In this document: piece by piece, positions 1 to 55,075 of the stretch | Layout: every line of letters begins with the position of its first letter | Position numbering within the stretch: position 1 is the stretch's first letter | NCBI GenBank assembly: GCA_041690355.1 | Contig: JAWLHK010000007.1 | Coordinates: 183,122-238,196 of the forward strand | Length of the DNA: 55,075 nucleotides | Reading direction: 5' to 3' | Source of the DNA: a bacterium | GTDB lineage: Bacteria > J088 > JAWLBW01 | The notes under the pieces: model-generated | The model's input: the letters and a program-made list of their open reading frames with translations, nothing else | Database searches by the model: none | Told to the model about the DNA's origin: nothing | Program-made: the position numbers and the translations under genes

Positions 1-1245
1 AAGATCGCCGTCTACGACTTCGGCGGCGGCACGTTCGATATCTCGATTCTTGAGCTGAACGACGGCGTCTTCGAGGTGCTGTCGACCAACGGCGACACCT
101 ACCTGGGCGGCGACGACTTCGACCTGGCCATCGTGCTGCACCTGCTCGAAGTCTTTCAGGAGCAGCACGGCGCCGACCTGTCGAGCGACAAGATGGCGCT
201 GCAGCGGCTCAAGGAAGCCGGCGAGCGCGCCAAGATGGAGCTGTCGAGTGCGAAGGAGACCGACATCAGCCTTCCGTTCATCTCGGCCAACGAGTCGGGG
301 CCGCTGCATCTCAATCTGACGCTCACGCGCACCCAGCTCGAAGAGATGACGCGGGATCTCGTGCAGCGCAGCATCGATCCCTGCGTGCGCTCGCTGGCAG
401 ACGCGGGCCTCACGGTCAAGGACATCGACCAGGTCATCCTCGTCGGCGGCATGACCCGCATGCCGGCCGTGCGCCATGCCGTAAAGGAATTTTTCGGGAA
501 AGACCCCAACTCCGGCGTAAACCCCGACGAAGTGGTCGCTCTGGGCGCGGCCATTCAGGGCGCGATTCTGACCGGCGAGGTGCAGGACGTGCTGCTGCTC
601 GACGTCACGCCGCTTTCGCTCGGCGTCGAGACGGCCGGCGGGGTCTTCACGGCTATCATCCCCCGCAACACGACGGTCCCCTGCACGAAGAGCCAGATTT
701 TCAGCACGGCCCAGGACAATCAGGACATGGTCAACATCCACATCCTGCAGGGCGAACGCGAAATGGCCGCCGACAACCAGACGCTGGCCCGCTTTCAGCT
801 CGTCGGCATCCCGCCGGCGCCACGCGGCGTGCCCCAGATCGAGGTCACCTTCGACATCGACGCGAACGGTATCGTGCATGTCAGCGCGAAGGACCTCGGG
901 ACGGGCAAGGAGCAGCGCATCCGCATCACGGCGACGAGCGGCCTCAGCGAAAACGAAATCCAGCGCATCATTCAGGAAGCCGACGAGCATCGCGACGCCG
1001 ACCAGCAGCGCCGCCAGATCGTCGAGGCGCGCAACACGGCCGACGGCCTCGTCTACACGACCAGCCGCGCGCTCGAGGAGTACGGCAACCAGGTGTCGGT
1101 CGAGGTGCGCGAGCAGATCGACCTGGCGTTGTCCAAGGTGCGCCTGGAGCGCGAGGGGAACGATCTGCCCCGCCTGGAGCAGGCCATCGAGGAACTGCGA
1201 CAGGCGAGCTTCAAGATCTCCGAAGCGATCTACGGACAGAAGTAG
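1..1245 (+). CDS. dnaK: Molecular chaperone DnaK (Hsp70), 5'-truncated by the window edge
   Basis: Frame is open from base 1 ([82 protein letters not shown]). Directly upstream of dnaJ. Confidence 0.97.
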
Positions 1246-1274
1246 CCGCGAATTTCCGCTATAATGATTCCGAT

Positions 1275-1299
1275 GGAAGGCGACCGTGGGTCGCCTTCC
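1275..1299 (+). terminator. Hairpin between dnaK and dnaJ (weak terminator or processing site)
   Basis: GGAAGGCGACC-gtg-GGTCGCCTTCC, an 11-bp perfect stem with only a poor U-tract. Confidence 0.4.
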
Positions 1300-1415
1300 T
1301 CGTTTCCGCACCCCGGGGGCCTTGCCGGCGCCCCGGCCTGATTTTTTTCCCCGGACATGAATGCCGGGTCCGGCCGCGCCGGGCCCGCGGGCGTGACCGA
1401 CCGATCATGACGACG

Positions 1416-2585
1416 ATGAGCAAACGCGATTACTACGAAGTGCTCGGGGTTTCCCGAACCGCGAACGAAGATGAGCTGAAGAAGGCCTTCCGCAAGCTCG
1501 CGATTCAGTATCATCCCGACAGAAATCCCGACGACCCGGCGGCCGAAGAGAAGTTCAAGGAGCTCGGCGAGGCCTACGCCGTGCTGAGCGACGCCGAGAA
1601 GCGCGCCCGCTACGACCAGTTCGGCCACGCCTTCGAAGGGGCCGGCGGCGGCGGGTTCCAAGGGGGGTTCGAATACGGCAACTTCCAGGATCTCTTCTCG
1701 GAGATCTTCGGCGACTTCTTCGGCGGCGGCGGCCAGCGCGGCGGCGCAAGCCGGCGGCACCGCGGGCGCGATCTGCTGGCCGAGGTGACGCTCGATTTCA
1801 CCGAGGCGGTCTTCGGCACGAAGCAGGAGCTCTCAATCACGAGGGAAGAAGACTGCGACGTCTGCGAGGGTTCGGGCGCGAAGCCGGGCACGCAGCCGGT
1901 CACCTGCCCGACCTGCCGCGGCGCGGGCCAGGTGCGCGTCTCCCAGGGATTCTTCATGATGGCCCGCACCTGCCATGCCTGCGGCGGCGCCGGTCAGGTC
2001 ATTCAGACGCCGTGCGACACCTGCCGGGGCCGCGGCCGCCGCGCCGTCGAGCGCACCGTCAAGATCGACGTGCCCGCCGGGGTCGACGACGGCACCCGTC
2101 TGCGCCTGCGCGGCCAGGGCGAGGGGGGCGTTCGCGGGGGCCCGCCGGGTGACCTCTACGTGTCGCTCTCGGTGCGCCCGCACGACATCTTCGAGCGCGA
2201 CGGCGAAGACCTCCACTGCACGCTGCCGATCAGCTTCGCCCAGGCGGCCCTGGGAGACGAAGTGCGCGTGCCGACGCTCGAAGGTGACGGCCTGGAGCTG
2301 CGGATACCGGAGGGGACCCAGACGGGGTCGGCCTTCCACTTCCGCGGGCGGGGCGTGCCGCGCATCAGCACCGGCGCCCGCGGCGACCTGATCGTGACCG
2401 TGCAGGTCGAGACGCCGACCCGCCTGACCGAGCGCCAGCGTGAGGCCCTGCGCACGTTCGCCGAAGAAAACGGCGAAGACATCCACCCGCAGCGCAAGAG
2501 CTTCTTCGAGAAAGCGAAGGAACTCATCACCGAAAGCGTCGCGCCCGAACCAAAGGCCAAGCCGAAGCCGAAGAAAAAGAAGTAG
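1416..2585 (+). CDS. dnaJ: Chaperone DnaJ
   Basis: J-domain with HPD, G/F region, four CxxCxGxG repeats and C-terminal domain. Alternative start at 1407. Confidence 0.97.
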
Positions 2586-2607
2586 CCGGATTCCGGGAAA
2601 ACAGAAA

Positions 2608-2635
2608 GGGGGGAACTTCCGAAGAAGTTCCCCCC
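2608..2635. terminator. Hairpin between convergent dnaJ and the ferritin-like gene
   Basis: GGGGGGAACTTC-cgaa-GAAGTTCCCCCC, a 12-bp stem, followed by TTTCTGTTTT on the minus strand. Confidence 0.7.
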
Positions 2636-2667
2636 GAGTACCCCTCAGAGAGAAAACCTGACCGTCC

Positions 2668-3213
2668 TTACATGTCTTCGAGCGCCATGCGCGGCTCGGG
2701 CGGCAGCCCGGCCGCCTGACGCAGCATCTCGATGTGGATGTTCTCTTCATCCGCCAGATCGAGCAGGATGGTGCGCAGCTTCTTGCCCCGCGCCTCCTGA
2801 CGCTGCTTGAGATAGAAGTCCCGATTTTCAACTTCGCGCGTCAGCACGAAATCGAGCACCGTCCGGTTGTCGTCGGGCAGCTTCGACAGCTGCACCTCGA
2901 CCGCCATTTCGGCCATCTGCCGGTCACCATCGAGGCGCTGCTGATCTTCGGCCGCCTCGGGGAGCTTGTCGTACCAGTCGCGGAAATACTCCAGCTGATA
3001 TTCCTCTTCGCGCGCGATGCGGCGGAAGAGCGACGAGACCGGGCCGTGCGTCTTCTGCGCGGCGAGCCGCAGCATCGAGATCGCCTGGTACTCGTGCTGC
3101 AGGGAACGGTGCAGAATCTCGGCGACCGTCGCCTTGGTCCGCCGGCGACGCCGCCGGGGGGTGCGCATCCCGTAACCCGCTTCGTTGCGATGTGTATCCA
3201 GCGCCGTCTGCAT
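2668..3213 (-). CDS. Ferritin-like / rubrerythrin-family protein
   Basis: Two helical repeats with E..ExxH-type motifs (REVENRDFY...LADEENIH). AGGAGG SD before the ATG at 3213. Confidence 0.7.
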   Translation of the reverse strand: MQTALDTHRNEAGYGMRTPRRRRRRTKATVAEILHRSLQHEYQAISMLRLAAQKTHGPVSSLFRRIAREEEYQLEYFRDWYDKLPEAAEDQQRLDGDRQMAEMAVEVQLSKLPDDNRTVLDFVLTREVENRDFYLKQRQEARGKKLRTILLDLADEENIHIEMLRQAAGLPPEPRMALEDM

Positions 3214-3271
3214 ATTATCCTCCTGCCCGTTTCCTTTTTCTGAAATTCTGTTTCGGTCTGCCAATACTCAA

Positions 3272-3288
3272 AGCAAGAACAATGCCAA
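3272..3288 (-). promoter_or_regulatory. Sigma-54 (-24/-12) promoter of the ferritin-like gene
   Basis: Minus strand TTGGCATTGTTCTTGCT has exact GG-N10-GC spacing, about 60 bp upstream of the ATG. Confidence 0.65.
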
Positions 3289-3397
3289 CCCCTGAACTGG
3301 ACCGTTCCGGTCGGCCATCCCCGTTTTCTCCCGGGCAGAAGAGCGCCCGGAAGTGTGCCAAGCCCCATCGGTCGTCGCAATCTGCATCGATTGCCTC

Positions 3398-3422
3398 AAT
3401 TAGTACCAATTCAGTGCTAATT
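3398..3422. promoter_or_regulatory. AT-rich palindrome (candidate enhancer/UAS or operator)
   Basis: AATTAGTAC-N7-GTGCTAATT with 1 mismatch. It also abuts a minus-strand TTGACC-N18-TATAGT at 3452-3423. Confidence 0.5.
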
Positions 3423-3545
3423 ACTATATCACGGCTCGCCTTCCAGGGTCAACCCCCTATCCGACCATAGTCGCCCTTTGAGCGTTTCAAGAATCAGGGA
3501 GGCCGCTTTTCCCCCTGGGGCGCTCCGCCGTCCCGATTCTCCCGG

Positions 3546-3582
3546 AAAAAAAGAAGAGGGCCGGCCCTGCGGCCGCCCCTCT
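3546..3582 (-). terminator. Rho-independent terminator of the acyl-CoA dehydrogenase gene
   Basis: GC-rich stem GAGGG(G/C)CGGCC...GGCCG(G/C)CCCTC followed by TTCTTTTTTT on the minus strand. Confidence 0.75.
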
Positions 3583-3608
3583 CGGAGTTCGGGAAGATGC
3601 TCGCGGGC

Positions 3609-4748
3609 TCAGAGGCCCATCTTCTTGGCGATGATGACCTTCATGATCTCGTTCGTGCCGGCGAAGATGCTCTGCACGCGGGCGTCGAGGTAGGCCTTCG
3701 CGATTGGATACTCGAGCATGTACCCGTAACCGCCGAAGAGCTGCAGGCAGCGGTTGACGACCTCGTTGAGCATGTCCGACGCCCACCACTTGCTCATGCA
3801 GGTCTCGGTGAGCACGTCCTTGCCCTCACAATGATCGTGCACGAGCCGATCGACGAAGTGGCGGGTGATCTCGACCTGGGTCGCCATCTCGGCCAGCTCG
3901 AACTGCGTGTTCTGGAACTTGCTGATCGGCTTGCCGAAGGCCTTGCGCTCCTGGCAGTACTTGATCGTCTGCTCGAGGGCAGACTCGGCGCCGGCCACGC
4001 ACCCGATGGCGACCACCAGACGCTCCTGCTGCAGCTTCTGCATGAGGTAGAAGAAGCCGGCCCCCTCGTCGCCGAGCATGTTGCTCGCGGGCACGCGGCA
4101 GTCTTCGAAGTGCATCTCCGACGTGTCCTGGGCGTGCATGCCGATCTTCTTGAGGCGCTTGCCGCGCGTGAAGCCGGCGCGATCGGCTTCGACGAGAAAG
4201 AGGCTCACCCCGGCGTGGGTCTGGGTGGGGTCGGTCTTGGCGGCGACGATGACGAGGTCGCAGATCTGGCCGTTCGAGATGAACGTCTTCGAGCCGTTCA
4301 GTACATAGTCGTCGCCGTCCTTGATGGCCGTCGTCTTGATGGCCGCCAGGTCGCTGCCCGTGTCCGGCTCGGTCATGGCGATGGCGAGAATGCACTCGCC
4401 GCTCACGGCCTTGGGAAGCCACTTCTTCTTCTGCTCTTCGCTGCCGAATGACGAGATGTACGGGGCCACGACGTCGCTGTGGAGCGTGAAGGCCAGGCCG
4501 CTCGCTCCGACGCGCGCCACCTCTTCGGTCACAATCGTGTTGTAGCGAAAATCGGCCCCCATGCCGCCGTATTCCTCTGAAACGTCGGGGCAGAGAAAGC
4601 CCAGCTCGCCGCCGCGGCGCCAGATCTCCTTGGGCACCTGGCCGGCTTCTTCCCACTGCTCGTGGAAGGGGACGATTTCTTTCTCGAGCCACTTGCGGAT
4701 CTGATCGCGGAACAGATCGTGATCTTTGCTGAAAAGGGTACGCTCCAT
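3609..4748 (-). CDS. Acyl-CoA dehydrogenase (long-chain/LCAD-like)
   Basis: AIAMTEPDTGSDL, LNGSKTFISNG, RKAFGKPI, LQLFGGYGYMLEYPI, IFAGTNEIMK. Start taken as MERTLF. Confidence 0.93.
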   Translation of the reverse strand: MERTLFSKDHDLFRDQIRKWLEKEIVPFHEQWEEAGQVPKEIWRRGGELGFLCPDVSEEYGGMGADFRYNTIVTEEVARVGASGLAFTLHSDVVAPYISSFGSEEQKKKWLPKAVSGECILAIAMTEPDTGSDLAAIKTTAIKDGDDYVLNGSKTFISNGQICDLVIVAAKTDPTQTHAGVSLFLVEADRAGFTRGKRLKKIGMHAQDTSEMHFEDCRVPASNMLGDEGAGFFYLMQKLQQERLVVAIGCVAGAESALEQTIKYCQERKAFGKPISKFQNTQFELAEMATQVEITRHFVDRLVHDHCEGKDVLTETCMSKWWASDMLNEVVNRCLQLFGGYGYMLEYPIAKAYLDARVQSIFAGTNEIMKVIIAKKMGL

Positions 4749-4937
4749 AATTGTGCTGACTCCGGGGGTAACGCGGTTTCGAATCAGGGTAGCCGGGGCC
4801 GTGCCGCAGTGCAAACCGATCGGTAGGCAGCCGCCGGGCCGGTCATGGCTCGCCGCACCCGGAACCGGAACGAAAAATCGCCGACCCGGGCGGGGCGGCG
4901 ATGTGTGATTTTCTCAACGTAACCTTGCTTGTCTCGT

Positions 4938-6464
4938 TCAGCTTTCGTCGGGGAGCGCCCCGCGGCCCGTAAGCGCGGTCTCGCCGGCCGGATCGGCAGC
5001 CGCCCCCGTGCGTTCGATCGTGACGAAGATGTGATCGAAGCGGCTCAGCGGAAGCGCATCCCGCGCATCCGTCGGTTCGTCTTCACGGCGGATTCCCTCG
5101 TCATCGACGCGGTACACGGCGCCCGGATCGCCCTGCGCGTTCACGACCGCCTCGTCGTCGACGGCGATTTCGAAGAGCCCGTTGGGCGCAGCGAGCCGGC
5201 CCAGCGAGAGAAAGCGCCAGCGCCCCTGCTCCTGCTCGCCGGCGAGCCAGATGTGGTACTCCTCGCCCGGGGCCGGCGCCGGCAGGCCGGTCGTGCGCAG
5301 CAGAAGACGCGTACCGCCGTCGTCTCCCGTAGTGACACTGAGGCGCCCCGCGGCGTCTTCGACGTCAAAGGGAACCGTCATGCCCGCGAGCGGGGCCGCG
5401 CAGGGGCTCAGGCGGAACCACGTCTGCTCTCCCTGCGTGCCGTCGGGCACGGGGACGGGATCTTCACTGACGTCGTCGCCGTCTTCGCCATCGTCGTCAC
5501 CGTTGTCTCCGTCATCCGCCCTGTCGTCGTCAGAGACGTCGTCGCCGCCTCCGGCCGGGGGCGGGCCGCCGCCGTTGCCGGTCGAGAAGGCGCCGTCGCC
5601 GCCGCACTCAGCCCGGGCCCCGAAGACGAAGTCCATGCGATCACCTTCGTGGCTGCCGAAGGCGACAACCGCCTTTTCACCGTTGGGGATCGTCTGCGTC
5701 ACCGCCAGATCGGCCCACCAGAGATCGTCTTCGTAGTAGGCGTTGCGCGTCACCTGCATGTACTGCCCGCCTTCGACCACGGTCGCGGTCGGCGTGCCGT
5801 CGACCAGGCGCGGATTCGTCTGCAGCCGGACCGTATTGCCGCCGCAGGTGTAGCTGTAAATCGTGAGCCGCTGCGGCGCCGGCTGCTCCATGGCCGGGAC
5901 GCCGCAGCCGCCGCCGGGGGAGATGTTCACCCAGATGCGGCGGAAGAAGGCGACCGGATCGTTGGGGTTCGGATTGTCGGTCTGGACGATGAGGGCGATC
6001 CGGACGTTGCGCTGCGCCGACGCGAATGCGGGGAGCAGATCGACAGTGAAGCGCACCGGAACGGTTTCACCGATCCCGACGTCGTTGCCCATCGGCTCGA
6101 TGTGATGGCCCCCCGCGTACTCGTGCCCGAAGTAGTAGAGCACCGTGAACCAGAGGTTCTCGCCCACCGTGTGCCCCGAGGCGTTGTGCACGGCCAGGTT
6201 CAGCGTGTGCGTGCCCGGACACAGGCTCACGTTGACTTCATCCTGCGTCCAGTCGAGGTTCAGGTCCGAGACCCCGCCGTCGTGATCGGCCGGCAGCACC
6301 CCGACGGTGTCGAGTCGCGAGGCGAGATCGGCGGCGGCGCACAGGTCTCCTTGCGGCACAACGTTCTCGGCCACCTCGTCATCGCTCTCTCCGCAGGCGC
6401 CAAGCATCGCCATCGCCGTCAGTGCGGAGCCCGCGAACAGCGGGCGTAGATTTTTCAAGCGCAT
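4938..6464 (-). CDS. Hypothetical lipoprotein with acidic linker and anti-sigma-K (RskA-C)-like C-terminal domain
   Basis: GGAGG SD; lipobox MLGA-C; D/G-rich linker; C-terminal YHIWL...FDHIFVTIE...DP motif. Confidence 0.55.
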   Translation of the reverse strand: MRLKNLRPLFAGSALTAMAMLGACGESDDEVAENVVPQGDLCAAADLASRLDTVGVLPADHDGGVSDLNLDWTQDEVNVSLCPGTHTLNLAVHNASGHTVGENLWFTVLYYFGHEYAGGHHIEPMGNDVGIGETVPVRFTVDLLPAFASAQRNVRIALIVQTDNPNPNDPVAFFRRIWVNISPGGGCGVPAMEQPAPQRLTIYSYTCGGNTVRLQTNPRLVDGTPTATVVEGGQYMQVTRNAYYEDDLWWADLAVTQTIPNGEKAVVAFGSHEGDRMDFVFGARAECGGDGAFSTGNGGGPPPAGGGDDVSDDDRADDGDNGDDDGEDGDDVSEDPVPVPDGTQGEQTWFRLSPCAAPLAGMTVPFDVEDAAGRLSVTTGDDGGTRLLLRTTGLPAPAPGEEYHIWLAGEQEQGRWRFLSLGRLAAPNGLFEIAVDDEAVVNAQGDPGAVYRVDDEGIRREDEPTDARDALPLSRFDHIFVTIERTGAAADPAGETALTGRGALPDES

Positions 6465-6695
6465 CGTTACCCTCCGCCAGGTCGGGCGCTCGACGCGGGC
6501 TGCGCCGCCGTCTCCGACTTCGTTCAGTGCCACCGTATCATTGCGTGCCCGGCTGACTGAACGACGGGGGCCCGCGCCGTCACGACTCCACGGCGAGGGG
6601 CGTCAAGCCCCCGAAGCCGACCCGGCGAGCCCGCGCTTGCACGTACGGCCGCGACCTGCATTGCCATGCCGCCCGATGCGCAGTACTGTGTGGGC

Positions 6696-7199
6696 ATGGA
6701 GTGGAACGTTGAAACGGCGACGCTGAAGGTCGCCATCCGGACCGAGGGGGCCCTCGCTTTTCTGGGGCACGACCGCAGCTTCACCGTGCCGGTGACCGTA
6801 CGCCTGTCGGGCGGGCCCGACGAGGTGAGCGTCGATCTCGAAGGCAATCTGACGAAGGTCGAGCTGGAGGGTGACGTGTCGGAGAAGGATCGCAAAGAGA
6901 TCCTGGCGCGCACCCACAAGGACGTGCTGGAGACACGCCGCTACCCGACATGCCGGTTCACCGGGATTCTGCGTCTGGCCGAATCAACCCTGCGCGGGCG
7001 GCTGCAGCTGCATGGCCGCGAGACGGCCCTCGATCTGCCGGTGCGGCTCGGCGAGCAGGCGGGCGCCCGGACAGGCGAAGGGGAGATCGAGCTGGATCTC
7101 CAGGCGTTCGGCATCAAGCCGTTCAAGGCGCTGCTCGGTCAGCTGCGCGTGAAGAGCGACGTGCAGGTCGGTTACCGGGTCGTGGCCCGGCCGGCCTGA
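6696..7199 (+). CDS. YceI-family protein
   Basis: GALAFLGHD, VLETRRYP, GRLQLHG, FGIKPFKALLGQLRVKSDV. TTGCCA-N17-TACTGT ends 6 nt before the ATG. Confidence 0.7.
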   Translation: MEWNVETATLKVAIRTEGALAFLGHDRSFTVPVTVRLSGGPDEVSVDLEGNLTKVELEGDVSEKDRKEILARTHKDVLETRRYPTCRFTGILRLAESTLRGRLQLHGRETALDLPVRLGEQAGARTGEGEIELDLQAFGIKPFKALLGQLRVKSDVQVGYRVVARPA

Positions 7200-7214
7200 G
7201 CGCCGGCCCCGGGG

Positions 7215-7715
7215 TCAGCGGAAAATCGAGACCGTAATCACGGGATACCACTGGATCAGATCCCCTTCGCGCCGCCAGGGCTCGAAGTCGCTGATCGTCC
7301 CCTGCGCGTAGAACTCGGGGGGAACCTCGCGCATGTTCAGGCTGTTCGGGATGCGCACGATGACGTTGACGTCGCCCTGTTCACCGATGCGGGTCGTCGC
7401 GATCATGTCCCTGTAGGATTTCGTGTCGCGCACGACGTCGCCCGGCTTGGCCTGGATGGCCACCGACTTTCCGAGCACCTCGTCCATGGCCGACCGATCG
7501 CCCGACCGCGCGGCCCGCACGGCCCGCTCGGCGACGTCGTCGGCGGGCGGGACGGCCGCGTCTTTCGGCGTTTCGGCCTCGGGCGCGGCTTGCGGCGCGG
7601 CTGCGGGCGGTTTTGACTGCCGGTCCTGCGCAGGGGCTTCCTGCGCTGCAAGGGGCGCCGCCCAAACGAAGGCGAGCACCAGTACAAATCCGGATCGAAT
7701 CAAGGCATTACGCAT
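7215..7715 (-). CDS. Hypothetical secreted protein
   Basis: Signal peptide (WAAPLAA-Q), Ala/Pro linker, GGAGGGG SD. Confidence 0.6.
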   Translation of the reverse strand: MRNALIRSGFVLVLAFVWAAPLAAQEAPAQDRQSKPPAAAPQAAPEAETPKDAAVPPADDVAERAVRAARSGDRSAMDEVLGKSVAIQAKPGDVVRDTKSYRDMIATTRIGEQGDVNVIVRIPNSLNMREVPPEFYAQGTISDFEPWRREGDLIQWYPVITVSIFR

Positions 7716-7845
7716 GTCATCCCCTCCTCCGAGGCACTTCTGCCCCGCGCGGTCCGTTCATGGTCTACCGGTACGGGGAGGACGTCAAGCGGAAATGGTC
7801 CCCGGTTCGCCCCCGGCCCGAAGAGCGCACTTCCGTATCTCGGGG

Positions 7846-7876
7846 AAAGAAAACGGCCGGGCGAACCCGGCCGTTT
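7846..7876 (-). terminator. Terminator of ccr
   Basis: AAACGGCCGGG-TTCG-CCCGGCCGTTT stem followed by TCTTT on the minus strand. Confidence 0.65.
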
Positions 7877-7898
7877 CCGCTTCGATTTCCGCCGGACG

Positions 7899-9152
7899 TC
7901 AGGGAACGTCCTTGAGTCCCGGCTTCGGCGACCCGACGAGGCAGGCCATGTTGCCGTGCGGATGCTTGTTCTCGTACATGAGCTGGTGGGCGTCGGCAAT
8001 GCCTTCGAACGTGAACGTCTTCGACAGGCAGGGATCGACCTTGCCGGCGATGACGAGGTCGTTCAGCGCCTTGCACTGCGCGTCGTTCGCGAAGTGCGAC
8101 CCCTGGAAGCGCTTCTGGCGCATCCACAGGTAGCGCAGGTCGATGGTCGCGTTGTAGCCGGTCGTGCCGGCGCAGATAACGACCATGCCGCCGTTGTCGG
8201 CCACGAAGGTCGAGGTCGGCACCGTCGTCTCGCCCGGATGCTCGAAAACGATGCGCGGGTTGCGTTTTTCGCCGAGAGCGTCCCAGATGGCCTTGCCGAA
8301 GGCACGGGCCCCCTTGAGCCACGTGTTGTAGGCTTCGGTATCCTTCCAGTGCGGGAGCATGCCCCAGTGGTCGAAATCCTTGCGGTTGATGACCCCGACG
8401 GCGCCGAGGTTCTTGCAGTAGTCGATCTTGTCTTCGCTCGACACCACCGCGATGGCCTTGCCCCCCATGGCCTTGACGATCTGGATGGCCTGGGTGCCGA
8501 GGCCGCCGGCGCCGCCCCAGATGAGCACGACGTCGTCTTTTTCGACCGTGTGCGGCGCCCAGCCCATGAGCATGCGGTAGGCCGTCGCGCCCACGAGCAT
8601 ATAGGCGGCGGCTTCTTCCCACGTCAGGTGCGCGGGCTTCGGGAGCAGCTGATGATCCTGAACCTTGGTGAACTGCGCGAAGCTGCCGAAGTTCGTCTCG
8701 TAGCCCCAGATCTTGTTCGAGGCGGCCAGAATCGGATCCTTGCCGGCCTTGACCCAGGGGTCGTTACGATCCCACGAGCCGCAATGGGCGACGACGTGGT
8801 CGCCGACCTTGACGTTCTTCACGTCGGCGCCGACGGCGTAGACGATGCCCGAGGCGTCGCTGCCGCCGATGTGGAACGGATACGGATCGCCGGCCTTCAT
8901 GCGCGCGCCGATGACGTCGACGGGAATGCCGAGCGCGGCCCAGACGTTGTTGTAGTTGACCCCCGCGGCCATGACGTAAACGAGCACTTCATCCGGGGCC
9001 AGCGTCGGCGTTTCGATCTGTTCGACCTGAAAGGCCTTCGTGGGTATGCCGAAGCGATCCTGGCGGATCACCTGGGCGTACATCTTCTTCGGCACGGTAC
9101 CGATGGGCGGCATTTCGCCGATTTCGTAAATTTCCTTCACGGCAGTCGACAT
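7899..9152 (-). CDS. ccr: Crotonyl-CoA carboxylase/reductase
   Basis: [61 protein letters not shown]. The Asn/aromatic/Glu/His CO2-site motifs of enoyl-CoA carboxylases/reductases are present. Confidence 0.93.
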
Positions 9153-9301
9153 GCTTGGTTTCCCTATACTATGCGGATGATCGCTTCGATGCCGGTCGCC
9201 CGGCAGACAAAACGTTTATTATACATGTCGCCGGGGGCGCTGGCCACGCAGAGAGCGCCTTCGATTTTGTGCTTCGGGGGCGGCTTTGCTACCTTGTCTG
9301 C

Positions 9302-9877
9302 GTGCTGCACCTGCTGACCCCCTCCCGCATCGACTGGCTTCCCGTCGCGCTGGCCGATCTGTCCACGCTGCTGCTCGATCACGCCCATTGCGAGATGAAG
9401 GCGGCCGCCAGCGCGCGCAGTTTCGCCGCCCGCTATCCCGAGTCGGCCGGGTTCGTCGCCGATATGCAGGCCCTCGAGGCCGAAGAGCAGGGGCATTACG
9501 ACGCCGTGCGCGCGATCATGGATGAACGCGGGATCGCCTGGCGCCCCGCCGACAAGGACGCCTACGTCGTGCACCTGCTGAAGGAAGTCCGTTCGGTGCC
9601 GGCCCTGCGCCGTCTCGATCGGCTGCTCATCGCCGCCATCATCGAAGCCCGCTCCTGCGAACGCCTCGGCATGCTCTCCGAGACCCTGGAGGATGCGGAA
9701 CTGCGCCGGTTCTACCGGGAACTCTTCGAGGCCGAAGCCCGCCACCACGGTCTGTTCCTGGAGTGGGCGCGCCACTTCGCCGGACGCGCCGAGGCCGATG
9801 CCCGCCTCGCCCACCTGGTCGGCCACGAGGCGGTCTTCATCGTGAACCGGAGCCCGACCGCGCACGTGCACGGCTGA
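9302..9877 (+). CDS. miaE: tRNA-(ms2io6A37) hydroxylase MiaE family
   Basis: LLDHAHCEMKAA, EEQGHY, LLIAAIIEARSCERL, FYRELFEAEARHH, C-terminal VHG. GTG start 6 nt after TACCTT. Confidence 0.85.
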   Translation: MLHLLTPSRIDWLPVALADLSTLLLDHAHCEMKAAASARSFAARYPESAGFVADMQALEAEEQGHYDAVRAIMDERGIAWRPADKDAYVVHLLKEVRSVPALRRLDRLLIAAIIEARSCERLGMLSETLEDAELRRFYRELFEAEARHHGLFLEWARHFAGRAEADARLAHLVGHEAVFIVNRSPTAHVHG

Positions 9878-9915
9878 CCGCTTCGGACCGCGCCCGACCG
9901 ACGGGCCCGAGGGGG

Positions 9916-11583
9916 TCAGAATACGGAATCGACGCCGAGCAGCTCGGGCCCGAATTCGTAGAAGAGCGTGTTCAGTTCCCCCGGCACAACCGAGTCCCAG
10001 ACCTCGCAGCGCGCCTTGAATTCGCCGCGGGTCGCCGCCAGCGGGGTCGTAAGCTCCATCTGGAACTCGCCGTCCGTGAAGGGCGCCCACGCGGGCAGCC
10101 CCGCGCCGTTCGGGTCGCCGCGATGCGCGAAGTTCGTCCAGTAGCTCTGGATCTGCTGCGACAGGCGCACGGCGTTCTCGAGGCTCTCCTGGCGCTGAAA
10201 GAGAAGCATGAGCAGATTCCGGTTGCCGAAGACGAAGGGAATTTCGGCGGCGTGGAAGGTGCCCGAATGCGGTTCGAGGAAAAAGGAATCCGGCTCGATG
10301 CGGAAGCGGTAGAGCCAGCTCGGCGCATTCCCCGCACGTACGGCCTGCCGGGCCGGGCAGCTGAACAGCACATCGGTCGCGGCCTGCAGAATCAGCTCAC
10401 GGGGTTCCGCATATTGGTCGGGCGGATAGGCGGCCTGCAGTTTTCGGACCGCATCCGCGCCCACGGCGGATTCGAGGTTCGCCCAGGTGACCGCCCACGA
10501 CTCGTCCTGCTTGTGCATCAGGTTCCGGTTGACGAGAGCGAGCAGCTTGACTTCATCCGCATTGAATCCCGCCAGGAGGGGAACGTTGCGGCCGGCCCCC
10601 TGCAGCGCATCGATCGGCTGCCGCGGGAGCAGCCGGCCGTCGACCACGGGCGCATCGATTTCAAAGAGCGGCCAGGGCGCGTTCTCGCGCAGCCACTGAC
10701 CATCGAGCTTGCGCAGGCAGGCAAGCGATTCTGGGGCCGTGGCCGGGCAGCCGACCCGTGCGATCCATTGCCGGGAATATTCGGCATGGGTCTCGGGGCC
10801 GGCCACCGTGCACGAGCCGCTCTCCATGATCGCGCGGTGGAAGAGACCGTCGGCCTCGGGGCTGGCCATGAGCGCGCAGACGCTGTAGGCGCCCGCCGAT
10901 TCGCCGAAGATGGTCACGTTGTCGGGATTACCGCCGAAGGCCGCAATGTGCTTCTTGACCCACCGCAGCGCCTGAATCTGATCCGACAGTCCGAAATTCC
11001 CCGCCAGGACCTGCCCGTCGGCATCCGTCGCATCGGTGATGCCGAGCCAGCCCGGACCCCCGAGGCGGTAGTTGAGCGTCACGACGATGACGTCGCGGGT
11101 CGTGAACGGCTCGCCGTTGTAGAGGTTGGTGGCGCCGCTCCCCTGCGAGAAGCCCCCGCCGTAGATCCAGACCATGACCGGAAGGCCCTTGCGCAGCATT
11201 CCGTCTTCGGAGCTGCCGGGGGCCCAGATGTTCAGGTTCAGGCAGTCTTCGTCGAAGGTGAGCTTCGTGCGATAACTCTCGACCTTGCCTCCCATGCCCT
11301 GCAGGCACGTATGGCCGAAGTGCGTCGCGTTTCGGGCGCCCGAGACGGCTGCAGGGCGCGCGTACTGAAAGCGCAGTTCTCCTACGGGGGGCGCGCCGAA
11401 GGGTATCCCCTTCCACGAACAGGCCGTCACATCACGCGTTCCGGTGTACGTTGCCTTGTCTGCCATGACCGGTGCGCTGCAGTCGACTTCGCGCGCGGAG
11501 GGCGCGGCCGGGTCCGGTGCGGCGGCACACCCGCCGAAAAACAGCCCGAGAGTCAAAACGAGTGCGTACGCAGATGGTTTCAT
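9916..11583 (-). CDS. Carboxylesterase type B (probable lipoprotein)
   Basis: GIPFGAPPVGELRF, EDCLNLNIW, VWIYGGGF, FGGNPDNVTIFGESAG, HAAEIPFVFG; lipobox FGG-C. Confidence 0.9.
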   Translation of the reverse strand: MKPSAYALVLTLGLFFGGCAAAPDPAAPSAREVDCSAPVMADKATYTGTRDVTACSWKGIPFGAPPVGELRFQYARPAAVSGARNATHFGHTCLQGMGGKVESYRTKLTFDEDCLNLNIWAPGSSEDGMLRKGLPVMVWIYGGGFSQGSGATNLYNGEPFTTRDVIVVTLNYRLGGPGWLGITDATDADGQVLAGNFGLSDQIQALRWVKKHIAAFGGNPDNVTIFGESAGAYSVCALMASPEADGLFHRAIMESGSCTVAGPETHAEYSRQWIARVGCPATAPESLACLRKLDGQWLRENAPWPLFEIDAPVVDGRLLPRQPIDALQGAGRNVPLLAGFNADEVKLLALVNRNLMHKQDESWAVTWANLESAVGADAVRKLQAAYPPDQYAEPRELILQAATDVLFSCPARQAVRAGNAPSWLYRFRIEPDSFFLEPHSGTFHAAEIPFVFGNRNLLMLLFQRQESLENAVRLSQQIQSYWTNFAHRGDPNGAGLPAWAPFTDGEFQMELTTPLAATRGEFKARCEVWDSVVPGELNTLFYEFGPELLGVDSVF

Positions 11584-11659
11584 GAGCAACTGTTCCTGTT
11601 CTTGCAGGATTCGGTCAGCAGAGGCTTCGCGACCCGTAACCCTGCGGCCGCGGGCGATG

Positions 11660-11692
11660 AAAAAGCCCCTTCGCGGCATCCGCGAAGGGGCT
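11660..11692 (-). terminator. Terminator after the lipoprotein gene
   Basis: AGCCCCTTCGCGG-N3-CCGCGAAGGGGCT, a 13-bp stem with a T-tract on the minus strand. Confidence 0.75.
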
Positions 11693-11717
11693 CGGGAAAC
11701 GTCAGCCCGGCACCGTC

Positions 11718-12584
11718 TCAGTTACAGTCGACACAGGTAATGTTGCTGATGGCCACGCTGTCGGGAAAAGAAACGAGCGTGTTGTCGGTGGTGGCCGAAA
11801 CCTCGCCGGCAAACGTGAACTCGATCGTCTGCGCCCCGGTGGGCAGGTTGAAGAGGACGAAGAGGCCGTTGCTCGGATTCAGGGACTCGACCGACGTCTT
11901 CGGCGCCGGCAGGTCGTTGTCGCTGAAGTAGTTGGCTTCGACGCCGCCCGCGCTCACGTGCATGACCACATCTTCGTAATCGACCGCCTTCGAACCGTCG
12001 GACTTGTAGACCGTGCCGGCGACAATGGCCTTGGTGGGGTCGATCTGGACCGTGGCGATACCCGGAATCAGCTGCGCCGTCAGCTTGCTGACCGAGATCA
12101 GCGAGTCGTCGAAGGTCGTAACGCTCGTGTCGGTCGTCGGCACGGCAGGGTACTGGACGTTGAACTGATAGGTGTCTTTCTGGTCGTCTTCGTGCGTGGC
12201 CAGGCCGATCTTCGTCCCGCGCGGCGCCTTGTACGTGATCTTGCCGGCCGAGTCGGTGATGCCGCAGGCCCCGGTCGATTTCCCGGTCGCGTTGTCGAGC
12301 ACCGTCACGACGGCACCCGGAACCGGGCTGTCGGTCTGAAAGTCGTTGACGACGCCGTTCACGGTCACGAGGTCGTCGCCCGTCAGCACGCAGCCCGTGC
12401 CCTCGGCCACCGTCCCGGCGGGGCAGGCGCCCGTGTCGGCCGGCGGGCAGCTCGCGATGGGCGAGACTTCTTCCTGAAAGTCATCGTCATCGTCGTCGAT
12501 ATCGGTCACGGTGTCGGTGGTGCCGCCGCAGGCGGCCATGGACAGCAGGCACGCAAGAAGAAAGGCATTGGTCTTCTTCGTCAT
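11718..12584 (-). CDS. Lipoprotein with carboxypeptidase-regulatory-like beta-sandwich domains
   Basis: Lipobox MAA-C, poly-Asp, Cys motif, NGVVNDFQTDSPVPGAVVTV...TDSAG. AAGGA SD; start overlaps the upstream stop (ATGA). Confidence 0.7.
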   Translation of the reverse strand: MTKKTNAFLLACLLSMAACGGTTDTVTDIDDDDDDFQEEVSPIASCPPADTGACPAGTVAEGTGCVLTGDDLVTVNGVVNDFQTDSPVPGAVVTVLDNATGKSTGACGITDSAGKITYKAPRGTKIGLATHEDDQKDTYQFNVQYPAVPTTDTSVTTFDDSLISVSKLTAQLIPGIATVQIDPTKAIVAGTVYKSDGSKAVDYEDVVMHVSAGGVEANYFSDNDLPAPKTSVESLNPSNGLFVLFNLPTGAQTIEFTFAGEVSATTDNTLVSFPDSVAISNITCVDCN

Positions 12585-13030
12585 GGATTGTTTTCCTTGT
12601 CTCCGGAAGTTTGTTGAAAGGCAGCCAGCCTGCCCAGAAAGGTGTGCATCGTCTCGCGCAGGACCCCGCGCGGCATGCCGGCGACGGCGTTCGTCACCGC
12701 GGGATCGTCGGCCAGAACCGGGGTGTTCGTGCGGGGCGCTTCGGGCACGGGGGCCGGGCCGACGCGCAGCCGCACCTGCACCGGCATCCCCAGCCAGGCC
12801 TCGACCCGATCCTGCAGGCGGCGCTGTTCGAAGGCAAAGCGCTGCGCCCAGGAAGAGTCAGCAACCTGCAGCCAGAGCACGCCGTTCTGCAGCCGCATCG
12901 GCTCGGCATGCCGGCCCCACATCTCGCCGACGACCGACGGCCACTCGAGCCGCAGCCGCGCCGCGTCGAGGGCCTTCTGCACGGGGGTGCCCTGGTATTG
13001 CCGTCTGAGGATCGTATCGATTCGTTCCAC
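12581..13030 (-). CDS. DciA / DUF721 family protein (replicative helicase loader-like)
   Basis: WPSVVGEMWGRHAEPMRLQNGVLWLQVADSSWAQRF matches the DUF721 pattern. Start uncertain (GTG 13030 or ATG 13054). Confidence 0.7.
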   Translation of the reverse strand: MERIDTILRRQYQGTPVQKALDAARLRLEWPSVVGEMWGRHAEPMRLQNGVLWLQVADSSWAQRFAFEQRRLQDRVEAWLGMPVQVRLRVGPAPVPEAPRTNTPVLADDPAVTNAVAGMPRGVLRETMHTFLGRLAAFQQTSGDKENNP

Positions 13031-13159
13031 CGGAACCTGCCAGGGAGCCAGCATAGCAAGGCGCGCTGCCGGATGTCAAAGCGGCCGCCTCGGCTGCGGC
13101 GGGCCTCCCGCCGCCGGCCGGTGGAGGTCGCACCCCCCAGGCTGCTATATTCACCGGAG

Positions 13160-13813
13160 ATGCACTATCGCAAACGGCCGCTCGCGCGCAGCTTCTACGC
13201 GCGCCCCACCCTCGAAGTCGCGCCCGAGCTGCTGGGCAAAATTCTCGTGCACGAAACGCAGGAAGGGCCTCTGGCCGCCCGCATCGTCGAGGTTGAGGCC
13301 TACCTGGGGCAGGATGATCCCGCCAGTCACGCATGGCACGGCCCGCGCGGACGCGCCGCCATCATGTACGGCCCTTCGGGGCGGCTCTATGTCTACACGA
13401 GCTACGGCATGCACCTCTGCATGAATGTCGTGGCCAATGACGGTACCAGCGCCGGCGCCATTCTGTTACGCGCCGCCATGCCGCTCGTGGGCGCCGAGCA
13501 GATGGCCGCGCTGCGCGGGGGCGCCCGCAAGCCGCACGAAATCGCCCGCGGCCCCGGGTGCCTGACGCAGGCGCTGGCCATCCGCAAGGATCTGAACGGA
13601 AGCGATCTGATATCGGGGCCCGTGCGCCTGCACCACTCCGCCGGCGACGAGCCGGGATACCACGTCTGCCGTAGCCCGCGCATCGGTATCAGCCGGGCGG
13701 TCGAGCGTCCGTGGCGCTATTTTCTCTGCGGGCATGCCGCCCGGAGCGGCCCATCACGGTTCAACCGCTGCGGGCTCGACGCGCCACCCTCAGGTACGGG
13801 AGGATGCCTGTGA
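13160..13813 (+). CDS. DNA-3-methyladenine glycosylase (MPG/AAG family)
   Basis: VAPELLGK, RIVEVEAYLG.DDPASH, YVYTSYGMHLCMNVV, AILLRA, GPGCLTQAL, SPRIGIS, PWRY. Confidence 0.92.
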   Translation: MHYRKRPLARSFYARPTLEVAPELLGKILVHETQEGPLAARIVEVEAYLGQDDPASHAWHGPRGRAAIMYGPSGRLYVYTSYGMHLCMNVVANDGTSAGAILLRAAMPLVGAEQMAALRGGARKPHEIARGPGCLTQALAIRKDLNGSDLISGPVRLHHSAGDEPGYHVCRSPRIGISRAVERPWRYFLCGHAARSGPSRFNRCGLDAPPSGTGGCL

Positions 13814-13819
13814 TAGAAT

Positions 13820-15550
13820 ATGCCAGCCATGCTCAGTACCGGGCGATACGAACTGCAGGAGGAAATCGGGGTGGGTGCCTCGGCGCGTGTTTTCCGCGCC
13901 CTGGACGCAGATCTCAAGCGCACGGTCGCCGTCAAGGTGCTGCACCCGCACCTGCGCACCGAGGGGCACTTCGCGCTGCGTTTCCGGCGTGAGGCATCGG
14001 CCGTCGCGCGCATCGAGCACCCGAACATTCTGCGCATCTACGACGTCGCGCCCGAAGATCATGATCCGCTCTATTTCGTTTCAGAGTACGTCGACGGCGG
14101 GACGGTGGCCCAGTGGCTGGACGAAGAGGGGGGCCGCCTGCCGCACGAGATGGCGCTCGCGGTCGCGCTTCAGGTGCTGCGGGGCCTGCAGGCTGCGCAC
14201 GAAGCCGGCATCGTCCACCGCGACCTGAAGCCCGAGAACCTCATGCTGACCCGGGGCGGCCAGGTGAAGATCGCCGACTTCGGCGTGGCCTTCCGCGAAG
14301 CCGACGGCTCGATCACGGTCGACGGCAATCTTCTCGGTTCCCCCTCGTACATGGCCCCCGAACAGATCGACGGCGATCCCGTGGACGCGCGAACCGATCT
14401 GTTTGCCTTCGGCATCATCCTCTATCAGATGCTCACGGGCAGCCTCCCCTTCGGCGACGGCCAGATGACCCAGATCCTCAACCGGATCGCGACCGCCGAC
14501 CATGCGCCGCTGCCCGAGTTGGACGCGACGGTCGACCCGCGCGTCGTCGAGATCGTCGAGGCCTGCCTCTCGCTCGATCCGGGCGACCGGCCGTCGACCG
14601 CGGCCGGGCTCCACGAGCGCATCGCCGACATTCTGCGGCGCCGGGCGGTCGACGATCCGGCCGAGGCCATCCGCCGCTTCCGCGAGGCCGACGAGGCCGC
14701 GCGCAAGGAGACCAGTTACGCCACCGTGAATTCGCTCGTGGCCGAGGCCCGCGAGCTGCTGGCCGGCGCCCGCAACGTGACGCTGGCCATGGCGCTGCTC
14801 GACCGGGCCCTTGCGCTGCACCCGTTCCACTTCGAAGCCTACCGGCTCGTGCAGTCGATCGGCGGCGTCCAGAAGCGGCGCTCGGTGCGCGTGGGCCTGC
14901 TCGCCGTGCTGCTCACCGTCGCCGTCATCGGCCTCTTTCAGGCCTGGACGGTTCTGCGCGGCGCCGCGCCCGTGCCGGAGTCTCCGGCGCGTTCGGTCCT
15001 GACGGCTCCCGAGCCGGACAGTCCGGCAAGGCCCGCCGAGCCGACCCTCCCGCCGGGTCCGCGCGAGCCGACCCGCAAGGCCCCCGCCGGTGCGGCCGGA
15101 GAAGCCAAGGCCCCCGCGAAGCCCGCAACGGCCACCCTGCGCCTGGCCAGCCGCCCGTGGGCCAAGGTGTTTCTCGACGAGGAGTTCGTCGGCGAGACGC
15201 CGCTGCTGCGCGATCTGGCCCTCCCGCCCGGGCGGCACGTGGTGCGATTGCAGAACCCCCGATCGCAGGCGGTGAGCCTCGAGATCGACGCGCGCGCCGG
15301 CGAGACAATCGATCGCTTCGTCGAGCTGCCCATTTTTCCGGCCCTGCTGCGGATCGGGGCCGCCCCGGGCGATACCGTGCTTCTCGACGGCAATCCGGTG
15401 GACAGCGATGCGCTCAGCCAGAGCATCGAGGTCGCCCACGGCGAGCGCAACGTTACCTTTCGCAACGGCGATCGGGAGCGCACGATCGTCATCGATGCCC
15501 AGGCCGGACGGCTGAGCGAAGTGCCCAGCCCGTTTCTCGCCACCCCCTGA
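13820..15550 (+). CDS. Hanks-type Ser/Thr kinase with TM helix and C-terminal PEGA-like domain
   Basis: VAVK, HRDLKPEN, DFG, GSPSYMAPE; TM helix VGLLAVLLTVAVIGLF; SRPWAKVFLD...GETP...LPPGRHVVRL. Confidence 0.9.
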   Translation: MPAMLSTGRYELQEEIGVGASARVFRALDADLKRTVAVKVLHPHLRTEGHFALRFRREASAVARIEHPNILRIYDVAPEDHDPLYFVSEYVDGGTVAQWLDEEGGRLPHEMALAVALQVLRGLQAAHEAGIVHRDLKPENLMLTRGGQVKIADFGVAFREADGSITVDGNLLGSPSYMAPEQIDGDPVDARTDLFAFGIILYQMLTGSLPFGDGQMTQILNRIATADHAPLPELDATVDPRVVEIVEACLSLDPGDRPSTAAGLHERIADILRRRAVDDPAEAIRRFREADEAARKETSYATVNSLVAEARELLAGARNVTLAMALLDRALALHPFHFEAYRLVQSIGGVQKRRSVRVGLLAVLLTVAVIGLFQAWTVLRGAAPVPESPARSVLTAPEPDSPARPAEPTLPPGPREPTRKAPAGAAGEAKAPAKPATATLRLASRPWAKVFLDEEFVGETPLLRDLALPPGRHVVRLQNPRSQAVSLEIDARAGETIDRFVELPIFPALLRIGAAPGDTVLLDGNPVDSDALSQSIEVAHGERNVTFRNGDRERTIVIDAQAGRLSEVPSPFLATP

Positions 15551-15647
15551 CGGGCGCCGCCGCGAGCCGCCGCGGAACGGTCGGGCCTCGCCGTGCCGCG
15601 TGCCGCACCGGTGTGCGCCTGCCGAGCGGCTTCTGGTAGAATCTGGC

Positions 15648-16499
15648 ATGCCCGGCCCCGCCTTACGGCTTCTGTACACCCTGATCGCGTTTCTGCTGCT
15701 CGCGGCCCCGCCCGCCGCGGCCGACGTCGTGGTGCGCGACGCCGATCTGGCCAGGGCCCTGGCCTACTTCGAGCGCGGCGACCATGTGCACGCCGCGGCC
15801 GAGCTGGCATCCATGGTCGAGTCTCCCCGGCTGACGCGCGCCGAACGCCTGCGGGCCTGGGAGGCCCTGGGGATCAGCTCCTACGTCATCGGGAAACTGA
15901 AGAACGCAGAGTGGGCCTTTCGCTCCCTCCTGCGCGAGGATCCCGACTATCAGCCCGACGCCATCTTCGTGCCGCCCGAAATCGTCGGCTTCGTCCTGGA
16001 TATCCGCCGAACGATGGCTGCCGACGCGGCCACCGCCACGACCCGGCCGGCCGCGCGCCTCGTGCCCGCCGCCATGCCGCCGGCCGGGGAACTTCCGGCA
16101 GCCGCGGCGCCGGCCGGAACGCCGATTCTGCTGCCCGCCACCCTCGGGACGCCGTTTTCGGCCGCCGACCTCCTCCCCTTCGGCGTCGGCCAGTACCGGC
16201 GCCAGCAGACCGGGCGGGGGACGACGCTGCTGGTGCTCGAGACGCTGCTGCTCGGGACCAACATCGGTCTTTACTATTATCGGAACTGCTCCCTGAAAGA
16301 GACCTGCGGCGCCCGGTACTACCCTGCCGAGAATCTCGACCGGGCACGGGATTTGCAGGGTTGGCAGATTGTCACCGGATCGCTCTTCGTCGCCACCGCG
16401 ACCCTCGGGGTCATCGACGGACTGATGCTTCCGCTGACGCCGAACATTGCCATTCAGGCCACCCCTTCAGGGGGCGGCCTGCAGGTCACCATCCCGTAA
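15648..16499 (+). CDS. Secreted/membrane TPR-like protein
   Basis: Signal peptide, TPR-like helices (ALAYFERGD...LGISSY...AEWAFRSLLREDPD), LPFGVGQY and C-terminal hydrophobic segments. Confidence 0.7.
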   Translation: MPGPALRLLYTLIAFLLLAAPPAAADVVVRDADLARALAYFERGDHVHAAAELASMVESPRLTRAERLRAWEALGISSYVIGKLKNAEWAFRSLLREDPDYQPDAIFVPPEIVGFVLDIRRTMAADAATATTRPAARLVPAAMPPAGELPAAAAPAGTPILLPATLGTPFSAADLLPFGVGQYRRQQTGRGTTLLVLETLLLGTNIGLYYYRNCSLKETCGARYYPAENLDRARDLQGWQIVTGSLFVATATLGVIDGLMLPLTPNIAIQATPSGGGLQVTIP

Positions 16500-16513
16500 C
16501 CGCCGAGCACGTA

Positions 16514-18321
<1,808 letters not shown>

Positions 18322-18325
<4 letters not shown>

Positions 18326-18765
18326 AAGGGCATGGAATGCGCAGCCTGCGCGACATCGCCGTGTTCGCCCTGGCCGCCCTCGCGGCGGGCTGCGTCGGCT
18401 GGGAGCCCATCGAGGCCGGTCCCGAACCGGGCCCCGAGAACCAGGTGCCGCGTATCGAAATCGTCGATCCGGCGAGCCGGCTCATGCAGATGCGCATGAA
18501 CGAGAGCTGGACGTTCCGCGTCGTCTCGGTGAGCGATTTCGAGAACGACGACGTCTACTATCAGTGGCGTCTGAACGGCAACCTGATCAGCAACGGTACG
18601 CTGTACCAGTATCTGGCCTTCCAGATCGGCACCCATCAGCTCGACGTCATCGTCTGGGACTGCGAGCCCACGCTGGGCACCGAGAGCTACCAGGCCTGCC
18701 AGAACGAGCCTCCGCCCGGCAAGCGGGTCGATACGTTCGGCTGGACCATCGAGGTGTCGCCATGA
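18322..18765 (+). CDS. Hypothetical lipoprotein (Ig/PKD-like)
   Basis: Lipobox LAAG-C; SDFENDDVYYQWRLNG; ATGA overlaps with the genes on both sides. Confidence 0.65.
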
Positions 18766-20393
18766 AAACCGGACATCCGACGTCCGCCGGCGGCCGGCTT
18801 TGCCCGCCGCTGCGCGCCGCAGCACATGCGCGGGGCCTGCGGATTGTCGCGCGCGCGGCCGCCTTTTCACTCCTGGCCTTTCTGGCCGGCGCGGCCTGCT
18901 CTGGGGGAAGCTTCGAGACCGACCGTTTCGAAGACGCGACGCAGGGCAACGCAGACCCATACCGCGTGCTGCAGGTCATTCCCGCCGACGAGTCGGTCTA
19001 CCCGCGGCAGGAGTTTCCGCTCTTGGCGACGAGCGTCACGAACTACACGAGCTATTTCCGTCTCAAGCCCGCCGTGCTGCTCGCCGGCAAGGTGATGGAC
19101 AAGCGCGGCAACCCCGTGCATGCGCGGCTGCGCTTTCACGGCGCGGTGGGCGAACGATACGAGCCGACGTCGCTGCGGCGGGCCGAGGTCGACGGCGACG
19201 CCCTGGACGGCGGCGCCCCGGCGCGTTACAAGGTCGGGCTTGTCCCCGGCGACTACGTAGTCGACCTGCTGCCGTTCGGCGGCGAACTCCCCTCGCAGCG
19301 GCAGGCCCTGCGCGTACAGCCCGGGCTCGAAGTCGATTTCGTGCTGAGCGACGGCGTCTTCTATACCGGCCGGGTCACCGACGCGGCCGGACGGGCCGTC
19401 ACCGATGCAACCGTGCGCGCCGTGTCGCTGGCGGGCGAACTGATCTCCAACGCCGTGGCCGTCGACGCCGACGGCCGCTACAAGGTAGCGCTGGGGCCGT
19501 CGCGCAGCGATACCTTCCGTCTCGAGTTCTCGGGCTCGACTGCGGGGCTGCTCCCGCGCGTGCAGTTCGGCGGCCTGGCCGCCGATCAGGATCGCGTGCT
19601 CGACATCCAGTACCTGCCGGTCACGATCACGACCGTCTCCGGCCAGGTTGTCGACCACGCCGGACTGCCGGCCGCGAGCGTCGACGTGGTCTTCGCCGCC
19701 CGCGACGGCGGCGAGGTCAAGGTCGCCCGCCGCAGCGATACGATGGCCGCGAACACCGAGGCCCAGGTAACCTACCGCACCCGTACCGGACACGACGGCA
19801 GGTTCTCGCTGCGCGTGCCCCGCGGCGCCTGGGAGTACGCGCTGACCCTGCAGTCGCCCATCGACCGCACGTACGGTGGACTTACGATCGTGCCGTACGG
19901 CTTCACGAGCGGCACCGATCTGTTCTCGCTCCCCTCCCGAAAACCGGTGGCGGGCGCGATCACCGACGACGAGGGGTACCCGCTCGCCAATGCCGAAGTC
20001 GTGCTCGCGCGCTCGCTGACGTACCGCGAACAGCAGCAGCTTCTTCGCGTCTTCACCGATCGCGACGGGCGTTTCGAGGCCCTGCTCGACACTTCGGTCT
20101 CGAGTTACGACGTCACGGTGCTTCCGGCCGACGGCGTGCATGCGCGCTGCGTACGCAACGGCGTGACGCTCGAGAGCTTCACCGAGACGTTCATCGTGCC
20201 CCAGGGGGTCGTCGTCGACGGCTTCGTGACCGACGAGAACGGCCGCGGCATGGAACGGGTCTCGATCCGGGTCGTCGAATCCGGGGCCGGCGGCATCCCG
20301 CGCCTGCTCGGCGAGACACTGGTGCCCACCGACCCGAGCGGCAATTTCCGCATCGTCATTCCCGAAGGCGAATCGGGCCGCGGCTGCCGCTGA
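18762..20393 (+). CDS. Lipoprotein with repeated carboxypeptidase-regulatory-like domains
   Basis: Lipobox GAA-C; repeated GxVxDxxGxPxxxAxV...TDxxGxF units. Confidence 0.7.
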   Translation: MKTGHPTSAGGRLCPPLRAAAHARGLRIVARAAAFSLLAFLAGAACSGGSFETDRFEDATQGNADPYRVLQVIPADESVYPRQEFPLLATSVTNYTSYFRLKPAVLLAGKVMDKRGNPVHARLRFHGAVGERYEPTSLRRAEVDGDALDGGAPARYKVGLVPGDYVVDLLPFGGELPSQRQALRVQPGLEVDFVLSDGVFYTGRVTDAAGRAVTDATVRAVSLAGELISNAVAVDADGRYKVALGPSRSDTFRLEFSGSTAGLLPRVQFGGLAADQDRVLDIQYLPVTITTVSGQVVDHAGLPAASVDVVFAARDGGEVKVARRSDTMAANTEAQVTYRTRTGHDGRFSLRVPRGAWEYALTLQSPIDRTYGGLTIVPYGFTSGTDLFSLPSRKPVAGAITDDEGYPLANAEVVLARSLTYREQQQLLRVFTDRDGRFEALLDTSVSSYDVTVLPADGVHARCVRNGVTLESFTETFIVPQGVVVDGFVTDENGRGMERVSIRVVESGAGGIPRLLGETLVPTDPSGNFRIVIPEGESGRGCR

Positions 20394-20408
20394 ACGGGGC
20401 CGGCATGG

Positions 20409-20867
20409 CTACCCGCGGGCGAGGGCGAGTACGATCCTGCATTCGGCCGGCGTCACCGGCTGGATGCTCAAGCGCGACCCTTTCTGCAGAAGGGCCATCT
20501 TCGCGAGCCCCGTCACCCCGCGCAGCGTTTCGAGCGACGGCGGATTCTCGAACTCCTCGACGAAGGCGATGTCGACCCCGTACCAGATCGGGTTCTCGCG
20601 GCTGCTCTTCGGATCATAGTGATCGTGCTTCGGGTCGAGCGCCGTCGCATCGGGAGAGCCAGCCTTGACGACGCGCGCGAGGCCGGCCACGGCCGGGGGC
20701 TGCGCGTTCGAGTGGTAGAAGAGAACGTCGTCGCCGACGGCGATCGCGTCGCGCAGGAAGTTGCGCGCCTGATAATTGCGCACGCCGTCCCAGAAGGTCC
20801 GTCGTTCGCGGCGCAGGTCGTCGATGGAGTAGACCGACGGCTCGGACTTGAACAGCCAGCAGGCCAC
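20409..20867 (-). CDS. EVE domain protein
   Basis: WLFKSEP, WDGVRNYQARNFLR, GDDVLFYHS, YDPKS, SRLSIQPV. GTG start with GAGGTG SD. Confidence 0.92.
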   Translation of the reverse strand: MACWLFKSEPSVYSIDDLRRERRTFWDGVRNYQARNFLRDAIAVGDDVLFYHSNAQPPAVAGLARVVKAGSPDATALDPKHDHYDPKSSRENPIWYGVDIAFVEEFENPPSLETLRGVTGLAKMALLQKGSRLSIQPVTPAECRIVLALARG

Positions 20868-21000
20868 AGTGCACCTCGCAGAATGCGGAAATGCACACGG
20901 TACCATACCCGCCTTGAAAGCGTCGTCTTTAACGCCTGCGAACCGCTTGCAGAATCGGGGCGCGCTATGCGACACTATCTTTTTTTCCGCACGAGGGAAC

Positions 21001-21309
21001 ATGTCCTACGTCATCACGCAGAAATGCCTTGGCGAACGCTATGCAACCTGCGCCGAGGTCTGTCCGGTCGACTGCATTCACCCGGGCGAGTACAACGGTG
21101 AAGTCTTCATGGTCATCGACCCTGACGACTGCATCGACTGCGGCGTCTGCCAGCCCGAGTGTCCCGTCGACGCCATCGTCGACAACGAAGACGAATCGCC
21201 CGACTGGGCCAAGATCAACCGCGAGCTCTCGCCGGACTTCAAGAACAACGGGAAGGTCGATCCGCGGCCGGCCAACGATCCGCCGCGCAAACCCGAGAAC
21301 CGCCAGTAG
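21001..21309 (+). CDS. Ferredoxin (FdxA-like dicluster)
   Basis: CAEVCPVDCI...IDPDDCIDCGVCQPECPVDAI. Confidence 0.92.
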   Translation: MSYVITQKCLGERYATCAEVCPVDCIHPGEYNGEVFMVIDPDDCIDCGVCQPECPVDAIVDNEDESPDWAKINRELSPDFKNNGKVDPRPANDPPRKPENRQ

Positions 21310-21317
21310 TCCGACCG

Positions 21318-21345
21318 AAGGCTCCGTATCCGGAGCCTTTTCTTT
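21318..21345 (+). terminator. Terminator after ferredoxin
   Basis: AAGGCTCCG-tatc-CGGAGCCTT followed by TTCTTT. Confidence 0.75.
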
Positions 21346-21348
21346 GCC

Positions 21349-22134
21349 ATGGGGGACCGCTACAACAGCGAACGGCATGTGGCCCTGGGGGGCGCCTGGC
21401 AGCGGGCCGGCATGCGGCTCATGCGCCAGTTCGAGATCCCCGCGCGCACGCGGATTCTCGACGCCGGGTGCGGCAACGGCGAGCTCACGCAGCAGCTCGC
21501 CCGCTGCGCGCCCGAGGGAGAAACGCTCGGCATCGACAGCAACGCGTCGGCCATCGCGCAGGCGTGCCATCTCGCGGCCGACGCGGGTCTGGCACACCTG
21601 CGCTTCGAAGTCGCCGACTTTCTAGCCTGGACGCCCGCGACCCCGTTCGACGCCGTCTTCTGCAACTCCACCCTGCACCTCACGCGCCCCGATGCGGCGG
21701 GGGCTTCGCGCCTGGCGGGGTTTCTCGCGCCGGGGGGCGTACTCGCCCTGCAGCTGCCCGCCCGCGATCTGAGCGAAGAGGTGCGCGACGCCCTGCAGTC
21801 GGCGCTGGCCGCCGTCGGCGTCGACAATCCATTTCCGGTGTGGAATGCGGCCTGGCACCTGCCGACGTCGAGTGAGCTGGCGGCTGCCGTGCAGGAGACC
21901 GGCCTGCGCGACATCCGCGCGATGGAAGAGTTCGAGCCGCTGACTTTTCGCTCACCCGAGGATGCGGCCGCCTACTTCACCGGCCTGCTGCTCGATCCGT
22001 ACCTGCGGCAGATTCCCGACGAGCGCCACGCGGATTTTCTCGAGGCCTTCGGCGCCTCGTTTCCCCTGGCAAACGGGCTCCCCCACTGCCTGCTCAAGCG
22101 CCTCTACCTGATCGCGCGGCGCGCGGGCGGCTGA
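21349..22134 (+). CDS. Class I SAM-dependent methyltransferase (Tam-like)
   Basis: RILDAGCGNG, GIDSN, FDAVFCNSTLH, LAPGG. Confidence 0.8.
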   Translation: MGDRYNSERHVALGGAWQRAGMRLMRQFEIPARTRILDAGCGNGELTQQLARCAPEGETLGIDSNASAIAQACHLAADAGLAHLRFEVADFLAWTPATPFDAVFCNSTLHLTRPDAAGASRLAGFLAPGGVLALQLPARDLSEEVRDALQSALAAVGVDNPFPVWNAAWHLPTSSELAAAVQETGLRDIRAMEEFEPLTFRSPEDAAAYFTGLLLDPYLRQIPDERHADFLEAFGASFPLANGLPHCLLKRLYLIARRAGG

Positions 22135-22135
22135 T

Positions 22136-22960
22136 TCAGTCGCCGAGCTGCCGGCGCATGGCGGCCACCTGTTCGCGCAGCCCGGCATGTTCGCCGTCGT
22201 CCTCGGCATCGGCGAGATAGCGCTCGAGATCACGGATGGCGTGACGATAGTTTTCCATGCGGTAGAGAACCAGCCCGCGATCGCGCACGTCGGGCAGCGA
22301 GTCAGGGCGAACGAGCAGCATCCGATCGATGGCCGCCAGCGCGCGCGCAAAATCGGGCGGCGAGGCCATGTAGATGTTCTTCAGGTTGGCGAGCATGCGG
22401 TAGACGATCGCACGCCAGCCGGCCGGTTCGAGCAGGCGCGGGTGAAACGGAATCCGGCTGCCCGCGATGCGGGCAAGCAGCTTTGCGCAGCCGGCGTCGT
22501 CGAGCGCGCGTCCGCCGTGAAAGGGGTCGAGCACCACGGCGGCGTCTTCGCCTTCGCCCACCCGCACGAGAAAGTGCCCCGGAAATCCGATGCCTTCGGC
22601 GGCCAGCCCGCAGCGCCGGGCGACCTCCATGTACAGGACGCTCAGCGTGATGGGTATGCCGGCCCGCCGTTCGAGCACGACGTTCAGAAAGCTGTTGTCG
22701 GGGGCGTAGTAGGCGTCGTGATTGCCGTGAAACCCCTGCTCTTCGGCGAGGGCGATGCGCAGGGCCTCCCAGCGAGGGACCGCGAGCCGCTGCGCCAGGC
22801 GACGCACCCGCTCGGCAAGCGCATCGAAACGTGCGAGCGTTTCGTCGATCGAGAGAGCGGGGTACTCTTCGGCGGCGATGAGCAGGGCAAGTTCGGCCAG
22901 CGACGGTTCGGGATCATCCCGCTCGACCAGCCGGGCAAAGCGTTCGCGCGGGGTTTCCAT
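22136..22960 (-). CDS. SirB1/YchA family (transglutaminase-like core plus TPR)
   Basis: GFHGNHDAYYAPDNSFLNVVLERRAGIPITLSVLY, GIGFPGHFLVR, DVRDRGLV. Confidence 0.88.
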   Translation of the reverse strand: METPRERFARLVERDDPEPSLAELALLIAAEEYPALSIDETLARFDALAERVRRLAQRLAVPRWEALRIALAEEQGFHGNHDAYYAPDNSFLNVVLERRAGIPITLSVLYMEVARRCGLAAEGIGFPGHFLVRVGEGEDAAVVLDPFHGGRALDDAGCAKLLARIAGSRIPFHPRLLEPAGWRAIVYRMLANLKNIYMASPPDFARALAAIDRMLLVRPDSLPDVRDRGLVLYRMENYRHAIRDLERYLADAEDDGEHAGLREQVAAMRRQLGD

Positions 22961-23055
22961 CGGGGTATTCTACCCGGTTCATCCGCGCGGTTCCCGCCTT
23001 CCTTCACCGGGAGCGACGACTGGCCTATAATGGGCGAGAACGCACCGGAGGCCCC

Positions 23056-26098
<3,043 letters not shown>

Positions 26099-26120
26099 GG
26101 CTCCCGATTTCGCTTTCCAG

Positions 26121-26145
26121 AACCGGCCCTCGCGGCCGGTTTTTT
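26121..26145 (+). terminator. Terminator after gyrB
   Basis: AACCGGCC-ctcgc-GGCCGGTT followed by TTTT. Confidence 0.75.
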
Positions 26146-27860
26146 CATGCCCGAAAGCTCAGACCGACGAGCGAGACCGAGCCGTCTGCAGCCAGGCGCC
26201 GGATGGTGAGGGCGACGCCGCCGATCACGATCCGGGCGTCTTCGTGAAGATTGTCGGTCCCCAGGCGCGTCCGCAACAGCTGGTCGAGCGTCCAGTCGCC
26301 GGGCGCGTCGATTTCGATATCGTAGAATTCCCGCAGCGCAGCCACCGTAACCTTGCCCTGGATGGGAAACTCGACGTCGGCGGGCACGGCGGCCGGCGCC
26401 TCGCCGACGACAGCGAAGGCGCGGTCGACCAGGGCGCGCACCTCGGGGCGCAGGACGACGAAGACGTGATCGCCGGGCAGGATGCGCGTGCTCCCGCGCG
26501 GGGGGATCATGCCGGCGCCGCGCGCGACCATGGCCACGACGGCCACCTCGGGGAGCGCCAGATCGCGCACGAGGCGGTTCGCGGCGCGCGAACCCGGGGT
26601 CACGCTGTACTCCACGATGTCGCCGTCGACGTCGCGAAGCGAGCTGATTTCGAGGGTGACGGGGGGACTTTCGGCACGCGGCTCCTCAAGCCCCAATCTG
26701 CGCGCGAGAAGCGGGAGCGTCCATCCCTGCGAGACGGCCGAGACGAGCACGACGAAGAAGATGACGTCGAAAATCACCTCGCCGCCGGGCACGCCGAAAA
26801 GCAGCGGGTAGCTGGCCAGCACGATGGGGACGGCTCCCTTGAGTCCGCCCCATGCCAGCAGCGTGAGTTCGCGCAGATTGAAGCGGAAAGGAAATACCGA
26901 GGCGGCCACGGCTATCGGGCGTGCGACGAAGATGAGAACGCCCGCGATGATCAGGCCATCAGGCGCGGCCTCGGCCAGCCGTGTGGGAAAGGAGAGCATG
27001 CCGAGCATGACGAACAGCGTAATCTGCGCGAGCCAGGCCGCGCCGTCCTGAAAGAGCAGGACGCCGTTCTTGAAGGTGATTTTCCGGTTCCCGATGACCA
27101 AGCCGGAGATGTAGACCGCTAGAAATCCGCTGCCGCCGAGCATGGCCGCCGAGCCGAACGAGAGCAGGCCGAATCCCGTAATCAGAATCGGATAGAGCCC
27201 CGTGGAGTCGAGGCGGATGCGGTTCACCGTCCACGTGCCGAGCCGGCCCACGGCATACCCCAGGGCCGCGCCGACCCCCATCTGCGTGAAGAACAGCGAC
27301 AGCATGCCGGCCGGCGAGTCGACCCGCCCCAGAATCCACTCGATCATGCCGATGGTCATGAAGACGGCCATCGGGTCGTTGGAGCCGCTTTCGACCTCGA
27401 GCGTCGACGCGAGACGCCGGTTCAGGTTGAGCCCCTGGGCGCGCAGCAGCGCAAAGACGGCCGCGGCGTCGGTGGAGCCCACGATGGAGCCGAGCAGGAG
27501 CCCCTGCTCGATGGGAATGCCGAGCAGAAACGCGGCGGCAAACCCGGTGATGACGGCCGTTGCAAAAACTCCGAACGACGCGAGCACGAGCGCCGGCCTC
27601 CACGCGAGGCGAAACGAGGCCATGGGCGTGCGCAGGCCGCCGTCGAAAAGGATGATCGCCAGCGAAACGGTCGCGATGCCGTGCGCCAGCGGGTAATTGT
27701 CAAAAGGTATCCGCCCGATTCCCTCCGAGCCGGCCAGCATGCCCACGAGCAGAAACAGGACGAGCACGGGAACGCCGACACGGGTCGACAGCTTGCTCGA
27801 TCCGATTCCAATCAGGAGCAGCAGCGCAACGATGAGGAGAATCTGGTCGATGAAGAACAA
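26145..27860 (-). CDS. cvrA: Potassium/proton antiporter CvrA/NhaP2
   Basis: ILFDGGLRT, GSTDAAAVF, LEVESGSNDPMAV, GLKGAVPIVLA, TrkA-C and CorC-like C-terminus. TTG start with GGAG SD. Confidence 0.9.
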   Translation of the reverse strand: MFFIDQILLIVALLLLIGIGSSKLSTRVGVPVLVLFLLVGMLAGSEGIGRIPFDNYPLAHGIATVSLAIILFDGGLRTPMASFRLAWRPALVLASFGVFATAVITGFAAAFLLGIPIEQGLLLGSIVGSTDAAAVFALLRAQGLNLNRRLASTLEVESGSNDPMAVFMTIGMIEWILGRVDSPAGMLSLFFTQMGVGAALGYAVGRLGTWTVNRIRLDSTGLYPILITGFGLLSFGSAAMLGGSGFLAVYISGLVIGNRKITFKNGVLLFQDGAAWLAQITLFVMLGMLSFPTRLAEAAPDGLIIAGVLIFVARPIAVAASVFPFRFNLRELTLLAWGGLKGAVPIVLASYPLLFGVPGGEVIFDVIFFVVLVSAVSQGWTLPLLARRLGLEEPRAESPPVTLEISSLRDVDGDIVEYSVTPGSRAANRLVRDLALPEVAVVAMVARGAGMIPPRGSTRILPGDHVFVVLRPEVRALVDRAFAVVGEAPAAVPADVEFPIQGKVTVAALREFYDIEIDAPGDWTLDQLLRTRLGTDNLHEDARIVIGGVALTIRRLAADGSVSLVGLSFRA

Positions 27861-28027
27861 AGGGCTCCGGCGGAAAAGGATATCGTATCCGAATGCCCCG
27901 CTTTCTGCTGCGGCGTGGGCGTCGCATCGCGGTGCGGCTTCCATTATCGACGATGACGCCGTCGGGCGGAACGTGCCGGGGGCAGGCGGTATAATGGGAG
28001 GCGGTCTCTCTTACCCCCGGAGGAACG

Positions 28028-28489
28028 ATGGCGAAGACATTGCAGCCCGGCGACACGGCGCCCGATTTCGAACTCCCCTCGAGCCAGGGGGGCAACGTGC
28101 GCCTCTCCGACTTCCGCGGAAAGAAGCACGTCGTCGTGTACTTCTATCCGAAGGACGAGACCCCCGGCTGCACCGCCGAGGCCTGCTCGTTTCGCGACAG
28201 CTATGAGGACTTCACGGCCGCCGGCGCCGAAGTGATCGGCATCAGCTCGGATTCGGCGGCCTCGCATGAGCGCTTCGCATCCCGGCACCGCCTCCCCTTT
28301 CACCTGTTGAGCGACCAGGGGGGCAAGGTGCGCGCCGCCTGGGGGGTCAAGAGCACGCTGGGGCTGCTGCCCGGGCGGGTGACCTTTCTCATCGACAAGG
28401 CGGGGATCGTGCGTCATGTGTTCAGCTCGCAGCTGAACCCCCTCAAGCACATTTCGGAAACGAAGCGGATTCTGGGGGAACTGGGCTGA
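28028..28489 (+). CDS. bcp: Peroxiredoxin (Bcp/PrxQ)
   Basis: FYPKDETPGCTAEACSFRD, GRVTFLID. Confidence 0.9.
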   Translation: MAKTLQPGDTAPDFELPSSQGGNVRLSDFRGKKHVVVYFYPKDETPGCTAEACSFRDSYEDFTAAGAEVIGISSDSAASHERFASRHRLPFHLLSDQGGKVRAAWGVKSTLGLLPGRVTFLIDKAGIVRHVFSSQLNPLKHISETKRILGELG

Positions 28490-28514
28490 TGATGATCATC
28501 GCCGTTATTGAGTA

Positions 28515-28543
28515 TTGCAGGCGCAAGCTCAACACCGTACAGT
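28515..28543 (+). promoter_or_regulatory. Sigma-70-like promoter
   Basis: TTGCAG-N17-TACAGT upstream of the ORF at 28610. Confidence 0.5.
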
Positions 28544-28609
28544 CTCCCTGATGAGACCGGCACGGCAAACCGGACGGTCTACCAGAGGTCGATCACATTG
28601 GAGCCACAC

Positions 28610-29578
28610 ATGCGCCGCTCGCTTTTTCTCTTCTTTCTTCTGTTGATGACCGCCTGCTCGGAGCCGGAACCTGACCCCGAGTCGGACTACTCACCGTACC
28701 CCGAAGACGAGGAGCAGGAGCAGGAACCGGAGCTGATTGACGTGAAGATCGACTGCCGGATTTCCAGCGAATCGACCTTGTCGGTAGTGACGTGGCCCGA
28801 ATCCGCAGCGGAGCCGGCCGACCCCGTTTCGGGCCTGAATCTCACCCAGTGTGCTTATGGATACCATGCATACAATAACGCCGTCTACATTGCGGCCATG
28901 GGCAATGGCTACCCGGCGATGGAGCTGGTCCTGGATGCCGACGGCGCGTCAATGCCGGTGCAAAGCTGGACCGGCAGGTTGCTCACCATCAATCCCTCGG
29001 AATGGGAAGGTTCCGAAGCCCTGAACGGATACTTCAACTCCTACTACCATGCTGGCGTCCGCATAACCGACCCCGGGCAAAGCATGGACGTCAAGTCAAG
29101 CACCTATCTTGCTTCGGGCACTGTGGTGGTCGAGTCGGGCACTTTCCCCATGGGTCCCGATGAGACGGGCGTGATTACCCTGCGGGTAGACGATCTCCGG
29201 ATTCGCTACACCTACACATTCGACGCCGACGCCCCGGTATCTATCCTGAAGGGGTCTGCCCGTCTGGTCGTCACCATCACCACGACCGGGATCTACAAGG
29301 AGCCTGAGTCCGACCAGACCGGTGGCGGGGGCGGGGGCGGGGGCGGGGGCGGGGGTTCGGACTTCAGCGACATTGATACCCCCGATAATTGTATTTACTG
29401 TTCGGCCACGGGCTCACGCAGCGGCGTCGATCCATACTGCGGATCAGACCATTACTGCCCCGATGGCGGCTGCTGCCCCCAAGGGTATGGATGGCTGATC
29501 AACGATACCTGCTACGACGATCCGGTTATCGCCTGCCGTGAGAACGGCGGGGTCTGCCCCACGAGGTGCGATCTGTAG
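28610..29578 (+). CDS. Hypothetical lipoprotein with poly-Gly linker and Cys-rich C-terminus
   Basis: Lipobox MTA-C; Gly12 linker; 10 Cys in the last ~62 aa; visibly lower GC than the flanks. Confidence 0.7.
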   Translation: MRRSLFLFFLLLMTACSEPEPDPESDYSPYPEDEEQEQEPELIDVKIDCRISSESTLSVVTWPESAAEPADPVSGLNLTQCAYGYHAYNNAVYIAAMGNGYPAMELVLDADGASMPVQSWTGRLLTINPSEWEGSEALNGYFNSYYHAGVRITDPGQSMDVKSSTYLASGTVVVESGTFPMGPDETGVITLRVDDLRIRYTYTFDADAPVSILKGSARLVVTITTTGIYKEPESDQTGGGGGGGGGGGGSDFSDIDTPDNCIYCSATGSRSGVDPYCGSDHYCPDGGCCPQGYGWLINDTCYDDPVIACRENGGVCPTRCDL

Positions 29579-29620
29579 GGAACCGAAAGGCGACTGCCGT
29601 CCTGCGATTGGATTGCTGAA

Positions 29621-30976
29621 TCAGACGGGCTGCGCCTCAAGTTCCGTCAGGCCTTCGTCCAGGTACTGCAGAAACGGCTCGAGCGTGGGGACGTTGCGGC
29701 TGCAGGCGAGCAGACCGAATTCAAGGCGATCCCCGTAGCTCGTGCACGTGATGTTGAGCGCCTGCCCGTCGAGCACGATGGAGAGCGGATAGGCGGCTTC
29801 GACCCGCGCCCCCTCGTAATAAAGCGTCTGCGACGGGCCGGGCACGTTCGAGATGACGACGTTGAAGGCCTGGCGCGTCGGTACGAGACCGGTGGCCATG
29901 TTGACGGCGGGGATGGTCATGAGGGTCGAGACGTACTCGAGAATCTCGAGCTGCGTCATGCCGGCATAGCGGTTCTTCGCGTGCTGAACCGATCTGCGGA
30001 TGGCTTCGAGTCGCTTCACGGGATCCGCGACGTCGGTGGCGAGACCGGCGAGCATGAGGCCGACCTGGTTGCCACCGTCAGAGCCGTCGCTCCGCAGTGA
30101 AATCGGAACCATGGCGACCAGCGGTTTTGCCGGCAGCGCATTCCGCTCGATCAGATACCTGCGCAGCGCCGAGGCGCACATGGCGAGTACGATGTCGTTC
30201 AGCTTGGCGTCATGCAGCCGGGCGATGCGCCGCAGGCGCGCCAGCTTCCACGAACCGGCGGCGTAGCGGCGCGAACCGCCGATGGCCTGATTCAGCACCG
30301 TCGACGGCGTCTTCAACATGGACGCCTGGTGCGGATGCCCCTTGGCCACATCCTGAACCGTCTGGAAAACCGCTCTGGCGACCCGGGGGAGTGCCGTGAC
30401 CTGCTCGCGGGCGAGGGAGCCGAGGCCGGCGAGCAGTTCGCCGGTTTCATCCGGCTTTTTCCCGCGGGGCTGCGTAAGGGCCCAGAAGGGGGTCACGCCG
30501 CGCATATCCGGCTCGGTAGACAGGGCCCGCTGCAGCATGCGCGCGCCCGAGACGCCGTCGGCGAGCGCGTGGTGAATCTTGATGTAGAGCGCGCCCCGGT
30601 TTCCCTCGACCCCCTCGATAAGGTAAGCCTCCCACAACGGCTTCGTGCGATCGAGCGGGGCGGCGTGAAGCGCCGCGACGAGCGCGTGCAGTTCCGTCAT
30701 GGTGCCCGGCTGCGGCAGGGCCAGGCGCCGGAAATGCGCATGGACGTCGAAATCCCGATCCGTGTCCCAGAACCACTTGCCGCGCTTGCGCACGAGCTGC
30801 AGGTTGAACGGCGGGTGCGCCGAGGTCGCGCTGACGGCGCGCTCGGCCTGCTCCCTGAAGAACTGCCGGCGGGAACCGGCCGGCGGCTTCAGGAGCAGCA
30901 GGCTGCCGACATGCATCGGCTGATGCGGACGCTCGAGCAGCAGAAAGAGCTGGTCGCGGGGGTCGACGGCTTTCAT
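29621..30976 (-). CDS. Wax ester synthase / diacylglycerol acyltransferase (WS/DGAT)
   Basis: PMHVG, LDRTKPLWE, KIHHALADG (HHxxxDG), NVVISNVPGP. Confidence 0.93.
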   Translation of the reverse strand: MKAVDPRDQLFLLLERPHQPMHVGSLLLLKPPAGSRRQFFREQAERAVSATSAHPPFNLQLVRKRGKWFWDTDRDFDVHAHFRRLALPQPGTMTELHALVAALHAAPLDRTKPLWEAYLIEGVEGNRGALYIKIHHALADGVSGARMLQRALSTEPDMRGVTPFWALTQPRGKKPDETGELLAGLGSLAREQVTALPRVARAVFQTVQDVAKGHPHQASMLKTPSTVLNQAIGGSRRYAAGSWKLARLRRIARLHDAKLNDIVLAMCASALRRYLIERNALPAKPLVAMVPISLRSDGSDGGNQVGLMLAGLATDVADPVKRLEAIRRSVQHAKNRYAGMTQLEILEYVSTLMTIPAVNMATGLVPTRQAFNVVISNVPGPSQTLYYEGARVEAAYPLSIVLDGQALNITCTSYGDRLEFGLLACSRNVPTLEPFLQYLDEGLTELEAQPV

Positions 30977-31048
30977 GGGCCCTCCAGTCCACCGGCAGAA
31001 ATCAGTACGCCGGAGCCCCGTGCGGAACTCCGGCGCGTGGAGCGCCGA

Positions 31049-31906
31049 TCAGAAGTGGTTGTCGATCTCGGCGAGAAACTTGGCAGCCTTTTCCTTGGCC
31101 GTGCGGTTCTCCAGCCTGTACAGCGACGTCGCGTCTTCTGGCGCGGCCGCGACTTCGCTGACCAGGCGGAAGTAGAGGTCGCGCTCGTCCATGGGAATCG
31201 CGTAGAATTCCGCATAGTACATCTTATTGTCGTAGCACCCCTCTTCCTGGATGGAGACCTCGTACAGTTCGCGAGCCTTCTCCATATCGCCACCGAAGGC
31301 GCCCGCCTTCGCGTAGAACGCGGCGGCCATCAGACGCGGAGCATGGCAGAGAAAGTCAGGGTCGAGCTCCATGGCCTTCTCGAACAGCGCACGGACCTTC
31401 GGGATATCGAAGGCGACCTTGGAAATGCCCTGAATCTCGGCCCAGCGCCCCCAGTTGGCGGAGGCAAACTGCAGGGCGTGCACGAAAGCCTTGTCGTCGA
31501 TCGATGCGACGGCCTCTTTCATGCTCCCCCCGTTCTGCACGACCGCGTAGTAGCCCGGGTGCATCTCGAGGCGCTTCAACGCGAACTGGCGCCCGCGTTC
31601 AAAGGCGGCCTGCTTGTCGGCATCCTCTTTCATGTAGGCGTAGCCGAGCTGGAAATAGCCGATGGCCAGATGATCGAGCACATTCGCGTCGGTGGCGTGA
31701 ATCGCGTAGGCGGCTTCGTAGAGATCCAAGGCCTTTCGCAGACGCTCCTGTTCGAGCCGCCCTTCGTATTCCTCGTCGGCCTCGCGGACGAGCGCGGTGA
31801 AGTCGGCGTCTTCGGCGACCCCGGCGACGGGAGTGATGACGGCGCTCTGCACGCCGGCGCAGGCATGCAACACGACAACGGTGACGGCAAGGAGAAAGTG
31901 GCGCAT
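31049..31906 (-). CDS. TRAP transporter TatT-like TPR lipoprotein
   Basis: Lipobox LHA-C; ASANWGRW, AMELDPDF, FGGDMEKARELY, ENRTAKEKA. Confidence 0.7.
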   Translation of the reverse strand: MRHFLLAVTVVVLHACAGVQSAVITPVAGVAEDADFTALVREADEEYEGRLEQERLRKALDLYEAAYAIHATDANVLDHLAIGYFQLGYAYMKEDADKQAAFERGRQFALKRLEMHPGYYAVVQNGGSMKEAVASIDDKAFVHALQFASANWGRWAEIQGISKVAFDIPKVRALFEKAMELDPDFLCHAPRLMAAAFYAKAGAFGGDMEKARELYEVSIQEEGCYDNKMYYAEFYAIPMDERDLYFRLVSEVAAAPEDATSLYRLENRTAKEKAAKFLAEIDNHF

Positions 31907-32076
31907 GGGTCCTCGATCGGTAATCACGGTGGATTCTGCACGGCGGCGTCGTCGCGCGCCCGCCGCCAAAGAGGGAGCATCAGACAAGGCCGCATGTCAT
32001 AATGTGGGGACACTCTACAACCGCCGGGCCGACGGTGTCAAGTTGACCGGTCGCTCGGCGGGTCTCCGGCAAATCC

Positions 32077-32505
32077 ATGGAACGCGGAATGAAGGAAGAG
32101 GCCATCGTCTTCGAGCAGCCCATCACCGTACGGCCCGAGCACATTGACTTGATGGGCCACGTGAACAACGTCGTTTACGTGCAGTGGGTGCAGGACGCGG
32201 CGACCGCCCATTGGCTCGCGGCGGCGACGCCCGAGCAGAAGGAGACCATCGCCTGGGTCGTTCTGCGGCATGAGATCGATTACCTCAAGTCGGCCTTCGT
32301 CGACGAGGCGCTGCTCGCGCGCACGTGGGTGGGCGAAGACAAGGGCGTGCGCTACGAGCGCCATGTCGAGATCGTTCGCCCGGCCGACGGCGCCGTGCTG
32401 GCTCGCGCGCGCAGCTTCTGGTGCGCGGTCGATCCGGTCCGTTTCCGCCCGAAGCGGGTCGATAAGGACGTGCGGGCGCGGTTCGTGAAGGAGTCGGTCG
32501 CGTGA
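32077..32505 (+). CDS. Acyl-CoA thioesterase (4HBT/YbgC hot-dog family)
   Basis: IDLMGHVNNVVY, WVVLRHEIDY. Alternative start at 32089. Confidence 0.88.
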   Translation: MERGMKEEAIVFEQPITVRPEHIDLMGHVNNVVYVQWVQDAATAHWLAAATPEQKETIAWVVLRHEIDYLKSAFVDEALLARTWVGEDKGVRYERHVEIVRPADGAVLARARSFWCAVDPVRFRPKRVDKDVRARFVKESVA

Positions 32506-33185
32506 GCGCGCGAAAGCCGCTGAAGGCGCCGTCGGCCGCGATCCGTTCAGGGCGGCAGTACCGCGGCGTCAGCGAGGCCGAACGGCTGCGCGAGCGACAC
32601 GCGCGCCTGCTCGAAGCGGGATACCGCATCTTCGGGGATCAGGGGTATCAGCACTCGACCGTCAAGTCTGTCTGCGCAGCGGCAGGGCTGACCGAACGGT
32701 ACTTCTACGAATCGTTCGCGAACCGTGACGATCTCTTCCGCGCCGTCTACGAAGCGCAGATCGAGCGGCTGCGGGATACCGTGGTCGCCGCCATCATGGC
32801 GCAGCAGGGTCCTGAAGACATGACCCGCGAAGGGCTGCGTGCCTACTTCTCGGCGCTGCAGCAGGATCCGCTTCTGGCCCGCATCGTGCTCATGGAAGTG
32901 ACTCGGGTCGGCGGCGACATGGACGCCGTCTGGCGCGCCTCGGTTGAACAGTTCACGCAGCTCCTGCGCGGATTCGCCCCCCGCTTTCTCATCGGCCCCG
33001 ACGGGCCCGCCTACGATCTGGAGCTGCTTTCTGCGGGCCTGGTCGGCATCGCGCTCCACGTCGCGATGCTGTGGAATCTGGGCGGCTACCGGCAGCCCCT
33101 CGAGACGGTCGTGGGGCACTGTTTTCTGCAGTTCAACGCCGTTCGCAAGGCCCTGCAGGAAACCGACGCCCCGCGCGAATCCTGA
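32502..33185 (+). CDS. TetR/AcrR family regulator
   Basis: RQYRGVS..ERLRER, TVKSVCAAAGLTERYFYESF HTH. GTGA overlap with the thioesterase gene. Confidence 0.9.
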   Translation: MSARKPLKAPSAAIRSGRQYRGVSEAERLRERHARLLEAGYRIFGDQGYQHSTVKSVCAAAGLTERYFYESFANRDDLFRAVYEAQIERLRDTVVAAIMAQQGPEDMTREGLRAYFSALQQDPLLARIVLMEVTRVGGDMDAVWRASVEQFTQLLRGFAPRFLIGPDGPAYDLELLSAGLVGIALHVAMLWNLGGYRQPLETVVGHCFLQFNAVRKALQETDAPRES

Positions 33186-33221
33186 AGCACGCACGCCCCG
33201 GCGGAACTTCGGATACCATGA

Positions 33222-34616
<1,395 letters not shown>

Positions 34617-34649
34617 CCCGTTCCCCACTGCGGAACCTGCGGATTCCGT

Positions 34650-34679
34650 TTGACAGGCCGCCCGCGGGCTTGCTACACT
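34650..34679 (+). promoter_or_regulatory. Sigma-70 promoter of tRNA-Asn
   Basis: TTGACA-N18-TACACT with extended -10 TG. Confidence 0.7.
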
Positions 34680-34733
34680 AAATCCTTTCACCGGCGGATT
34701 TCCGCAGGAAACCCCGGCGAAGCGACAATTTGT

Positions 34734-34809
34734 TCCGGCATAGCTCAGCTGGCAGAGCGGGTGACTGTTAATCACCATGTCCCAGGTTCAAATCCTGGTG
34801 CCGGAGCCA
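34734..34809 (+). tRNA. tRNA-Asn (GTT)
   Basis: 76-nt cloverleaf: TCCGGCA/TGCCGGA acceptor stem, GGTGA-CTGTTAA-TCACC anticodon arm, GGTTCAAATCC T-arm, encoded CCA. Confidence 0.97.
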
Positions 34810-34816
34810 TTTTATG

Positions 34817-34853
34817 AAGGCAGTGCGTGAATCCATGCACTGCCTTTTTCTTT
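34817..34853 (+). terminator. Terminator after the tRNA
   Basis: AAGGCAGTGCGTG-aatc-CATGCACTGCCTT followed by TTTCTTT. Confidence 0.85.
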
Positions 34854-34886
34854 GTCTCACCCGGGCAACCTCAAGGCAGCCAGTGC

Positions 34887-35187
34887 CTATTCGGCTCGCG
34901 ATAGATCCGTCTCGGAAAGCAGGCGATGGCCTTCGAATACGGTGAGGATCTGGACGTGCTGCCCATGGACCCGGTACACGTTCCGGTAGGTTCCCTCGAA
35001 TACCTCTCGAATCGCGGGATTACCGATCTCGGGCACGATGCGACCGCGTTCGGGGAATGTCTGGAGACTCCCCGCTCTGGCAACGATTCGTCGATCAACT
35101 GCTCGCCCGCAGCGGAATGATCTCTTGCGAGAAAGGCTTGGATCTCAGCAAGCCGCTGAATGCCTGTTCGGTCCACCGGACCTTCAC
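34887..35187 (-). pseudogene. RelE/ParE-family toxin with two single-base frameshifts
   Basis: GTG overlaps the antitoxin stop. Stitched frames read MKVRWTEQA/QRLAEIQAFLARDHSAAGEQLID/IVARAGSLQTFPERGRIVPEIGNPAIREVFEGTYRNVYRVHGQHVQILTVFEGHRLL...; length 301 nt = 303-2. Confidence 0.85.
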
Positions 35188-35471
35188 GGCTTTTCGAGGC
35201 TCTCCGCCAGACGTCTGCGTAGTGTTCCGGTGTCCATCGTGCGCCCGGCTTCAGCATCGGTGATACCAGACGCAACCGACTGGACGAAGGCCGCACGCTC
35301 CTGAAGTCGATCGTATTCGACCGGCGAAAGCATCACGGCCGCCGGCTTGCCATGCTGGGTGACGACGAGCGGGCGGCCCGAGTCGCGCAGCCGATCGAGC
35401 ATGCGCGCGGCTTGGGCCTTGAACTCCCCGATGGGGACAATATCCTCGGCGATGCTGATGCGTTTAGGCAT
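35184..35471 (-). CDS. Phd/YefM family antitoxin
   Basis: IVPIGEFKAQAARML...PLVVTQHGKPAAVMLSPVEY. Palindrome ATCGTACGAT upstream at 35507-35516. Confidence 0.9.
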   Translation of the reverse strand: MPKRISIAEDIVPIGEFKAQAARMLDRLRDSGRPLVVTQHGKPAAVMLSPVEYDRLQERAAFVQSVASGITDAEAGRTMDTGTLRRRLAESLEKP

Positions 35472-35708
35472 ACGATCCGACGAAAAGACCGAATTTCATA
35501 CCTTTAATCGTACGATATTCTGACCAATGAAAGCAAGTCGCCGCAGAGCAGGTCTCCGGGGGATGCAATGTCGCGGCACCTCTACAGGGCGTATGTCCAC
35601 CGGCCTGCACCTGACTGCCCCAGGCTGCTTTTCGGGCGGGCGCCCGGGGCTGCACGTTTTGAGTCGCAGGACCATCCTGCGACTTTGGAACAACCAGTGG
35701 AGGTCACC

Positions 35709-35900
35709 ATGAATCCGGATCAGAGCGAAGGAAAACTGAACCAGCTGAAGGGCCGCGCGAAGAAGGCCTGGGGCGAGCTGACAGGCGACCAGGGGAAAAA
35801 GGCCGAGGGGTCGAGCGAGAAATTCGACGCGAAAGTGCAGGAAAAAATCGGCGACGCCAAGGACGCCATCGACAGGAATCTCGGCGACCGCAACCGCTGA
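35709..35900 (+). CDS. CsbD family stress protein
   Basis: MNPDQSEGKLNQLKGRAKKAWGELTGD; GGAGG SD. Confidence 0.88.
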   Translation: MNPDQSEGKLNQLKGRAKKAWGELTGDQGKKAEGSSEKFDAKVQEKIGDAKDAIDRNLGDRNR

Positions 35901-35933
35901 CGTTCCGCGCCCGGAGGAACTCCGCGGAGAACC

Positions 35934-37385
35934 TCAGTGGTCGGCCACGTGGCGCTCGAGCAGGTCCCGGTAGTTCCGCACGCGCTTCACGTAAATCACA
36001 GGCTCCCACCCGCGTGCATATCCGTGGGCCAGCCGGCGGTAGTATTTCGGCTGCGAGAGCAGGGGGAGCACCGTCTCAAGGTCCGACCAGGAATTCGGAT
36101 CTTTCTCGAGCACCACAGCCAACGCGCGCGCGTCGCGCAAGTGCAGGTAGCCGACGTTATAGCTGGCGAGCGCCATCCACAACCGGGTTTCGTCATCCAG
36201 AAAAGCGGGCTGGCGATTCACCAGGTCGCGCAGGTGTTTTGCACCGGCGAAGATACTCTGCTGCGCGCTCAGCCGGTTCTTCACGCCGAGCGAGTCTGCG
36301 GTGCGCCGGGTGAGCATCATCATGCCGCGGACCCCCGTGGGGCTCTCGGCCTGCGGGTTCCACTGCGACTCCTGGTAGGCGACGGCGGCCAGGAGTCGCC
36401 AGGAAAATCCGAAGCGCGCCCCCGCGCGCTCGAACAGGTTCCGGCACTTCGGCAACCGGGTTCGCACGCGGTCGAGAAACACCCGGGTATCATGCGGGTC
36501 GAACGTCTGCAGGTGGCCGTAATACTTGTCGAGCAGCCGCTGCAACTGGCCGCTCCCCGCATACCGCTTCAGAAAGTCGCCTGCCGCCTGCGCCAGCGCC
36601 GGCTGGTCGCGATTGAAAGCCCAGGCAAGAGACTCTTCGCCGCCGAGCGCAAAGGCCGGCCGGAGGTCGAGAAAGAACCGCTGATGCACGGCCACGAGAT
36701 TGGAATCGGCCACCGTGCAGTCGATCCGCTTTTCAGCGACATCGCGCAGCAGCTCCTCGGTGTAGCGATCGGTCGTGGTCTCCCAGCGCAGATCCGGCCA
36801 GGCATCCACGAGAGCCGTAAGGCGCTGATCGTAGCTCGTATCCTTCGGCACCGTCACGCGCACGCGAGAGAGATCGCCGGGTTCGCGCATTCGATCGGCG
36901 CGCACGTTGCCGTGACAGACGACCTGCTGCTGCACGTGCTGGTAGGGGGCCGAAAAACGGAAGGTCTCTGATCGCAGCGGCGTCGCCGTGATGCCGGCCG
37001 CCGCCAGGTGCCCCTCGCGGCGCCCCAGCGCTTCGAGCGCCCGGGGTACGCCGTCGCGAGCAATGAACTCGACGGCTACCCCGAGTTCGGCGGCGAACGC
37101 GCGGGTCAGTTCGTATTCGAACCCTTCCGGTTCACCCTCGTGATTTTCATACCACGTCGTCGCGGCGTTGCGTGTGATGACCCGCAGGCGACCGGCTTTG
37201 CGTATCGCGTCGAGATCCTCGGAGCGGGTGCCCCAGGGGAACGCGGGTGCGGGGTCGGCAGCCGGGAGCGGCGCGAGCACCGGCCCGGCGCCGGCCGGGT
37301 CCGAAGACGGAGCGGCATCGCTTGCCGCATCGGCAGAAACGAAGCCCCCGGCTGCGAGAAGCGCAGCGAGAAGTAGGCGGCACAT
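35934..37385 (-). CDS. mltF: Membrane-bound lytic murein transglycosylase MltF
   Basis: SBP_bac_3 domain (GFEYEL..AFA..LGV) plus SLT domain (AYQESQWNPQAESPTGVRGMMML, ASYNVG, GYARGWEP). Confidence 0.92.
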   Translation of the reverse strand: MCRLLLAALLAAGGFVSADAASDAAPSSDPAGAGPVLAPLPAADPAPAFPWGTRSEDLDAIRKAGRLRVITRNAATTWYENHEGEPEGFEYELTRAFAAELGVAVEFIARDGVPRALEALGRREGHLAAAGITATPLRSETFRFSAPYQHVQQQVVCHGNVRADRMREPGDLSRVRVTVPKDTSYDQRLTALVDAWPDLRWETTTDRYTEELLRDVAEKRIDCTVADSNLVAVHQRFFLDLRPAFALGGEESLAWAFNRDQPALAQAAGDFLKRYAGSGQLQRLLDKYYGHLQTFDPHDTRVFLDRVRTRLPKCRNLFERAGARFGFSWRLLAAVAYQESQWNPQAESPTGVRGMMMLTRRTADSLGVKNRLSAQQSIFAGAKHLRDLVNRQPAFLDDETRLWMALASYNVGYLHLRDARALAVVLEKDPNSWSDLETVLPLLSQPKYYRRLAHGYARGWEPVIYVKRVRNYRDLLERHVADH

Positions 37386-37447
37386 GCGGCGACATCATAC
37401 AGCGTCCCCCGGCCAGAAGCCAAGCTTACTCGTGGGAGCTTGCTTCG

Positions 37448-37477
37448 CCGACGTCCGAGGTCCAGCGTCCGACGTCC
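37448..37477. repeat. Heptamer array (CCGACGT-type); inverted partner at 37937-37959
   Basis: CCGACGTCCGAGGTCCAGCGTCCGACGTCC versus GGACGTCTGACGTCGGACGTCGG on the other side of the cupin gene. Confidence 0.7.
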
Positions 37478-37479
37478 AG

Positions 37480-37866
37480 TCAGTGGTGCTGCTCGCGCTC
37501 GTAAGCATCGGCCTCGGCCTTGTTCCGGTGAATCGTGCCGTCGGGATGCTCGCGCGGGGAATACACGGAATACAGTTTGAGCGGCTCCGTCGCCGACGTA
37601 TTGATCACGTTGTGCTCCGTCCCCGCGGGGATGACCAGCGCCGAGCCGTCTTCGAGCTCGCGTTCCTCGCCGTTGAGAACCGACTTGCCGTGCCCCGATT
37701 CCACGCGGATGAACTGGTCGACGTCTTCGTGCGTCTCCATGCCGATCTCCTCGCCGGGGGCAATCGACATGACCACGAGCTGGCTGTGCGGGCCCGTATA
37801 GAGCACTTCGCGGAAATTACTGTTGTCGAGTGTCTTCTTCTCGATGTTCGTGAGAAATCCTTCCAT
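37480..37866 (-). CDS. Cupin domain protein
   Basis: NIEKKTLDNSNFREVLYTG, EEIGMETH..VDQF, IPAGTEHNVIN, YSPREH; GGAGG SD. Confidence 0.9.
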   Translation of the reverse strand: MEGFLTNIEKKTLDNSNFREVLYTGPHSQLVVMSIAPGEEIGMETHEDVDQFIRVESGHGKSVLNGEERELEDGSALVIPAGTEHNVINTSATEPLKLYSVYSPREHPDGTIHRNKAEADAYEREQHH

Positions 37867-37927
37867 GACCTTCCTCCGGACCACAGTCTAGCGCGGCGGC
37901 GCACGACGAACGCGTACGGGCCCTCGG

Positions 37928-38632
37928 GTGGTCGTCGGACGTCTGACGTCGGACGTCGGTGACCGACAAGTACAAAAACAGAAATCAACGGCATCCCACA
38001 CGGAGGACGCGGCGGCGCGGAGAGGGATAACCGGCAAGAACCTGCCTCATTTGTTCCGGTTTACATTGCCCAGTGCCCAGCGTCCAGCGACCAGCGTCTG
38101 GTTCGCCCTTGCTTCTCTCCGCGGGCTCCGCGCCTCCGCGTGAAACTGGCCTTCGAACACCAGCTTCCCATCCGGTGCCCCCTTCGGGGGAACGCATCCA
38201 GCACTTGGGCGCCGTGAAGGAGGGGGGCCCAGTGGTCGTCGGACGTCTGACGTCGGACGTCGGTGACCGACAAGTACAAAAACAGAAATCAACGGCATCC
38301 CACACGGAGGACGCGGCGGCGCGGAGAGGGNNNNNNNNNNNNNNNNNNNNNNNNNNNNNNNNNNNNNNNNNNNNNNNNNNNNNNNNNNNNNNNNNNNNNN
38401 NNNNNNNNNNNNNNNNNNNNNNNNNNNNNNTTTGTTCCGGTTTACATTGCCCAGTGCCCAGCGTCCAGCGACCAGCGTCTGGTTCGCCCTTGCTTCTCTC
38501 CGCGGGCTCCGCGCCTCCGCGTGAAACTGCAGTTCGAACTCCCTGCTTCCATCCGGTGCCCCCTTCGGGGGAACGCATCCAGCACTTGGGCGCCGTGAAG
38601 GAGTGGGGCCCAGCGACCAGCGCCTAGTGCCC
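37928..38632. repeat. Tandem ~304-bp composite REP-like repeat (at least 2 copies, spanning the gap)
   Basis: Units start at 37928 and 38232. Each has heptamer arrays, a long CAC(A/G)CGGAG...CTCCGCGTG inverted pair, and a CCCCC-TTCG-GGGG hairpin. Confidence 0.85.
38331..38430. other. Assembly gap (100 N)
   Basis: Run of exactly 100 N inside the second repeat unit. The equivalent segment in unit 1 is only about 23 nt. Confidence 0.99.
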
Positions 38633-38640
38633 GTCGCTGT

Positions 38641-38681
38641 TTGACATCCTGAAACTCATCGTTTATCGTAGATTAACGATG
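38641..38681 (+). promoter_or_regulatory. ars promoter with overlapping ArsR-type operator
   Basis: TTGACA-N17-TATCGT. Palindrome CATCGTTTATC-gta-GATTAACGATG (38657-38681) covers the -10 and the start codon. Confidence 0.75.
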
Positions 38682-39029
38682 AATCAGAAACGACGCATAT
38701 TTCAGGAAGTGGGGTGTCCTCCCGTCGACACGTCGCCGGATCTCCGCCCGATCGAGGGAGAGGAGGCCGACGCCGAGCTTGCGGAACTGGCGAAGGCCAT
38801 CGGGCACCCGGTCCGCATCCAGATTCTGCGGATTCTCGAGCGGCGCACGGCCTGCCTCTGCGGCGATATCGTCGACGAGCTCCCGCTGGCGCAGTCAACC
38901 GTCTCGCAGCATCTGAAGATCCTGAAGGAGGCCGGGTTCATCCGCGGCGACGTCGACGGACCGCGCGTCTGTTACTGCCTCGACCCGCGGACCCTGCACC
39001 GGTTCAGAATGCTGGCATCCAACCTCTAG
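38679..39029 (+). CDS. arsR: ArsR/SmtB metalloregulator
   Basis: [41 protein letters not shown]. Confidence 0.9.
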
Positions 39030-39059
39030 CGCGCGCGACGCGAAAGGAACGGGTTCAAC

Positions 39060-39512
39060 ATGGCGAATGAAAATCCGGGCGCCGGAAAAGGCGGCCAGCT
39101 CTACGAGGCGGCTGCCGAAGTTCACGCCGGCGGACGCGCCCGCTTCGAGGCACACGGCCTGGCGGCGGAATTCGACGGAACCTCCGGACGGCTGTCCGAT
39201 CTGCCGGGTCCCGCCGATCTGCTCTGCGCCGCGCTGAGCGCCTGCATCCTCAAGAACGTCGAGCGTTTTTCCCATATGATGCCCTTTCGCTACGAAAAGG
39301 CGACCGTCAGGATTACGGCAGAACGCCAGGAGCCGCCGCCCGTCATCGTCCGCATGCACTATGAGCTCGAAGTGCGCACCGACGAGCCGGCCGACCGCGT
39401 GGATCTGCTCCACCGCAACATTCAGAAATTCGGAACGATTACCAATACCCTGGGGCGGGCCTGCGAAGTGAGTGGAACCATTCGCGCCTTCCCGCCGGGC
39501 TCCCCGTCGTGA
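39060..39512 (+). CDS. OsmC-family protein
   Basis: [14 protein letters not shown]...[16 protein letters not shown]. Confidence 0.75.
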
Positions 39513-39516
39513 GGCC

Positions 39517-40668
39517 ATGAATACGCAGCAACCCATCGCGCCCGGCGGCATCGGTCGGCGTCTTTCGTTTCTCGACCGCTACCTGACCCTGTGGATCTTT
39601 CTCGCCATGGGGCTCGGGGTTCTGCTCGGCCGCCTCGTGCCGGGTTCCGCGGAATTCGTGCAGCGCTTCGAAATCGGCGCCACGAACCTGCCCATCGCCA
39701 TCGGCCTCATCGTCATGATGTACCCGCCGCTCGCGAAGGTACGCTACGAAAAGCTGGGGGCCGTCTTCGCCGACAGAAAGGTCGTCGGGCTTTCGCTCGT
39801 GCAGAACTGGATCGTCGGCCCCGTGCTGATGTTCGCCCTCGCGGCCCTGTTTCTTCACGACAAGCCCGAATACATGACCGGTCTCATTCTCGTCGGCATC
39901 GCACGCTGCATCGCCATGGTGCTCGTGTGGAACCAGCTCGCACGCGGAAACAATGACTATGCCGCCGGGCTCGTCGCCCTGAACAGCATCTTCCAGGTGC
40001 TCTTCTACAGCGTGTACGCGTGGGTGTTCATCACCTTTCTCCCGCCGCTTTTCGGGCTCGAGGGGAGCGTCGTCGATGTCTCCATGGGAGATGTTTTCAA
40101 GAGCACGCTGATCTTTCTCGGCATCCCCTTCGCCGCCGGGCTGTTCTCGCGCCTGCTCCTGCGCCGGTGGAAGGGGACCGCCTGGTTCGACGAGAAGTTC
40201 ATTCCGCGCATCTCGCCGCTCACCCTGGTGGCGCTGCTGTTCACGATCGTCGTGCTCTTCAGCCTGAAGGGGAACATGATCGTCGACATCCCGTTCGACG
40301 TCGTGCGCATCGCCGTACCGCTCACGATCTACTTCGTGCTCATGTTCTTCGTCAGCATGTTTCTTGCGTGGAAGCTCGGCGCCGACTATTCCCGCAGCGC
40401 CACGTTGGCCTTCACCGCATCGGGAAACAACTTTGAACTGGCCATCGCCGTGGCCGTCGGCGTCTTCGGCCTGCACTCGGGGGCAGCTTTCGCGGCGGTC
40501 GTCGGACCGCTGGTCGAAGTGCCGGTGCTCATCGGTCTCGTCAGCGTATCGCTGTGGATCCGGCGCCGCTTCTTCCCCGGCGAATCCCCGGCAGAGGACG
40601 TCCCCCTCGATTCCGGCTGCGAAACCACGCAGCAGGTCGTCGACCATACCGTGAGGCGCAAAGCATGA
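39517..40668 (+). CDS. acr3: ACR3 family arsenite efflux transporter
   Basis: [57 protein letters not shown]. Confidence 0.95.
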
Positions 40669-41516
40669 ACAGCATTCTTTTTCTCTGTGTCGCCAATTCA
40701 GCCCGGAGCCAGATGGCCGAGGGGCTCGCGCGGAGCCTCTTGGGCGACCGCGTGCGCGTGCAGTCAGCCGGTTCCCGCCCGTCGAAGGTGAACCCGTACG
40801 CCGTCGAAGTCATGCGCGAAAAGGGGATCGACCTGACGACCCATTCCTCCAAATCGGTGGACACCATCGATCCCGCTACGGTCGACACGGTCATCACCCT
40901 GTGCGCCGAAGAAGTGTGCCCGGTGTTCCTCGGCAAGGCGCGGCGCATCCACTGGCCCGTTGACGACCCCGCCAGCGACGATCCAACGCTTTCGGCGGAA
41001 CAGATGCGCGAACGTTTCCGCACCGCGCGCGACCGCATCGAAATGCGCCTGCGCATCCTCGACGCCGTGCGCGACCTGCCGCCGGGGCCTGACGGAACCG
41101 AGTTCCACGCCAGCATCCGCACGAAAGATCTGCCGCAGGCGGCGCGTTTCTACAGCTGGCTGCTCAACCTGCAGCCGAAAGAATGGACGCATCGCTATGT
41201 GACGTTCGTGAGCGAACGGCTGCGCACGAACTTTGTCGTTCTCGTGGATGACGGCAAGGAGCTGCACCACGACACGCTCTACCACCTCGGGGTGGCCGTT
41301 CCGGACCGGAAGTCGGTGGTCGACGCCTGGCGCCGCGCGCAGGCGGCCGGGTTCCCCATCGAGAAACCGCCGCGCACGACCTGGCGCGGCACCCCGCTGC
41401 ACGAGCTGTGGCTGCGCGACCTCGACGGGAACCTGGTTGAGATCTACGCCCGGCTGACGGACGAGGAGCTCGCGCAGAAGCCGGCCGATCTGGAACCGGT
41501 GTTTCTGACGGAATAG
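40665..41516 (+). CDS. arsC: Thioredoxin-type arsenate reductase ArsC fused to a VOC (ArsI/CadI-like) domain
   Basis: [30 protein letters not shown]; then FHASI...YHLGV...[13 protein letters not shown]. Confidence 0.85.
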
Positions 41517-41534
41517 AAAGGCAAAAGACCGGAG

Positions 41535-41782
41535 ATCCCACGCGGAGGCGCGGAGACGCGGAGAGGAACAGACCGGCAAAACCCTCCTCCACTTTTTCCG
41601 GATACGTAGCAACGCTTGTCCGGGTCCACACCAGCGCAACTCCAGAGAAAAATCCTTGCCTCTCTCCGCGGCCTCCGTGCCTCCGCGTGAAACTGCCCTT
41701 TGACTACCGTGCATCCCCCTCTGGTGCCCCCTTCGGGGGAACGCATGCGGCACCCGGAGACCATGAGGGAGGGGGGCCCAGC
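41535..41782. repeat. Diverged copy of the composite REP-like element at 37993-38232
   Basis: Same order of parts: ATCCCACGCGGAGGCGCGGAGACGCGGAGAGG...CTCTCCGCGGCCTCCGTGCCTCCGCGTGAAACTG...GGTGCCCCCTTCGGGGGAACGCAT...GGAGGGGGGCCCAG. Confidence 0.85.
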
Positions 41783-41857
41783 GCCCCACCCCCTCCCGCT
41801 GGCGTTCCCCGCGGAATTTGCGGATACTCAGAAGAGAACCCCGCGCGCGGAAGCTTC

Positions 41858-42829
41858 ATGCAGCAGGAACGCACCAAGGTCAGCCGGCTCTTCACCCCGG
41901 CCGAAATCAAGGCGCTCAGCGCCACGTCGGATCTCGCCGGCTGGTGGGCCGTCGTCTCCATCTGGGGGGCCATCGCCATCGCCTTCGCGGCGCTCGCCGT
42001 CTGGCCCCACCCGCTCACCTTTGTCGCCGCCGTTATCGTCATCGGCGGCCGTCAGCTCGCCCTCGCCATCCTCATGCACGAGGCGTCGCACTACACCCTG
42101 TTCCGCACGCGGTGGCTGAATGATGTCGCCGGCAACTGGCTCGCCGGCCGCTTCATCTGGATCGACGTGCGCCGCTACCGCACGCACCATCACCTGCACC
42201 ACACGAAAACCGGCACCCACGAGGATACCGACAAGAGCCTCGTGAGCCCGTTTCCCACCTCGCGCGCCTCGGTCGCCCGCAAGCTGCTGCGCGACGCCAC
42301 GGGGCTCAGCGTGTTCCGCCGCTTCCTGGGCCTCGTGCTCATGGACATGGGCGTCTTGAAGTGGACCGTCGCCGCCGAAGCGGTGCGCCTGCCGCGCAAC
42401 GGACGCTCGATCGGGAGCTACCTGCTTGAGGGGGCGCAGAATATGTTTCCCGTTCTTCTGGCCAACGGCATCCTCTTCGGCGCCCTCTGGGCGCTCGGGC
42501 ACGCCTGGGTCTACGCCGCGTGGGCCGTCGCCTATGCGACCACGTTCAGCCTGTTTCTCCGCATCCGATCGATGGCCGAGCACGCGTGCACCGAAGCGAC
42601 CCCCGACATGCTGCGCAACACCCGGTCGACCCGCGCCGGCCTGCTCGCCCGCATGACCGTCGCGCCGCTGCGCGTCAACTACCACATCGAGCACCACGTG
42701 CTCCCCGCCATCCCCTGGTTCCGCCTGCAGGAGGCCCACCGCCTGCTGCGCGAGCGCGGCCACGTGCCCCCCTCGCCCACCTACCTCGACGTCCTGCGCC
42801 TGGTCTCGGCCGGCAAGCCCGCCGCCTGA
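41858..42829 (+). CDS. Fatty acid desaturase family protein
   Basis: His boxes HEASH, HHHLHH and YHIEHH; TM segments. Confidence 0.88.
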   Translation: MQQERTKVSRLFTPAEIKALSATSDLAGWWAVVSIWGAIAIAFAALAVWPHPLTFVAAVIVIGGRQLALAILMHEASHYTLFRTRWLNDVAGNWLAGRFIWIDVRRYRTHHHLHHTKTGTHEDTDKSLVSPFPTSRASVARKLLRDATGLSVFRRFLGLVLMDMGVLKWTVAAEAVRLPRNGRSIGSYLLEGAQNMFPVLLANGILFGALWALGHAWVYAAWAVAYATTFSLFLRIRSMAEHACTEATPDMLRNTRSTRAGLLARMTVAPLRVNYHIEHHVLPAIPWFRLQEAHRLLRERGHVPPSPTYLDVLRLVSAGKPAA

Positions 42830-42993
42830 CCCCCCCCCTCCAATTTCTTTTGCAGGATCGCCCCGGGCCACAGTAGAATGGCTCCGATCAGCAAAACGTT
42901 ATTCCGTAAAGCGGAACGTTTTGCCGGGAAGCCGCGCCGGGGGGAGACTCGGGGCGGCGTCTCCACCCTACCCTTCTCCTGGGAGAAATTCCG

Positions 42994-43980
42994 ATGAAAG
43001 CGGCATTGAAATGGATCGGCATCGCCTTCGGGGCGCTTGTCGCGGTCGTGCTCGGCCTGTTTGTCTACGTCGAAGCCACGTGGAGCCTCGACTATCCCGA
43101 CACGCCGCTCCCCGCCATCCAGGCCTCGACCGATCCGGCCGTCATCGCGCAGGGAGAATACATCGTGCACGCGGTCGCGCACTGTTCGGCCTGCCACGGC
43201 CCGGCCGAGCTCGTCGAAGCACGCAAGATCGATTTCACGAAGCCCATGGTCGGCGGCAACGTCTGGCACGCCGGCCCGTTCGGCAAGTTCGTCGCCGCCA
43301 ACCTCACGCCGCACGAAACCGGCATCGGCCTGTTGAGCGACGCCGAGCTGGCGCGCGCCATCCGCCACTCGGTGCGCAAAGACGGCACGCTGGCCCCTTT
43401 CATGCGCATCGTCGTCGGCCCCATGTCCGATGAAGACCTGACGGCGGTCGTGTCGTACCTGCGCGCTCAGCCCCCCGTCGCAGCCGAGCACGAAGCCGAG
43501 GAAGTCGGCTTCATCGCCAAGGCCCTCTCGAGCAAGTTCACGCCGCGCACCGATCCGGCGCCCCCCTATTTTCCCCTTGGAGCCACGTCGGTGGAGCGCG
43601 GACGCTACCTGGCCGAAGGGCCCGCCATGTGCGTCGGCTGCCACACGCCGCTCGACCCGATGAGCGGTTTTGCCCCGTCGGGCCCGCTGTTCTCGGGCGC
43701 CGGCCCCGAGCCGGATCACGCCGAAGAAGGCTACGAAATCGTGGCCCCCAACCTGACCCCCGACCTGGAGACCGGGCACATCGCCAAGTGGACCGAAGAC
43801 GACTTCGTTGCCCGGTTCCGCAGCGGCACCGCCCTCGCCGGCACGAAGATGCCGTGGCCCGCTTTCCAGAAGATGGCGGAATCGGATCTGCGCAGCATCT
43901 ACCGGTACCTGAAGACGGTGCCGGCGGCGAAGAATGACATGGGGCCGATCCGACGGGAGATCGGAAGTTTCAAGCCGTAG
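42994..43980 (+). CDS. Membrane-anchored diheme cytochrome c
   Basis: CSACH and CVGCH, two NLTP motifs, MPW; N-terminal TM helix. Confidence 0.88.
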   Translation: MKAALKWIGIAFGALVAVVLGLFVYVEATWSLDYPDTPLPAIQASTDPAVIAQGEYIVHAVAHCSACHGPAELVEARKIDFTKPMVGGNVWHAGPFGKFVAANLTPHETGIGLLSDAELARAIRHSVRKDGTLAPFMRIVVGPMSDEDLTAVVSYLRAQPPVAAEHEAEEVGFIAKALSSKFTPRTDPAPPYFPLGATSVERGRYLAEGPAMCVGCHTPLDPMSGFAPSGPLFSGAGPEPDHAEEGYEIVAPNLTPDLETGHIAKWTEDDFVARFRSGTALAGTKMPWPAFQKMAESDLRSIYRYLKTVPAAKNDMGPIRREIGSFKP

Positions 43981-44031
43981 AAGGTTTGGGTTTCCAGTTT
44001 TTCGGTTTTCAGTTCCAGGGATCGTTCGCGC

Positions 44032-44063
44032 AAGGGACGCCGTGCAGGCGTCCCTTCTTGTTT
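44032..44063 (+). terminator. Terminator after cytochrome c
   Basis: AAGGGACGCC-gtgca-GGCGTCCCTT followed by CTTGTTT. Confidence 0.6.
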
Positions 44064-44164
44064 CGGCAGACCGGGGGCAGCGGCGCGAACGATGCAACAT
44101 CCGTGTCAACTGGACGAACCGCTTCTCGCGGAATTCCGGGGCGGCAAACGCATTCCGCTCCGGC

Positions 44165-44193
44165 TTGTAAGGGGCTCTTCCGGCTGGTATGAT
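44165..44193 (+). promoter_or_regulatory. Sigma-70-like promoter
   Basis: TTGTAA-N17-TATGAT with extended -10. Confidence 0.55.
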
Positions 44194-44247
44194 CTAGCCG
44201 ATTCAGACAAGGCGGCTGCTACGTTTCCGGGCCCCTGGGAGGAACAC

Positions 44248-45333
44248 ATGCGTCACCCTATTGCTGCGTATTGCGTTGCGCTGGCCCTCACCGCCTGCGC
44301 TGCCGTCGATACCGAGGGCCCTGTTGAAACCCGCTCGTCCCGCGACACCGGCGAGGTTCGCATCACCATCAAGCCCTCGCTGGCGCGGCTGGTCGACATC
44401 ACGCGGGTCGACGTGCACGTCGCCCCCGACGATCTGACCCAGACCATGGACTACAACGCCACTTCGGGCGGCTTCTCGGGGTTGATGACCCTCGCGCCCG
44501 GCGCGAAGACGCTCACCGGGCGGGCCTACGTCAACGAAGACAGCGTGGGTCAGGGCTCGGCGGCGGTCGAGGTCGTGGCCGGTCAGACTGCGGCGGTCCT
44601 GCTGCAGATCTTCGATACGAGCGGCGCCCAGCCCGAGAACGACATCGCGCCGATCATCCAGTCGGTCACGATCTCGAACGTCTATCCGGTCACCGGCGAA
44701 ACGGTCACCCTGGGCGTGGCCGCCGTCGACCTGAACGGCGATCCGCTGACGTACGCGTGGAGCGACGATTGCGCCGCGTCGGCATTCGACGCGCCGACCC
44801 TGGCGACCACCGGCTGGCAATCCGAAGCGGCCGGAACCTGCAACATCACGGTTACCGTCTACGCCACCGGGTACGCGGTACAGGAGGTATTCTCACTCGC
44901 CGTGCTCGACCCCGCGCTCGAGCAGGGGAGTCTGGCCGTGTCGGGGGAATTCGTTCCCGCCCCGTACCTCAGCTCCTTCCACCTCGACTACGTGACGGGG
45001 GGCGCGGGGAGCTACGTGGGATGCGAGATCGACCTCTACGCCCCGACGCAGAACGGCTTCGTCTGCCCGGCGCTGGAATACGACATGCCGCTGAATGGCT
45101 GGTTCTACAGCTACTTCGGCGTCACGACGGGCACCCGCACGTTTGCCCTGACCGACGATTGCGGGGGAAGCGCAACGCTGGGGCTGCAATATCATGCGCC
45201 CTACGGCACGACCCAGGAGTTCACGTGGACGCCGCCGGCGGCGGGGCTCCCCCGGGTGTGCAGGCTGACGGCGACCGCGAGCTACTACGGACTCGACTCG
45301 GCGTTCGACGTGGGCCTCCTGGTCGATTTCTGA
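44248..45333 (+). CDS. Hypothetical lipoprotein with Ig/PKD-like domains
   Basis: GGAGG SD; lipobox LTA-C; AVDLNGDPLTYAWSDDC. Confidence 0.7.
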   Translation: MRHPIAAYCVALALTACAAVDTEGPVETRSSRDTGEVRITIKPSLARLVDITRVDVHVAPDDLTQTMDYNATSGGFSGLMTLAPGAKTLTGRAYVNEDSVGQGSAAVEVVAGQTAAVLLQIFDTSGAQPENDIAPIIQSVTISNVYPVTGETVTLGVAAVDLNGDPLTYAWSDDCAASAFDAPTLATTGWQSEAAGTCNITVTVYATGYAVQEVFSLAVLDPALEQGSLAVSGEFVPAPYLSSFHLDYVTGGAGSYVGCEIDLYAPTQNGFVCPALEYDMPLNGWFYSYFGVTTGTRTFALTDDCGGSATLGLQYHAPYGTTQEFTWTPPAAGLPRVCRLTATASYYGLDSAFDVGLLVDF

Positions 45334-45353
45334 GCGGGCTTCAGTCTGCAGGC

Positions 45354-45396
45354 GTCACTCGTCACTCGTCACTCGGTCACTTGTCACTTGTCACTT
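45354..45396. repeat. Heptamer array GTCACT(C/T) x6
   Basis: GTCACTC x3, G, GTCACTT x3. Confidence 0.85.
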
Positions 45397-45451
45397 GTTG
45401 TTGACGCTCGACTTTCGACTCGGTCCTCCCGGCCCGTGATACCTTGTAGGC

Positions 45452-46483
45452 ATGCAAGATTCACTGATCCGCATCCGGCCCCTCGGGATGCCCTGGGAGA
45501 CCCCCGATCCCTTTCTCTTCTGCGTTCACCACAACGACGCGTATCCCAAAGGGAATGCGCAACTCGCGCCCGCCGCGCCGCTGAGCGGGCGCACGCTGGG
45601 CAACGACTTCGCCGGCCGCGACGGGTGGAACATGTATCATGGGCAGACCGTCCCCGGGTTCCCCTACCACCCGCACCGTGGCTTCGAGACCGTGACCATC
45701 GTGCGGCGCGGCTATGTGGACCACTCCGACTCCCTGGGCGCGACGGCGCGCTTCGGCGGGGGCGACGTGCAGTGGCTCACGGCCGGACGCGGCATTCAGC
45801 ACAGCGAAATGTTCCCCCTGCTGCGCGAGGATCGGGAGAATCCCCTCGAGCTTTTCCAGATCTGGCTGAACCTGCCCGCGCGCGACAAACTGGTTCCGCC
45901 CCATTTTGCCATGTTGTGGAACGAGGACCTGCATCCCGTGGTCACGGCCGATCGCGAAGGGCGCGCGACGACGGTGGTCCCCATTGCGGGGCGCTTTGAA
46001 GGCGTGACGCCGCCGGCCCCGCCGCCGCACTCCTGGGCCGCCGATCCGGAACACGAGGTGGCCATCTGGACGATCCGCATGAGCGTTGGTGCCCACTGGA
46101 CACTCCCACCGGCCGGCGCAGACACACAGCGGACCCTCTACTTCTTTGCGGGCGACTCCGTGGAGCTCGACGGCCGGCGCATCGACACGCACGCGGCCCT
46201 CTGGCTGCGCCCCGACCACGCCGCAGCGCTGGTCAACGGGCCCACCGAGGCAGAATTCCTTCTGCTGCAGGGGCGCCCCCTTGCGGAACCGGTCGCGCAG
46301 CACGGCCCGTTCGTCATGAATTACCAGGGGGAGATCCGCCAGGCGTTTGTGGAGTACCAGCAGACGCAGTTCGGCGGGTGGCCCTGGTCGCGCCCCGATC
46401 CGGTGCACGCGCACGAACGGGGACGCTTCGCCATCCACGCCGACGGACGCGTGGAAGAGCGCGAAATGCCGAAGGCCGGCTGA
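45452..46483 (+). CDS. Pirin family protein
   Basis: DPFLFCVHH, GFPYHPHRGFETVT, HSDSLG, AGRGIQHSEMF, QIWLNLP, GPFVMN. Confidence 0.93.
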   Translation: MQDSLIRIRPLGMPWETPDPFLFCVHHNDAYPKGNAQLAPAAPLSGRTLGNDFAGRDGWNMYHGQTVPGFPYHPHRGFETVTIVRRGYVDHSDSLGATARFGGGDVQWLTAGRGIQHSEMFPLLREDRENPLELFQIWLNLPARDKLVPPHFAMLWNEDLHPVVTADREGRATTVVPIAGRFEGVTPPAPPPHSWAADPEHEVAIWTIRMSVGAHWTLPPAGADTQRTLYFFAGDSVELDGRRIDTHAALWLRPDHAAALVNGPTEAEFLLLQGRPLAEPVAQHGPFVMNYQGEIRQAFVEYQQTQFGGWPWSRPDPVHAHERGRFAIHADGRVEEREMPKAG

Positions 46484-46489
46484 GGCCGA

Positions 46490-47365
46490 TCAGCCCTTGC
46501 AGATCAGGACGGGGAGCGGGCTCGCGCGAAGAAGTTCGCGCGTGACGCTCCCGAGGAACATGGCGCGGAGGGGACCCGATTGGGCCGCGACGCCGATCAG
46601 GTCGGCCTTCGTGCGCCGGGCTTGCGCGAGAATGGCGTCGGAAATCTTTCCGTCGGCCGGACGGGCCTCGACCACGACCGTGCGTCCCGCGAGCTGTCTG
46701 GCCGCGACCGACAACTTCCGTTCCGCCTCTTCGAGCGCCTGCTCCCAGGCCTTATCCATATCGCCCGTGAGGGCCGGCTGTCCGAGAATCGCCTGCGGCG
46801 GGGCGGCGTGAAAGAGCTGCAGGCCGAGCGTCGGCGGCAGGTGCGCGAGCTGCGCCAGCGCCCGCGTGTCGCGCTTGCCCAGATCGTGTGCGAAGACGAG
46901 CCGCTGCGGCGCTTCGGGAATGCGCGTGGTGGGATTCGCGACGAGCACCGGCAGGGTGGCGTGGTGGACGAACGTCTCGGCGAACGACCCGAGCATCAGC
47001 CGCTTGACCCCTTTTTTCGCATGCGAGAACAGCGCGACGGCATCGGCCCCCTGTTCGCGGGCCCATGTATCGAGCCGACCCGCCGCTGCCTTCATCGACG
47101 CGCTCTCTTCTTCGACGACGGCGACGCGCCGCGGGGAGAGCGGCAAGCCGGCATCGGCCAGCGCCTTGCGCAGGAGCCCAAGCGGAAACTTTCCGAAGCG
47201 TTCTTTTTCGGGAACGTCGAACGCGGTGCTCAAGCGCGCCTCGCCGTGTCCCGCCACGTACACCACCTGCACGCCGTCCTTTCCGGCGAGCGCGGTGAGC
47301 ATGCTGTACATCGGTGCAAGGGGGAGCTGGTTGTCGAAGGGGTCGATGGCCCACACGATCTTCAT
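46490..47365 (-). CDS. Universal stress protein (tandem Usp domains)
   Basis: RLMLGSFAETFVHHATLPVLV and FLGSVTRELLRASPLPVL. Confidence 0.88.
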   Translation of the reverse strand: MKIVWAIDPFDNQLPLAPMYSMLTALAGKDGVQVVYVAGHGEARLSTAFDVPEKERFGKFPLGLLRKALADAGLPLSPRRVAVVEEESASMKAAAGRLDTWAREQGADAVALFSHAKKGVKRLMLGSFAETFVHHATLPVLVANPTTRIPEAPQRLVFAHDLGKRDTRALAQLAHLPPTLGLQLFHAAPPQAILGQPALTGDMDKAWEQALEEAERKLSVAARQLAGRTVVVEARPADGKISDAILAQARRTKADLIGVAAQSGPLRAMFLGSVTRELLRASPLPVLICKG

Positions 47366-47385
47366 GGGTACTCTCGGGCGCGGGT

Positions 47386-48191
47386 GATTCTTAATTCCTG
47401 ATTCTTAATTCTTAACCGGCAAGAGCAATACTGGTGACATTATCGCACTCTTGGAGTACGGGAAGGTCTTGTCGACTCAAGAATTAAGAATCAGGTATCA
47501 GGAATGCTCTACGGCGCGAACCCTTTGTTACAGGCCGGCGCTCAGCTGGCGCCGTAGAGCCAAGTGACATTATCGCACTCTTGAGTGCACAGCATGCGCT
47601 CTGCATCAAGAATTAAGAATCAGGAATCAGGAATGCTCCGCTGCGCCTGCCGCGCGGCGGAGACTCTCCATCCAGCGATTCAGCTGGCGCCCAATCGAGT
47701 TGGCCCGGTCCATGAGATCACTGCGCTTCTCCTCCAGGTGCCCGTACCGCTCGTTGAGGCCGATCACATACAGCATGGAGCGGAACTCGCCGGCAGATCC
47801 GCGCGCCAGTTTAAGCGAATGAAGCAGGGCCTTGGTTGAGCGCCACTCGAATCCTTCGGCAATGTTGTTCGGGATCGAGAGCCCGGCCCGGGTCAACTGT
47901 ATCCGCAGGTCTCCCTGATAATTGAAACTCCTGTCGTCACAGAGCTTGAATGCGCGATCGGCCAGTTGAATTGCGTCCTTCCAGACCGGTAAATCTTCAA
48001 ACCGTGTGTATCCCATGGCAGCCTCCAATCGGCTCACCATGCGGCAACCAGCACGGAAATGTCAACAAAAAAGCGACGCGTGTTCTGGTTCTGAAGCTCT
48101 TGCCAACTCAAGAATCAGGAATCAGGAATCAGGAATGCTCTACGGCGCGTTCGCGCTCTACAAGCCGGCGCTCAGTTGCGCGCCGTAGAGC
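47386..48191. repeat. Repeat scaffold around the four-helix-bundle gene
   Basis: 33-bp repeat TCAAGAAT(T/C)A(A/G)GAATCAGG(A/T)ATCAGGAATGCTC at 47477, 47606 and 48108, with an inverted copy at 47386-47413. GTGACATTATCGCACTCTTG at 47434 and 47564. Hairpin unit at 47506-47560 and 48137-48191. Confidence 0.9.
47627..48016 (-). CDS. Four helix bundle protein (23S rRNA IVP / Avd-like family)
   Basis: FEDLPVWKDA, LRIQLTRAGLSIPNNIAEGFE, LKLARGSAGEFRSML; GGAGG SD. Confidence 0.9.
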   Translation of the reverse strand: MGYTRFEDLPVWKDAIQLADRAFKLCDDRSFNYQGDLRIQLTRAGLSIPNNIAEGFEWRSTKALLHSLKLARGSAGEFRSMLYVIGLNERYGHLEEKRSDLMDRANSIGRQLNRWMESLRRAAGAAEHS

Positions 48192-48895
48192 AACGGTGCA
48201 CCTGTAAAGGCGTAGTCCGCGTGAAGCGTGAGCGAGAGAAACGGGAGCGGATCGATCTTCAGGCCGGCAAACGCCGAGGGGATCGAGGCCGTGAGGTCTC
48301 CGGGAGCCGCGCCGCCGAGGGGGTCGGCCATCGCCGCCTTGTAGCCGGCGCCGACATACGGCGTGACGAACGGAAAACCCTTGCTCAGCTCGGCCTGCGC
48401 GCTAACCGTCGACAGATCCGCGAAGTCGATGCCCGAGGCCTGCGTATACGCGACCCGCACGCCGAACGCGGGCAGCGCGACGCCGTCTTCGAGCCAGCCC
48501 CACTTCAGCTCTGCCCCCCACCAGGTTTCGTCGCCGTCGAGCCGCCCGCCGTAGGCGCCGCCGACATCGAAGCCGAAGGGGAGCCCCTTCACGGCGCGCA
48601 GGTACCAGCTGCTCCAGTTGGCGGGTCCGCCCACGGCCTGCCAGTCAGCGCGGCCGGAGTCGAGGGAGGCGCCCAGGTAGCCGGCCCCCACGTCGAAGCC
48701 GGTCAGGCCGTACGGGTCCGCGTAATCCACCACCGGAAACGAGAAGACCTGTCCGAGATCGCGCGCCAGATCCGCAAATTCCGCCTCGGTCAGCGGTACC
48801 TCGGGCGCCTGCAGATCGTCGGCGTGCGTGAGGGCGGGCCCTGCCGCGGCAAACCAGGCCGCGAGCGCCGCGGCGATCCGAGCCGTCTTCTTCAT
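48158..48895 (-). CDS. Putative outer-membrane beta-barrel protein
   Basis: Signal peptide; GLTGFDVG, KGLPFGFDVG, SKGFPFVTPYVGAG; alternating beta-strand pattern. Confidence 0.7.
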   Translation of the reverse strand: MKKTARIAAALAAWFAAAGPALTHADDLQAPEVPLTEAEFADLARDLGQVFSFPVVDYADPYGLTGFDVGAGYLGASLDSGRADWQAVGGPANWSSWYLRAVKGLPFGFDVGGAYGGRLDGDETWWGAELKWGWLEDGVALPAFGVRVAYTQASGIDFADLSTVSAQAELSKGFPFVTPYVGAGYKAAMADPLGGAAPGDLTASIPSAFAGLKIDPLPFLSLTLHADYAFTGAPLLYGAQLSAGL

Positions 48896-48973
48896 GAGTC
48901 CTCCGGAAACGAAAGGGGAAAGATTCATTCTAGCGATTCCGGCCGCGGGCGAAAAGGCAGCGGACGGAGAACT

Positions 48974-50227
48974 TCAGCGCGCGCCGCCCGTGACGCCGAA
49001 GCGGGCCACGTCGAGCAGGCGCCCGTCGGAGGTACGCACCTCGACCCGCCACGCCCCGCGCGGGTCGTCGGGAAAGTTGCGCTTGCGCGACCAGGTGCGG
49101 AAACCGGCTTCGCGGCCGCCCGTGATGCGGAGCGGAATGCGATCGATCTCGACGCCGTCCAGAAAGAACACGTGCTCCAGCTCGTCCTGCAGCCCGAGCG
49201 GCGCGGCCACGGCCGTGTGCAGCGCGAGCGACGGCGGCAACGACTCCATCGATTCCGCCAGCGCGGGTTCCCAGCGCAGCTCCGTGACCCGCAGCGGAAC
49301 GGCGGGGAACCACGGTTCTGCAAACCACGCGGCGAGGAACACGGCGGCGGCCACGGTCCAGCGGCCGGCGCGCGTGAGCTTGCCGAAGCCCGCGAGGAGC
49401 ACGGACATGCCGCTCAAGATGGCCGCAAGCCACCAGGAGAGGCCGAGCGAGATTCCGAACAGCGTCGGCAGGACGGCCACGAGCGCGTAGAAGAGGACGA
49501 CCGAACGCAGGCCCACCCGGGCTACCGGATGCGCGTCGGCGCGCAGGAACCAGGGGTCCCACGTCCACAGGATGGCGACGGCCAGGAGCAGCGCGATGAC
49601 GGCGGCGTGGGCGACGACGGGGGCCGCGCTCACGAGATAGAAGGGAACCAGAAACCACACGGCCGACTGGAAGGAGGACTGCGCGACCACCTGCGCGAGC
49701 GGAATCGGCCGGGTGAGCCAGCGCTCCAGGATCCACAGGGCGACCCCGGCGAGCAGGGCGAGCAGGGCCCAGCGCAGCTCATCGAAATGGGTGCGCATCT
49801 GCCAGACGGTGAACCCGCCGGCCGCCAGCGACAGGGGCGGACTCCATCGCTCGTACAGGCGGATAGCGCCGCGCGTCCACCGCTGCAGCGTTCCCGGTTC
49901 CGCAGAAGCGTCTGCCGCGTCCCCGGCCGATTCCGCCGGACGGTCTCCCAGCGTGACCACGGTGGCCCCCCAGCCGCCGCGCGACTGCGGCGCGAGAACG
50001 AACCCGGCGACGTGCGGGTCGCGCCGCAGCACGGCGTGCACGGTCTCGCGCAGGCGGCCGGTGCCTTTGCCGTGAATGATGCGCACCTCGCGGAGGCCGG
50101 CTTCCCGGGCGGCCGCCAGATACTCCGCCACGAGGTCGGCCGCGTCGCGCGGCGCGAAGGTATGCAGGTCGAGGCTGTCTTCGAGCGGCGGCCGGTGCAC
50201 CGGTTCGTCGTCGGGGGCTCCCGTCAT
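48974..50227 (-). CDS. Smr domain fused to a membrane region and a DUF2914-like domain
   Basis: LDLHTF, VRIIHGKGTGRLR, GGWGATVV; several TM helices; AVAAPLGL...ITGGREAGFRTWSRK...GAWRVEVRT. Confidence 0.75.
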   Translation of the reverse strand: MTGAPDDEPVHRPPLEDSLDLHTFAPRDAADLVAEYLAAAREAGLREVRIIHGKGTGRLRETVHAVLRRDPHVAGFVLAPQSRGGWGATVVTLGDRPAESAGDAADASAEPGTLQRWTRGAIRLYERWSPPLSLAAGGFTVWQMRTHFDELRWALLALLAGVALWILERWLTRPIPLAQVVAQSSFQSAVWFLVPFYLVSAAPVVAHAAVIALLLAVAILWTWDPWFLRADAHPVARVGLRSVVLFYALVAVLPTLFGISLGLSWWLAAILSGMSVLLAGFGKLTRAGRWTVAAAVFLAAWFAEPWFPAVPLRVTELRWEPALAESMESLPPSLALHTAVAAPLGLQDELEHVFFLDGVEIDRIPLRITGGREAGFRTWSRKRNFPDDPRGAWRVEVRTSDGRLLDVARFGVTGGAR

Positions 50228-50237
50228 GCGCGCGCGA

Positions 50238-50573
50238 TCACCAGTCGATGAAGCAGCCCGAACCCTCGAAATAGGCGGTGCGCAGGCTGTCGAACCGCAC
50301 CTTCATCCGGCCGCAGTTGCGGGCGTGCTGCAGTTTGTCGCGGGGAGCGTCGGCAATGTTGATCTTGTCGACCCCGATGTCGTCAGGCCGATCGATCAGC
50401 AGCCAGGGACCGTCGGTGCGGCCGCTTTCGTAGGGAATGTTGAAATGGGTCTCGCTCTCGTAGTTGTAGACGGCATCGCCGTCTTCGAGGTAGCGATAAT
50501 CGCCCCCGTACTTGTAGAGGCCGTACATGAGTGCGAGCAGGACAATGATGGCGCCGGCGATTTTGGGGAACAT
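50238..50573 (-). CDS. Hypothetical protein with N-terminal TM/signal sequence
   Basis: Hydrophobic N-terminus; TAGAGT ends 6 nt before the ATG. Confidence 0.6.
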   Translation of the reverse strand: MFPKIAGAIIVLLALMYGLYKYGGDYRYLEDGDAVYNYESETHFNIPYESGRTDGPWLLIDRPDDIGVDKINIADAPRDKLQHARNCGRMKVRFDSLRTAYFEGSGCFIDW

Positions 50574-50618
50574 GCGTATACTCTACCACCGGGCGCGCAC
50601 CGCGCGCATGGGTGGGGT

Positions 50619-50648
50619 GATTCCTAATTCCTGATTCCTAATTCCTGA
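50619..50648. repeat. Heptamer array (G/A)ATTCCT
   Basis: GATTCCT AATTCCT GATTCCT AATTCCT GA; same family as 47386-48136. Confidence 0.85.
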
Positions 50649-50872
50649 GAAGCAAGATCGCGGGGTTTCCGAGCCGGTATTCGGCAAGCCCAGGATCGCA
50701 GGCCGCGCAAAGTGCGGGATGCGGCGCCCTTGCCGGATCCCCCCCTCTCCCCCTCCCCCGCTCCCCCACTCCGCAGGGTGCACCGGCGTGAACAAGGTGC
50801 ACACCGGTGGCGCCTCTCGCGAACCATTGCTATCCTGTCCTTTCCACCCCGGAACACGAGGTAGCAGTCCGC

Positions 50873-51292
50873 ATGATTTCCCAGATCGACCATCTCGGCA
50901 TTGCCGTTCGCAGTCTCGACGAAGCCCTCCCCCTGTGGCGCGACGTTCTCGGCCTCAAGCATGAGGGGACCGAAACCGTACCCGACGGCATGAGCCGCGT
51001 CGCCTTTCTGAAGTGCGGCGAAGTGGCCATCGAGCTGCTCGAGCCGACCCGGCCCGACACCCCCATCGGCAAGTTCCTCGAAAAGCGCGGCGAGGGGATC
51101 CACCACATCTGCCTGCGCGTGAAGGATATCGAAGAGGCGCGCGCGAAGATGGCGGCCGGCGGCCTGCAGCTGCTCGACGAGAAGCCGCGCCCGGGCGCGC
51201 ACAACACGCTGGTCAGCTTCTTTCACCCGAAGTCGACCCGCGGCGTGCTGCTCGAAATCGCCTCGCACCCCGGCGAGTACCACCACATGTGA
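50873..51292 (+). CDS. mce: Methylmalonyl-CoA epimerase
   Basis: IDHLGIAV, IELLEP, KFLEKRGEGIHHICLRV, PRPGAHN, FFHPKSTRGVLLE. Confidence 0.92.
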   Translation: MISQIDHLGIAVRSLDEALPLWRDVLGLKHEGTETVPDGMSRVAFLKCGEVAIELLEPTRPDTPIGKFLEKRGEGIHHICLRVKDIEEARAKMAAGGLQLLDEKPRPGAHNTLVSFFHPKSTRGVLLEIASHPGEYHHM

Positions 51293-51318
51293 GCGCGGAT
51301 CTTTCCGCATCGAAATTG

Positions 51319-51350
51319 AAAAAGGCGGACCCGGAAGGGTCCGCCTTTTT
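51319..51350. terminator. Bidirectional terminator
   Basis: AAAAAGGCGGACCC-ggaa-GGGTCCGCCTTTTT between convergent genes. Confidence 0.9.
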
Positions 51351-51374
51351 GCGTTTCAGTATCCTGCCGCCGGC

Positions 51375-53222
51375 TTAGAGGAAGCCCTGCACCGCGTCGA
51401 CGATCGAGGCCAGCACCGCATTGAGCGTGCGCAGGTTGCCGAGCTGAATCGGCTGTTCGGCCGGCTTCGGCAGCAGCTTGTCGTTGGCGATGCGCGTCGG
51501 ATCGATGTAGAGCAGGCCGCCGAACGAGCCGTCCTTCCAACCGATGTACGGCGAGATGACCGAGAAGCCGTCGGCGGCAATGGTCCCTTCCCACTTGTCG
51601 CCAAAGTTGCCGCTCGAGGTCTTTTTGTACCAGGGGAAATCGGCGGAGTTCTCAGTAACCGCCTGGAAGTGATCCGCGTCCTGCGCCTTGGCGCAGATGA
51701 AGTTCTCCCCTTCGGGATCGAGCAGCGGGTTGTACGAGGCGTCGGGGCTGCACTCCCAGCTCAGGACAACGGTCGCATCGACGAGCGGCTGCAGCTCATG
51801 CGTCGTGGCTTCAGGGTATTCCGGCGGCGCCACGAAGGTATCCGGCTGCGTCCACGCCGGAAGCACGCCACGAAGCCCTGTTCCCGGATTGGCGAAGATA
51901 TAGCCGAAGTCCAGTTCCATATCCGCCTGAATCAGCGTCGTCATGGCCCCGACGAGCAGGTCACGGTTGTCGGTCACGAGCTTGAGCAGCTGATCGATCT
52001 GAGCGGCGGTGTCGGCATCGACGTCGCCGGCGACGGTGGCGATCAGGGCGTCGAAGGCCCCCGACTTGAGCAGCACAGAAGCCACGAGCGCAATCATGGG
52101 GAAGATGTCGCGCTGCAGGCTCACGCGGGCCCCCGGCACCTGCGCCAGGTTGTCGCGGAAGACCTTGATCCCCTCGACGATGTCTTCGCTGACCGGAACC
52201 TCGAGGTTGTCGAACTTATCGGTGTCGATGATCCCGACGAAGGGATTGTTCGTGAAATCGACGTTCAGGACGAGCATGTCTTCTTTTTCGCCCGTGCGGT
52301 ACTCCACGAGGAACCGCGACTGATCGCCCGTGCGCTTCTTGAGCACTTCGAGCGCTTCGACGATGGCGCCGAAGCCAAGCGAGTAGCCGTCGCCCGCCTT
52401 TTTCATGAATTCGGCCCCGTTCACGCTGTCGACAGTCAGGAACGTGGGGCTCAGGCCCATGAGAACGGCGTAGAGATTCAGCACTGTTCCGATGGGGCGA
52501 TCGCTGAAGCTGTCGAGAGGGCCGTTTTCAACGCCGGTGGCATAGCTGAGAATCTTGGTGCTGAACGAGTAGTCGATGCTCTCGACCACGTAGAGCGTGC
52601 TGAGAATCGTGTTGGTCATCGAGTAGACCAGCTGAATCTCGGCCATATCATATTTACCGCCGGCGTTCATGACGTCGATGTCGGCAATCTTGACCGGTAG
52701 TGAGCGGGTCTCCCAGCGAAAGCGGTTGCGCTTGATGATGGTTTCGAGAATCTTCTTGTTCTCCTCCATCGTAACCGTGATCGGCGACAGAAAGCCCTTG
52801 AGCGCGCTGCCGATGAGGCTCGGCGCCTGCGCTTCGATGCGGTACAGCGCGTCACGCAGCTCTTCGGGGGTCGCCTGCGGCGAAAGCGACTGCCCTTCGA
52901 GCAGCACAAGCACGGCGCCCAGCAGCGCCTGCAGCTGCTTCGTTACGTCATTGAGTGTCTTGAGCGTGCTCGCCGTCGTGTAGCAGAAAAGCGCCTGATC
53001 GACGGCCAGGTCGTTCGTCGCGGCCAGGGCCGGATTGCTCCAGACGCTCTGCCCTTCGAGCTTGGCGCGTGCGTAGTCGCCCGCTTCGAGATTGACCCGG
53101 CAACCCGATTCGTAGCCCTTGACCGTCTGCACGTTCGGGTCGACTTGAACATCGGTGCCGCAGGAGGCGACGAAAAGCGATAAAGCGACGAGGGCCGAAG
53201 CCGGACGCATGAAAGCGCGCAT
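51375..53222 (-). CDS. Large hypothetical lipoprotein
   Basis: AGGAG SD; lipobox VAS-C; codon usage typical of the genome; family not recognised. Confidence 0.7.
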   Translation of the reverse strand: MRAFMRPASALVALSLFVASCGTDVQVDPNVQTVKGYESGCRVNLEAGDYARAKLEGQSVWSNPALAATNDLAVDQALFCYTTASTLKTLNDVTKQLQALLGAVLVLLEGQSLSPQATPEELRDALYRIEAQAPSLIGSALKGFLSPITVTMEENKKILETIIKRNRFRWETRSLPVKIADIDVMNAGGKYDMAEIQLVYSMTNTILSTLYVVESIDYSFSTKILSYATGVENGPLDSFSDRPIGTVLNLYAVLMGLSPTFLTVDSVNGAEFMKKAGDGYSLGFGAIVEALEVLKKRTGDQSRFLVEYRTGEKEDMLVLNVDFTNNPFVGIIDTDKFDNLEVPVSEDIVEGIKVFRDNLAQVPGARVSLQRDIFPMIALVASVLLKSGAFDALIATVAGDVDADTAAQIDQLLKLVTDNRDLLVGAMTTLIQADMELDFGYIFANPGTGLRGVLPAWTQPDTFVAPPEYPEATTHELQPLVDATVVLSWECSPDASYNPLLDPEGENFICAKAQDADHFQAVTENSADFPWYKKTSSGNFGDKWEGTIAADGFSVISPYIGWKDGSFGGLLYIDPTRIANDKLLPKPAEQPIQLGNLRTLNAVLASIVDAVQGFL

Positions 53223-53389
53223 AGGGGACTCCTTTAGACGTAGCAGGGCCGCGTCCCGGGGCGGCTGCTGATAGGGCTATATCATAGTCGACCGCCGAAA
53301 CATCTTGCAAGCCGCATAATGTGCCGCGGCGCGTCACCCCGGTATACGGCATGGCGCACCTGGGCCGGCCTGTGGATAATGGTTGCCAG

Positions 53390-54679
53390 ATGCTCGGTAC
53401 TGCGCTCCTCTTTCTGCTCGCCGCCTTCGATCCGACCGCCAGGGACGTGCCGGCCCCCGTCGCCGACATCGTCGTGCGTGCCCAGCGCACCCGCGAAGCG
53501 GTCATCCTCAGGGAGCTCGACACCCGGCCGGGCCAGCGCTTCTCGCCCGAACGCTGGCGCAGCGACGTCCAGCGCCTCAAGGATCTGGGTATCTTCTGGA
53601 GCGTCGATACGACCGCCGAGACCCGGCCGGGGGGCGTCGTCCTCTATCTGAACGTCCGCGACAAGTGGACGCTCATCCCCTCATTCGGATTCACGGCCTC
53701 AGACGTCTTCGAGTGGTATGCCGGCCTCTACGAAGCCAACCTCTTCGGCTTTCACACCGAGCTCGGCTTTCAATTCGATCAGAAGTCCGGCGGCAACGGA
53801 TATCAGGTCTGGCACTACAACTGGCGCGTGCGCTACACCGACCTCTACTACCTGCTCGAAGCGCACGACCGGAGCACGTTTCACCCCGTCTACGATCAGG
53901 AGGCACCGGCGAACACGCTTGACGGAACGTTCGAGACGCGCAGCCGGTTTCTCTACCTCGAAGTCGGGCGGCGAATCGGCGATCCCCTGCGCCGCATCGG
54001 GCTGGTGTTTCAGCCCGGATTCTCGGATTACAGTCTGGTCGAGCGCACCGCCGAAGACCGCGCGCTGCACCGGGAAACCGGATTCCGGACCCCGCCATCC
54101 CGCTTTCTGAACCGCTACGGGGTGCGCCTGCAGTGGGGGCAGCCGCACGAAGACGACTACATCTTTCAGGGGGCCGGTCTGACGGCCCAATGGCTGACCG
54201 CGTTCCACGGCATCTTCACCCGGCATCAGTACAACCGGCTGCATGCGGATTTCCGCCATCTCTTTCAGCTCGTCGGCCGGCACAACGCCGGCTACCGCGT
54301 CGTCGTGGGCCGCACGAGCAGCACGGCCCTCGAGGACGCCTTCACCGTGGGGGGGCTGCACGAGGTGCGCGGCTTTCCTGACGAACGCTTTTACGGCCAG
54401 AACGTCTGGTATTACAACCTGGAGTACCGTTACCCGGCGCTCGACACCAGCTGGCTGCTCGGGCAGGTGGCCATCTTCAGCGACGGCGGACGCACCTGGG
54501 ACGGCGAGTGGTTTTCCTACGACGCCATCGATCCGGCCCGGCTGGCGGTCGCGACCGGCGCGGGGGTGCGACTGAAGCTCAAGCCCATTCTCAGCACGTT
54601 TCTGCGCATCGACTACGCGCTCGCGTGGCGCCCGTACCGAACGTCAGGGTTGAGCGTAGGGGTCAGTCAGTTCTTCTGA
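53390..54679 (+). CDS. Omp85/BamA-TamA family outer-membrane protein with a single POTRA domain
   Basis: RTREAVILREL...DVQRLKDLGIF (POTRA); VGGLHEVRGF, NLEYR, GAGVR, LRIDYA, C-terminal Phe. Confidence 0.85.
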   Translation: MLGTALLFLLAAFDPTARDVPAPVADIVVRAQRTREAVILRELDTRPGQRFSPERWRSDVQRLKDLGIFWSVDTTAETRPGGVVLYLNVRDKWTLIPSFGFTASDVFEWYAGLYEANLFGFHTELGFQFDQKSGGNGYQVWHYNWRVRYTDLYYLLEAHDRSTFHPVYDQEAPANTLDGTFETRSRFLYLEVGRRIGDPLRRIGLVFQPGFSDYSLVERTAEDRALHRETGFRTPPSRFLNRYGVRLQWGQPHEDDYIFQGAGLTAQWLTAFHGIFTRHQYNRLHADFRHLFQLVGRHNAGYRVVVGRTSSTALEDAFTVGGLHEVRGFPDERFYGQNVWYYNLEYRYPALDTSWLLGQVAIFSDGGRTWDGEWFSYDAIDPARLAVATGAGVRLKLKPILSTFLRIDYALAWRPYRTSGLSVGVSQFF

Positions 54680-54710
54680 TTTACAATTTACGATTGACGA
54701 TTGACGATTT
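54678..54710. repeat. Heptamer array GATT(T/G)AC
   Basis: GATTTAC AATTTAC GATTGAC GATTGAC GATTT, starting at the stop codon. Confidence 0.8.
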
Positions 54711-54742
54711 GGGGGCAAATCAGGATTGACGAGTGACAAAGT

Positions 54743-55075
54743 CCGTTCGTGTCGAGCCGCCGGTCGAAGGCAGCGCCGGAAGCGACGGCGAGACAGGCAC
54801 ATGGATACCCAGGCGCGACCCCTCGCTGTCGCGCTCCTTTCCATTTCGCGCCGTCAGCTCGGGACGAACGGGAGGGGAAGCGCCGAGCGCTGAGCGCTGA
54901 GCACCGAGGAAGCGGGAAACCGTTCGTGTCGAGCCGACTGCTGAAGGCAGCGCCGGAGACGACGGCGAGACAGGCGCATGGATACCCAGGCGCGACCCCT
55001 CGCTGTCGCGCTCCTTTCCATTTCGCGCCGTCAGCTCGGGACGAACGGGAGGGGAAGCGCCGAGCGCTGAGCGCT
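54743..55075. repeat. Tandem 177-bp REP-like units (129-bp palindrome-ended core plus GCGCTGA heptamers)
   Basis: Cores at 54743-54871 and 54920-55048, ends CCGTTCGTGTCGAGC / GCTCGGGACGAACGG. Runs off the window edge. Confidence 0.88.

Follow-up and report, generated by a model that had tools for sequence, protein, structure and literature searches.

The window, a 55,075-nucleotide stretch of a 4.64-Mb bacterial genome, contains at 47627-48016 (minus strand) a gene for a 129-residue four-helix-bundle protein, identified by profile matches (TIGR02436 / PF05635) and fold. Both neighbours are protein genes on the same strand. Downstream is usp (46490-47365), a universal stress protein gene recognised by its match to PF00582. 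Upstream is an open reading frame of 245 codons (48158-48895), here called the host gene, whose 3' end is the duplicated target. Its product, a putative beta-barrel in the first-pass annotation, has no Pfam or NCBIfam match.

Going in the direction of transcription, block comparison defines Y (48137-48191, minus strand) as the host gene's final 10 codons and stop (48158-48190), an 8-nt spacer, and a 13-nt arm that is predicted to pair with the coding part, forming on the minus strand a hairpin over the stop (-34.8 kcal/mol, z -3.7). A3 (48096-48136, plus strand) consists of a leader and a four-unit heptamer array, the leader facing the four-helix-bundle gene in the geometry of an upstream arm. 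The gene has a likely promoter and ribosome-binding site of its own (48022-48065, minus strand), judged by consensus: TTGACA at 48060-48065; a weak -10 element at 48036-48041; and the ribosome-binding site at 48022-48026. In the gene's non-conserved tail, a GC-rich hairpin (47636-47662, assigned to neither strand) has an end that resembles the arm of Y, and homology to the paralogue on contig C26 ends at 47661. A2 (47606-47634, plus strand) is a heptamer array with a decayed leader, and the gene's TGA stop codon sits within it.

Beyond A2 come the spacer s2 and X2 (together 47564-47605, minus strand), the second copy of a promoter-like element, with an extended -10 hexamer at 47569-47574; the joint between the two alleles described below (47556-47568, minus strand); and Y' (47506-47560, minus strand), a displaced host gene end with an unrelated 9-nt spacer and an identical hairpin arm. 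There follow the spacer s1 with a leader and the array A1 (47460-47505, plus strand; array at 47477-47505), and then X1 (47434-47453, minus strand), also promoter-like, with its extended -10 hexamer at 47439-47444 and 74 nt upstream of the usp start. Finally, A' (47385-47426, minus strand), a leader plus inverted array, lies in the probable 5' leader of usp and is predicted to pair as RNA with A1 or A2 (-49.3 kcal/mol, z -7.0, over 47380-47510).

X looks like a promoter element. Among 1958 genes, 78 have an extended -10 motif of its class upstream on the sense strand and 13 on the antisense strand, and X itself occurs at exactly two sites in the genome (47434 and 47564), even with three mismatches tolerated. 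A scan for two-hexamer promoters and terminators returned no sites, calling neither X nor the promoter of the four-helix-bundle gene.

The first-pass annotation had placed the gene between 33-bp direct repeats, with its stop codon supplied by A2 and the unit enclosed by inverted repeats of about 40 bp. All of this was reproduced: 47606-47638 (A2) and 48108-48140 (A3) differ at 2 of 33 positions, with starts 502 bp apart, and the inverted arms (47387-47426 and 48096-48136) are ~80% identical over 41 nt. A1, taken as 47477-47509, has one mismatch with A2 and three with A3; together, A1-Y' and A3-Y form a repeat of 100 bp (84%). The window was also said to lack a transposase or integrase, and no such family was matched among its 50 called genes; elsewhere, the genome has one Y1 transposase and six tyrosine recombinases.

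The arrays allow a site-specific account, in which a circle of the gene and one array integrates at, or is excised from, an array through a host or trans-acting enzyme. A2 and A3 are indeed direct and identical at 31 of 33 positions; A1 is closer to A2 than to A3, so that adding an insert at the array turns the empty version into the filled one; and the tail of the gene resembles the arm of Y. Nevertheless, such an exchange is unlikely to have made the locus. It leaves the duplication of Y and X unexplained, and the window holds no recombinase gene.

The duplicated elements have diverged unevenly. The coding parts of Y' and Y differ by three substitutions, all synonymous, plus a 1-nt deletion, and the host-typical codons are those of the displaced copy, Y' (0.95 and 0.46, versus 0.05 and 0.03). 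X (20 of 20 positions), the hairpin arm (13 of 13), and the array (28 of 29) are kept, whereas the spacers after the stop and beside the leader are unrelated between the copies. Neutral decay of one copy is unlikely, because the constrained blocks are kept while the spacers are not.

The upstream copy comprises, in order, the host gene end, hairpin, A3, four-helix-bundle gene, A2, spacer, and X; the downstream copy comprises a second host gene end, hairpin, A1, spacer, and X, and is followed by A' and usp. Judged from its sequence, the locus has one gene junction twice over, as a pair of diverged alleles set in tandem, filled then empty, because Y is the host gene end, Y' a diverged and displaced copy of it, and X promoter-like. 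The earlier proposal of filled and empty alleles in tandem therefore stands, as gene-carrying and gene-free versions of the same junction are both present. Its depiction as one X-A-Y copy with the gene and one without stands in part: both versions exist, but the copies are not near-identical and their spacers are unrelated. (Y was also considered as a dispersed element of the REP type and rejected, since the genome has only two copies.) X, Y, and the DNA of the four-helix-bundle gene have no dispersed whole-unit copies in the genome; only the leader and array recur.

By three-way comparison, the joint runs from the end of X2 through 3 bases into a 5-nt stretch common to the leader after X1 and to the host gene. 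This microhomology is exact, but there are small indels relative to both parents. The joint lies outside the arrays, at X and the host gene end, which counts against entry or exit at the heptamer repeat as the origin of the tandem.

Probably, if by a narrow balance, the filled allele was imported from a related lineage through one-sided homologous recombination, with microhomology at the far end. A fragment from that lineage carrying a filled allele would have recombined by homology inside the host gene; its far end would have been joined by short microhomology just before the resident gene end; and the resident end would thereby have been pushed downstream as Y'. The route may have been homology-facilitated illegitimate recombination; alternatively, the fragment may have recircularised and entered by a single crossover. 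Two features by which one-sided recombination is recognised were found: the host gene is continuous upstream, and the joint has 5 nt of exact microhomology.

Published events are comparable. In the accessible text of PMC3240628, joints made with one-sided homology have microhomologies of 3-10 bp, usually with deletion, and recircularised incoming DNA gives duplications of 109-950 bp; the available part of PMC5361080 describes sequential displacement of modules, the same idea. The locus shares with these events homology on one side, a microhomology joint, a resident piece pushed downstream, and no integrase. It differs in that they are mostly deleting, whereas the piece displaced here is a 33-nt gene end with the promoter region. 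It speaks against import that one-sided integration, as far as the accessible part of PMC3240628 goes, is rare and usually deletes resident DNA.

The microhomology fits a local origin equally well: a microhomology-mediated tandem duplication of 130 bp, with later gain of the gene upstream, arrays made by slippage, and the protein a passenger. This history is rather improbable, the divergence between the copies being patchy and synonymous, not random. A mis-assembly of two strains is hardly credible. Although the assembly has 42 contigs, the copies look like alleles of different lineages, and one gap of Ns lies elsewhere in the window, the copies share no exact direct repeat longer than 22 nt, in a unit of 130 bp, no gap is nearby, contamination is 1.77%, and the pattern recurs elsewhere.

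The arrays belong to a genome-wide family. At least 545 period-7 arrays were counted (a lower bound; the scan missed A' and A1). The count was 81 for period 8, and no further period outside the multiples of 7 exceeded 59. Contig C1 has 49 such arrays and none after triplet shuffling, so the arrays are not due to chance. By a crude gene caller, 26 of 547 arrays lie inside genes and the rest outside; 299 of the 547 have four units. In many unit families a YCTTGY leader stands on one fixed side, making the arrays polar: for the GAATCAG unit, 31 of 66 arrays have it on one side and 1 on the other, and for the commonest unit, 33 and 0 of 116 (background, 2%). There are 39 leader-plus-array copies of the GAATCAG unit in the genome, and this leader also precedes other units. 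The "non-heptamer core" of the inverted repeats, earlier taken for a feature of the cassette, is thus this standard leader.

Among strict four-unit GAATCAG arrays, 16 of 57 are one identical 29-mer, and a comparison of two paralogous sites shows the leader and array of one unit written over an array of a different unit. It looks as though the arrays spread by block copying rather than by slippage, as polar blocks of fixed length (~45 bp). Slippage, which the local history invokes, is the proposal published for heptamer repeats in the part of PMC4679880 available, and GAATCAG arrays do occur apart from the gene: of 47 viral loci with such an array, mostly from one lineage, none has a four-helix-bundle gene within 900 bp. 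Yet the genome's arrays are of fixed length with a polar leader common across units, and their variants are stereotyped, unlike the perfect, variable-length viral arrays. In G001, a genome of the same phylum, the GAATCAG unit with leader has no match.

Mrazek et al. 2007, as summarised in the accessible text of PMC4679880, found a great surplus of period-7 arrays between genes, many of them shortly before a start codon. The arrays of this genome are likewise far above chance and mostly intergenic. They differ from the repeats described there in sharing one polar leader and a fixed length and in clustering at four-helix-bundle genes.

Several other repeats were seen. Intergenic heptamer and octamer arrays of other units occur in the window at 45353-45398, 50618-50772, 54679-54709, and 41540-41564. 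At 37933-38521, a duplicated array mosaic on either side of a 100-base N gap (38331-38430) may be a scaffolding artefact. A 177-bp tandem palindromic element lies at the contig end (54743-55075); its copies elsewhere carry differing heptamer arrays, or none, in the same loop. A CRISPR-like array of regularly spaced repeats lies at C25:57949-60336. Some 40 related viral contigs (L328-L374) have a perfect GAATCAG-unit array of variable unit number at one conserved non-coding site, with neither leader nor four-helix-bundle gene.

The product of 47627-48016 matches TIGR02436 with 70.8 bits (cut-off 24) and PF05635 with 72.6 bits (cut-off 33.8). Its predicted model has four helices (pLDDT 95.3) and matches the structures of Xcc0516 (2GSC; TM 0.78, E 3e-5), BT0352 (TM 0.71), and Avd (PDB 4DWL; TM 0.71, 12% identity). 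This agrees with the earlier statement that the family and Avd have a common fold. GC3 of the gene is 0.72, compared with 0.84-0.86 for neighbouring genes. Of the ten paralogues above cut-off in the genome, three look broken, as would suit a passenger protein in the local history; a dispersed element (~225 bp, at least 15 copies) interrupts the 5' end of the paralogue L008 (C26, upstream of 38251). Other homologues include one locus in viral contigs and 16 plasmid records. The accessible part of the literature also reports the family inside cas loci.

Avd itself, according to the available portion of a preprint (bioRxiv 10.1101/2023.10.23.563531), forms a pentamer with positive charge and binds an RNA element. 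The four-helix-bundle protein has the same fold as this protein of diversity-generating retroelements (DGRs). Unlike in a DGR, there is no reverse transcriptase near the gene or on the paralogue contigs, and the differences between Y and Y' fall at synonymous sites and a deletion and are not adenine-specific as in template and variable repeats. The genome's single RVT_1 gene, on C18 (L112:817-2421), encodes 534 residues, has low GC3, and sits beside low-GC genes; C18 has no PF05635 match.

Genes of this family keep company with heptamer arrays. In the genome, 9 of 11 family matches have an array within ~250 bp, compared with 565 of 3784 genes (p about 1e-6). Across 88 homologue loci, 81 of them from one subfamily, period-7 arrays number 1.56/kb near the gene and 0.105/kb far from it, where the DNA is mostly coding, and other periods are near zero. 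This 15-fold difference bears out the enrichment of heptamer repeats around homologues for which the first-pass annotation had called. An array is present in 35 of the 65 homologue loci that have both flanks; broader homologue sets have arrays in 17 of 35, 14 of 27, and 4 of 26.

Where both flanks have arrays, the arms are inverted at 11 of 14 loci, direct at 2, and tied at 1, in a count that leaves out a subfamily with a near-palindromic unit. The direct pair A2/A3 is therefore atypical; A3 with A' has the usual geometry. The predominance of inverted over direct arms also argues against the exchange of a circle, whose excision by direct-repeat recombination, part of the first-pass model, is not expected from such arms.

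The association was also sought at the level of genomes, using 60-80 kb from each, chosen regardless of gene position. In ten genomes that have 3-19 family matches each, 785 kb contained 18 arrays, spread over 6 of the ten; in ten with no family match, 760 kb contained 2 arrays, in 2 of the ten (p 0.02). Two of the genomes are congeners. The two richest in family matches showed no arrays.

A pairing of one protein with one unit was considered and rejected. Outside one subfamily, 7% of 54 pairs with 45-55% identity share a unit, as do 0 of 3 pairs above 55%, and the closest paralogues in the genome use other units; protein similarity does not predict the array unit. In a subfamily of ~170 residues, the flanking heptamer array is also found inside the open reading frame, around codons 90-105 (L031-L111), with 69 of 88 loci above the periodicity threshold. 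Among 63 loci, this motif has 16.8 lag-7 matches of 23, compared with 10.4 after synonymous shuffling; 60 of the 63 have p<=0.05, the loci being related and not independent. The gene at 47627-48016 has no internal heptamer array.

Gene-end duplicates recur around other cargo. A screen of the genome gave 60 matches, of which ten were checked by hand; two were set aside (a whole-gene duplicate and a repeat-derived end), and eight scored: the studied locus; the C26 paralogue; and six with other cargo, presumably lipoprotein-like and toxin-antitoxin-like genes to go by their translations. On C26, the end of a dksA/traR gene (PF01258) is duplicated (71 bp, 91.5%) around the paralogue in inverted arrays, with four synonymous and two edge changes. 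Of the six with other cargo, only one is purely synonymous, and the rest have at least as many non-synonymous changes, a point against import.

Outside the genome, direct repeats bracket 5 of 54 homologue loci and none of 61 shifted controls. One locus is counted twice among the five, and another entry is a pair of whole paralogues; three remain. L110, from a metagenome, is an exact analogue of the studied locus, and L076 is ambiguous. Of three further homologue sets, the first had bracketing repeats at 1 of 34 loci (an Rhs-type core); the second, at 1 of 24, where the repeat belongs to a repeat-rich spacer and not to a gene end; and the third, at none of 25. Gene-end duplicates are thus uncommon around homologues (~4 distinct cases in 137 loci outside the genome), which also counts against import. 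In G162, a 92-nt gene-end duplicate surrounds other cargo, and one junction there (L298, L296) shows two successive inserts, marked by 92-nt and 18-nt copies of the upstream gene end. The duplication pattern recurs and is not specific to the four-helix-bundle gene.

Copies of another paralogue lie as cassettes in Rhs-type loci. The three (C5:68600-72100, C2:371890-374950; L001-L003) are 94-99.5% identical and join three different core positions; one and the same base at the outer edge of the array is the right terminus of all three, and the left terminus is common to two. The fixed right end hints at a defined end rather than random joining, as a site-specific exchange would give, and in that measure hints against import. 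A DGR reading of the C5 and C2 paralogues was rejected: their repeated flanks are fragments of an Rhs-type core (Pfam match below cut-off). At L029 in G001, a homologue fragment lies between two Rhs-type core copies. A search for array-free paralogous sites turned up block replacements, with no clean insertion having a fixed target duplication.

Miniature inverted-repeat (MITE) and REPIN-type elements are short, dispersed units in inverted pairs, and in these respects, and in the one fixed-end case, the locus is like them. It is unlike them in having no dispersed shared core (X and Y are unique) and in that no short, fixed target duplication was seen; most neighbouring arrays, moreover, have different units.

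Orthologous junctions were sought in four genomes of the same phylum. The usp query had no match in any, and the host gene had an orthologue in G001 alone (47% identity, near a contig end), followed there by an array of another unit, with no four-helix-bundle gene in the 280 bp to the contig end. These usp and host gene searches found no donor genome.

The genus g9, unrelated and represented by five species, has more to compare. At five junctions the gene is present in 1, 2, 1, 1, and 1 of the five species; these junctions were picked as apparently species-specific, and a few alleles were read for the first 900 bp only. At another junction it is present in four of five. The alternatives to the gene are other small genes, palindromic repeats, and short spacers, and the neighbouring gene ends change too; one gene-free allele keeps one arm. 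The empty alleles for which the first-pass annotation had asked are therefore found as presence and absence at five of five g9 junctions, but none of the gene-free alleles is a clean single-array empty site. Alleles that carry other cargo or unrelated spacers in place of the gene do not fit site-specific exchange. Entry and exit at the heptamer repeat is further weakened in that the duplication pattern also flanks unrelated cargo.

A parallel type of cassette was noticed: GxxExxY-family genes (TIGR04256) flanked by inverted 8-base arrays (C11:139880-140620). At one junction in two congeners (L326, L325), what we take to be GxxExxY-like genes with inverted short repeats replace the four-helix-bundle gene.

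The nearest published relative of the locus is the intervening sequence (IVS) of 23S rRNA in Coxiella and Leptospira that encodes S23p. As described in the accessible text of PMC4990558, it has the same protein family, inverted repeats that bound the gene, and adjoining heptamers; heptamer repeats before the S23p gene of Coxiella are already in print there. The studied locus differs in lying between protein genes and having a likely promoter of its own, and no rRNA match was found in it. An IVS-like RNA element, in which RNase III would cut a stem made by the inverted arrays, so that the unit is excised from the transcript or processes it, is very unlikely. Its model is the Coxiella IVS, with an RNase III-cut terminal stem and heptamers before the S23p gene in the available part of PMC4990558; inverted arms are, moreover, the norm, and strong pairing of A' with A1 or A2 is predicted. 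Although the gene lies between A3 and A', which are inverted relative to each other, the predicted long stem pairs A' with A2 and does not enclose the open reading frame; A3 stands upstream of the gene's likely promoter; and no Rfam match exceeded the gathering score (two fell far below it). Such an element would in any case concern function, not the origin of the tandem.

Import of the filled allele is favoured on several grounds: because the differences between Y and Y' are synonymous, with host-typical codons in the displaced copy and constrained blocks kept; because there is microhomology at the joint, and the same design is seen at C26 and L110; and because of the six inserts with other cargo, the G162 duplicate, and presence and absence in g9 with changing gene ends. 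There are counterweights besides those already given. The argument for two alleles has few sites to draw on, the coding part offering just three substitutions and one deletion; and the microhomology is 5 nt only, with small indels relative to both parents. We infer the donor, the direction of transfer, and the route, rather than seeing them directly. The first-pass model of array entry at A2/A3 may apply to an earlier step, the entry of the gene into the donor allele.

More generally, the four-helix-bundle gene may be a swappable junction cassette with heptamer arms, spread by host recombination with no recombinase of its own, and the arrays may be fixed-length, polar blocks of ~45 bp that are copied around the genome. 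The least certain step is the putative binding of array-bearing, single-stranded nucleic acid by the Avd-like protein, which would aid its own persistence. It is a tentative thought, and on balance a doubtful one, that lone Avd-fold four-helix-bundle proteins serve in trans as the factor behind a mobility system so far unrecognised. Equally speculative is how they might act: by binding leader-plus-heptamer blocks as ssDNA or RNA, and promoting copying and microhomology joining with no transposase, they could move their own gene between junctions and seed the heptamer excess.

Part of this is already known, namely the Coxiella heptamers at the S23p gene, the unexplained excess of heptamers, and the occurrence of the family in cas loci, as far as the accessible portions of those sources go. 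The literature searched, which included few subscription papers, gave nothing on a general link between four-helix-bundle genes and heptamers, and the available text of PMC4679880 does not mention "intervening", "IVP", or "PF05635". What is new is the finding of diverged alleles in tandem, one gene end having been displaced; the independence from cargo; the comparison of congeners; and the genome-level sample.

In many prokaryotes, no long simple repeats are commoner than those of heptamers, for which no cause is accepted; nor is any function known for the large PF05635 family except in retroelements. By keeping both alleles and the joint, the locus shows how a gene junction can acquire such a cassette with no integrase involved; and the leader with four units is a concrete substrate for a binding test. 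Should the protein not act on the arrays, the locus would still be instructive, though an ordinary outcome of recombination with foreign DNA. If it does act on them, the origin of heptamer repeats and the function of PF05635 would become testable together.
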